Below are positions 1-64,000 of a stretch of 64,000 nt of DNA, one piece after another. Both the position numbers and the translations under genes were made by a program. Below the pieces are notes generated by a model, which made no database searches, was not told where the DNA came from, and saw only the letters and a program-made list of their open reading frames with translations. Within the stretch, counting starts at the first letter, position 1. Each line of letters starts with the position of its first letter. Origin of the DNA: Obrimoposthia wandeli (lineage: Eukaryota); the NCBI GenBank assembly GCA_977020255.1, contig CDROCS010000268.1, positions 124,001 to 188,000 on the forward strand. The letters are read 5' to 3'.

Positions 1-59
1 ATTCCTATATTTATAAGTGAGGCTAAACTAGATAAAAAAACTTTTTTATAATTCCGTAT

Positions 60-1110
60 ATTTGTTATGTGTTTTAACATATTTTTTCCTAGAATTGTTG
101 AAATTCCTCTTTTTATTCCTTTCTCAAACATTTCAAACATATTCTGATCTGTAAATAAATCTAGCTCAATTTTAATTTTAAATAAACCTAAATGCTATGT
201 AGATATAGATCTAATTTAAATATTTTCTGAATTTTTCAAAGATATCAGAAAGTAAAATTACATTTTGTTTGAGATATAATAATGTATAATCTCAACGATT
301 TTGACATTCAAAAGTTTTATATGATTATACATATATTTTATGGCATTTTTTTGAAAAAGCAGATTATGTTAAAGTTGAATAAAATTTTCAATTTGAATTA
401 TTTCTGTTTCTTCATATTTGCTGAAATCCGTGAAATATTCATAATGATAAAGTCTTGTTTGTTTTAATAATTGTGTTTCATCTTCTTTATTCATTGATTT
501 GCAAAAATTCTTTCAAATAAATATTATCATCTTCATATAAAGATTTGAGTGCCCCATCTAAAGAGGATTAAAGAAAGTTTTATGAATCTACAAATTTAAA
601 AGTGTTTCGTGTGTAATTACATCAATTAAATCTATATTGCTTTCTGATAATTTTATTTGTTCAGCTAGATATTTAATTATGATAAAAATTTGAACGTTTT
701 CTATTTAAATTTTTTTTATGAGCCAGACTTCATTGTAATGGTCATCATCTATAACTTTAACATCCTCATCAGTTATCTTTATTTTCACAAAAATGACATT
801 AATTTTATTAAATTTTTTTTCTTCGGTTAATTTATATATTCATCTTTAATTTATTTTTTAAATATTTTTCCTACTAAATAATACATTGACAACAAAAAAC
901 ACAATTTTCCCCTATAAATTAAAATAAAATCTTCTAAATTTGAAAAATCTGGAACCAACTTAAAATATATACACGATGGAATTTGTTGAAATTTTATACA
1001 TTCATTTGTTATTAAAGGTTTTTGTAAATCATTAACATATACTGAATTATAATTATAAAACAGTTTCAAATATTCAGTTTTTTAAGAGTGATATCAAAAT
1101 TTGATAAATT
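60..1110 (-). pseudogene. Highly decayed Polinton protein-primed DNA polymerase B (pPolB) fragment
   Basis: Manual minus-strand translation across stops and frameshifts gives VKVIDDDHY (EndoVII-like), FKFVDS*NFL*SSLD, YEYFTDFSKYEET, IELDLFTDQNMFEMFEKGIKRGIS and KYVKTHNKY. These are collinear with LRFIDSLQFLQSSLE and ELMQDPEMYNMISSGIRGG in the 43913-41268 ORF. Confidence 0.75.
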
Positions 1111-2714
1111 GCCATCATTAAATTGAAATAAAATTTCTTCATAATCAGGTTTAAATTTAAATGAACTAACGAAATTATATATGCATTCAATATCGCCATA
1201 AATTACAAATGGTAATTTTATATTTAAATTCTGTAAAACTCAACTTAGATTGAATATGAATCTTATTTTCATTATAATTTATAATTGGAATGGTGTAATT
1301 TTCACATCTTTATATCTTTGATCCACTGAGTTATTAAAAAATACAAATTGTTTGAAATTAAGAGTTCACAAGTTTACCTTAAAATCCATGTATTAAGACA
1401 GATGGTGTTCTACCATAATTATTGCAGAATTCGTAATGTTGAATATAACTTAAGGCATAATGTGGAGTATTAAGTATTAAACTGGCACTGTTTCTAAGTT
1501 ATTGCCTGGTAACTGTCGTGTCTTGCGGAAACATGACCCCTTCCTCTGTTGCTGATATGCAAATTAATGCCTGGAGTATAATTTTGTGTCTGAATATGAA
1601 CTGATCTATGCTTATTGTTTGTTCAATTATTTGTTTTATCATCAATTTGTATTAACTGAACTGTTATTAGTTGTATTATTCTGCGAAAATGTTCACTGAG
1701 TACATATTTTCAAAATAACACATGTTACACGATTTTTTTAAAATATGGGTTGGGTGGCTGTATTAAGTATATATAAATGATAAGGTAACTTCTTATAATC
1801 TATGTATTGTAAATGAAATATGTTTGGCTTATCTTTATGAAGATTTCAAAATGGAGATTTGGAATTTTAGCACAATTTGACATTTAAGGCTTTGACATTC
1901 ATAATATTGAAATTGCTGCATTCACACTCAAAAGTATATTATTTTGTATCTTTATCAACACATTGTGGGAAATTCGTTGATATGGATGATGCCATGTGTT
2001 GATCTTGTGTGGAGTATCGTTTTGACCATGGATTTATTTAAAAATATGGAAATGAACAAAACTGACACAACAAACTCCAACAAATGTACACATAGATTAT
2101 CAACAATTATCAAAATATTTGTTACAATTTATAGTCCACTATATATTATACTATTCAGTTTTAAGTCATAACTGCGTTTCAATCTGATGTAGAATGGTTT
2201 TATAATGGCAAAGTGATGATCAAAGACGAATTTCTAAAAATATTGAATAATTTCATAAAAGTAGAAACAGTTTTTGATTTTAAAAATTGTAACAATTATG
2301 AAAATATTCTACTATTTCATGTTGCTATATGACTATTGTGGAAGTTGACTAAATTCATATTTTAAACATTAAAAAATGACCATTTTTCAGTCCATTTTTC
2401 ACAAAATTGAATTTCTAAAATTGAAACCATTCTAGGAATATTTTAATCTGAATAAAGAGGTAACTGAAAAACTCAATCTCAATGACTGTTCTACAATTTG
2501 GGTTTTGCAGAAGTTGCATTTCGGATTTCAAAACGTCACAATTTGAAGTTAAAATCCTTAAAAATGTTATTTTTGTAGTTTTTTTTTGGAATTTTCACGT
2601 TTTTTCATTTTTATGTTGTATATAAAGAGAAAAAAGTATAGCTACCAACTACAAATTACAGAAATATACGTGCATTTAAAAAAATATTAAATACGTATAA
2701 GCCACATTTTTTAA

Positions 2715-3400
2715 CACCAAACGATTCGTCTCAATTGGATGAGAATGAATATGTAAGTTACTTTTATAAACTTCAAATATTCATTGAGAAATCTTGAGAA
2801 ATAATAAAACTATAGAAATTATACTCGATTTTAATATTTCCTGTAATATCCATCTGTTATAATCTAAACTAATTTCAAAAGATTCGTATTAGCAAACCAA
2901 ATAAGAATATGTATATAACATACATTGATTCATAATATTCTCCGAGTAATTCGAGAGAACGTTATTTATAATTAAATAATATCGGTTTTCAGTACCCTCT
3001 TTGGAGCCTTCTATAGACAGATATAATCAAATTTATGTTTCAAATGACCTCCTTCATATAGTAAAAGGAATTATCTATCTCGTGTTAAAATATCATATAT
3101 GACCGAATTGTATATCTTGAGCTAGATGAATTTGTAAAAAGTGAGAAAAAAACATGAAAATGCAGTTAATTAATTTTATCAATATTTTATTGTATACATT
3201 ATTAATAAAATTCAATTTTGCTAAATATTGTAATTTAGCTCGAATATTATCGAAAGTAGCACCAAACGATTCAATTAGATGAGAATGAATATGTGCGTTT
3301 CTCTTATAAACTCTAAGTATTCATAGAGAAATTCGAGACATAGATATTTTTTTATACTATAGAAATTATTCTAAATTTTAAAATTTCCTGTAATATCCAA
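2715..3400 (+). repeat. Two diverged ~140-bp direct repeats (about 2715-2855 and 3260-3400), repeated again in copy 2
   Basis: Both begin caccaaacgattc...gatgagaatgaatatgt and end tttcctgtaatatcca. Confidence 0.8.
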
Positions 3401-4312
3401 AGGTCTACAGGGTTATATACACTTCCATTTTGATAAAGGCTTTACTATTTTTTCGTTCCTCAATCCTGTCAGTTGATTCTTTTACTGGATATATTATGTT
3501 TAATCATCGCAATATTTGTGTTCAGCTTATTTTTACTATGCATGTTTATTGATGTTACATTAATGTATTCCAGAAAGTTATTCTTATGACTTTATAGTAA
3601 CTCAGTGTAATCGCTATTAAAATAGATATATGCTCAAAAATATTTCATTTGTTGAATAAACATGGGACCAAAATGTATATGAAAACCACTGCTTCGAATA
3701 TGTGTAGGTATTACGTAAAAGGGACTCAAATCATTCCATTTAATGCGCAAGTACTAAATAGATGGTCCATTGTGTGTTTCAAAAATGTACTATTTTATTA
3801 TACAATGTGATATTTATATAGTAATACAACTTTGAATAGCTATAAATTGTTTTTGTTCTAACGCATAAATTGTTTTCTACACATAGTTCGTTTTTATTCT
3901 AAATCCTTAATTTTTAATAAGTATGCAAAAATTCTTTATATGAAAGAATAAAGATTATAAAAATTATATAAAGTATTTTCTCTACTAATCATCGAACCTG
4001 AAAATTGACAACAATTCGATTTATCAGAGTAACAAGGAATTCTGCTCTTAGATTATTTCTATTTTATTTAAGAAATGGATGACATTTTAGATAAGGAGCA
4101 ATCGTTTATTTCAAACACAGATAAACGATTATTGGGCACCTGTTTTTATCATAATTGATTTTGGTGTGATGAGGTATTCAGATTTTTCCCTATATATAAT
4201 TAAAAATGTTTCAAATCTTGTTTCATAACATAAATGCCAAAAAATCATAAATCAAAACATTAATTATAAAACTTAAATGTTATGTAAAAAAAGTTAAATA
4301 AGTAAAACGGCA

Positions 4313-4537
4313 TTAATTCATTGTTAGTTTTGAGCCACCTACAACAAACTTTGGAAATATGTCCAATAAAAAATTTCTAAGTGTCTGCTGCACCCAAGAA
4401 ATGAGGAAGATACCTATAATACACACATACATCTCTATATCCTCCATGGGAGTTGAGAGGGAAAATATTTCAAAATAATGTTCACAAACAACACGACATT
4501 CTGAATTATTTTCTTTGATTTTTCTCCTCAAAAACAT
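4313..4537 (-). pseudogene. Possible PIF/Harbinger transposase C-terminal relic
   Basis: NSECRVVCEHYFE...TLRNFLL resembles the R-x-x-x-E-x-x-FG ... L-x-NF pattern of Harbinger DDE nucleases. Weak match. Confidence 0.3.
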
Positions 4538-4599
4538 TTAATATTTTTCTTTTAAATGAGTGATTATAATTCCTATATTTATAAGTGAGGCTAAACTAG

Positions 4600-5680
4600 A
4601 TAAAAAAACTTTTTTATAATTCCGTATATTTGTTATGTGTTTTAACATATTTTTTCCTAGAATTGTTGAAATTCCTCTTTTTATTCCTTTCTCAAACATT
4701 TCAAACATATTCTGATCTGTAAATAAATCTAGCTCAATTTTAATTTTAAATAAACCTAAATGCTATGTAGATATAGATCTAATTTAAATATTTTCTGAAT
4801 TTTTCAAAGATATCAGAAAGTAAAATTACATTTTGTTTGAGATATAATAATGTATAATCTCAACGATTTTGACATTCAAAAGTTTTATATGATTATACAT
4901 ATATTTTATGGCATTTTTTTGAAAAAGCAGATTATGTTAAAGTTGAATAAAATTTTCAATTTGAATTATTTCTGTTTCTTCATATTTGCTGAAATCCGTG
5001 AAATATTCATAATGATAAAGTCTTGTTTGTTTTAATAATTGTGTTTCATCTTCTTTATTCATTGATTTGCAAAAATTCTTTCAAATAAATATTATCATCT
5101 TCATATAAAGATTTAGATGCCCCATCTAAAGAGGATTAAAGAAAGTTTTATGAATCTACAAATTTAAAAGTGTTTCGTGTGTAATTACATCAATTAAATC
5201 TATATTTCTTTCTGATAATTTTATTTGTTCAGCTAGATATTTAATTATGATAAAAATTTGAACGTTTTCTATTTAAATTTTTTTTATGAGCCAGACTTCA
5301 TTGTAATGGTCATCATCTATAACTTTAACATCCTCATCAGTTATCTTTATTTTCACAAAAATGACATTAATTTTATTAAATTTTTTTTCTTCGGTTAATT
5401 TATATATTCATCTTTAATTTATTTTTTAAATATTTTTCCTACTAAATAATACATTGACAACAAAAAACACAATTTTCCCCTATAAATTAAAATAAAATCT
5501 TCTAAATTTGAAAAATCTGGAACCAACTTAAAATATATACACGATGGAATTTGTTGAAATTTTATACATTCATTTGTTATTAAAGGTTTTTGTAAATCAT
5601 TAACATATACTGAATTATAATTATAAAACAGTTTCAAATATTCAGTTTTTTAAGAGTGATATCAAAATTTGATAAATTGC
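4600..5680 (-). pseudogene. Duplicate of the decayed pPolB fragment
   Basis: Same sequence as 60-1110 within duplication copy 2. Confidence 0.75.
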
Positions 5681-6270
5681 CATCATTAAATTGAAATAAA
5701 ATTTCTTCATAATCAGGTTTAAATTTAAATGAACTAACGAAATTATATATGCATTCAATATCGCCATAAATTACAAATGGTAATTTTATATTTAAATTCT
5801 GTAAAACTCAACTTAGATTGAATATGAATCTTATTTTCATTATAATTTATAATTGGAATGGTGTAATTTTCACATCTTTATATCTTTGATCCACTGAGTT
5901 ATTAAAAAATACAAATTGTTTGAAATTAAGAGTTCACAAGTTTACCTTAAAATCCATGTATTAAGACAGATGGTGTTCTACCATAATTATTGCAGAATTC
6001 GTAATGTTGAATATAACTTAAGGCATAATGTGGAGTATTAAGTATTAAACTGGCACTGTTTCTAAGTTATTGCCTGGTAACTGTCGTGTCTTGCGGAAAC
6101 ATGACCCCTTCCTCTGTTGCTGATATGCAAATTAATGCCTGGAGTATAATTTTGTGTCTGAATATGAACTGATCTATGCTTATTGTTTGTTCAATTATTT
6201 GTTTTATCATCAATTTGTATTAACTGAACTGTTATTAGTTGTATTATTCTGCGAAAATGTTCACTGAGTA

Positions 6271-6474
6271 CAGTCAGACCTCTACATAACGAACACTCTA
6301 CATAACGAACACTTTTTTTTTAACGAACGGTAAACCAAAATTCCCTGGATTTTTATTGCTTTTTTGAACTTTACATGGATTTATAAATAAAAGTTTATTA
6401 AATTGTTCGTTCCTTTTTTTAACGAACATGGAATTTTTTGAAAAGTTGGTGTTCGTTATGTAGAGGTCTGACTG
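6271..6474. mobile_element. 204-bp pogo/Tc1-mariner-type MITE
   Basis: Perfect 26-bp TIR cagtcagacctctacataacgaacac / gtgttcgttatgtagaggtctgactg. TA TSD at 6269-6270 and 6475-6476. The empty site (gagTAcatatttt) is seen in duplication copy 1 at ~1700. Confidence 0.97.
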
Positions 6475-8989
6475 TACATATTTTCAAAATAACACATGTT
6501 ACACGATTTTTTTAAAATATGGGTTGGGTGGCTGTATTAAGTATATATAAATGATAAGGTAACTTCTTATAATCTATGTATTGTAAATGAAATATGTTTG
6601 GCTTATCTTTATGAAGATTTCAAAATGGAGATTTGGAATTTTAGCACAATTTGACATTTTAGGCTTTGACATTCATAATATTGAAATTGCTGCATTCACA
6701 CTCAAAAGTATATTATTTTGTATCTTTATCAACACATTGTGGGAAATTCGTTGATATGGATGGTGCCATGTGTTGATCTTGTGTGGAGTATCGTTTTGAC
6801 CATGGATTTATTTAAAAATATGGAAATGAACAAAACTGACACAACAAACTCCAACAAATGTACACATAGATTATCAACAATTATCAAAATATTTGTTACA
6901 ATTTATAGTCCACTATATATTATACTATTCAGTTTTAAGTCATAACTGCGTTTCAATCTGATGTAGAATGGTTTTATAATGGCAAAGTGATGATCAAAGA
7001 CAAATTTCTAAAAATATTGAATAATTTCATAAAAGTAGAAACAGTTTTTGATTTTAAAAATTGTAACAATTATGAAAATATTCTACTATTTCATGTTGCT
7101 ATATGACTATTGTGGAAGTTGACTAAATTCATATTTTAAACATTAAAAAATGACCATTTTTCAGTCCATTTTTCACAAAATTGAATTTCTAAAATTGAAA
7201 CCATTCTAGGAATATTTTAATCTGAATAAAGAGGTAACTGAAAAACTCAATCTCAATGACTGTTCTACAATTTGGGTTTTGCAGAAGTTGCATTTCGGAT
7301 TTCAAAACGTCACAATTTGAAGTTAAAATCCTTAAAAATGTTATTTTTGTAGTTTTTTTTTGGAATTTTCACGTTTTTTCATTTTTATGTTGTATATAAA
7401 GAGAAAAAAGTATAGCTACCAACTACAAATTACAGAAATATACGTGCATTTAAAAAAATATTAAATACGTATAAGCCACATTTTTTAACACCAAACGATT
7501 CGTCTCAATTGGATGAGAATGAATATGTAAGTTACTTTTATAAACTTCAAATATTCATTGAGAAATCTTGAGAAATAATAAAACTATAGAAATTATACTC
7601 GATTTTAATATTTCCTGTAATATCCATCTGTTATAATCTAAACTAATTTCAAAAGATTCGTATTAGCAAACCAAATAAGAATATGTATATAACATACATT
7701 GATTCATAATATTCTCCGAGTAATTCGAGAGAACGTTATTTATAATTAAATAATATCGGTTTTCAGTACCCTCTTTGGAGCCTTCTATAGACAGATATAA
7801 TCAAATTTATGTTTCAAATGACCTCCTTCATATAGTAAAAGGAATTATCTATCTCGTGTTAAAATATCATATATGACCGAATTGTATATCTTGAGCTAGA
7901 TGAATTTGTAAAAAGTGAGAAAAAAACATGAAAATGCAGTTAATTAATTTTATCAATATTTTATTGTATACATTATTAATAAAATTCAATTTTGCTAAAT
8001 ATTGTAATTTAGCTCGAATATTATCGAAAGTAGCACCAAACGATTCAATTAGATGAGAATGAATATGTGCGTTTCTCTTATAAACTCTAAGTATTCATAG
8101 AGAAATTCGAGACATAGATATTTTTTTATACTATAGAAATTATTCTAAATTTTAAAATTTCCTGTAATATCCAAAGGTCTACAGGGTTATATACACTTCC
8201 ATTTTGATAAAGGCTTTACTATTTTTTCGTTCCTCAATCCTGTCAGTTGATTCTTTTACTGGATATATTATGTTTAATCATCGCAATATTTGTGTTCAGC
8301 TTATTTTTACTATGCATGTTTATTGATGTTACATTAATGTATTCCAGAAAGTTATTCTTATGACTTTATAGTAACTCAGTGTAATCGCTATTAAAATAGA
8401 TATATGCTCAAAAATATTTCATTTGTTGAATAAACATGGGACCAAAATGTATATGAAAACCACTGCTTCGAATATGTGTAGGTATTACGTAAAAGGGACT
8501 CAAATCATTCCATTTTATGCGCAAGTACTAAATAGATGGTCCATTGTGTGTTTCAAAAATGTACTATTTTATTATACAATGTGATATTTATATAGTAATA
8601 CAACTTTGAATAGCTATAAATTGTTTTTGTTCTAACGCATAAATTGTTTTCTACACATAGTTCGTTTTTATTCTAAATCCTTAATTTTTAATAAGTATGC
8701 AAAAATTCTTTATATGAAAGAATAAAGATTATAAAAATTATATAAATTATTTTCTCTACTAATCATCGAACCTGAAAATTGACAACAATTCCATTTATCA
8801 GAGTAACAAGGAATTTAGTATTTAATAAGTTTTTATTAACTAGAAATTTATGAGATCTGCTATATCGGGTCAGCCAGTTTGAAAAGGTGGGCATAGATAG
8901 AAGGAGAAATTTTAAAATGTGTTAAATGAAATCCTAACACATCCTGAAATCCCTTCGAAGAATGTCACTTCAGCTAAATTCATCCTACA

Positions 8990-9470
8990 ACACAATCACA
9001 CAGAATATAATTGAATGTAAGTTCAAGCCATCCATACCTCGTTTAAGGCAACAGCTATTTGAATACGATTTTGATCGAAGAACCGAATTTTGTTAAGCAT
9101 TCTATGAAATATTGGTTGATATTGAAAATTGACCAAAGCCAATCTATTGGAGTGGTGAAGCTAAATTCCATGTGAATGGATCTTTACTGTCATAATTCGG
9201 TTTATTGTGTAAAGAAAATCCCCATATTAATAATAGGCAGTCGGTTAACTCACCTGAAGTATTGGTTTGGGTACTATTTCTTTTAGTGGAGTTTTGTGTC
9301 TTTCTTTTTTGATAAGACTATAAATGGTAAATCATATTTAATCGTGATTCAAAAGTATTTTACCAAACAATTCCAACATGTACTTCATACAAGATGGAGC
9401 ACTAGCTCACTATTCAACAGTTGTACGTCATTTTCTAGATTACTATTTACCTGGTAGATGGTTGCTTAGA
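8990..9470 (+). pseudogene. Degenerate Tc1/mariner transposase
   Basis: Manual translation gives IYWSGEAKFHVNGS, KENPH, SVNSPEVLVW and YFIQDGALAHYSTVVRHFLDYYLPGRW, with stops and frameshifts. Confidence 0.85.
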
Positions 9471-10094
9471 TGTAATGGCTGATATTCAATTTACCAACCG
9501 TGGAATTAACATTGACCGAGTTTACCGTGATAAAAAGCAAAAAGAGAAATAGTGGATAAACCCAACTGAAAACATTGCACTGACATATCAGTGAACACTT
9601 CTGAAATTAATTGGTCAGTTTGATTATCTAATTCTCCGTTATCGTCGTTTGGGAACGTGCCGAATTACTGGATTAAAATCCACAACATTAATTAGGCTTT
9701 TTGGTAAAGATACCTTAAAACCGCAACAAGTGCAATCGTTAAACAATTAATTTTTCAAGAAAATGTCACACATGATAAAATAAAGTACAATAAATAACAC
9801 CTAAGATACCTGACTATAGGTTGTTCCAATATACTTTTGTAAATATACTTAAAGTAAAGAAATATGAAGAAATTTTGGAAATATTTGAATCATTTAAAAG
9901 GAACTGAACTGAATTCGCACAAAAACCTATTATAATTGATGACATTGTCTCGGATTTTAATACTTAAATGCAGTGTTTCTCATAGTTTAACGCTTGGTCC
10001 AATCCTGTTTTTGATTTTTACTTTGTTAATCTTAACGATTATTCAGAAATATAGGGTGCATCTTTTTATTTTCAAAATTATCTACTAGTGAATA

Positions 10095-10490
10095 TTTCAG
10101 CTTATCTATTAAATCGCTTGCAAAACAATTTAAACAAATTATATTCAAATTAAAGAAAAGTGAAGTTCGAGTGAACATTTAATGAAACTCCATTGGCTAC
10201 CGATCAATGTCATAATTAAATTCAAGATCCTACTTATTATCAAAAATATATTATATCACAAAAGTCCAAATTTTTATTTGCTCTATTCGAACTTCAGAAA
10301 GTAAATATGTACATGCATCTTAAGACCAATGAAACATTTTCAAATAACAATCAGAGAGATGAGATATTTGAAATTTATTCTCCTAATCTTTACAACAATC
10401 TACCAATGAATACAAGAAACTGTAACAATGTTGAAAATATCAAGGAGCATCTGAGGACTTTACTATTCAGAAATACTTTTGAAGAATAAT
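10095..10490 (+). pseudogene. 3-prime relic of a non-LTR retrotransposon (L2/CR1-like ORF2 C-terminus)
   Basis: LNRLQ..., KLHWLPINVIIKFKILL and PNLYNNLPMNTRNCNNVENIKEHLRTLLF match the LHWLP / WNSLP...FK..LKT.LF tail of LINE ORF2. Confidence 0.75.
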
Positions 10491-13400
10491 ATTTACATTG
10501 TAAAGTAGGAAGCATTTTTGAGTCATACATCTAAGATTACATACATTATTATTATTGTAAAAAAAAGTTAAAAAACTGCTCTTTTCCAAATATTGAATTA
10601 AAATCTGTGGAGAGAATCAAATTCTAGGATTTCAATTACGACATCACAGTCATTAGTAATTAATATTTCCATCATGGTTGTTTGCAGAAAACATTAGAGT
10701 AGTCAGGAGATGTTAATTAGTCATTGACAACTGTCACAAATACAAACATGAGTCTCCCATTGCCAGAAAAATAGAGCAGTACTGGACCAAGTTTTCTATC
10801 TGCTACGGTGATAGAATATCAAAACTCTTGGAGCATCTAAAAGAGCGTAAAATGAACTAAGTCAAACTGAGAGAGATGCGAAAATATTGATAAAAAGACT
10901 TCTTCAAATTAGGGCTGAAAATTAATTGATAATATTTTATAAATATTTCAAAATTTAATAATTCGTTTTGAAGATAAGACAAATTTGTTTGGGATATTTA
11001 CACAGGATTTGGTAAAAGTATTTAATTTTCAAAAATATGATTACGAGTACCATGTCATGTATTAAAATAAAAAATGATTGATATTTTCTCGACATGTATC
11101 TGTGATAAAGTGTTTGTTTTTATTTTTATTAAAATATGAATATTTTAATCAGGAGATATGAGAAGAAACTAAAGAGAAAAAAGAAGATTGAGGAAGTAAA
11201 TTCAAAATTGATATTAAACGGCAAACAAAGAAAACAAACAACGCTTGGTTCCGTTATTACGCCATCCTGGCTTAAAGAACACTTGAAGAACACACGTTTT
11301 TGTTTTGTTCGACACTTGTAAGCAACTGTCCTCGTAAGCAACTGTATTTTGTGGGTTTCACAGCGGCATCCTTACCTACATCCTTACAATATATACATTT
11401 TCGTTTTTCTATTTATCCTTCTCCTTTTCGTTCTTTACTATTCTTTTTCCATCTCTTCTACTCTCGATACTGTTATAGGAGAGCGAATTAGAATGGATAA
11501 AGGAATTTCAAAATTTAGTTTAAATGCATATTACGCAACTACACCAGAAATTAGCTAAATTTCTCAGCTTTACTTCGAATAACTTTTGACATTTTTTCAA
11601 ATATATTACTGTGTTCCTTCGAATATATTTCATTATTTTTATAATCCTGTGCAATTGCAAAAAATTGGTAAAATTTACCACTGCAGGCTTTGAAAGTAAT
11701 AAGTAGTTGTTTGACAACATGATTGGTTCTTATCTTCAATGAGAACGAAAGGAATACAAAATCTGTAAACGTCATTACTAGTTTATTCTAGCCTCAATAC
11801 ATAATATTAGTTTTATTTTTCGTCTTATATTGTTGTTTTTTCTATTTATGTGAAAATATTCAAATACTTCAACTACTATTATTTACAGCAGATTTTACTC
11901 TTTCAACTAATGTTATTATTGCTGGTCCGCTTTTATCAGACGAAACTTAATAAATTCTAAAAAACAATCTATAATAAATTATACGAAGTACTAAAAAGCT
12001 TGGAAAATAATTATTTGTTCGAATATATATGAGAATATGGGATATATATATAAGAATAAATTTTTTTTTGTTAAGACACCGAAAGAGGACGTCTAGCTGA
12101 CTTTTTATAAAAAAGACAAAATTTAATAATAGTATGTTTAAAATATCTCATATTAAATTTCGAATCAACATATACTTTTCTTTCTGATCGTTATGTAGAT
12201 TCGAAATGTAGAATAGCACAAGTAGACTCTGGGAAGGAGACCATATGCACTTCTGGATGTAAATGTTGTTAGATAGTTGAGCTCAGAGAGTGGTTCTTGC
12301 TATCGAGTTATTCCACTAAGTGTCATGTCGATGAAAATTCAGGTGGTTGTGAAGCTCTTTAATGAATAAATAAACATTTGTATTTGAGGTTTCATATTTA
12401 CTCTACGAAAAATTTTATCAAGATTTTTTATATAGCTATAAGGGTGAGTGAGCTATGGAAAATGAAAGATGGCAACATGTTGGCCTCAAAATATCGGGAA
12501 GTCGTAATTGCGCAGCCTGTTTTTATTTACAGAAAATATCAGAAGATACAATTAATGTACACTAAACTAGCGTGTATAGTTTACAGATTAAAGGCATAAG
12601 TGACTCTTCTGAAAAAAACATTGTTTGTGAACAATACGCAGTTTTAGGATTAGAAAATTGAAACTATAAAAGTCTAAAAATTCTAAACTAATTTATTTTT
12701 TAATTTCTTAATAATTTTAATCAGAAAATTTTAGAGATTATGCAATCAAGGATAAAAAAGTCTAGATTCTGTTTAGTATTATTTTTTACTTTCAAAGTTG
12801 AACAGTAATTATTAAATCTTTTAAACTTTTAATGAAGATGGGAATTTTTAAATTTTAAAGACTAGAAATTTTATTTAAAGATTGGTATACCGACTGTGAT
12901 TTATCAACGGCTTCAGTAAAAAGGGAATAATCTCTTAGGTTTTTTGAATATTGAAATGAAAAATTTTAAACAAAGACAATTTTTTATAAGAGCTCATTTT
13001 TATCATTCATTTCTGCTAAGTCAGAAGAAAAAAATTTTTCAATGATTTTAAATAGTTAAAATTTCAAACGAAACTGATTTTGAAAGTATTATTTTTTACA
13101 ATTATGTTTGTAGATAATATTATTAAATAAGTTACATCATTTTTTCATATAAATAAAACTAAAGTAATAGTATTAAGGCGTTTGAATTATTTTGAAGTTC
13201 AAATACATTTTTGTAACATTTGTTTTTTAGTAATTATTATCTTTTTAAATATTTGTTTATGTTCAAATTTAACATTATATTTAACATATTTAGAATTACG
13301 TTTAAAAATAACTTACGTAAGCATATAATTTGAAATATTACAAACTTAAAACAAGAATTTTAATAAATTTTTCCTCACTTTATGGTTTTAGAAAAAAAAG

Positions 13401-13867
13401 AGTAATATTATATGTATGAGTTCAACGAAATAAATTTAGCAGACATTTGTCATAAATTTAATATTATAATAATTGAGTTTGAGGGATAACTATTGGAATT
13501 ATTCCCTTGTAAGCCTACATTTTCTGTACTAATTTTTTCTAATTGATTTTTCCACATATGTACTTCTGAAATATTTAGCTGTCGGAGAAAATAAATATCT
13601 GAAAATCCATTCTAAATAAAAATCTCTACAAACTCCCTGGCCAATGAAAACTTGAGCTTCTTCAACTCTAAGAACTAATAGGACAACTGTGAACAAGCCT
13701 TCTATTTAAGAAGCTCCCAACGAAGTGCCATACACAATTAGAATCTCCTAAAACTAAACTCCGTGACTCAAATGACCTACAAAGCTCGGTTGTCTTATGG
13801 TGAGTTTGTTATAATATGCATAATAAATAATTTTGAAATACTTCATTTTTAATACCATGTAATGATT

Positions 13868-14440
13868 TAGATTTTTATCCCCACACACATCGGTATTTTG
13901 CGTTTCTAAACAAAATATTTCAAAATAATTATTTCCCATAGTTAAATAAATTTATATTTTCAGTTTTTTTAAAAACAACAAATTCTAAAATACAACTTAA
14001 ATTAATATTTTATATTTTTTATTTATTATATTATATTTACTTTAGAATAAAACATTTTCTTTAAACGTAAATTATTTAAATTTAGCAATTTATTTTTATA
14101 TTATTTTTTAATATTAACTTAAACAAAATTAAATTGCAATAGTATACTATCTTTTTTAAACAACAAATAGGAAAATTTATGCGGACTCTTTTATCTAATG
14201 TATTTTAGATAGTTATTAGCTAATTATATTAAAAATTTATGCGGACTCTTTTATCTAATGTATTTTAGATAGTTATTAGCTAATTATATTAAAAATTTAT
14301 TCTAAAAAGAATGATAAAGGAATTTGAAATACTTTATTTTTATTACAACTTTTATTTTTATCCTCAAACACACTTCGGTATTTTGCTTTTATAAACAAAA
14401 TATTACATACTAATTTTCTACCATAGTTAAAATAATTTTA
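13868..14440 (+). repeat. Diverged ~85-bp direct repeats (~13870 and ~14355), a 60-bp tandem repeat (14172-14300) and an adjacent 30-bp duplication (14472-14525)
   Basis: The unit aaaatttatgcggactcttttatctaatg...attatatta occurs twice at period 60. caaaactttcccaagattaattt occurs twice at period 30. Confidence 0.85.
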
Positions 14441-15299
14441 TAATCGTATTTTCACCGTATTCTTTTTCACTTCAAAACTTTCCCAAGATTAATTTATTTC
14501 CTCAAAACTTTCCCAAGATTAATTTTTCTTTTTCAGATTTGTCTGGTATTTTATTATGGATAATCGTTTTAAATATATAAGAAAAATAAAACTAAAATCT
14601 AATAATATAACTGTTTAAAAATAAAATGGCAAAAAATTATGAGTTTCATGTTGAACTGCTGTAGAATATTTTTCTTTTACACTGAAAAATGTGTGGTATT
14701 TGAAGCAAACTCCCTTTTTGTAGAATTTCTATGTTACTATTTTTTCAATTTCACAAATACCGCATTTTTACAGTGTGTTATTAAAGAAAACTGCTTTTAG
14801 TACCAAATTATTTCTCTTAAAATATTAATATTTACTTATTTTCTAGTAAGTAGTAAATAAAATTACATACATTTTTCTGTTTTTAGCGTCTCCTGAAAAC
14901 CTAATTTTTATTATAATCGAAAGAAGCTTATCCTTGTCATCGAAACATTTAAATAAACTCTAAATTATTGTTAGCGAAGCTGGACAATTAGTATTTCAAC
15001 CACGAAAAGGATAAAATTGCATTGACTATTAATAAAAGCTAGAATTGAATTTGAAATGCTTTTATTTATTCAGAAAAGCTTATTTTTAATACGTTAACAT
15101 TTATAAACGATCTGATAACATTAAAATATACATAAGACACTGGAAAGGATAAAATCACAAAATGCTAAAATACTGAATAATTGAATCATTTTAAATTAAT
15201 TTGTCTAATATAACCATTATGTATATAGAATTATCAGAATATAGATACACATGAAACAATGTCGAAGACTTTCCCAATTAAGAAATACCACAAATAGTT

Positions 15300-15750
15300 T
15301 ATGTTGTAAAGGTTTGGTGCGCCGTTGGCTAATGTTGTTTTAAAATGCTATCTTTATTATATTAAGAAACTTCATATTTTGAAACTACATCTTCATCTAA
15401 ATATTTATATTCTTTACTGTTCTCCTCGTCATCATTTGATAATTACCTACTTTCGTAGAATACATCTTGAACCGCCAAATGAATTACATAAGCATTGCAC
15501 ATTGCACTACATTTCTGTAGACTGTCCGGTTTACATTCTTTGAACTCATATTCCAGAAATCATCGCTGGCGTGTAAATTGACAATCACATAATGCCTTTT
15601 TCGCATTGACGTCCATTCAAGAAAAAGGACAAATCGAGCACCTCTTGACACATTTCAGTTAATATATTATGTTGATTTGTCTTTTTTGCTATTACTTTCA
15701 CACAAAATATATTTGCATATTGTTTTATTACTCTTGTGAAACGGTTAGCC
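15300..15750 (-). pseudogene. hAT (Ac-like) transposase relic, central domain
   Basis: Minus-strand CNAYVIHLAVQDVFYES (C-x-x-H-x-I-H-L-A-V-x-D-V motif) at ~15452-15498, followed by an acidic linker. Confidence 0.6.
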
Positions 15751-16734
15751 TTTACTTGAATGTGCTTCTCTGATAAATTTGTTTTCTTTACTTTGGCCTA
15801 GCTAAAATCTATCGATAGCCAGCAAGTTACTTGGAATAACTGGAAGAATGTCCTTGAGACTTGGAAAGAGCCTTACTTGTGCCGTGCTGTACCGTAGTTT
15901 CTTTTTTACCATACAATTATTTTCCATCTGAGTATGGATAAGATGGGTCATTTGAATCGACACAGTTACTCTCTCTTAGAATCATCATATGCAATTGAAA
16001 ATGATGTTAGTATGGAGGCATAGTAAATTGAGACGTTCTGCAACAATTTCATCATTATTTAAAATCTCATCGTCAGGAACAATATCAGTATGTGCACATG
16101 GTCGGCCTGCCATTTCGAAAGGAAATTTAAAATTGGGAGACAGTAGGTGGATGTGTCCGGTCTAATCCACACATCCCCTCCCCCCTTGTCCTTTAAAACC
16201 GTGCATGTGTGTGGAGTGAAATTTCGTGTAGGTGTGTGGAGTGAAATTTCACTCCACACACATGCACGGTTTTAAAGGACAAGGGGGGGGCGTACCCCCC
16301 CCTAAAAATTTTTCGCGCCTTTCGCTGGCACCTAAGAATCGTCAGTAAATACAACTTATTTGTTCTGAAAGTAATTTTGTCCTTAAACTAAAATCAAAGA
16401 AAATTTATAGAAATATGGGTAAATTCATTGTAAAATGATCAATTATTTGCATTATAATTTGCATTATTCTAAAAATCCTTGATAATGTATCTTCTAATCT
16501 ATAAATTGACTGAAAATCGAACTTTCTAATTCGAAATTTACATTATTCAGAAAAATTACACAGTAAATTCATTTGTCAACTAAAATCCTTAATATAAGAT
16601 TCAACTTTGCATCTTAATTTACATTATTCTGAAATATACACGATAAAATGTATTCTAAAATGCATAAATATAAAATGATTAAAAATCGAACTTTTTATAT
16701 CCAAATTAGAATTTTTTTCTAAAGTGTCATAATG

Positions 16735-17172
16735 TAGACGTGCAAGCTACACTGTTGTCTGCAATGATTTCAGATGGATTATTAGACACATCAAAATTTT
16801 CTATAAACCATCCTTTAGCCAATACTGCGATAGGCAAGTTTAAGGATGAGAGTAAGCAATGTAGATATAAGCAATGGGTATTTTTAACGCTCCAAATCAT
16901 ATAGCTTAGAAACTATAGACGGAAAGTCCCAGATGAAAACAAAGGGAATTAGTGTTAAGCAGACTGTGCTACGCCATGCGAATTATTTAGCTGCATATGA
17001 GAGTGAACGAGTGCAACAACAACGCATTAGTTCAATTAATCACCAGCTCTATACCGTAAATATGAGTAAGATCACATTGAGTAGCAATGACGATGAGAGA
17101 AAATGGGTAGAGAAAAACCGGTCAGTTGTCTACGGACATCATAGATATCCAGATGATTTTTCACTTGAATAA
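16735..17172 (+). pseudogene. C-terminal fragment of Polinton pPolB (one frameshift near 16890)
   Basis: MISDGLLDTS, IGKFKDES, KSYSL, KTKGI, INHQLYT and LSSNDDERKWVEKNRSVVYGH align with the 40823-40275 ORF (MIADGLLDTS, IGLFKDES, INHQLYT, LSSSDDKRYWIEKNRSRAYGH). Confidence 0.9.
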
Positions 17173-17759
17173 TTGTTTTTGTATGTTTGAATTTATATGT
17201 CACAAATTTATTGTACCTAATTTTCTCTTTGGTTTAATAAATATTTGTATCCAATTCGTCTTTTTCTAAGTTTAAAATTCTAAAGTATAAAAGTTCTGTG
17301 TAAAATTTTAATTCTAAAGTATAAAAGTTCTGTGTAAAATTATTTTTTTAAACTATAAAAGTTGTTGTAAAAAATTATGTTGGAAATTTTATTTTTAAAC
17401 TATAAAAATTTTGTAAACAATTTTATTTTAATTTTTAAATTTTTTTTGTTTAAAAGCCATTTTTTTTGTTTAAAAGCCATTTTGAAAATTTTAAATTTGG
17501 CGCAAAAAAAATTGCGTCTTATTCAAATAATTAATTTTTGTAATGTTTTTTCGTGCCTGTAGATCAAGAATGAAGCCCGCCCCAAAGGGGCGGGCGGTGT
17601 GCGGTGTATGTTAGGGTCTTGGGTATGACACGGGTCGTTTACATGTATAGTTGTGAGGTAAAGTGATACTGTAGCGCATGTTTTTGTAGTTATTTTCGCG
17701 AGAATGGAGCCCGCTCCGAAGGGGCGGGCGGTGGTTTGAGTGTTTCGGTGGTGTTGTTT

Positions 17760-18192
17760 GTGGTGTGGCGTGGTGTGGCGTGGTGTGGCGTGGTTGGGTG
17801 TAGTGTGGCGGGGTGTGGTGTGNNNNNNNNNNNNNNNNNNNNNNNNNNNNNNNNNNNNNNNNNNNNNNNNNNNNNNNNNNNNNNNNNNNNNNNNNNNNNN
17901 NNNNNNNNNNNNNNNNNNNNNNNNNNNNNNNNNNNNNNNNNNNNNNNNNNNNNNNNNNNNNNNNNNNNNNNNNNNNNNNNNNNNNNNNNNNNNNNNNNNN
18001 NNNNNNNNNNNNNNNNNNNNNNNNNNNNNNNNNNNNNNNNNNNNNNNNNNNNNNNNNNNNNNNNNNNNNNNNNNNNNNNNNNATCCGTACATCGCCAAGC
18101 TAGTCTGTGACCTATATGAGAACGAGATATCCGTACATCGCCCAGCTAGTCTGTGACCTATATGAGAACGAGATATCAGTACATCTGTGACC
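17760..18192. repeat. GTGGC/GTGGT pentamer microsatellite and 46-bp tandem repeat flanking an assembly gap
   Basis: (gtggc/gtggt)n at 17760-17822. atccgtacatcgccaagctagtctgtgacctatatgagaacgagat occurs twice plus a partial copy at 18083-18192. Confidence 0.85.
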
Positions 18193-18857
18193 AATGTCGG
18201 TCCCGAGCCCCCCCCTGTCCTTTAAAACCGTGCATGTGTGTGGAGTGAAATTTCACTCCACACACCTACACGAAATTTCACTCCACACACATGCACGGTT
18301 TTTAAGGACAAGGGGGGGAGGGGGTGTGGCTTAGACCGGACACATCCACCTACTGGAGACAATCATTTTAATTAAATCCTTTTATATTGATAGAAACATT
18401 CAGATTTTTTGAATTTCCGACACTATTCTTTATGTCTACTGTAAAAGTCAATTGATATCAGTGACTTTTTGAATTTTGTGCTTCAGTTTGAATTCCTGAT
18501 CAGTTAATTTATTCAATATTTTTTCATTCCACTAGTACTACAGTCTGATTTAAGTCTGATTTATTTGCATAGATTGCACCTTACCAGGTTTTGAGAATCA
18601 TTTTCAACACTGCACTTGTTTTCTTTTGTATGCGTTTTAAAGTTGACATTTTTAAAAAATTAACTTTTTAATAAAAAACATAATAAATAAAAATCCATAT
18701 AGAGCAATAAAAATAATCAAGTTACATGTACAAGCAAATGTATAAATTATATTTTTTGATTATTCATAGAACATATGTAATTATTTATCGATAAATTCAA
18801 ATAAAAATATGTTTCGTACTGATTACCCTGATAATAACCCTGAGTATTACGATATTA

Positions 18858-19800
18858 CTAGGGTCGCAAATTTTCTGTAATTTAAAAATATCGGTTTTCA
18901 GTAAATTTCCTGGTTAAAACCGGTTTACTGTTAAGTTACCGACAAATTGTGGTAAAACTTAAATATCTAGTATAAAGGCTAAAAATGTTAGAAAAAAAAG
19001 GTAAGAATATAAACCAATAATTCCAAATTCATTTATAAAAAGACAAAAATCACAAAACATAACTAATAAAATTAAACCTAATACAAACTAAACATTTAAT
19101 AAAAAATTAACAATACGAAACAAACTGACTTTATGAAACAAAAAATATATATTGTTATTTAATTGATTTAGCTCTTTTACATTTTTGAAATAAGCTCGTA
19201 AAAACACATCATATCCAAACTTTCGTCGCTTAAAGTCTGACTTTGGTGGCGATTAGCACAGTTGCAGAAAAAGCTCGTTCCGACTCAATGCTAGTTGGTT
19301 GAACAGATGAAATATATTTTAGGACAATATTTAAATATTTTCCAGGAATATTTTGTTCTTCAAAATATTGCATTTTTCATTTTACAGTATTTAAGAGTTT
19401 AATTGATGTTGTGGAGTTACTTCTGAACTCTTCATAAACAATAGGACTAGTTTTTTTTCTAAATTGCTAATCTTAATTTTTTTCATTGATAATAATGGAT
19501 CTGCTGTTTCTGGTGTAGAAGTTATTTCAGTTTCTATAATGTCACCCCCAATTTCTTTGGTATCTTGATTAGTTTTAGACGAAGTTCTTGAGATTTTTTG
19601 AATTATTTCAACAATTTTTGTTGCGACATTTATTTATTATTGCGATTTATCATATTACTTACATATGAGACAAAAAGCCTTATTACTTCTACTGTTAGAT
19701 TAAACATATAAATATTTCTCAACAACCTTCTCATAAATTCTGATAATCATTGCAAGTTCTTCATTTAATAAATAACATTTCTTTAAATATCCCATATATC
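18858..19800 (-). pseudogene. hAT transposon relic: dimerisation domain and probable terminal repeat
   Basis: Minus-strand LKYISSVQPTSIESERAFSA...TKVR at ~19240-19330. A tagggtcgcaaa terminus-like sequence at ~18858 is followed by accgg subterminal motifs. Confidence 0.75.
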
Positions 19801-22800
19801 TGCATTTCAATTTTATGTTTGAAATTATATCACTAAGAAAAGAGAAGTATGGAGGTTGTAATTTATTTCAAAATTCAATTTTAATTTTTGTAAACCTAAA
19901 AATAAATATATACGTGGATTATACGAAATGTATTGAAATATAAAAATGAATTATACGTGGAAAAATGCGGTATATTTGATTACGAATGTTAATTATATTT
20001 TACTAAGTATCTCAAAAAACAGATATCAATCAACTATCAAACAAATTAGATATTATTTTTTGGACATATCAAATTCATAAAAATTATATTTTCGTAACTG
20101 AAAACTGTTAAATATGGTTTGAATCGCCCACAGCATATGAAATTTGATTCAATTGTAGTAAATGAAATGTTATTCGAGAATTCTTACTATGTAGTTTTCT
20201 TGCTAATTTCATTAAATTGTTTGAATGATATAATTGATACAATATTAAAGAAAATATCCTTACACATACTTTACAATTTCCTTGATGTTGATTTTTTACT
20301 TTTAATATTGCTTAGATACAAAGCTTGTTTGTAGACAATGCTGGAAATAATTTTTAAAAGGAAAATTGAGAATCTTTGAAAATACAGATGAAAGAAACAT
20401 AGGCTAACAACGAATAACTTTGAAAATCGATAAACTTAATTCAATAAACAGTAAAGGCATGTTTAGACTGCTTATGTGACAAAGATTTTCAAATATTGAC
20501 CAACATGGCTTTTGTATCAATGCCAAATTTCAGTTGCCACTGGGACAAAAAAAACATTTTAATTAATTTAAATATTTTAGGCAAAGAAACATGATTTAAA
20601 CTATCAGTTAAAGCAGTCAAATTTATTATGTTGCGCTTAAGAATTTAGACTATTTTAAAGATTACCACTGTGACACAGTTTCTTTACCGGTTTATAACTG
20701 CAAAACCTCAACTAATAATAAAAGCTCAGCTACAACTCTGGTATTTTACAGATTTTACCGACGTAATTAGAAAAGGTTTACATAATGGGGTTTACATAAT
20801 ATTTGAATCCGTTGTCACACATGTATAACTCATATTCAAAACTCAAACATTTGCACTAGCGATTAAAAATAAACACAAATATTTGTTAATAAGCATGGTC
20901 CCATACGAAAAACCGAAAATAAACTCGATTATATGTCAAAACTCCATGTAAACCTCCTTATGTATCAATGAAAAATTAACAGAATATGCGGAACAGTTTT
21001 ATATGCAACAAATTAGATATAAATATATATTAGTCATTTGAATGAGTTAACAAAAAATAAACTGAAAATTAGTTACTTTTTATATCGATAATGCCCAATA
21101 AAATAATTTACGTATTTCTAAATCTTACTATGTTTTAATAAAATAAAAAAATGAAGAAAAAGTAGTTTAATACTAATCATCTAATCTCTATAGAACTCTT
21201 ATTGAGAAACGTTTTCTTAATACATAAACAACAGATTTAAAAGGCAGAACATTAGTTAGATTTTCTCATAACAGACAGAAGACTAATGCTAAAAAAGGCA
21301 GAAAACATAACAAACGAGAAATTCAGGAGCTCTGAAGCCATTTGTTTAAACTTTATTTGACGTAATAAAAATGGCGTCTTATGGTTATGTTATGAAGATA
21401 AGAACTTATAATTGCTAGAACTGGAAATGGGTGGTCTTGTTAGAGGATTTTTCTAAAACTCATACACCAAAGAGATATATATTGAATATGCTATGTAGTT
21501 CAATTCAAAGACCAGAATGCCAGTTACTATGAACATCCAAATAACAATAACAGGAAGACAACGACAAAGAAACAAAGAACCTCAAAAGCTGTCAATCTTG
21601 CTACTGAAACGAAACACTTTTCTAGGAAAGCCAAAGCTGCATGTCAGCAACTACAACACAAATCCAATTCAACTTACAACCCATATAGCAGTTACCAGGG
21701 AGTTATCATAGCGTATTAAAATAAATAAATTTAGTTAAATTTTAAAATATTTACAAATACTGATGAATTCAAAAATCAAAGTGATGTGTCAAATAAGTAT
21801 ATGCTCATATGATATTTAAAAATAAAACTCCTAATGTGTACGTTAGAAAAATATTCACCAATCGATCCAATTCTTATTTCTAAACAAATAAATACATCAT
21901 AAAATAGAACTTTTATTAATAAAATTAGTATGAAATTTGTTGAACACAGGGAATAATCAAAATAATTGTATTAACTTATATTACAGGGATATTTAACCTG
22001 CAACTAAGCTTGCCATCTTTTGATATTCTGAAAGGTGTACAAAAGTATTTATTGCTTAGAATAAAAAAACGAAAAAATTAGATTTATTCAACAGAAACTT
22101 AACCAATTCTTTGGTATAACTCCGACAAATATATATAATAAAATATATTATGTATATATGTTTATTCTCGACCTTAGGCAGTGGTTTTTAAAAAATAAAA
22201 TAAAACCGATAAAATTTAAAAAGTATATTTAGGAAAATAAATGAATATATTGATATCATTAACCTTATCAATTCTCAAAAAATTTATAAAGTTATTATAT
22301 TATTTTAGCAAAGGTTCTTCTAATAGTTTGAAATTACTGAATTAAGTAAAATAAAACTGTTTTATAAAATAATATTTACATTACATAAAAAAANNNNNNN
22401 NNNNNNNNNNNNNNNNNNNNNNNNNNNNNNNNNNNNNNNNNNNNNNNNNNNNNNNNNNNNNNNNNNNNNNNNNNNNNNNNNNNNNNNNNNNNNNNNNNNN
22501 NNNNNNNNNNNNNNNNNNNNNNNNNNNNNNNNNNNNNNNNNNNNNTCTGCATTCAACCTGATTTATCAATAAATTTGATTTTGAAAATAAATTAAACTAT
22601 TTATTAATTTGAAATTCATAATATAATTTAATTTTTGAAATTTTATCATTATGCAAATAAAAAATAGTATAAAAACTACAATATTATTTTAAAACTTTAT
22701 TAATATTTAATATAATTATACGTTAAAAAAGTTTTAAAAAATTCTAGAAAATATACATTTTTTGTTGAATTAAATAATTTTTTTTAACTTTTAATATATT

Positions 22801-24312
22801 TTAAATTTTACTTGAAGAAATTTAAAATTTGTATTATTTCCAATAGAAGAATGACAATAAATATAATACATACTAGAATAAAATAATTTATTTTTTAAAA
22901 ATGATTGAAATATACATACAAATTAACTTATAAGTAAAATAAAGTGCTCAAAAAACTCATATAAATAATGAAGAAATATTTAATTTATATTTTAATACAG
23001 CTTATTTTGCTGAATATATATTAGATTGCAATGGGATGTCGAACACAAATATTTCCTCTTTAGCATTTTCCAAAAAAGTATTATAGTTGGATAAATCATC
23101 CAAAAAATGAGGAATTTGTGACTTGGGAAAATCAATATTTGCTGGTAATTATTTTCTCAACAAAAATACAATCGATAGTGAAAATCTGTGGATTTGGAAA
23201 TAGAAAATTAATAGAGCAAAAAAGGTTTTTATTTTTTATTTATTGACTAAACTTATAAAATAACAAAAAGATTGTCACGTATTTTAATGAAAAAATTTCA
23301 ATTGTTGAAGCGATCAAATTATAATAAGTAATGATTCCAATTAATAGTTAGTTAGTTTTACTTTTGTTTTCTTTTGCTATTATGATCTCTAAATATACAA
23401 TATTATTACATTGTTGTTAAATCGCCGTAAGATTTTGAAATAAAAATCTAAGATAAATAAAATTTTAACATTCAGAATGAATTTTGATGTAAATTAAAAG
23501 TCACCTGAAAATAGTTTATAATAAAAATTTGTGATATAAAATTCTGGTTATTCTACAATAATTAATATAGTTTAGAATTCTATTTTTGTTCTATTTTTAA
23601 TTGTTTTATCATGAATAGAAATTTTTGTAGATTGATTCATCTTTAATACTAGGAGCGTGGAATATTTGATATATCTAAAATTTTGAAAGCTTCAATTGAT
23701 GTAAATGTATTATATAGCCATTGACATAACTAAATACAGTTTTAAAGTTAGTAAATTACATAATATAGACCTAGATCAGTTATTTATAGAATAATAACAG
23801 TATCAAACTTATTTATTAATCAAAATGACGCTAATGATTAAGAATATGAAGAATAAACTGGAGTTAAACAGTGAACCACATAAATATTAAATTATAGTCT
23901 TGCAATTATTGGCCGATAAGAATATATTTGCTAAGAAGGTTGAGATAACACAATGTTCTTCTAGAATTGAGACACCAGATAACGGCTACATTCGACATAT
24001 TTTAAAGTGTACAAATTGTTCAGAGAACCATTCAAGGTGGGATCTTGCTAAAGTAGAGTGTGAAAATAACACAAACGCTGGAAGTCGACATTAGCCATTA
24101 ACAATATTCCACAGCATTCTCATGGATTCTATTTCAATAGAAAACGGAAATTCAAATCAGCAAAAGAAATTGTCTGAACAATTATCTGTACATCAAATCG
24201 CCTTTATACTTGAAACACGAGTAAACTATGTAGTAAAAGGTATTTGTAATCAAAACAGAACCTTGAATTTATGTACAAATTACAAATTATTAGTTTGTTG
24301 AAAGGGCCTAAA

Positions 24313-24556
24313 CAGAGGTTTCCAAACGTTTTGGAAAACGCCCAGTAAAAAAGGAAAACGTTTGTGCCCCCTTTAAAAAAATTAGTAACACAATTATAAT
24401 TCTACCTTAAAAAGTAGCTTCGTGAAATTATTGAAGATTACACTTTTATGGTAATGTTCAATAATTTTATTTGGAGTATCAAAATATTTTTTAATTTGAC
24501 CTTTTCGGAAAATCAGACGCTTCTTTTGGAGTCGCGCCCCACACTTTGGAAGCCGC
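24313..24556. mobile_element. Degenerate hAT (Charlie-like) MITE
   Basis: Left end cagaggtttccaaacg, right end cgcgccccacactttggaagcc. Flanks ggcctaaa / gcctaag resemble a TSD. Confidence 0.4.
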
Positions 24557-27500
24557 CTAAGCAGTTATAGGTATACATTTTGTTGCAAAGTAACTTTTTG
24601 TTATTTATGACTGCTTTGAGTAATATCAACATAATTATGTTTTATAAAAGTGCTTTTTTATTTGTATGTCTTAATAAATTTATGGTGACAACGTAAGAAA
24701 ATATTTTTTATTTATTAACATTGAGGGAAATTTAATTGACGTCAATTGACACAATCAGTGCATCTAGACAATTCTTAAATATATTTCCGAGGTTTGCAAA
24801 ATCACATCTAAAAATTTTACCATTACAAAACTGAAGTCATTTTAATAAAGTTTCCAATTTCAGAAGAAGAAAAAATTAAATACAAAAAAAGTTAAGAAAT
24901 TTAAAAACGCATAATTTTTTTTAATGAAAATTATAAAAAATTTATTTGTGTCAATTGGCACTACCCGCACTTTTAGTGTTAGTTAAAACAGTACAAACAT
25001 TTAAAACATGAAACTTCGATAGATTTTTTAAAATCTTTTGATACTTTTGTCGAATTTTGATATATAATCTTCATAAGTTACATATTTAATTCCAGTTACA
25101 ATCATAAGCAACCAAAATATTATAAGTTATAATAAATTGCCGCTTGATAAAAAATTCATTACTGGATAATTGAAATTAAATTATTATTATACAGCGAAAT
25201 ATTCTATATAACAATAACCGTTTTGAAAAATATTATAAATTCATTATACCTGGATTATCGAAGAATCAAAAAATATTGCTATAAAATTGTGAAATGAAGG
25301 TTTTGACCATAAGAAAATTACGAAGATTTTGAATGTTTCGTAAGCAACATTACCAAAGTTATTTGAAAAAGTTTCAAAACATGCCAAATGCAAATCACTG
25401 GGACTGAATATTTAGGTCTCAAAAGATGTACCAATGTCAACCCTCCATTTTCCTCTAAAATGCAAAAGTGAATTAAAAATAATTTTCAAGATAGACTGTA
25501 ACTAAAAAATTTGGGATTATACACCAGGGTATTTTGTAAATATTATTCTTTTGATAAAATCCCCAATTAAATGAGACTTAATTTTTGTATGTGTTTTAAG
25601 GGTTGGAACACGAAATCATGGAAATATATACTTTTTTAGACGAAACAATGATACGATTGTAAACATCCTTTAGAGTAACCCTCAAACATCCTAAAACATG
25701 GCTGTCAAAAAATGATATATATTGTCAAATATGTTTACTCAGAAGATGATGTATAATATTTTCGGGTTGCATTAGTTAAACCATATTGTTTAAAACTTGA
25801 ATATTGCAATTTATATCGAAATTATGAAATAAGCCACAACTACATTTTTCAACTAGACTTCGTCACATGCCATCAATCAAGAATTATACACGGATTTTTA
25901 ATCATAGTATCATAATCATTTATCCTTGGCTACATTCCTCACCGGATCTAAGTCAAATCAAAACGTTTGATTTACACTAAAGAGAAATGTGAAAAGCAGA
26001 AATCTAAAGACAATAAATGGAATAAAATTTATATGAAGAGTTTTATAAAATTAATGTAAATTACGACAAAGTATTATTGAACTGGTGAAAAGAATAAACG
26101 TTATGATTCTAATTTTCGATATACTCTAATTGGAATCTTGGTAATTACATAGATGTGAAAATTTATCCTGAAACTCTCAATCGACAAAACTAACTGATTC
26201 AAAGTGTAAAATTTCAAATTAGTGTTATATTGAAACACCTCGACAATTAACCTATTAATAAAATAAACATCTAAATTCGTTTCTATTTACTCTTTATATT
26301 AATTATTTTCGACTTTAATTTCAGGAGTCTGACTTTTGGTTATTTTTAATTTCAGAACTAAATGTACTAGAAGATTTATTAAATTTAAAAGTTAAAAGCT
26401 AATTTTTTCTAGAAAAAATTTGAAATGATTTGTGTAAAAAATAAAGTAGATATCGAATAAATCATTTTTAAATTAATTTAATATAATATAAATAACTATT
26501 CTGTATTTCATCTTAAAACAATATTTTATACTACGCATATTGATTTTTCTGAGGGAACTTTGGTGCGCTAGTCTTCCTTTATAATTACTTTCGTGGATTT
26601 TGAAGAATTAAAACTAGAAATGAATTTATTTTAATTAGGGCTGTACTTGTAAAATCATATGGTGAAAAGCTGAAATAAAATTTAGATTTAAGTTACGATT
26701 ATGTTATATTATTTTTATGTTCAATTGCAACTGGTAATAAAATACTCGTGTTTAACAAGAGAAGAGTTTCAGCATATAACTGTCATTGGCGTCATTTTAA
26801 TGGGAAACTTTTATTGATTTTGTAGATTGGTATATTCTTCCCAGTATCACAACTAATATAAGAAACTTCCTTAATACAACTCAGCTATATATGATTTTGA
26901 TCGGTCTGTTGTTCTAGCATCTTATTGCCCAGTGTCATTTCAAAATTGCAATACTATTAGGACACATAAACTACTAGAAAAGGTAATTTAAATTGAAAAT
27001 TGTCTATTAATACATTTTTACATCACGTTTAGAATGAGCTTATTACTTAATCAGTAATGTATGAGAAGTTGGAATAGGCGAATGCTAGGCCAGGAAATGA
27101 ACTGTTACTTTAAATGCTTTCTTCGCATCTGTGTATGGCTTGTGTGCATGTCTGGCTATATGTGGTAGCTAAACATGTGGGTTGTGTCCATACGTGTGAG
27201 GTAAAAGGTCAATTATGTTGAAATCGGAAGAGTGAAGTCGTTTAACACAATATTTTAAAGGAAGTCGTGAAAACAAATACTGAGGTTTCTAAAGTTATTG
27301 TATATCCAATTGTTCGTCTCATGAGTGTTGAGTGTTAAGTAAATGTACATGCAGTGAAAGAGTGTTGTTGTTTTACTTGGATATCTGCGTGAAGAGGTAT
27401 TGGGAAAAAACAAACAGTTTCTCTACCATTCCAGGAAGATATGTCCGAGTTGAATGTCAGACTTTTAGACCATGATTACCTCGAGAGCATGATTACACTG

Positions 27501-28039
27501 TTTAAGAAAGTTAATACACGCGAAATATTTGTTTGTTGGGATCATTCAGAACCAAAAATGAAACGAAATTATTTTAAAATAAATCATAATTATCATAATT
27601 AATTAATGGTTAAAATTTGTGTTGATCAGCACGGTAGCAGCGAATTACCAACTGAAACAAATATTGCTATTGATAAAGTTTATGGCGATGAAACATTGAC
27701 TACTAAAATCTTTTCAACATATTCCATAGAAGGTTGGAGACAGAAGCTGTAAACACACTTATAAAATTTTATAATATTATAATTTTAATAAATATCTTAT
27801 GAGATGTATTTCAATAAATATTGTTAATAAAAATATTTCTGCAGTCTAATTGCAACGAAAGGGAAAATTTACGCAAAATTAACTGTTTACCAGACCATAA
27901 AAATGCATTCAAGGATGTTAAAATAATGTATAATTTTATTTTTTTAAGGAAATATATTATTTTCATTACATATCAACTATTTTGATAAATGATAAAAAGG
28001 CAGTTTTAACGTAACGGGAGGTTAATTTTCAAATTCAAT

Positions 28040-28620
28040 AAATACAATGGCTTTGAGTGACTGCAAGTCTAGGAAATTTCCATCAAACGGCCAAGATATA
28101 TCGCATTTTTAATTTTAACATGACATTGTCGACCAATACACCGTGTGCCAAGGATATCATTCAAAATCTACTGGTCCATCAATAAATAATGAGCTGCAGC
28201 TCAATTTTGTTGATAAATCACAATCAGATCACTTCCACAAGTAAAGAATTGAATAACTTTGTTTAATATATTACAATAAATCTCACCATTTACAGTTTCC
28301 TCAAAAATATCATAATCAGCCATACCTCTGCATCCAAGCATTCCCCAAAATTTTAGACTCTTGGTCTTCCTACTTTCTGTTGAGTGTGAATCTTTGAATT
28401 CCCAACTGCCCGATTAGCTATGTTGCGTTTGTTAACTGTGCCATTTAAATAGAAAGTACCCCCTTCACTAAGTAGTCGAAGAAATCTGAATTTTAGATGA
28501 ACGTATGTTTCATTACTTTGCAAAGCCGAAGTCAACGATATTCATCATCAAAAGGCTCATGAGAGAAGCGAGGTTTTCAGGCTTTGCGCCAATATTATCG
28601 TGACGTATTCTTTGAACGGA
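28040..28620 (-). pseudogene. Degenerate Tc1/mariner transposase
   Basis: SEGGTFYLNGTVNKRN, WGMLGCRG, IFEETVNGEIYCNIL and IYQQN*AAAHY...RCIGR in manual minus-strand translation. Confidence 0.8.
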
Positions 28621-28748
28621 GAATTGACAAATATTTGCTACATGTGAAATTCTTTTTGAAACACCAATATTGGCTTCAAATATAACCCTTACTTTGTGGA
28701 CATTGTCATCTCCTCACCCAATAACTGGCTATCCTGTTTTAATAACTT

Positions 28749-28791
28749 AATAGGTAATAGGTAATAGGTAATAGGTAACTTTAATAGGTAA
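28749..28791. repeat. (AATAGGT)n heptamer repeat
   Basis: About five units seen directly. Confidence 0.85.
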
Positions 28792-29319
28792 AAACTTAAG
28801 GATGCTGAGACAAGGAAGTACCTGTTCTTGGTCATTTCATTTCAAGTTAACCAGTCGCCGGTAGCTTCTCTTTCCAGAAATACATATAACTTGTACAGGT
28901 TGCATATTTTGAACTCCTAAAGGCTATTAGTCATTAAATAGTAAAACCTTTCCCTGAAAAAGTTAAATCTTATAATGTCGTAAATTATTTTATTTATCAA
29001 ATAACTATCCATAGCATTGATTATCTGTTTAAAAATATGATAACGTTGATTCAAAAGACTTTTGAATAACCCTATGTAAAGGTATGGATGAGTTATGCCA
29101 CTTTAGGTATTATAACAGTCACTCATAAATAAATTAATAAAATGTATAATTACTTCCCTTAGCAATTACAATATTACCATGTTTTGAAAAAGAAATAAAT
29201 TTCTGAATATTTTCAATTAGCAGCCCATTGTAATATACGGAAGCCGTCTAAATTCAATATTTTATTAATAATTAAAAATATTACAATTAAATTTATGCAT
29301 ATTCGCAATTATTCAATGA

Positions 29320-29700
29320 TGAGGAATCCGCTATTGCATATCCCCATGGTTACAAAATCATTCCCCTTGAAATGCTATTCCCAACTTTGAGTATCTCTGT
29401 TGAAATTGTAACTTCGAGGCGTCTACGGATAATAGAAAACCCACATCGACAATAAGACGAAAGGCATAACCCCCAACCTTCCATACAAGTGAGAGAACTC
29501 GCAATCTGAAGGCTTCTTTAAGAAGTGCAATAACTCTAATCTCAACAGAAGCAACAAAGCCATTTATAATATGCTAAAAATACTTTCTCATTTCTCTCTA
29601 ATCAAACATTGACTAAATTCTCCTCTCAAGCATCCCTTCATCTTTGTTCACTTTTCTACCTACAGACAGACGCAATGTTCCTTTTTTCACTCGGAAAATC
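29320..29700 (-). pseudogene. Possible LINE reverse-transcriptase relic
   Basis: LLKEAF, WKVGGYAF..FLLS and SRGMIL*PWGY loosely follow the RT DxxKAFD / KL..YG / GVPQGS.LGP blocks. Confidence 0.35.
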
Positions 29701-29830
29701 TAGTTGAATATTCATGAACACTGAAAACACGCCAAATCATAACGTTTCTTTCACCAAAATGTTGTGCTTCTATTTGTAAATCTATCCAGTAATCAGGCTG
29801 CGTGTCGCTGAAAATATGGTGCTCTCAAAA
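29700..29830 (-). pseudogene. Short Tc1-like transposase relic
   Basis: IFSDTQPDYWIDLQ...HFGERNVMIWRVFS resembles IFSDE...YW...FGGG.VM.WG.FS. Confidence 0.45.
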
Positions 29831-32800
29831 ATCTTACATTTTAAAACATAAAAAATAATGTATTTGCTCTGTATAATCCCTGCAAAAGATTCAATATCAT
29901 CGTCAGTCGATGCTTTGGCCAGCTTGTTATAGATACAAAACATAGTCAATCCTTTAAATAAAATTAATTAGTTATGCCTGTATTAATAAGAAAGAAATGA
30001 GATTTTTTCCTTTTTAAACATTTACAATATTTCAGCTGAAATTAGAAAGTTAATTAATTATTAAAGGTGTTTTAAGTAATTATGGTTATTGATTTTGAGT
30101 AGAAATATCCCAAGAGATAACACGACAAAATGTCGATAACTGTTATGTTAGGAAAATCTCAATTGTGTTATCAACTGCCTAGTTACATTTGGTACATTTT
30201 AATTAGTACTTAAGCATATTATTATGCCTGAGAAAACACATTAGTAAAGTTGTAAAATTTGATTCTGCCTGCAATTATAATCAACAATTCTTTATCAACT
30301 AACCTCCGGGAAGTCAAAATATATGTGACTTATTTTGGGTAGATAACAAACTAACACTTTCTTCAATTATCTAAACAGGTTTTCGAGAAAACAACTGATG
30401 AAGTTTTATTGCAGATAATTTCATTCTGTTCATGTAACTCACTAAAAATTTGCAAATAAATTATTTTACATTAAGAATAAACTGTTGAGGTTAGAGTTAT
30501 TGCATTCCGTATATAAGCCTGTAGCTCGTGAGTTCTTGTTGTGGAGATTAAACTGAGTTTGTCTCAAATCGAAAGGCTGTTAGTGTATACTCAGTGAAAT
30601 AACGTTAATGCGACTCACAAGTATTTCTATAGGAAAATCAACACAACTGCGATTGTTGCTTGCACGCTATTCTACTTCAAATACAGTGAGGATCCTATGA
30701 AAATTAGCTAATTCTTAAATCAAGATTATTATAGCAATGTTAGAACAACGTATGTTATTACAGATTAAAATCGTCGGAATATTTTTACACCATTGTATAT
30801 CCTAAAACTAGTTACGAGCACCGGACAAGGTTACTAAGTTTAAGAGAAATTTGATATCCTACAAGGACAGGACTGTTACGGGTTTATGAGGTTGAAGTAA
30901 TATTTTATCATAAGCATCTTAAAAAATAGGATAGATTTAACCCAATAAATTTAAATTATCGGTTTTTCGTGAATTTATCTAATGACAACTCCATATAACT
31001 CCAATTATTATCGGTTATAACTTCAACTCTTGTTGGGTACAACTTCAATCCTGGTTGATTACACTTTCAATTCTTGCAGGTTGCACGTTGTCGCTTTTAT
31101 TTTTAATTGAACCTGAATTCTCTCGATTGTCGTCTTTTATAGAGAATTCTAGCCACATGGAAATTATATTGATCCGACACACTGCCTCACAAATATGCTG
31201 CCTACTCTCGCTGCCTCGCTTCCGGTTGTTCAATCCACTATCATCGTGGTGCCTCAGGTGACTCCGACTAATATAGGTAGCTGATATCTTCTGAGAAAAT
31301 TATCTCTATTTTAGAGCTACTTAAACTCTCTTTTTGGGATTTTAGATAATTATTTCAATATTTTTTATTTTGTTTGTGCCTCAGTGTCCTTGGGTGTGAC
31401 TATAAATATAGCTCATTTTATGTAATATTTTAACTTTGCTTGTCCGTTTCTAAGCCGAAACAAAATGACTGATGCAGTAAATGACACAATTGTTTTTCTC
31501 ACTCATTTTTATTGTAAGGATAACAATGTATGAAACTGAAAACGTATATTCACCGTATTCTAAGAGATTTCACAGAAAATTAACACTGAAAAAGTTGTAT
31601 TAGTTTGACACAGGAAGCAGCTGTTATAGCAGTTGATGAAGTCATGTTGTTATTGTTTTAAAACTAGATAATCAATTAAGAAATGTAGTAACATAGTTTG
31701 TCAAGTTGCCAAGATCAGTTTAAATATATGGAAAATATATTAAAAATGTATGCATGGAAATAATGAGAAATAACAAAATGTACAAAACTGCAAATAGTCT
31801 TGGATTTCAAAGTCATAATTTCCTCAATGTAAGAACGCTCGCCGATAAGCAATGTTAAATATCAATAATTTATAATTTATAATTCGTGACTGAAATTTCA
31901 AGTCTGCAGAGTGAAATGTTTGATAATTTTACTATTTAGACAGTTAATTTCTCCATTATGACGTGGTGAAGTCTTGAAAAAATGTCAAAAGGTAATTACG
32001 CTCAAACGTGCTTAAAGCGGATATTACTACAGTCATTTTCATGTTCTCCTTCAGTCTGACTGTATCTTGGCGACATGAAAACTCATGCTGAAAGCTCCAC
32101 TAGTCTCTGGTGACGAAATGTACTGTTATAAATAATGAAAAAATTGTGCGTTACTTCTGTTACTTACTTTATTGAATGTGAAAATATTTGGAAACACTGA
32201 GAAACTATTTTAATGTAACGAGGATGAGTTATAATTTGGAGTAACCTAGATAAAACTGTCTATATGGACATATATCCCTTATTTGAATTGAATAATGTTG
32301 CGTTTTCTGTTATAATGTATCAGAAATTATTTAATTTAATTTCAAACTATGAGTTCTAGCTGAATTAATTAGTAATCGTATGGTAACTAAAAAAGGTCGA
32401 TACAACTTCAATTTACATATAAAAACGACTAAATAAATTATTTGAATCATTCTTAACTATTTACTGTATGACTTTTTAATTTAAGACACTACTTAGTTTT
32501 CATTGGAATATAAGTTTCTAAATGACCCTAAACACGTTTCGAGTAATATTTTTATAGTATGACTCTTTCAATAGTTTAAAATAGTGATGTTGACACAACA
32601 GTATACAGAAGGATAGACAACTGTATTTTACAAATGATCAAATCAGTATGAAAATGTCAAGGGATAACAAAACAGCTTCTTGTATGGTTGTGACACAAAG
32701 ATACATCGCATTTTGAACACCAGACGTATATATCTTCTGTGAAAATGTATATGCACGGCTAACTTCATTCTACTGGTTCAATCAAACCTTCTTCATTTTT

Positions 32801-34055
32801 AAATAGTGCATTTGCAGCTGACCCTGTGAGATATGTATTATAATAATAAAATAATTCAAGATCAATACCAAACTTATCGACTGTCTCCATCGTCGAAATC
32901 ATCTACAAACGATTTATTCTCAATTTTTAAATAAAATTTTAAATGAAATATTATATAGATTCTTGTGAATGTACAACTTTTTAACTATTCTTGTCACAAC
33001 ACAAAATAAATGACTACATTACTATGCATGATTTTGTTTTACAAGAATTCACAATAATATTCTATGAGCATTTTTAGTCCTGATTTCAAAACATTTTACT
33101 TTCATATCTAGATTTTTGTCAGATACATTTTCTTGATTAACACTTTGACTTCTTCCTTCAAAACTAGGCACCTTATAATGAAGAGCAAGGTGAAAGATTT
33201 CACTAAGATATAGATACAATCGAGTATCGTTTTTAGGGAAATTGGAAACTTTCAATGAAGACTGACTACTGCTGGTACCAGAAGAGAGATGGCCTTGATA
33301 ACAAATATAAAATAAAATGAAACCACATTAGTTTCCCTTCATTATAAGAAGTCAATAAACTGACAAAAACTCCATCTATCTATCTATCGCCATTTTGTAA
33401 TATGTCGTCTACATAGTCTGAAAGAGGTTTGCAGTAAATTTCTTAACGCAAAGGAAAAGCTCTGGGATTTATTTTGAAAAAATAATATGCATTTGTGAAA
33501 TTTTCAGCTTTTATCTCAAATTGATATTTTTCTTCAAACCATTTTCAGAATTCTCTTTTCGTCTTTAGAAATTTACTGTCAAACTTATTTCGGATTAAAT
33601 TGATGATGATGTACGCGTTGAGAATAAAATATTGGCCTGGTTGAAAAACATGGTTTTAAAATTCAATGTAGAAATATTGTAAAAATGCACTGCTTGTGAA
33701 CTCATAAAACATTTTTTTGCAAAAGCATTATTAACTTGATGTTATAATGAAACATTTTCATAGGTTGATTACAATTCAAAACCACACGTCTTATTTCAAT
33801 CATAGCAAACCTTTTTTAGTAATTACAATATTTTTGTAAAAATAATAACTTTTTTTAATTTTATTAAAACAATATACCTACTTTATTCAATTAATTGAAA
33901 ACTTAAACAAAATATAATACATTAGTTAATACAATATCATTGAGTCTAAACTTATTATCTATAGTAGGCTGCACAACTATTTTTAAACAGAAATGTTCTA
34001 AGGGTATATGTATATTATATATGTATATATATTCCATTTAGTTTACATTAATATA

Positions 34056-34520
34056 CAGGGTGTCCCATAATGACTTACCCATGTTTTTTTTTTAAATTAT
34101 TCAATGTTAACTTAAGATAGAATAATAAAACTCGGGCCATACGTTTACATATATTTTACCAATATATTAAAATAGTCCAATCTCAAAATGGCCGCCTTTT
34201 GCTTTCACCATAGCCTGTAAACGAGTGGTCACTGATTGACAAGATCGCCGCACCATCTCCTCATCAAACTTGGACCATGTGTTAAGAAGGGCTTCTTTTA
34301 GAGCAGCTACATTTGAGTATGATTTAGAGGAAACATTGCTCTCTAAGATAGATCAAATAGAAAAGTCCATTGGGTTAATGTCTGGACTTGAGGGAGGCCA
34401 TACGTTCTTGTCCCAGAATTCCGAAAAATAATCTTTACACCATTTTTGAGTCAAATTAGACGTGTGAGCCGGTGCACCATCTTGAGTAAATACATAATGC
34501 TATAATGAATACATAGTACT
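34056..34520 (-). mobile_element. 3-prime half of a DD37D (maT-type) Tc1/mariner element with its TIR
   Basis: YVFTQDGAPAHTSNLTQKWCKDYFSEFWDKNVWPPSSPDINPMDFSI* has 37 residues between the two catalytic Asp. It ends AKGGHFEIGLF* (stop 34167-34169). The terminus TA|cagggtgtccc is at 34054-34066. Confidence 0.92.
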
Positions 34521-36025
34521 ATTCCAATAAATAAAGTATAAATTACAAAAGCGGGTCATTTAAAAATCTCATAAAATACAGGTTTCATAATATATTTAAA
34601 AATAAAAACAACCATTAAATAATGATTTTTATACCTTTATATCGTGACTTTCTAATTCATTTTGAGTCATTCCTTTTCTTTGTCGATAATTTCTATAGCT
34701 TGATAATGCTCTTTCGGCTGCATAATTCACAGTTGGTATCCATGAGACATTTTCGTCAAACTGTTTTAACTAAAAGAGATTCCCATTTTTTCAGTTGTGC
34801 ATTGATAATGTTAATCCATTCCAAAAGTATATGATTATGAAGTTCTTCCAAAGAATCTTCAATGACGTTCTTTTTTCAAAACTTTTTCTCATATTATTAC
34901 AATGTTGCGAAATTGGATTGAAAACGTTGCTAAAAATAAACAAAATTGTTGAAGAACAATCTGTTTTTCTGTAGTTAATGATCTAAATCCTGCTCAAAAA
35001 TATTTCCTTACACAACCAACGAGCTTAATCCAAAACAGTAATACTTCTAGTACATACAGTTTCTTGCCATTCAAGAAACATTTACTTGAGCAATCAAATT
35101 CTTTATGATCCTTGTGCAAATAAACATTTTTTTATATAATATTTTCATTGAAATTTTTTTACATTTAAACAATACCTACTTTCTATTATATTTCGAATGT
35201 CAAATAATTTTACTTCATCATACATTAAATGATATGTATTCAAAATCAAAATTTTTTAACCGTTGATTTATCAGGTCCCATAGTTTCACAAAACTTTTGA
35301 AAATGAATGATGCCGGTATGGCACACTCCACCAATTCAGTTTCATTCTGAGTAATACTCGTATCCCATTTATTCTTCCAAACATGACATTACATGTGTCA
35401 CCCACTAATCCAATAATATTTTCTTTTAATTCAAAATATTGTTCAATATTTAGTATTATTTCTTTAACTTCTCTCTTTAAATGTACTACACGTAGAATTT
35501 TCCCAATATGTTTATTTCTCTATGAAATTGATAAAATACATTCATTCCATCTACTTGATAAGTATTGCACTATATACATAGTACAAACTTACCCTTATAA
35601 TGTTTAATATGAGAAACATCGTTTTAAAATGTATGCTGAATCTCTTTATTTATTTGGTAACGAAATATTCTTTCCGAAATATTAGCAAATTTTGCCAATC
35701 CACGTTGACTGCAGTTAGGTATGATAAAAAAGGTAATGGAATCATCATCAGAATCATTTTCTGTATTATTAGAAAGCACGCGTATTTTAGATTTATAAAA
35801 TATTCTAGGCTTCTAATACGGATTTAAATCAGGATGCAAAAGAAAATGTTTGAAATTAACTTTAAATTAATATAATATTTGAATTAATATTTATTTTCTT
35901 CCCGCTGTCAGTACAAAAGGGAATTAAATATTTTGTACACTTTTAAAGTTCGTAAATAAAATAAATAATAAAAATATAACCGATCAATGATTTTTGAGAC
36001 TAATTTTGCACTCTTATTTATATAT

Positions 36026-38043
36026 TAGGGTATTTCCAAAATCCAATTTGAAAAAAAATTATTGAATATAAAGATGACGTTTTATATAAAAATAAATTAT
36101 ATATTAATTTTAAGCTTTGAAATACAATAAAAACTTCCGCTAAAATAATAAAACATTTTAGTAATCTATATTCCAAATTAGTAGGCATTATTGAATGATT
36201 AATAATTTATCAATTGATAGTTACGTAAGTTAATCAATAATTGACCAAGAAAGTACATTATAAAATTAATACATTACACTTACTTTAGTCTAATAACTAA
36301 TAATAATGCCAATAACGGATTTATCACAATTTTACAGAAAACGGAAAGTATCCCAAAAACATGTATTTATAAAAATTCCAGAAATGTGAAATTTAACTTT
36401 GAATCAATTGCCACAAGCAAAATATTGTCGTCCACTATCGAGATCGTTGGTAGAGTCAAAGATTTGCAAGAACAAAAACATGGAATAAGTCATAAAAATG
36501 TGGTCAGCCAAGTGACAGACGAATTAATCAATCAATTGAGTAATTGTTCAATACCAAACAAATCGAGAAATTCAGTTTTTGTAAAAATTATGAATTTAGT
36601 TACAAAATATGATAAATTGCAAAAAATGTCAATGCTATTATTTTGATTATTTGACTATTTGATAAACTTACAAAGGAAGATGAACTATTTTATAAAGAAC
36701 AAATGGACCCTGAGAATTTCAAGAAGTTAAGAAGTATTGCAGTGATAAAATATTACCTATCAAGATGCATCCATCAAAGAAAGTTAGAGTAAATAATGAT
36801 AATATAATATAGTAATAATAATAATGAAATAGAAATGAATGACATAAGTGAAGATCTGTATGAACCTCAAATTTCTATTAAAAACTCGATGGAACACAAC
36901 TACAGCATCTATCCCCCACGACCATGCCAATTTATCACACAAACCAAAAGATATGTGAAACATTATGAAGGAGTCTCACCGTCTACATCACGAATTTGGA
37001 TACGATCCAAAAAATTTAAAATGTGTTTGGTAGAAAATCAGATATTTGATGGTTATAATATTTTTCTGTACGATATGAAAAAGGTGCAATTGTATGGAAG
37101 AAAAAGAGAATTACTGGCTATAGCAGTATCAAATGATATATCATGCAAAATGTTATGTTTGAAAGAAATTAAAAATAAAAGTGCGCTTATAGTCTCAAAA
37201 GCCTTAAAAGCAGAAATTAACAAGCTCCCAGCAAATCAATTTGATATTATCTGCATTGACACTGCACCAGTAAATACAAGTTATTTTTAGAATAAATAAC
37301 TAATTACAATTTAGGTTGTCATTCTGGAGTTGCAACCAGATTAAGAAATTTAATTTTTAATTTTGTCGGTTGTCGACTACATATTTTGGATCTCATTCTG
37401 CGTTCAGAATTCACCGAAATGGTTCCACTAAAAAGTAATTGATCTTATAAATTTATTGAGGATATAAAATATACTTATAATCAGACAATTTTGAATTATC
37501 AATTAAATAATGACACTGAGGCACCAAATTATGATTTCCCTTTAAATGAGACTAGGCACAATGATTATAGACTGCTTTTACAATTAATGAAAGCTGTCAA
37601 ATATTTTTGAGAAACCGGTAATAAGTATAAAATTAATTTACCAAAATATCCGCCTCCTTTATCAAAGGCTAGATGGAATAGCAGAGCTATTTATTCTTTA
37701 TTAGCAGAATTAATATGGGGCTATGAAACAGTATATCAAATAAATACATTTATTATTGGTATTTGGCTAAATCGTGGTTTTCTATCAGACACATGTAACT
37801 GAGAAAATTTGAAATTTTGATTAATATATATATTTATATAATCGGTGAATGAATTGGTTGAAATAATAAATATAAAATATATTTTAGTGTGTTTTATTGA
37901 TTTATTTTTGTAAAATTTGGGGTTGACTAAATATTGTTATTTTTTGAATTTCTTTACAGGTTCATAATCTACGTTAAAAACGGCACTTATAGTGAAATAT
38001 ACTTTTCGAAATATCAACAAAAATACAAAAATTGGACACCCTA
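36026..38043 (+). mobile_element. Degenerate hAT-superfamily (hATm-like) transposon
   Basis: Termini tagggt / acccta with ttatatat / atatatat flanks. Fragments DELINQLSNCSIP..S...KI, ICIDTAPVNT, FVGCRLHILDLILRS and LSKARWNSRAIYSLL. Multiple stops. Confidence 0.7.
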
Positions 38044-39237
38044 ATATATATTATATGTGTGTGTGTTTGTGTTTGTATTGTTATTTAACAAAGCACGGCA
38101 CTGAAAGTTGGGATTTCATTGTACATTTTATGAATTTTATCTCAAAATGTAGAATCTACTTAAGGTTCATTTATTTTCACATTTATTTAACTTAATTTGA
38201 TTAATCGGTCGGATGATATTTCAATTATTTATATATTTCATTATTTTGTGCAGCTTCTGTGGCACTGGTTATATTTTCTGTACGCTCAAATATAAAACTG
38301 GCATTTCATTAGGCGAGGCCGGAAGTTAATGAACCGGATATCAATCTAAATATATTTATTATCTCAATTGTCACTTTCAATGTTGGAATGTAATTGTACA
38401 AAAAAGAGAAATGACCATCAATCAAAACAATTCTTATGATAATTAATTGATACAAAAATTATTATTCAATTTTTTTGTAAAGCTATCAGAAAGTATTAGG
38501 AGTCAAAGTTGTTCAATGTTAATTCGAAGTTCAATTATTGACGGAATTGATAAATTTGTGTAAGGATAGAGAAGATTTAATTTGAATTCAAGATTTAAAT
38601 TGATAATAAAAGTATGTGCTAGTACTTTACATCTAATTTATACTTCGACTAGTATAATTATGAGAAAGTACTAAAGTCAATCGTTGAAGTTTAAATTAAT
38701 ATAAATGGCCTTTCCAAGATAAACAATGGGAAATTGTACAATTAGTTATAATCAAACATAAGAAACTTCAGAAATATCGATACATTAATATATATGTATT
38801 CAAGAAGTTCTATGAACGTTAAAGAATTCATCCTAAGCCTCCGTGTAGCCAATATGACTTAATTGTCTAAAAATGAAAATAAATTATGAAAATATGAATA
38901 AAATGTCAATTGCACTAAATAATGCTTTAATTGTCCTGAAGAAAATGGCGTCAATTAAAGTCTAAATAGAGAAATATTGATATTAACCCATATTTGCCTA
39001 AGTCGGAATTTTTAATCATAATTCAACCTAAATTCGTATTTAAATGTTATTGATAATAAGACATTCACGTAGTTAAACAAATGAAAACTAACAAAAAATA
39101 AGAAACTACGTTATTTCGGACTAAAATACATGATTAAAAAACAAAATACTTCAAATCTACAGCCTCTACACATTTTTTATTTTTTGGTGTCAGTTTAAAC
39201 TGACATTGTCAAATATGAGTCAAATATGGTTAAGATA

Positions 39238-39396
39238 TACCTAACCAATACTGATTCCATTTTTTCTCAAATTAAAGCCGAAAAAGTCTTATTTTTCGAT
39301 GAGTAACAATTGCTGTAATAATTTAAATAGTTAGTAACAAAATCCCTAACCATTTAAAGGGTACATAAAAATAAAATTGGATTTAATTCATGTTAA
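39238..39396 (+). repeat. Left copy of a ~160-bp direct repeat flanking the Polinton (right copy 51728-51886)
   Basis: tacctaaccaatactgattcc...atttaattcatgttaa is present on both sides, with one substitution (ctcaa vs ctcga). Confidence 0.95.
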
Positions 39397-39406
39397 GATA
39401 TACCTA

Positions 39407-40199
39407 AGTAGGTAGAAGGATGGAGTCTAGATCACTTGACCCCCCCCTAAAGGGTGTCACACCATAAGGGTGTGACACCCTTTAGGGGGGAGGGGGGAGG
39501 GCGAGGGGGAGGGGGTCAAGTGATCTAGTCTCCACCCTTCTTTTGGCTAACCACTAAAGGGTTGTGGTCGTCCATAATTCAAAGGGTCAAGTGGTCTAGT
39601 CTCCACCCTTCTTTTTGTGATCTAGTCTCCACCCTTCTTTTTGTGATCTAGTCTCCACCCTTCTTTTTGTGATCTAGTCTCCACCCTTCTTTTTGTGATC
39701 TAGTCTCCACCCTTCTATTGGCTAACCACTAAAGGGTTGTGGTCGTCCATAATTCAAAGGGTCAAGTGGTCTAGTCTCCACCCTTCTTTGATATACCACT
39801 ATGGTCGTCCATAAATCAAAGGGTCAAGGTCAGTTTAGACTTGAAACTTTGAAGGTATAATTAAGGTCATGTGAAAGTTCACACTTAAAAGTTAAGGAAT
39901 GTATGACGTAATCATACACACACTATTCTATGTGAAAATTTAGGCTAAAGTTCACTCTTATCAGTTAAGGAATGTGGTTTTTAACACACACACACACACT
40001 ATTCTATGTGAAAATTTAGGCTAAAGTTCACTCTTATCAGTTAAGGAATGTGGTTTTTAACACACACACACTATTCTATGTGAAAATTTAGACTAAAGTT
40101 CACTCTTATCAGTTAAGGAATGTATTACGTAATCATACACACACTAATCTATGTGAAAATTTAGATCAAAGTTTTTCTCAGGCTTACACATCTAAAGAA
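39407..40199. repeat. Left TIR (~793 bp): hairpin, G-tract, 26-bp array (5 copies, 39595-39716) and 72-76-bp array (4 core motifs, 39929-40172)
   Basis: Reverse complement of 50858-51727 apart from array copy number and hairpin length. Confidence 0.97.
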
Positions 40200-40274
40200 T
40201 TATGTTAAAATTTGTATTAAATCAAAAATAAATAAGAAAGAAGTCAGAGAATAATACAAAATTAAACACATTTA

Positions 40275-43200
40275 TTATGTAATTTCATAATGTCCATAAG
40301 CGCGGCTTCTATTTTTCTCGATCCAATAGCGTTTGTCATCTGATGAGCTGAGAGCAGTCTTTTGTATTATGATTGTGTATAGTTGATGATTTATTGTTCC
40401 AAACTTCTTTTGTGGTATAGTATATGCATTACCGTTTTCATACACGTCTAAATATGTTTGATGTACAACCGTTGAACCCTTAAGATTTACTCTTTTTGCT
40501 TTATTATTTTCAAAGTCATCTTCAAACTTAAGTGAATAACATTTACAAAGTAAGAAAATCCATTCTTTATACATTCTTCCTTCCGATTCATCTTTAAATA
40601 AACCTATTTTACTATTAAATTTATTAGAATATAATGGATCATTCACATTATAATTTGACGTATCTAATAATCCATCTGCAATCATTTTTGGTAACAACTG
40701 TTTTCTTAAATTAACGTTTTTACATTCCAAAAAGAATGAGTCGGTATCACCGGCAACTATATTAATTGAACAATTGAATAAATTACGATATATTTGCAAA
40801 TCATGATACTGAAGAGTATACATTCGTAATTTGCTAAGGTCTAGTACAGCTTGGCCTATATAATTTGGTCAATCGAGACAAATAAAGTCTTTTCTTAATA
40901 AAACAGCTATTAAATTATCATGAATTTCAATTGTTCGTTGAAACATAGGTTTGCTAGTATATGTAATTAATTTTGTAGAACTAGTGCAGATGCGAAGATT
41001 CAACCGTTTCTTAACATTTTCAACGGTTTTTCCATACAAACTAACATTTTTAAGTTTATAAAAATCTTTGTCACATTTATTCGTTGCTTGTGATCTCATT
41101 TCTGAATTATATTCTATATATTCTGCGAATATCTTAGCCTGAGAGAATTTTACTGCTCGATGAATAATTGTTACCACTGCTCCTAAACTAACATACATCT
41201 GCAATAGTCTCCAATGAATAACATAATGACTTTTTGGCGAATGCGTCATTAAAAGTTTTTCAACTTTTTAACCAGGTGGACATTTCTTTTCTGGAGCTAT
41301 AGGAAGATCATCTAAAAAGTCATGAAGGTTTTCTGGTATTACCAAGTCTACTTCCATAAAATAACCATATTCAATATGTTCCATGTTCACATTTTTCATT
41401 TCATGCAATATTTCGTTTAATTTTATATCATCAAGAATCCATTCAAAATCTCCTTTTGGTAAAGGTTGATCAAGAGCCCATCCATATAAATTATTAACAT
41501 CTATATATAAAAGACTTGTTTCTTCATCAGCGACTACATGATGCTTATTGACAAATGTCATTCCTCCTCGTATACCCGAAGAAATCATGTTGTACATTTC
41601 AGGATCCTGCATCAGTTCAACCTTATGTTTTAACATTTTTAGAGCACTTGCCCAACTCAACCCAGGAATGCTAAAAAAGTTAAGTGGTTCTAAACCATCT
41701 TCACTGAGAGCTTTTCTTCTGAATGTTTGAAACACGTCAGCTAATAAATATACGTCAGTCTTTAAGTAAACTAACATATAATCCAACATATTTCTACAAT
41801 TGGTTATTTTCCAAACATCTTGTGCTTTTTGATATTCAGTGTCTGTGATTTTATCATTCCATTTTACTGGTAAACTTAACTTATTCTGGAGGACATTTAA
41901 TGATGTAGCAAAATCATATGGGAATATTCCTTTGCCATCAATAAGTTTAGATGGAAAAACTGATCTTGTTAATGGAATAGTTGGTAATTTACCGGCTAAA
42001 TTTTCCAAAGATGATTGCAAAAATTGCAAAGAATCTATAAATCTCAGAGTTATTTGACCTAATCTTACAATCATGGCTTGAAACTTTTCCGTTGATTGTG
42101 GTATAATATTTATATCCCAGTCAGTAAATTTATTCAATGCATGTTTTAAAATATGATGTAAATCATAATCTCTGAGATTATGAAACACAATAGGTAAAGT
42201 TGGACGAAGTTTTCTTGATAAATTACATTCATTGCATGCAGGACCTAGATACTTGCCAGTAAAGTGATCATGATCTTTAACATATTTTTCAGATGATTCG
42301 TGACATAAATAACATTCATCGGCATTGCTAAATGTATGAATCTCTGCATTTGTTAAGGGAATCATTACGTTTTTAAGAGCATCTAAATACCATGGCAAAA
42401 CCTTTTCTTTAGCCAAGTTCTCTATTGACTGAAGAAACTTAACTATGCAGTCATCACCAACATTATATTGATACTGGGTTTCAATTTCATCTGTACTCAT
42501 AAATAACATACCAGATGCGACAGGCATATGCTTTTGATGATAACTCTCATCTGGTACTAATACAGATTCAAAATCAGCGTAAACGACATATTTCGGTGAT
42601 ATAGTTTTTGACCAATCATTGAATTTAACGTACTTATTCTTAGGCATAGTATACATTGTAGTGCTTTCTTGATTATAGTCACATAAAACTTTATGCTTTT
42701 CTAATGACAAATCGGTTTTGAAACCATGTAAACACTTTTCACACCATTTTCTGCTAATTCTAGTCGTTCCAGTTCGAATATTTAATAGCCGGTTAAGACA
42801 GCTTATTCCTATATAATGAAACCGTTCCTTGGATTCTAGTAACAATAAATTAACTATAGTTCCTTCCTTCATTTTTGATTTGTATGCAACATCGATATAT
42901 GGATTCTTGATAACATCAGTTTTTGATTCTTTTTCACTTACCTCGTTGAATATGAATACATTTATTATTATACCAGGATTTTGCCGTTCAAATTTTGATA
43001 TATTTGATATTTTCATAGGCATGTCTTCGGAATTATATACAAAATCATTTAAAAATTTTTCATATTGGCTTGGTCTATTTCTATTTATTTTTATTTCATT
43101 ATATTTAAGTATTGATAATATTGCATAAATAAAGCAAAGATTATCAGAGTTTTGAATATTTATGACTGCTTTAGATTTTGTAAGAGAATTTGATGATTTA

Positions 43201-43913
43201 ATATATGAATGACCTGACAATGCACAAATTTGACTATATTTAGTAACAATAAATGCATATTCAAGTATATTCATCAATTTCCAACCACTACCCTTTTCTG
43301 AATATTCTTCAACTTTATTTTCCATTGTATCTTCCATTTCTGAAATTATAGCATGTGAAAAAATCATTGCTCGATGCGAAGCATACCATTCTTTAGTTTC
43401 TCCATCATTCTTTTCAAACCTCATTCTAATGATGTATTGTATCTTTGCTTTTCCCATTAATTGCACTATTCTTTCTAGTTCGTTTAATAATGAAACTGGA
43501 ACCTTAAGACTTACAAGATTGAGATGATCTACTTTCATGGATATCATTGAATAACTATTTTCTAACGATGTTTTAGTATGTATATTGTCATTTATTTTAC
43601 GTTTTCGTGACGGAGTAGGAGCTGAAATTACTATGTTTGATGGTTCATTAATTATATCAGTTCTTTTGCTTAAAGCCGGTACTTTAAATAATTTTTTCTT
43701 ACTATCATTTTCATATTCTTTTAAATGACTAACATGTCGACTATAAAATAAGTTGTAATCAACATTTTCAGTGCTTAAACATTGTGGACATATGAAATAA
43801 TTTATCCTTTTGTATGAATAACCATAATATTTTTTCATTATATCATGACATTCTTGAGGATTAAAATGTGTATCCGAATAACAAAAATTTGAATAAGTTT
43901 TACATATACTCAT
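40275..43913 (-). pseudogene. polB: Protein-primed family B DNA polymerase (pPolB), ~1212 codons, two in-frame nonsense codons
   Basis: The three ORFs share one frame. TAA at 41270-41268 (PPG*KVEKL) and TGA at 40871-40869 (CLD*PNYIGQAVLDLSK). Motifs: VYADFES, FHNLRDYD, YLKTDVYLLADVF (exonuclease); YIDVNNLYGWA, SLYGKT, AGDTDS (polymerase); INIQNSDNLCF...FHY (vOTU-like); CYLC..VKDHDHFTGKYLGPACNECN (EndoVII-like). Confidence 0.97.
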
Positions 43914-44018
43914 CTGATGATATGATTGATTTGATTGGACTTGAGATATTGGTTGATTTGTATACTGAATAAAAAAATATATATATATAAATACAATAAT
44001 TTAATTATTTAACTTACA

Positions 44019-44573
44019 ATGTTAACAAATATTAATTATAAAGGAATTTGCTTAGATGATGTATCCAAATTAAAATTTCGAACACGACCAGAACAATACG
44101 TTTATAAAGCCAAAGATTATACAATACTTATTTTTAGAAATAAGAAATGCAGGATTATGGGATGTAAGGTACCTATTAAAAATATTTCTTACCCTTTAAG
44201 AATAAATATACTTGGTATTCAATCAATTACGGTATGTGAAAATTTAGATCAAAGTATCAATCTATTTAAATTATGGAATGTGTTACGTAATACATGTTCA
44301 TTTGACCCTGAGGTTTTCCCAGGCTTAAGATTAAATATTTTCAATCCATTGTGTGTAAATATTTTCACATCTGGAAAGGTCGTAATTTTAGGTCTTAGAA
44401 ATTTAGATTTTCAAAATCAAGTTAATGATATCATGACATACATTAAAAAAAATTATATAAATACGAAACAATTTCTAATTAAATCATTCAATTTTAAATG
44501 TCTTATAAAGCCGTTCAAAAGTATTACGAGTATGATATGTTCTTCTTGGCATCTGCATGGATTCATCCAATGA
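44019..44573 (+). CDS. TATA-box-binding protein (TBP)-like protein carried by the Polinton
   Basis: Two TBP-fold repeats. Repeat 1: TNINY...YTILIFRNKKCRIMGCK. Repeat 2: IQSITVC...INLFKL...SFDPEVFPGLRLNIFNPLCVNIFTSGKVVILGLR (compare TBP YEPELFPGLIYRM..P..VLLIF.SGK.VLTGAK). Open frame of 184 aa. Confidence 0.88.
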   Translation: MLTNINYKGICLDDVSKLKFRTRPEQYVYKAKDYTILIFRNKKCRIMGCKVPIKNISYPLRINILGIQSITVCENLDQSINLFKLWNVLRNTCSFDPEVFPGLRLNIFNPLCVNIFTSGKVVILGLRNLDFQNQVNDIMTYIKKNYINTKQFLIKSFNFKCLIKPFKSITSMICSSWHLHGFIQ

Positions 44574-44884
44574 CTATGCCAGTGACATTATCGAAAACTT
44601 CGTACAATTACCGAGTCTCTGATTTTGACGACAAAGACATTCAACAATTCAATGAAGTCGTCAAATATTTGAAAATTGACATTGAACTTGAGAATGAGGG
44701 TATATTTATGCGCGGAGATAAGTGCAAATTTTATGATTGTGGTGGAACAAAGATTTCGGATATTCAAGAAGATGGAAGAAGTTGGATGCTCGAAATAAAA
44801 ATTCTCGGATATAAAATAAATAAAAAGAATGAAACAACTCTCATCTGGAGGATTCATACAGCGACCGAATATTTTGATGTTTAA
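44498..44884 (+). CDS. Polinton accessory protein of unknown function (128 aa)
   Basis: Open ATG-initiated ORF in the gene-dense plus-strand block, overlapping the TBP-like ORF end. No motif recognised with confidence. Confidence 0.6.
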   Translation: MSYKAVQKYYEYDMFFLASAWIHPMTMPVTLSKTSYNYRVSDFDDKDIQQFNEVVKYLKIDIELENEGIFMRGDKCKFYDCGGTKISDIQEDGRSWMLEIKILGYKINKKNETTLIWRIHTATEYFDV

Positions 44885-44965
44885 TAAATATTTAATAAAA
44901 TGTTGTTATTGTTATAAACATGTACTTATTCTGATATATTTATTTTATATTAATATTTATATATA

Positions 44966-45595
44966 ATGTTATTAACAAACAATTCGACTTTTCAAGTAGT
45001 AGGACCAAGTGGTAGTGGAAAAACTTTATTTGTTTGTAAATTATTAAATTCAAAAATGTTTAAAAATAAATTTAATAAAATATATTGGCATCAAGGTGGT
45101 GACGGAGAAGCTGGTTTAACAAACCAAGAATTTAATAAAATAAAAAACATTAAGATTATTAACGGTTTTGATGAAAATTGGACGACAAGACTCGTAAAAG
45201 GTGATGTAATTGTTATTGATGACTTATAACAAGAGGCTAACAAAGAATCTGATTTTAATGATTTATTTACAAAAATTGCAAGACATAGAGAAGTTACTGT
45301 AATTTTTATAACCCAAAATTTATTTCATCAAGGAGGAAATCATCGTACTCGTAATCTTAATGTACATTATTTGATTTTATTCAAAAATCCTAGAGATCAG
45401 ACAGTGATAGATTTTATTGCTCGTCAAGCATTTCCTCATAACAAGAGTTATTTAATTGATGCGTTTCATGATGCTACATCTTTACCTCATGGTTATTTAT
45501 TTTTAAATTTTACTCAATCATATCCTGATGATTTAAGAATTGTTACTGATATATTTAACCGTAATGGTATTACAGTCTATAAACAAAATAAATAA
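44966..45595 (+). pseudogene. A32/FtsK-like genome-packaging ATPase with one in-frame stop
   Basis: Walker A GPSGSGKT and Walker B VIVIDDL. TAA at 45227-45229, then the same frame continues QEANKE...ARHREVTVIFITQNLFHQG...FKNPRD. Confidence 0.95.
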
Positions 45596-45773
45596 TAATA
45601 ATGTTTTAAAATAAAATGAATTTTAAAAAGAGTATTCTTAAACATAGTAAAAGGACAGATAAAGATGAAGTTAAAAATTAATAAACACTGTATTATATGA
45701 TCGTAATAATATTGAATTTTCAAAAAGTTTACCTTATTTTAAAACCTTAATTGACGTATCAAAAACGAATAAA

Positions 45774-46025
45774 ATGAAAATGTTGAAATCATTTCCAATT
45801 TATGTAGTTGATGATTTAATAAAAATTTTAAATAAAATAATTTATGGTAAAATTAAACCTGATGTTAATATTTTAAAATATAAAAATTCATTAATAAATT
45901 TAGCAAATTCACGTGGTAAAATTAATAAAAGAAACATTATTTATAATCAAAATGGCGGATTCATATTGGCCCTACTGCCCGCTATAGCATCAGTAATAGC
46001 TAGTGTTATAACTTCAAGATATTAG
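45774..46025 (+). CDS. Small Polinton virion/core-type protein with C-terminal QNGGFILALLP motif (N-terminus probably frameshifted)
   Basis: A Q-x-GG-F-L motif followed by a hydrophobic tail is typical of adenain-cleaved small proteins in these elements. The frame is open upstream to ~45675. Confidence 0.6.
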   Translation: MKMLKSFPIYVVDDLIKILNKIIYGKIKPDVNILKYKNSLINLANSRGKINKRNIIYNQNGGFILALLPAIASVIASVITSRY

Positions 46026-46221
46026 AAGTTTTAAAAAAAAAAACCTATTTAATTAAGATAGTTGTCTTAATAATGAAAATTATAATAATATTAAATAATT
46101 ACATTCTTTCGTTTTATACAAACATATAAACAGATTAAAATATATTTAACTTTTATAATAATGGGGATAAACAATACAAAGTTGTCTAACTTATTTATAA
46201 ATTTTAATTCTTCATGCTGCA

Positions 46222-47245
46222 ATGGAAAAGATTTGGAACAATCCAGAAGATCCAGACGGTTATACAGGGTTAGAAAAATTGACAAAAGAGTCAAACAATC
46301 AAAAACAAACACACAAAAATGGTTAAGAAATGAATTATCATATAGTCTGAATAAACCTTTAAGACGTAAATTCCTACTAGATCATATAAAACTAATGGTA
46401 TTAATTCGTTATGGCAGATGGATTTAATGGAAATGATTCCTTATTCTTCAGTAAATAACGGATTCAAGTATATTTTAACTTGTATTGATGTATTTAGTCG
46501 TTTTGCAAAAGCAGTTGGTGTTAAATCAAAATCGGGTATTGATTTATTACATGCAATAGAATCTTTAATTGTTGATGATGTACCAGTAAATATCCAAACC
46601 GATGAAGGTAAAGAATTTTTTAATTCACATGTTAAGAAATTATTTAAAACTGAAAATATCAATCATTATTCAGTATATTCTCAATATAAAGCTGCAGTAG
46701 TTGAAAGATTTAATAGAACGTTAAGAGAACGGTTAAAGAAATATTTTACAAAACAAGGTAATAAGAAATGGGTGAATGTATTACCAAAAATTATTTATGC
46801 TTATAATAATTCTAAACATAGAGGTTTAGATGGTTTAAAACCTGTAGATGTAAATAATAAAAATGAATTTGATATTTTGTTGAAACAAAATCTAAAAGAA
46901 AAGAAAGTTAAATCTAAATATAAAATTGATGATTATCTTCGAATATCAAAAATAAGTACAAGTCCATTTATTAAAAATTTTAATCAAAATTGGAGTGATG
47001 AGGTTTTTCAAATTCATGATATTAATTATAAACAAAATCCAATAATGTATATTTTAAAAGATATTGATAACGTCATCATCAAAGGAAAATTTTATAAACA
47101 AGAGTTACAATTAATTGATAAACCTAAACTATATCGAATACAAGAAATTTTAGAAACTAAAGGTCGTGGTAAGAATAAACAATATTACGTAAAGTGGCAC
47201 GGATACTCTGAACCTTCTTGGATATTTGCTTCTCAAATTGAATAA
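46222..47245 (+). pseudogene. int: Retroviral-like (rve) integrase with C-terminal chromodomain; two 1-bp deletions in the N-terminal part
   Basis: MEKIWNNPEDPDGYTGLEKL / frameshift ~46281 / KRVKQ..WLRNELSYSLNKPLRRKF / frameshift ~46374 / TRSYKTNGINSLWQMDL. DDE residues in WQMDL, IQTDEGKEF and VVERFNRTL. Chromodomain YRIQEIL..YYVKWHGY..SW. Confidence 0.95.
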
Positions 47246-48258
47246 TGTCAAAATATATTATTTTACCTAGTAATAGTTGTCCAAGTACTCAACCTAACAA
47301 TACAGCCAATCAATTTACTGTAGATTGGGAAAACTCTCTAAATTTAGATGGTGAATGGGAGGTTGCCTTGACTGAATTTGTATTTAATTATACTCCTTTA
47401 ACAATACAAACTAATTCAAAAATACTTTATAAAACGGAAAAGATAGAAATGAAAACTTTCGATGTATCTTTTGCAATTTTAAATGGATTAATTTTTAATA
47501 ATTTAAATACTGTTTTCAATTTCAAAATTACAAAGGATCAAAAATAAGAAATAAGTACAATTAACAGCATTCATCGAATGTTGTTAAAATTCGAAACTTT
47601 AGAAGAATCAAAAATTATAGGTTTTAATGAAATACAAAAAATTTCTAGTCATGTTATAACAAGTGATGAAATTGTTGACATAAATAAAAATATTCATGCT
47701 AAAATGAGAATTACAATTTATTCTTTAGCTGAATATGAATACGAAATAAAATTTAATCAAAATTATTTGATACAAGATAGTTCTTCATTATGTAATATTA
47801 TAGCCAGTAAATGTAATGAAATTTTTAAAAGCTGTAATATAGATTCAAACGGATTATTTGATATTTTAATAAAGAAAAATGTAAAATCAGTTTTATTTGA
47901 CGAAAAACTTGCATCTTTATTAGGTTTAAATAATGTTTTCTTTGAGAAACGAATTAAAGGTTTTCAAAAACCAACACTTTCTAGCTCATATAATCAAATG
48001 TATATTTATACTAGTTTAACAGATTCTGTCTTAGTAGGATCTGATTATGTTCCACTGTTAAAGTCTATTTGGTTAAAATCATTAAAATATCGATATGGAG
48101 ATGTAGTAAATGTTAAAATTGATAATCCAATGTACTTGAAAATGAGAGATTCAAGTATTAATAGAATCGAGGTAAATATACGTGATGATTCTGGTAATTT
48201 AATTCCATTTTCATATGGAGCAAAAACTAGTTTAACTCTTCATTTACGTAAAGTATAA
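47245..48258 (+). pseudogene. Minor capsid protein (penton, single jelly-roll) with one in-frame stop
   Basis: N-terminal LPSNS..PNN..NQF..LNLDGEWEVALTEF and C-terminal YIYTSL..LVG..PLL..NPMY..IEVNIRDDSG..IPF..LTLHLRK. TAA at 47545-47547 is in frame with the ATG at 47578. Confidence 0.9.
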
Positions 48259-48295
48259 ACAATATAAATATATTTAAAATATAAACATATATAAA

Positions 48296-48697
48296 ATGAA
48301 TACATCAATTATAAAATTTTATAGCAAAAGTCAACAGGGCGGTGAACTTCCCTATTTCATTGGTAAACAATATGGATCTGGTTGGTATCAAACTATTTCT
48401 AGATTAGCTATTCCATTTATTAAAAAAGCTGGTTTATCAGCAGCTACAAGTGCTGCCAATGCAATTGGTGAAACGGTAGGAACTGCGTTAACAAATCCAA
48501 AAAACATAATTTCATCTCTCAAAGAAAATACAATCAAAGAAGTCAAAACTTTGATTCCAAAATTAAAAAATAATGCTGTTGAGAGTTTAAATAAAGTCGT
48601 AAATTGTGTTGAACAAAATGGAAAGGGTCTTAAACGTAAAAGAAATAATTTAAATAGTATAAACAAACGTCTTAAAGGTACTATTTTCCAAAAATGA
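48296..48697 (+). CDS. Basic core/DNA-packaging-type precursor protein
   Basis: QQGGELPYFIG.QYGSGW..RLAIPFIKKAG and QNGKGLKRKR are Gly-rich protease-site-like motifs with a basic tail. Position is just upstream of the major capsid protein (MCP) gene. Confidence 0.7.
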   Translation: MNTSIIKFYSKSQQGGELPYFIGKQYGSGWYQTISRLAIPFIKKAGLSAATSAANAIGETVGTALTNPKNIISSLKENTIKEVKTLIPKLKNNAVESLNKVVNCVEQNGKGLKRKRNNLNSINKRLKGTIFQK

Positions 48698-49914
48698 CTA
48701 GTATAAAATCTGAATTGTGTATTTTCGATAGACCATTACCTCAAGTAGTGATTGAAAATTCAAGTTTTGAAGAAATATTTCCAATCAATTCAATTACTGG
48801 AAAAAATTTAAATGACATAGAATTTAATATTCATGCATCTGAAGAAGATTATCTGGATTTGAATGATACTTTGTTAAATATTAAATTAAAAGTTGTAAAT
48901 GAAGATGGTACTGATTTAATGAAAGATAGCGATGTAACTCCAGAGAATTACATGTTTCAAACTTTGTTTAGAGATGTTATTCTAACACTTAATAATGTAA
49001 AGGTTGAAGGAGGAAATGGAACGTATACTCATAAGGCTATATTCGATACTCTTTTGAATTTTAGTAGTGATACCAAGTATACTAACCTTGAATGTTCCGG
49101 GTATGATGATGATGCAGAAAATCGTAAACAATGGATTAGTGAATCTAAAATATTTTCATTGTGTAATTCAATTAGATTAGATTTCTTTGATCAACCAAAA
49201 TATTTGATTCCAGGGATTAATGTTCATTTGAGATTTATGAGAAATCAGCATAATATTTCGCTCTATTCAGAAACTTCAAAACCAATTATTCAAATTCTAG
49301 ATGCTAGATTGTATGTTAGAAGAGTAAAAGTTGATTCTTCAGTAATGATTGGACATCAGTTAGGTTTGCAAAGTCAGAATGCAGTTTACCCAATTAGAAA
49401 AACTCAGTTAGTAACATATTCAATTCCTCAGGGTTCTTTGGAACTTAATAAAGATCAAATATTCGGAGACTATCGTTTACCCAAGTTCATTTTGATTGCT
49501 TTCAAAGATACACCTCAGGGTGGTAAGGAATACAAAGTTAAATCTTCTACGTTCAATACATTTAATGTTTCAACAATATCATTAGCTAGAAATACAGATT
49601 ATCGAGAAACTTATAATCTAGATAATAACAATTTTTCATTAGCATATATGCAGTCAATTATTCGAAATATGAATATTTTAGATAAAAACATGAATAATGG
49701 TATCAGATTTTCTGATTTTAAATCAGGAAGTTCGATTTTCACTTTTCTATTAGCACCAGATTTTGATATAAACACTACTCAAGTGCCTAAAACTGGTAAT
49801 TTAAGACTTGAAATTAGATTTAATTCTCCTTTGGTTGTTCCAACAAGTGTTTTGATTTACGGAATATTTGATTCCGAAATTCAGATTACGAAAAATAAAA
49901 CTGTGATTGTATGA
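48694..49914 (+). CDS. Major capsid protein (double jelly-roll), intact 406-aa ORF
   Basis: SELCIFDRPLPQ, IEFNIHASEEDYLDLNDT, ENYMFQTLFRDVILTLNNV, DFFDQPKYLIPGINVHLRF, GNLRLEIRF...VLIYGIFDSEIQI. Confidence 0.92.
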   Translation: MTSIKSELCIFDRPLPQVVIENSSFEEIFPINSITGKNLNDIEFNIHASEEDYLDLNDTLLNIKLKVVNEDGTDLMKDSDVTPENYMFQTLFRDVILTLNNVKVEGGNGTYTHKAIFDTLLNFSSDTKYTNLECSGYDDDAENRKQWISESKIFSLCNSIRLDFFDQPKYLIPGINVHLRFMRNQHNISLYSETSKPIIQILDARLYVRRVKVDSSVMIGHQLGLQSQNAVYPIRKTQLVTYSIPQGSLELNKDQIFGDYRLPKFILIAFKDTPQGGKEYKVKSSTFNTFNVSTISLARNTDYRETYNLDNNNFSLAYMQSIIRNMNILDKNMNNGIRFSDFKSGSSIFTFLLAPDFDINTTQVPKTGNLRLEIRFNSPLVVPTSVLIYGIFDSEIQITKNKTVIV

Positions 49915-49948
49915 AGTAAGCTTATTGTATATTATATTCTTTATTTAA

Positions 49949-50287
49949 ATTAGTACTTTAGAAATTCATAAATCCGGAAAAATATTATTGAATAACAAAT
50001 TTAATGGAGTATATTCATTGGATAAAATTCCATCATTAAAACCCGGAGGCTACATTATCAATACTCATACTTCAAATCTACCAGGCGAACATTGGATAGC
50101 AATATTCGTTGACAGATTCGAGATTCGGGTGTTTGATCCTTTTGGATTCTATTATCCTGCAAAGTGGGTTTCTACACTTGAAAAAGAAAACATTCCAGTC
50201 TACTATAATCGAGTTAAATGTCAGAATCCATTAACTAAAAACTGCGGACCTCTGAGTATTTTATGGTTGAAACTTCAACACAAATAA
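49949..50287 (+). pseudogene. Adenain-like cysteine maturation protease; start codon apparently mutated (ATT)
   Basis: FNGVYSLDKIP, INTHTSNLPGEHWIAI (His), VFDPFG (Asp), CQNPLTKNCG (Gln/Cys). The frame opens ATT AGT ACT TTA GAA ATT (xSTLEI) right after an in-frame TAA. Confidence 0.9.
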
Positions 50288-50338
50288 TTTTAAGTATAAA
50301 CAAATATATCATTATAGTATTTCATTTTATTTTTTCAA

Positions 50339-50791
50339 ATGGCTTTTATTGATTTAGAATGTTTTATTGATAATAATGGAGAATATATTCCAAAGGAATT
50401 ATGTATAATGTATGTGAATGATATGACTTGTCCATTTCATTACGTGTTTAAAAATCAAATACCATGGAGTAGTTTATCATTTACAGTTAAAAGAAAAAAT
50501 CTATATTTGATAAATCATCATCATCAGTTATCCTGGTTTGAAGGTGAAAGCTCTGATATTCATATTGATGATGTTGAAACAATATTCTATGTTATGGATT
50601 CTATTGATGGAAAGAAAATTAATTTAGTGAAACGAATGTTTCCAAATTTGAGAATTGTGAATTATAATAAAAGTTTCAAAAATTTAAAGGAAATGCCAAA
50701 AAATATTCGATGTCCGTTTAGAAAACACGGAAAACATTGTGCTTATTTGAAATGTTTTTCTCTATGTATTGATTATGTAAATTGTATATAA
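50339..50791 (+). CDS. DEDD/DnaQ-like exonuclease-fold accessory protein
   Basis: N-terminal FIDLECF..YIPKEL, HYVFK, HHQLSWFEG and a C-terminal C-x4-H-x3-C-x4-C cluster. Open frame. Confidence 0.6.
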   Translation: MAFIDLECFIDNNGEYIPKELCIMYVNDMTCPFHYVFKNQIPWSSLSFTVKRKNLYLINHHHQLSWFEGESSDIHIDDVETIFYVMDSIDGKKINLVKRMFPNLRIVNYNKSFKNLKEMPKNIRCPFRKHGKHCAYLKCFSLCIDYVNCI

Positions 50792-50857
50792 ATATATTTA
50801 TTAAGGATATTTTATTTTAATATATAATTTATGTTATTTAAATAAATTTTACCATAT

Positions 50858-51727
50858 TTCTTTAGATGTGTAAGCCTGAGAAAAACTTTGATCTAAATTT
50901 TCACATAGAATAGTGTATGTATGATTACGTAATACATTCCTTAACTGATAAGAGTGAACTTTAGTCTAAATTTTCACATAGAATAGTGTGTGTGTGTTAA
51001 AAAACCACATTCCTTAACTGATAAGAGTGAACTTTAGCCTAAATTTTAACATAGAATAGTGTGTGTGTGTTAAAAACCACATTCCTTAACTGATAAGAGT
51101 GAACTTTAGTCTAAATTTTCACATAGAATAGTGTGTGTGTGTTAAAAAACCACATTCCTTAACTGATAAGAGTGAACTTTAGCCTAAATTTTCACATAGA
51201 ATAGTGTGTGTATGATTACGTCATACATTCCTTAACTTTTAAGTGTGAACTTTCACATGACCTTAATTATACCTTCAAAGTTTCAAGTCAAAACTGACCT
51301 TGACCCTTTGATTTATGGACGACCATAGTGGTATATCAAAGAAGGGTGGAGACTAGACCACTTGACCCTTTGAATTATGGACGACCACAACCCTTTAGTG
51401 GTTAGCCAATAGAAGGGTGGAGACTAGATCACAAAAAGAAGGGTGGAGACTAGACCACTTGACCCTTTGAATTATGGACGACCACAACCCTTTAGTGGTT
51501 AGCCAAAAGAAGGGTGGAGACTAGATCACTTGACCACCTCCCCCTCCCCCCTCCCCCTCCCCCCTAAAGGGTGTCACACCATAAGGATGTCTTGCCACAC
51601 CATAAGGGTATATGTTGCCTCACCATAGGTGAGGCAACATATACCCTTATGGTGTGGCAAGACATCCTTATGGTGTGACACCCTTTAGGGGGGGTCAAGT
51701 GATCTAGACTCCATCCTTCTACCTACT
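50858..51727. repeat. Right TIR (~870 bp): 72-73-bp array (5 core motifs), 26-bp array (2 copies) and a 135-bp perfect palindrome
   Basis: Starts ttctttagatgtgtaagcctgag, the reverse complement of 40177-40199, and ends ccttctacctact. Confidence 0.97.
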
Positions 51728-53110
51728 TACCTAACCAATACTGATTCCATTTTTTCTCGAATTAAAGCCGAAAAAGTCTTATTTTTCGATGAGTAACAAT
51801 TGCTGTAATAATTTAAATAGTTAGTAACAAAATCCCTAACCATTTAAAGGGTACATAAAAATAAAATTGGATTTAATTCATGTTAAAGGTCATATGAGGT
51901 GTGCAAATAATACGATATTATTATATAGATTTAATGTTCTGAGAAAGTATTTTTGATTATTTTCAAAAGAATCAAGCGTATTGAATTATTTTTAATTTAA
52001 TACTTTTGAATGATATCGCAATCGATTTAAATTAAATTTCTATTAAATTACAATCAATTTTAAATTATTGATATAACAAATATTTTCTAAAGTAATTATT
52101 AAACAAAATGTCAACTGAAGTACTGAGCAAAATAAAAAAGAAGTATTATGCACATCATTTTAATTCAGAAACTTGTAGTCAGGAATGAGCTGGAGCACAG
52201 TGGATTATGTTTACCATACACAGAATTAACTCAAGTTTATTATTTTACTAAGTCAAGAAAAATATGCATGGTTAACTATGAGAATAGTAGATAAGTTTTG
52301 TAATTAGCAAATTACACCAAAATCCAAATTTATCCAGTTAATCAAAACGGAAAAAGCTTTGCTTCATTTATTATTCAATGAGTGAAGCGACACTATAATA
52401 AAGATTTGGCCTATTAATATGCTTCTCTACAGAATACTCCATTGTGGATCAGTGATTAATTGCTAAATTTCTAATTTCATCACAGACAATCATTGAGCAG
52501 CTGAAAGAATCCCATATTTAATTTTGAACCATCAGCGATGAGAGCCAAATAGTGATATTGAATTTGTCTGCCCAATAACGACTATGATGAAATAACTCTA
52601 GATTTCACAAAAAATATTGAAATTAAATAGTAAATTGACTTCGGTTTCCGGTTTTTTCTTTTTTTATCAGCTGTTTGCTATGATATATTATAAAGCAATA
52701 CCTGTAATTAATACGGAATAAATTCAATTCAATGTAGTGAAATCAATCCAATTAACTGCACACTACTTACCGATAAGCCTCAATGCTGAATACATATCTG
52801 AGATTTAATGTCTAAATTAATAAATTTAAAATAAAATCAAAAACTCGTTTTTACTTCATATTTTCAATTTATCTCTGCTTTCTGTTTTAGACAAATGGTT
52901 TCGTCAAACTTTCATAATCTAACTGCATTTTTCTAAAACTTACTAAATTTCAGCTGTTTATAAAAAAACTGCATGGTATAACAAACTATTTAATAATGAA
53001 GTAATATTCTTTAAAATTTGGTACCAATATTTTTAATTAATTTTATAAATGCATGTTTAAAATAATTTTACAAAATTAGAATGACAAATTCTTTAGAATC
53101 AAGTCAATTA

Positions 53111-53528
53111 CCGTAAATTCGCATGTACAAGGCGCACTCTTTTACATATTTTTATAAATAAATTAGGGGCTGCGCCTTATACACCACTGCGTCTTATACG
53201 TGTATTTCATATCGAAAATTCCTAAGATATATTAAGTTGAAGTTATTTTCAAAATTTCGCACGAAAAAGTACATTAAAGACGCTATTTTTTGCAAGGTCA
53301 CGTTTGATCTCTAAAAAAAGTTAGGTATTTCAAAACCTGTTAGTTAAAAATCATATGAAAATATGAAAATATCAAAGATTTTTTGGTTGAATTTATTCAA
53401 GCACATTTTTAAACAGATAATGCGCCTTATACGCCACTGCGCCTTATACGTGTATTTCATATCGAAAATTCCGATTTTTTCGAGATGCGCCTTATACACC
53501 AGTGCGCCTTGTACATGCGAATTTACGG
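53111..53528. mobile_element. 418-bp pogo-type MITE
   Basis: Perfect 28-bp TIR ccgtaaattcgcatgtacaaggcgcact / agtgcgccttgtacatgcgaatttacgg. TA TSDs (53109-53110, 53529-53530). Subterminal gcgccttatac repeats. Confidence 0.95.
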
Positions 53529-55177
53529 TATACTCAATATTAATGATGAATTATAAGCGTAGATTCGAAATAATACGTCCAAGAAACATCACAATATTAA
53601 GAACACAACAAAAAATACAATAGACAAAGTATAACAAAATTCAAATAATAATATCCAGAAGCAAAAATTGAGAGATTTTAAAATTGATTCTAAGATAATA
53701 AAAATGATATTGAAGATGACGAGAAATACGATACCACACGATACACTTATATTTGAGGTACGCCAGCGTAAATTTATTTGTCAGATTAGTACATTATTGG
53801 ATTATTTAGGCCTCGAAACATGGAGATTTTATAACATAATAGTTCTTCCGAGTATCAGTCGATGGTACTTCATGGATTTCTTCATAAAACCCCGGAAAAT
53901 TGGTGTCTGGTTTAACCCTTTTTCTTCAGTATTTTTATATTAGAAGAGTGTAAGAAACTTAGATTTAAAATATTTTTAATTTAAATAAACCATAACTTTT
54001 TGTCTAAAGTGACATTATTTTGAGCCCTTATAAAGACACAAAAGATTGGTAAGTCTGGTATCAACAAATGTGGAGAGAAGGAGAATCCTGTGGCTGTGGG
54101 TGCACTGTCAGAAACAGCAGCACCAGATAGAAGCAGTGGCATGGTATGGCATCAGTAGAGAAGAAGTCATGGGAACTATTGTGCTGTGTCTAACGACAGG
54201 GACATTTGAGTGATACATGGGGAAAAAATCAGTTTCTCTGAAATTCATGCTTTGATCACAGATCCAACTGGGGAAAACTTTTCCATTCGATCAGTGATCG
54301 ACTCTTTTCCGAATGGCTTAAATACTGCTGAGACGGTTGTATTCTACAGCATCGATTGTGGGCACTTCGATTTATTCATAGTTTAATTAATTCCCAAAAT
54401 GAAATATTCTTTTCATATAATCTAATAAAATTTTAATTAAAATCTTTCTTTAAAAAGATTATGTTAAACATAAATATTAGGGAACCTATAACTAATAAGG
54501 TAAACAGTACACTTATAACCAATATTAAATTTTTAAATGTTAAAGGCGTTTATTTACTATTGTTAATATCGTATTTGGATATTTCAGAACATTTATAAGA
54601 AACTAAGATTTTGTTAGATTTTTCAGTTTGAAATTAAAATCAAGTTTCAAAATCCTAATATCAAGATCCTAAGATCAATATTGGATAAAAGAAATTAACT
54701 TGCTACATAATTATCACTGCAACTTTCATTATACATTAATTGTGGAATTATTAATAACCACAACTACACTAGTAGTGATTTTACCGAGTTATTTCCTCGA
54801 TATCTGCTCGAAGCTGTAATTAGATATCTTGGCTCAGAGTAAATGAGTATTCAGAAAAATATTAGTAGGCTTCCTGCTATTCATATTAATACAAAGAACG
54901 AACACTATTAATTAATGCGCCAAAAGTAGACCAAATATTCCAATCTGTTCATTTTCATGTTTTTATCTTTCACTTTTTCTTAATTAACTTATATCAACTT
55001 TTTAAACTTAATAATTGAATTAATGGCAAAATTATTTAAAGTTTCGATTTTTTTTGTTTAAACAAAATATGTTACAATTGTATTCATTATTATTATTATA
55101 TTCCTACTCTTACTAAAATATTATTTTTTAATAACATATATTTGTTATGAACTATGATTAACTTAAATTACACAGGC

Positions 55178-55245
55178 ATGCTGCCTATCATTGCTGTTTG
55201 CTGCTGCATCCTTCTACAGACCTTTTCATCTGTATCTGCCATCCA
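55178..55245 (+). CDS. Predicted exon 1 (signal peptide) of a small secreted peptide precursor
   Basis: ttacacag acceptor, then ATG..MLPIIAVCCCILLQTFSSVSAI, then a gtaagt donor at 55246 (phase 2). GC-richer than the flanks. Confidence 0.6.
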
Positions 55246-55689
55246 GTAAGTAATCATCAGAAATAAATATTGTAGATTGGTGTAAAAAAAACATTTTCCT
55301 GTAATTATCGTCCATTTACAGAAAATAATCATTGTATTAAGATATGCAATGTATTTGAATTGTACTATTTAATTTCCAACTAAAAATAATTTGTTTAATT
55401 TTCCATTTTCGTTTGATTTTATAATTTTTTTTATTTAAAAAAAATTACACTGTCAAAAAACATTTAATTAATTAAAAACTTGTAAAATGCTTGTAATTTG
55501 CAGTCATGAATATTTATGTATTTTACAATATTTTTACTTCGAATTTACAAGTATATTTCGGTCGATCTTAATCAGTTCAAAACTTTGAATATTTAAGCAA
55601 ACTCAATTTTCTACATTTTCATATTGCGATTTCTACTAAAGATAACATTAATCCATCAAAATTATACTTGAAGAATCCATGCTCAGATT

Positions 55690-55930
55690 TTGTAAACTTG
55701 AAAAAAAATTAAAATTGTTATCAAATCGTTTTTAACATGAATATCGTAAGCTCATCAACAAAGTTAAAAGCATTATTTAAAATGAAACAGTGTTCTCGAA
55801 AGGGCCTACAATCACATCTAATATATAAATTGTATTGTCAAATAGACAATTCCAGTTTCATAGGAGAGACCAAGCAGCATCTCGCTTGTAGGTGTAATGA
55901 GCATTCCAAATTGATTAGAAATAGTTAAAT
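55690..55930 (+). pseudogene. Penelope-like element GIY-YIG endonuclease relic
   Basis: HLIYKLYCQIDNSSFIGETKQHLACRCNEH matches V.Y.I.C..C...YIGETKR.L..R..EH. Confidence 0.75.
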
Positions 55931-55989
55931 CTTTTGATAAAATACCGTGAAAAATTATCTCTTGGATCAAAAGGGTTTGTAAAAACACC

Positions 55990-56200
55990 AAACGTGAGAT
56001 ACATGACACAATGACCGATTGGGATGGTTACTAAAAACGGAAGTGGTGTTCAAGTTGAAGTAGATGTCATTGAGACGAAGACGTGAGTGACAACAATGAA
56101 AGCGATGCAACGAATGTTAGTGAAGATGAAGTTGTCAACCGCGTGTTAAGACAAATCGTGCGACCGGCATATATGAATGATTATGAAGTGGAAATGTGAT
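55990..56200 (+). pseudogene. Possible LTR-retrotransposon integrase C-terminal tail relic
   Basis: Acidic linker followed by R..R.IVRPAYMNDYEV* (R-x-P-x-Y-L-x-D-Y tail). Confidence 0.35.
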
Positions 56201-56962
56201 GTTGATATCATAGGAGTAGTGGTAAAGTTTGTAATTCGAAATTTTATGTCAGTTGTTTTAATACTTAGATGTTTCTTGTGTGTAAAATTCAAATAAATTG
56301 TTATAAGCTTTAGTTGTTTTCCTCATAGAAGTCCAAAATTACAGTTTATTGGTGAAACTTGCCTCAGAATAATTTGAATGAATACTACACTATTACGATG
56401 AATCAGGTGAATTTTCTTCGAAATACCATATTATTTGTAAATACATAAAAATTATAAAACTAATCACTTTTTCAGTTTTCAATGGAATATTATATTTTTT
56501 AAAATTATTTGTAATCCGAAATAAATTAACTAAAATTATTTTGGATTAACGAATCTTAATTTTCAGTGTTTAAAGGTTATGTAAATAAAACCAAAAATAA
56601 AATTTAATAATTATTTCTTAAATAAATGATACAATGCACCATTTTGCTGGATATTAATTTTAAAGACAGTTTGTGCTACTCAGATTTAGTATGATATGAA
56701 TTTTTAAATATTATAAAATATTTCTCCTTTAATTGTGCTATTTGAAACCAAATAAAACAATTTTAATTGGTTGGCTGCAGTTTTTCGTCCCTATTTACTA
56801 CCTTAGCTTCAATAATGTTACTCCATGGATAATTTTAACCGAGAGAAAGCAAGTGACATAAAATCCATATATTATCATGGGAAATCTAAATTAAAATCCT
56901 GATTCGAAGTGGCTAGCATACATTAATGAATTGCAGAGATTAATATGGATTTTTCTATTCAG

Positions 56963-57010
56963 ACCCGATTCTCTGATGGAGCCCATTGAAGGTCAACAAT
57001 ATCGACCTCG
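56963..57010 (+). CDS. Predicted exon 2 of the secreted peptide precursor
   Basis: ttttctattcag acceptor, (Q)PDSLMEPIEGQQYRP, gtaaca donor; phase 2/2. Confidence 0.6.
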
Positions 57011-57065
57011 GTAACACTCATCAATAGTTTCACATCTGTTCACCGGATACATTTTCTTTTTTCAG

Positions 57066-57125
57066 AGAAAGCAGCAACGTACAAACCAGGGCTGTCGTAA
57101 AGAATTGGCTGAAATCACATAGAAG
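57066..57125 (+). CDS. Predicted exon 3 of the secreted peptide precursor
   Basis: 55-bp intron ending ttttcttttttcag, then (R)ESSNVQTRAVVKNWLKSHR, then a gtagca donor; phase 2/2. Confidence 0.65.
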
Positions 57126-57470
57126 GTAGCAACTAATTTTACTACTGATACGATAGTAAATTGAAAAAAATAGCTAGTTACAATTTAAAATAACAAATAT
57201 TGATTTAAATTTCTCAGCTTTGATATTCAGAACAATTATCAGTAAAATTGTTTCTAATACTTTTATTTCTGTTAGTTTATAAATAGTTTATAAGCTGTTA
57301 TTAGGAATTGAATTTTGGGTCTAAACTATTTTATTTATAAGTACAACGACTTGTAATTTAGTCTACATATTCGCGTAAAAAAGATACCTCGAACATAGAA
57401 AATAGATTTAGGTGTATGTACTCAATTTGTATATTGCAGAAACTTCTTAGTTATACTATTATTCTCGCAG

Positions 57471-57534
57471 ATCCCTCAGAAAGAGATGGTTTCCCGTAAA
57501 GGAGTATGACTATGGAGAGGCAATCGAGATTTGA
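57471..57534 (+). CDS. Predicted last exon of the secreted peptide precursor (RKR cleavage site plus C-terminal peptide)
   Basis: attattctcgcag acceptor, (R)SLRKRWFPVKEYDYGEAIEI, TGA at 57532-57534. Confidence 0.65.
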
Positions 57535-57959
57535 AAACCATTCAAAGAAAAAATGAACAATTAAAATAATATAATAATTTCATTTGTTGTTTGTTTATTT
57601 TGGGAGTATTACAAGTAGTTTATGTTTTGATAAATACAAACAATCTGTATAAACATTAAAAACATTAAAATAAAAAGTAAGAAAATAAGGTAATGCTAGT
57701 CATGCAAATTACGATATTGAACAAGAGTAAGTGAATATGACCGGTCTAATCCGTCGCCCCCCACCCCTCCCTTAGGACAGTATGTAATCCTACGTCCTTT
57801 AAAACCAAGCTTGTGTGTCTGAAGTAAAAATTCCTGCATATCCGTCTTTGTGTATATGATCTATATTTAAAATATCTTAATGTCTAACGAATATGTCCAT
57901 CACTTTTTATGATAAAATATGTAGGTCAGACTTATAATTTTAATAGAAATAGCAAAACA

Positions 57960-58262
57960 TAAAACTAGGTGTTTTACATCTGTACTTAACAAATAAATAT
58001 TATATTTATCAAGTTTTAAACGAAGATGTACATTGACACCAGGAACTACGTAGTTAGGTTGTTCAAAGAAATTTAGTCTCATGAACTCACACATTTCATA
58101 AGGTTTAGGACATACAATCCATGCTATGTGAGTTTCGGCAGTTTTATCAAAGCCAATTGAAGACAAATTAGTATTTTGAGTATCAATACTATAATTCAGT
58201 AGATTTTCCCTCAAAGCTGTATGAGTATGGAAAGATTTTCCACCTTCAATTTTAACATTCAT
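57960..58262 (-). pseudogene. Polinton major capsid protein fragment
   Basis: NVKIEGG..THTAL..LLNYS.DT.NTNL..RLNFFEQPNYVVPGVNVHLR aligns with the MCP at 48694 (NVKVEGG..THKAI..LLNFSSDTKYTNL..RLDFFDQPKYLIPGINVHLR). Confidence 0.92.
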
Positions 58263-58619
58263 TTTTTACTCCTTTTAATTGACTAAAATTGTTTTCTGTA
58301 ATATTATACTATATACTATACTTAGTTACTAAGGTTTACACCTAAAAATTAATAAAAAAACTAGTATGGGTTCACCTGATGAACATTTTTGTGCTAAGTT
58401 CAAATAACATAATTGTTTTAGACTAATCTTAAAAATAGTCCAGCGACAAGTCATTTATAAGTTTAAATTACTGAGTTTTTAAAATATATTTATATAATAA
58501 TCCATTAATATAATTAATAGATTCAATTAATTAAATACAATTAATCTGTTTATTGTTTTTTGTTGTTGATATATTCTAAAATTCTATTATGAAAAATTCA
58601 AATTCAAGTTCTACCAAAA

Positions 58620-59900
58620 ATTCCTAAATTTGGTCAGATAATCTATTAAATTTTAAGATAAGTTTAAAGAGAAGAAACATTAAAGTTATTATATCTATAG
58701 CTGATTTATCACGATTGCCAATAGAGGAAACAATCATTAAAAGATTCAAAACTCTATCATCTGACATTAGAAGTATCAAAGATCGACTAAAAAAATTTAA
58801 CAAGAATGCCAAAATTATGGGAGAAATTAAATATTCCACAAATTAATGTATTATTAATTCCTCGGAAAATTGAAAAAGATATATCAAAATATGAAAAAAG
58901 TAAGAAGTTCTTAATTGTAAGTAATTTTTCAGGTATATTTAATATTACCAATAAAAATGGCCTTTGGCTGCATAAAGACAACCGTACTTTTTATGTACTT
59001 CAACTTGAAAGCAAAATATATATAGGTTATTGGATTAATAAATTAGATGATTCTAATAAAATTCATCCATCAAAGAGGCCACGCATAAATAAAGATAATA
59101 TTGAAATGATAACTGACAGTAGTAATAGCAACGATATTAGCGATGATGTATTTCGGATATAACTAATGTAAAAACAGGAAGATTGTCGGGAGTGGTAATA
59201 CAAATTCAAAATGAAATAAAACAGAAAGGTTATTCTGGGCCAGTTTTCGTTGGTTGTCAACATCATATTTTGGATAGAATACTAAAGCATTGTTTAGATC
59301 AATCCTTCGGCTCAAAAGCTAAAGGACCAAAAAAAAAGTGTGAAACATAGTTTGCAATTATGAAAATCTCAAATATTCATTTTATAATGTAGGCGATACT
59401 TTACCAAAAGTGATATCAAGTGGCGAGATGATATGAAATATTTGTGGCATCTTATTCAGTTTATCAAACTATTTTTGTATAGTGGAGTGTTTCCAAAATT
59501 TATTTTCAAAAGCTTCCAAATCTTAACAATGCTAGATAGAATTCTCGTGCAATATTAGCTCTTCTGTCTTATATTCTTGATAGTAAAACAAGAAATGATT
59601 TACATCCTGCAATTGAATTTATTCGTGGGGTATGGTCAAATTTTTAAAAAATATTTAATATGTCCTCTTCTGAGTTATACATGAAACATTTTATTACCTT
59701 GAACGACTTTCCAAAGGAAATCCTTGTTTTATATTAAAATTAATCAAATGATATGTCTTATGAATATCTAAAAATCTGATATTGATCAATTTAAAAATAT
59801 TTTGAAATTTGCATTACTGATAATGTTTCTGAAGAAAATTCTTTCAAAATTGAAGTTGATCCTAGTCTTAAATTGTGCTTTATATTTAATATTTATGTTA
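58620..59900 (+). pseudogene. Degenerate hAT-like (hATm-type) transposase
   Basis: PVFVGCQHHILDRILKH, IKWRDDMKYL and FQKLPNLNNAR*NSRAILALLSYIL. Same motif family as 36026-38043. Confidence 0.75.
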
Positions 59901-61897
59901 ATTTAATAAATAAATGTAATGAAATTTTATCTCGTGTTTTGTTATTTCTTTTATAAAAAAACGATTGACATAAATTTTTTTACAATAAGATCTTAAATAT
60001 ATGATAGAGAAAAACTAAATAAACTACTTTATGATCAAAGACAACATGAATTTCCAGTCCACGTACACATGCACGAAATTTCCCTCCAGACACGGTGATA
60101 AAATACGGAGGCATCCTACCTAATTAGAATCTGGATTACACTGGCCATGTATTTTATTTCATGTAAAAATCACACTGCTTTATATGCTGCATTGAGCCCA
60201 TTTTATAAAAAATGGGGAAAGATTCGGTTTATTATTTAGATTCATGGCGATAACCACTTATCAACCAATTCACTAAATAAGGCTAAATATTTCTTGAAGT
60301 GTTCACGAAAAAAATGATGAAAGGAGATATAAATAAAGTTAAGTAAGCGCACTAACTATTTCAACTTTATATTAAATATCTCTCAAAGCATTAAGTACTT
60401 CATATGCTGTGATATGTGAAATGTTACTAAGTCATTGAGATAAATATCCTTCATTTCCTAACATTGTAATATTACACGGCAAATACTATTTGCATATTCT
60501 GATACAGGGTTACCTGATGTAATTTATCCCTATAATGATCCTCGAAATTCCTCAGTTTTGTATTTTTTGCATCCATTGTTAGAGTATAATGTTACATATG
60601 CTTGATAGTGTCAAGAGGCGGTCAATCTCAAATGGCACAAATGAGCTAGAGTTGTTTGACCTTAGAAACAGCTATTAAAAACTGTAAAAAGACAACAAAA
60701 TCTCTGACCAACAACGTTTTCAACAAAGTTTTTCTAAACACAGTAATATTATTTTATTATTGTTTATTACATTAAAAATTTAACATTTTTCGAGTACATT
60801 TCTTTTATATTTTTATATTTCAAAGATATAATAATAATACAAAGATAATTTAGTCTTCACGAAATAATCTCATATAACAAAATTTTCTATTAGAAGCGAA
60901 TTATTAAAATTGAGTTATACTGGATAAAACGAACAAACAGATTTAACGTTTGTTTTTCAGAAGACCAAGTGATTTATTATATGCGGATTTGACTGTATTT
61001 ATTTCGTACATTTCAGATGAAATTGGAAAGTGAGTAAGGCGGATAAGTGAGTAATACTGAAACGCTCAATTAATTTGTCACACAATTATCATGTTTCTGA
61101 GCTAATTTCATAATATAAAAAAGAAATAATAAAGTTGTGGTGCACCCGTGTTGAACTCCGACTTCTCAAGAAAGCATAATGTCAGCATAAAATTAAATGT
61201 TTAAGATGAAAAATTTATTTTCACTTATTTAGTAGCCTAATTTTTAAGTATTTTAATAACACTTTAAATTAACCATCCGTTAAATCAATATAAATAAAGT
61301 ATCACCAAGTAGACCAACCGAAATAAAATTTTTGAACCAACAAATGAAATATGCTTTAAATAATCGACTAAGGAATTTTTGTCTTTAGTATAATAATCAA
61401 AAATATTATAATAAAATAAAATTAAAAATAAACTTTATTAAGTCAATCATATTTTGAATTAGTGTATGCTAAATTTTGATCACCGTACCTATACCCTCGA
61501 AATAAATAATAAGCTGTTAATAACCGGAGAAACATAACCCAATTTTTTGAAAATTTTCATGTAAAAGTTAAAAGTACATTTTTGAAAATAATGTCAAAGC
61601 GAACACTAAAAATCAATTTAGCGAGTAAAATTAGTTTTATCAAAGATACTTGTTTTGTCAAAAAATATTGGAATTGAGGTGAAAGTTGTATAATTTACTT
61701 AATTTACTGAGAACAAAGTAAAAATTATTAGATTTTTTAAAATACATAGTGCCATCAATTATAGCATAATGTTTGCGCTAAAGTATTTAACTTTTAATTT
61801 CGATTCTGCGCCTCTCTTTTCATTCTATTATTTTCGAAATCTCATAACAATATATTACAATTAACGGAATCAAATGCTGCGGATAGATCTAGAAGTA

Positions 61898-62744
61898 CAG
61901 GTAAATCTCGTTTTACAACGCAAATGTGTTCTGTGAAAAAAAAAGAATGTGTAAGACGAAATGACGTTAAACGAGGATTTTTCGAAAGTGTAATTATTTA
62001 TGGAAAATAGCAAAAAAGAAAATATTTACATTGGACAAGAAAAGGAAAATATATATGTAAGTAACAGGAATGTAAAAGTGTTTAATATGAAACTATGCTT
62101 CTGATGAACAAAAGCTGGATGGTATCAAAATCTAAATTTTGAGTTAACATTTATGGGAAATTATTTAATAACGTCATTGTTTCGATTTCTGTTTCACACA
62201 ATTTTTGGGTTATTTTTACCACTTCACTCACTCATTCTTTGGGTTACGTTTATACACAATTTTAACTGATCTTGTGAAATAAATGGACATAAAATAAATT
62301 GAAACCTACTATGATAGAAAAGAAAAAAATAAATTGAAATTTAATAAATCCGTTTATTTTCAAATAATGAATGCGGGATGCAAAACTTGGAACAGAAGAA
62401 TAACAGAAGAATAACAGAAGAATAACAGAAGAATAAATCAATTCAATTTTTTTTACATAATCTTTTATTGAGCTAATATACAAATACACTTTCAAATCAA
62501 AATTTGGCCAAAGTGAAAATATATATTTAAATGTAATTATAATTTTTAAAATTAAAACAGATAAGCAAATTAACAAATTTCAAATCATCATTAAATACAT
62601 CAATTACATTTTCAATTCAAAAAGCCATGTTCCGAAGTTATACATGATAATTTTTGGGAAAGAAAGCTTTAATATTTTCTATTAAAATGCAGACGTTAAA
62701 TCGAAACGACATAAAGCGGGACGACGTTATACATGGTTCACCCG
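61898..62744. mobile_element. Degenerate Tigger/pogo-like non-autonomous element
   Basis: TA|caggtaaatctcgttttacaacg ... cgttatacatggttcacccg|TA, an imperfect TIR with TA flanks. Confidence 0.4.
62392..62436. repeat. 11-bp tandem repeat (AACAGAAGAAT)x4
   Basis: Seen directly. Confidence 0.9.
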
Positions 62745-63457
62745 TAAAATTAATACACATTTCCCATTATTTAGAGATTTTAATGCAAACAGTTTTGCAT
62801 TAAGTAAAGGCACTTCAGTTGAATGATAGCTTCTACAAGCTGATTGAAAAATATGGAGTAGCTCATTTCTTTCTGAATAACTGGATCGAAACAAAATGTT
62901 CAAGAACTTTTGATAGAAATGAGAGGTTTAATATCAGTCTAAACCTTGAGAGATTTGTTTAATCAATAATTTCGACTTTGGGCAATTGTTTTTCTACTGT
63001 GCATTTTTCACTTTCTGAGAATTCACACGTAATTTTTGATACATTTACTATCTTAACAACCGGTAAAAGTATATAAGGAGATTATTCAGGTTTTCAGGAT
63101 CAGTTAGATGCGAACTATATATATATGTGTGTTCCTTTCGTTAATATTTTCGATTATAGTGTATAATTTGCTATTGTATGTTAAAAATTTAGGTAAAATG
63201 ATTTTGAGAGAAAATTAGGGAGAAAAAGAATTTGGTGAAAACCCTTTTGAATTGCTGTGAAGCCCGAAATAAATAGTGTGATTTTCTTAGAAATGCAATT
63301 TCATACATCATTTTTTCTGTTTGTTGTGTTATAACTATTCACTTTGCAAAATCCCTCAAATCGAAAGATGAGTTTATATTTCAAAAGATATTTCATTAAA
63401 AAGGTTGCAAGTGTAATGTGAGATACCAGGTAAATCTGCAGCGAGATTGCAGCGCAG

Positions 63458-63851
63458 TCAGGCTGCTGCTACTTCACGACGCTGCGGCTGTGGCTGCTTC
63501 AAGCTGGCTCTCACTTGGTAGAACCAGCGGTTCAGTCGCTTATCCTGATCCATCAGTTCAGTGAAGGCAACACAACCCTCAATGGAGTTCAGCACCCCGT
63601 ACATCGATAGATCCGCCAAACCTGGCTCCGCACCGCCCAGGAATTCGCCCCCGTTCTTTGTTTTCTTTGAGACTGCCTTCGACCAGTGAGCAGCCTCCGA
63701 GAACAAGCTAAGTCGGACATCACTCTCCAACCGGTACCGCCTCCTAATCATCTTACCGACGAAGAACATCGCCACTGCCCCGACATATACAACCACCAGT
63801 CGCTCGACACTCCCGAAATGATCCCGCCAGCCGCCCACCTCAGAGAAATAG
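63458..63851 (-). CDS. PTGES2: Last coding exon of prostaglandin E synthase 2 (GST C-terminal domain)
   Basis: YVGAVAMFFVGKMIRRRYRL..DVR..L..AA.HW..AV...FLGGAEPGLADLSMYGVLNSIEGCVAF.ELM...L..WF..V matches mPGES-2. Likely acceptor tatgcag| at 63852. Upstream exons lie beyond or at the window edge. Confidence 0.9.
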
Positions 63852-64000
63852 CTGCATACATAAAACTCTTTAAGTGCACCACTGCAACACAGTCTTAAGC
63901 AATGTCTTTCCATGTTTATTAACATTTTCAGATTAATCCAATAAATGTATATTAATTTTAAATTGATGTACATTTTAAACATGTTACCCGCCGGCGTTCA

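Follow-up and report, generated by a model that had tools for sequence, protein, structure and literature searches.

Inner terminal repeats of a Maverick/Polinton element in Obrimoposthia wandeli almost certainly derive from its own TBP-like gene

The terminal inverted repeats (TIRs) of a Maverick/Polinton element in Obrimoposthia wandeli contain tandem units that resemble the element's own TBP-like gene. This raises the question of whether the repeats were built from the gene and, if so, how gene sequence came to lie at both ends of the element and whether it acts on the gene from there. The window analysed here is a stretch of 64,000 nt (assembly GCA_977020255.1, contig CDROCS010000268.1, positions 124,001 to 188,000 of the forward strand), and it was compared with related copies in the same host genome (1.35 Gb, AT-rich, about 27% GC). 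The element and its genes lie in the window as follows.

39401..39406, + strand: left 6-bp target-site duplication, TACCTA
39407..51727, no strand: Maverick/Polinton element, 12,321 bp, with AGTAG...CTACT ends
39407..40220, + strand: left TIR, 814 nt
40275..43913, - strand: protein-primed PolB (pPolB), three ORFs in the window copy
44019..44573, + strand: TBP-like ORF, 184 aa (PF00352, 45.8 bits; AF2 and Foldseek)
44966..45595, + strand: putative A32-like packaging ATPase, with a stop codon inside in the window copy
46418..47245, + strand: rve integrase with chromodomain
48694..49914, + strand: double jelly-roll major capsid protein, from predicted structure
49952..50287, + strand: adenain-like protease region (PF00770, Peptidase_C5, E 0.003, below cut-off, partial ORF)
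50837..51727, - strand: right TIR, 891 nt
51728..51733, + strand: right 6-bp target-site duplication

In gene content this is an ordinary Maverick/Polinton. With the other members of the group (polintoviruses, 'adintoviruses') it shares pPolB, the rve integrase, a putative ATPase, a putative protease-like ORF, a double jelly-roll capsid protein, TIRs and a target-site duplication (TSD). Its TIRs are long, its TSD is 6 bp and its ends are AG...CT, the termini reading AGTAGG and not (AGT)2 or (AG)3. By profile, pPolB matches PF03175 (E 4.6e-5, a single fragment under the gathering score; on contig C147 it is one uninterrupted tblastn match), the integrase matches PF00665 (E 9.3e-7, 29.5 bits vs a cut-off of 32.6) with a chromodomain at E 0.002, and the ATPase matches Pox_A32 on a partial ORF (E 0.003, below cut-off); the ORFs at 47245-48697 had no significant Pfam match. 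A sequence-level PDB search gave no match to the capsid protein, and its AF2 model (pLDDT 92) retrieved the PBCV-1 capsid in Foldseek (E 9e-16) as well as those of an iridovirus, Sputnik and mavirus. The TBP-like protein is predicted to have a TBP fold with a shortened first repeat (AF2 pLDDT 87; Foldseek TBP E 2e-9, TM about 0.6); its binding to TATA or array DNA is only putative. Most homologues are 145-170 aa long, and the window ORF exceeds the majority by about 40 residues (44450-44573), running into the next ORF, with the last 35 or so residues of low confidence in the model. TBP is named as an accessory homologue in two figure legends of a report on related viruses (bioRxiv 10.1101/697771).

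The family to which the element belongs is large. A protein search of the genome returned at least 150 matches, all 150 that were scored being 96-100% identical, and an exact match to a 27-nt probe for both the gene and the TIR form occurs 4,882 times genome-wide. Extrapolation from the first 100 of these matches listed, 40 of them genes, gives approximately 1,950 gene copies and 2,900 TIR ends. The median for vertebrate Polintons is given as 8 copies (PMC8097293), against about 2,000 here, and the length of Polintons as 13-25 kb in another account (10.1101/2023.08.22.554363), against 12.3 kb. Homology searches elsewhere found five distant loci in viral_contigs and 80 loci in metagenome_contigs, the 20 closest of the latter mostly on contigs of 1-7 kb. 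Around the element, beyond the 6-bp TSD, lies a 159-nt host direct repeat (39238-39396 and 51728-51886, 99% identical), so the element either landed in a tandem duplication or gave rise to one when it integrated. The window also holds a near-identical direct duplication (1 to about 8900, spacing 4.6-4.8 kb) and, at about 16143-18355, another Maverick-like element, which is non-autonomous, retains a 3' fragment of pPolB, has hairpins in its TIRs and is flanked by GAGACA repeats.

The inner TIRs and the part of the gene that they resemble are laid out as follows.

39869..40186, + strand: left array, derived from the TBP gene and oriented as it is: a truncated head and 4 units, each of 72-76 nt
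40150..40172, + strand: innermost unit core, 23/23 identical to 44233-44255
40173..40186, + strand: piece corresponding to 44314-44327; a probable deletion made its joint with the 23-mer
40187..40197, + strand: CACATCT-containing piece common to the outer-TIR repeat and gene positions 44366-44372
40271..40276, - strand: AATAAA that overlaps the stop codon of pPolB, some 100 nt short of the left 23-mer, a putative poly(A) signal
44213..44329, + strand: donor stretch in the TBP-like ORF, residues about 66-104, aligning to the second TBP repeat
50841..50846, + strand: AATAAA downstream of the final plus-strand ORF, some 40 nt short of the right 23-mer, a putative poly(A) signal
50871..51258, - strand: right array of 5 units, opposite in orientation to the gene
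51559..51693, no strand: perfect 66-bp fold-back palindrome in the outer right TIR (z -19.6)

The preliminary description had reported the 23-nt identity and the unit numbers of four on the left and five on the right, and both are borne out; the reverse complement of the 23-mer lies at 50885-50907 in the right TIR. It had also called for a test of significance. Local alignment of 39850-40200 with the element interior (40230-50830, both strands) scores 65, a value reached by none of 300 dinucleotide shuffles of the interior (mean 28.8, SD 2.5, maximum 38), and five of five host-flank controls score 25-31. The array of another copy (L041) scores 61, which none of 40 shuffles reach, and the outer TIR shows no signal against its own interior (30 vs a shuffle mean of 30.3). 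The further pieces said to continue the match fared less evenly. The 14-nt piece is indeed collinear, with its gene position corrected to 44314-44327; it matches at 13 of 14 positions in the window copy and exactly in L035, L037, L041 and L042, and its joint with the 23-mer has a 4-nt microhomology in old genes. The 11-nt piece at 40187-40197 does resemble the gene at about 44366 but fits the outer-TIR repeat better, so it may be TIR-derived; it is also a possible return-switch microhomology. What had been taken for an upstream match (about 39859-39876) is a deletion junction of the window copy, where the outer-TIR repeat abuts the array, and the true head, seen in other copies, is 27 nt identical to 44214-44240 (144 exact matches). 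The inner TIR arrays almost certainly derive from the TBP-like gene.

The donor stretch encodes residues that are invariant or nearly so (Q68, S69, L82, P97, E98, F100 and R104) among 18 aligned homologues, themselves 41-54% identical to the window protein. Two sister families in the same genome, C and D, have TBP proteins 50-56% identical and shorter TIRs, and in the four copies tested the TIR scores 27-31 against its own interior (shuffle means 30-32), that is, there is no match; C919, C147 and six of ten further copies, being nested, truncated or of unlocated TIR, were excluded from this comparison. The recurrence in related TBP-bearing families for which a check had been proposed is thus absent from both. 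The whole TIR scores 29 against a family-D interior and 41 against one family-C interior (0/20 shuffles, maximum 40), the latter being one marginal result in eight tests and probably due to chance. Because the TBP residues are conserved in families without the TIR piece, the gene is the older sequence and the TIR piece the copy; at the level of sequence comparison, the gene is shown to be the donor. The window family lacks two features of its sisters: an additional ORF within the left TIR boundary, seen in families C and D, and an apparently intron-bearing ORF at the right, seen in family C (L058, L078, L080, L090, L092). More distant TBP-like genes, 34-45% identical (L088+L089, C624 11465-11887; L092+L093, C3615 13918-14331; L094, 164-583), point to still more families in the genome; many copies lie nested within each other.

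Copies of the window family fall into two age classes, old copies being 85-91% and young copies 96-99% identical to the window over pPolB. In a gene tree of 20 of the 78 recovered gene copies, with no rows from C or D and midpoint-rooted for drawing only, the young copies form one clade (100/100, stem 0.041, tips no longer than 0.005) in which subfamily B falls within A, and the old copies sit on long branches. Old TIRs have one to three units, in places near-identical to their own gene version, and in two of them (L270, L234) there is a single contiguous unit matching about 44213-44276. Young TIRs have two to five units, with further deletions and a CA microsatellite. Intermediates with one, two and up to five units are thus found among the copies recovered, where two-unit forms and forms of two to five units occur, which upholds the earlier suggestion of capture followed by deletion and amplification. 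Two probes for less-deleted forms gave 19 matches (16 old-type TIRs, two genes and one chimera) and 17 matches (eight genes, seven TIRs and two TIR-to-gene junctions). The left junction is fixed at about 44213-44215, directly after the CACATCT-containing outer-TIR repeat; overlaps of 3-8 nt, judged by eye, are seen there and at the deletions. Contigs of four runs from one sample, possibly the source sample, cover all 30 bins, with loose ends at 44215 in two runs.

Arrays of young elements mostly keep old states of the gene, as shown by comparison of the aligned copies. In 82 of 98 cases their middle units have the CAG of old genes and not the TAA of young ones, and in 47 of 54 TIR heads the base preceding the head is still the old one. 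Window units score 69 vs 65, 46 vs 46 and 51-56 vs 46 against an old gene and their own gene, respectively. Where an old TIR has two units, the second matches the gene exactly and part of the first has diverged, which could reflect a second copying event. Between the old copies and the young wave, which is the more abundant, arrays grew from one to three units to two to five, and the copies recovered revealed no young lineage that amplified without arrays; selection could also produce this pattern.

The fold-back palindrome is shortened at the left end (about 39440-39490), and its 21-23-nt repeats, inverted here, stand in direct orientation in another TIR type, so that one of the two types likely arose by snap-back. 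Repeats of 26 nt at 39591-39716 look like inverted copies of the element terminus. The palindrome and the inverted terminus copies are consistent with frequent template switching. At several loci (L036, L227, L228, L235, L239, L243, L266, L268), TBP-derived TIR units have an AT-rich module, roughly 450 nt long, beside or within them, and in C344 the module forms an inverted pair; it is possibly a separate repeat or a non-autonomous derivative.

The preliminary description had further proposed a check on whether the match co-evolves, and subfamily B allows this to be examined. It differs from A at several positions of the donor stretch, including a diagnostic base in the 23-mer. Among the first 100 of the 4,882 probe matches listed, counted by hand, the genes divide evenly (20 T, 20 A) whereas the TIRs read T in 59 cases and A in one. 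About half of young genes carry a changed 23-mer base vs <1% of TIR ends; genome-wide, 23 TIR ends have the B base A, and other substitutions account for 17 (C) and two (G). The longest perfect match between a TIR and its own gene measures 15-19 nt in each of the 12 B-type elements; it reaches at least 21 nt in 11 of 22 A-type elements (often from one TIR per element, and leaving out the unparsed C1137 and the chimeric C55). Four of the six typed elements with the most gene-like head have B genes that now mismatch it. By this evidence the TIR units are shown not to track the gene changes of subfamily B, so co-evolution fails for about half of young genes. Of the B-base TIR ends, 18 were fetched and 12 had a typable gene, all of them right-hand TIRs; the gene has the same base in seven of the 12, six of these seven being one haplotype. 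Such sharing fits a single conversion but is weak evidence for it, with about 45% expected by chance. Counting against a purely drifting relic, this diagnostic base of the 23-mer occurs in both states among old genes (one of eight with the young state) and old TIRs, which requires parallel change or later exchange. Subfamily B largely lacks the 128-aa ORF after TBP (L060+L061 in C3320, L062-L075), and the two TIRs of some copies at these loci differ in type, which makes their ends recombinant.

The arrays are probably a stretch of the gene that was captured once, copied to both ends, then shortened and multiplied, and that has since mostly drifted. In an ancestor of the old and young subfamilies, the polymerase would have switched template during protein-primed strand-displacement replication, moving onto a displaced single strand at short microhomologies, and so copied at least 115 nt of the TBP-like gene into the outer-TIR repeat. 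Panhandle pairing of the ends or homogenisation of the TIRs would have carried the piece to the other TIR, microhomology deletions together with slippage or unequal exchange would have built the tandem array, and gene conversion, acting now and then, may account for one or two later shared states. The data can be explained with no regulatory role.

A function at the DNA level would leave this origin unchanged. The array may have been co-opted as an enhancer, a terminator or a helper in packaging or replication; this is the main alternative, and we consider it rather unlikely. One unit type carries TTACGTAA or TGACGTAA, which we take to be bZIP-type sites, and TGA(C/G)TCA, presumably an AP-1 site, is found in the TIRs of families C and D; yet TTACGTAA also occurs three times in coding sequence, and the window TIRs hold just one of each motif. 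Immediately past the poly(A) hexamers, the outward strand is GT-rich. Arrays also persist in all young TIR types seen, next to a widely variable outer TIR, and expanded in the young wave, but their unit number and sequence vary freely, and the full core is kept by 16 of 60 innermost units (at loci from targeted searches, a non-random sample). It is improbable, too, that the captured piece became a new terminal cis-element, through bZIP-type sites or a site for the element's own TBP-like protein, in a lineage without the terminal genes of its sister families, that its multiplication helped drive the burst to about 2,000 copies, and that TIR-gene recombination reshuffles the polymerase module.

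The preliminary description had set beside capture an antisense, small-RNA or autoregulatory loop. In an antisense or small-RNA loop, transcription continuing into the TIRs would yield RNA able to silence the TBP-like mRNA. The geometry is as that description stated: transcripts running outward would be antisense to that mRNA at both ends. Polymerase II does transcribe beyond poly(A) sites, and complementarity is perfect over 23-27 nt in 10 of 22 A-type elements. It is under 21 nt in all 12 B-type elements, however, and B is as numerous as A; there is no TIR-gene co-variation, and the match is absent from families C and D (0/4 copies). An AATAAA also stands upstream of both arrays. Cleavage usually falls 10-30 nt downstream of the hexamer, so that normal use of these hexamers would give mature mRNAs whose 3' ends lie short of the 23-mers. 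An antisense loop is thus very unlikely.

A third possibility is that the TIR piece pairs repeatedly with the gene on single-stranded intermediates and is refreshed by homology-guided copying, the innermost unit staying the most gene-like. Some recombinants of this kind are preserved. Contig C55 joins the 5' part of the gene, inside the 23-mer, to the inner left TIR, with a pPolB segment duplicated, and at two old loci the TIR runs into contiguous gene sequence, to 44450 (L266) and 44365 (L278); these two may have arisen by recombination that deleted pPolB, or be what is left of a longer capture. Such rare recombinants make occasional conversion possible, as do the 23-mer base found in both states and the seven B-base elements that share their gene's base. 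For a family of about 2,000 the yield is small, with no exact young TIR-to-gene junction and one gene-to-TIR junction in 19 matches, and B-specific changes have reached <1% of TIR ends; continual refreshing is accordingly highly improbable. Counting against the single capture, the return junction predicted for a full-length capture through 44372 was not recovered, the one match being a gene copy with a small deletion. Finally, chance similarity in DNA of about 27% GC, an assembly artefact and transfer from TIR to gene are refuted by the shuffles (0/300), the thousands of copies, the contigs of four runs covering all 30 bins, and a coding conservation older than the TIR piece.

Single capture followed by remodelling, the reading we favour, draws on processes of known kinds. 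In the FoSTeST model of Pack-TIR and Pack-MULE elements, template switching at microhomologies captures foreign sequence that transposition then spreads, and repetitive TIRs are named as stalling sites (PMC8277862). The cargo described there is host DNA between the termini, whereas here it is the element's own ORF, placed inside the TIR at both ends; the window element was considered as a Pack-TIR and rejected on these grounds. For the step from one end to the other, a homology-restoring model of the adenovirus and PRD1 ITR panhandle has an insertion at one end copied to the other; direct evidence for panhandles is said there to be lacking (PMC11886824), and for Polintons this step is by analogy only. 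Butterfly Polintons are described with TIRs of about 2 kb that contain whole hexon and adenain genes (10.1101/2025.02.07.637071), so that TIRs containing the element's own coding sequence are common to both; those of the window element differ in holding non-coding, tandemly multiplied fragments of a gene from the middle of the element, which lies at distances of 4 and 6.6 kb from the two arrays, and this also sets the element apart from other Polintons. Passages of four accounts (10.1101/2023.08.22.554363, PMC8097293, PMC9863843, PMC6431247) make no mention of a TIR array formed from an internal gene fragment, and a search by title and abstract opening, with most subscription journals and Repbase reports outside its coverage, found no description of a Polinton TIR of this origin. 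The array is apparently a structural variant not described before.

The match between TIR and gene also carries a caution, namely, that such a match need not imply antisense control. The origin and change of Polinton TIRs are barely documented, and their replication model is an extrapolation from adenoviruses and PRD1. In the window element, gene sequence from the interior serves as a traceable tag: it passed into the TIR, came to lie at both ends and was then reshaped. Because its intermediates and recombinants survive among the thousands of copies, template switching, end homogenisation and recombination between TIR and interior become countable from sequence alone.
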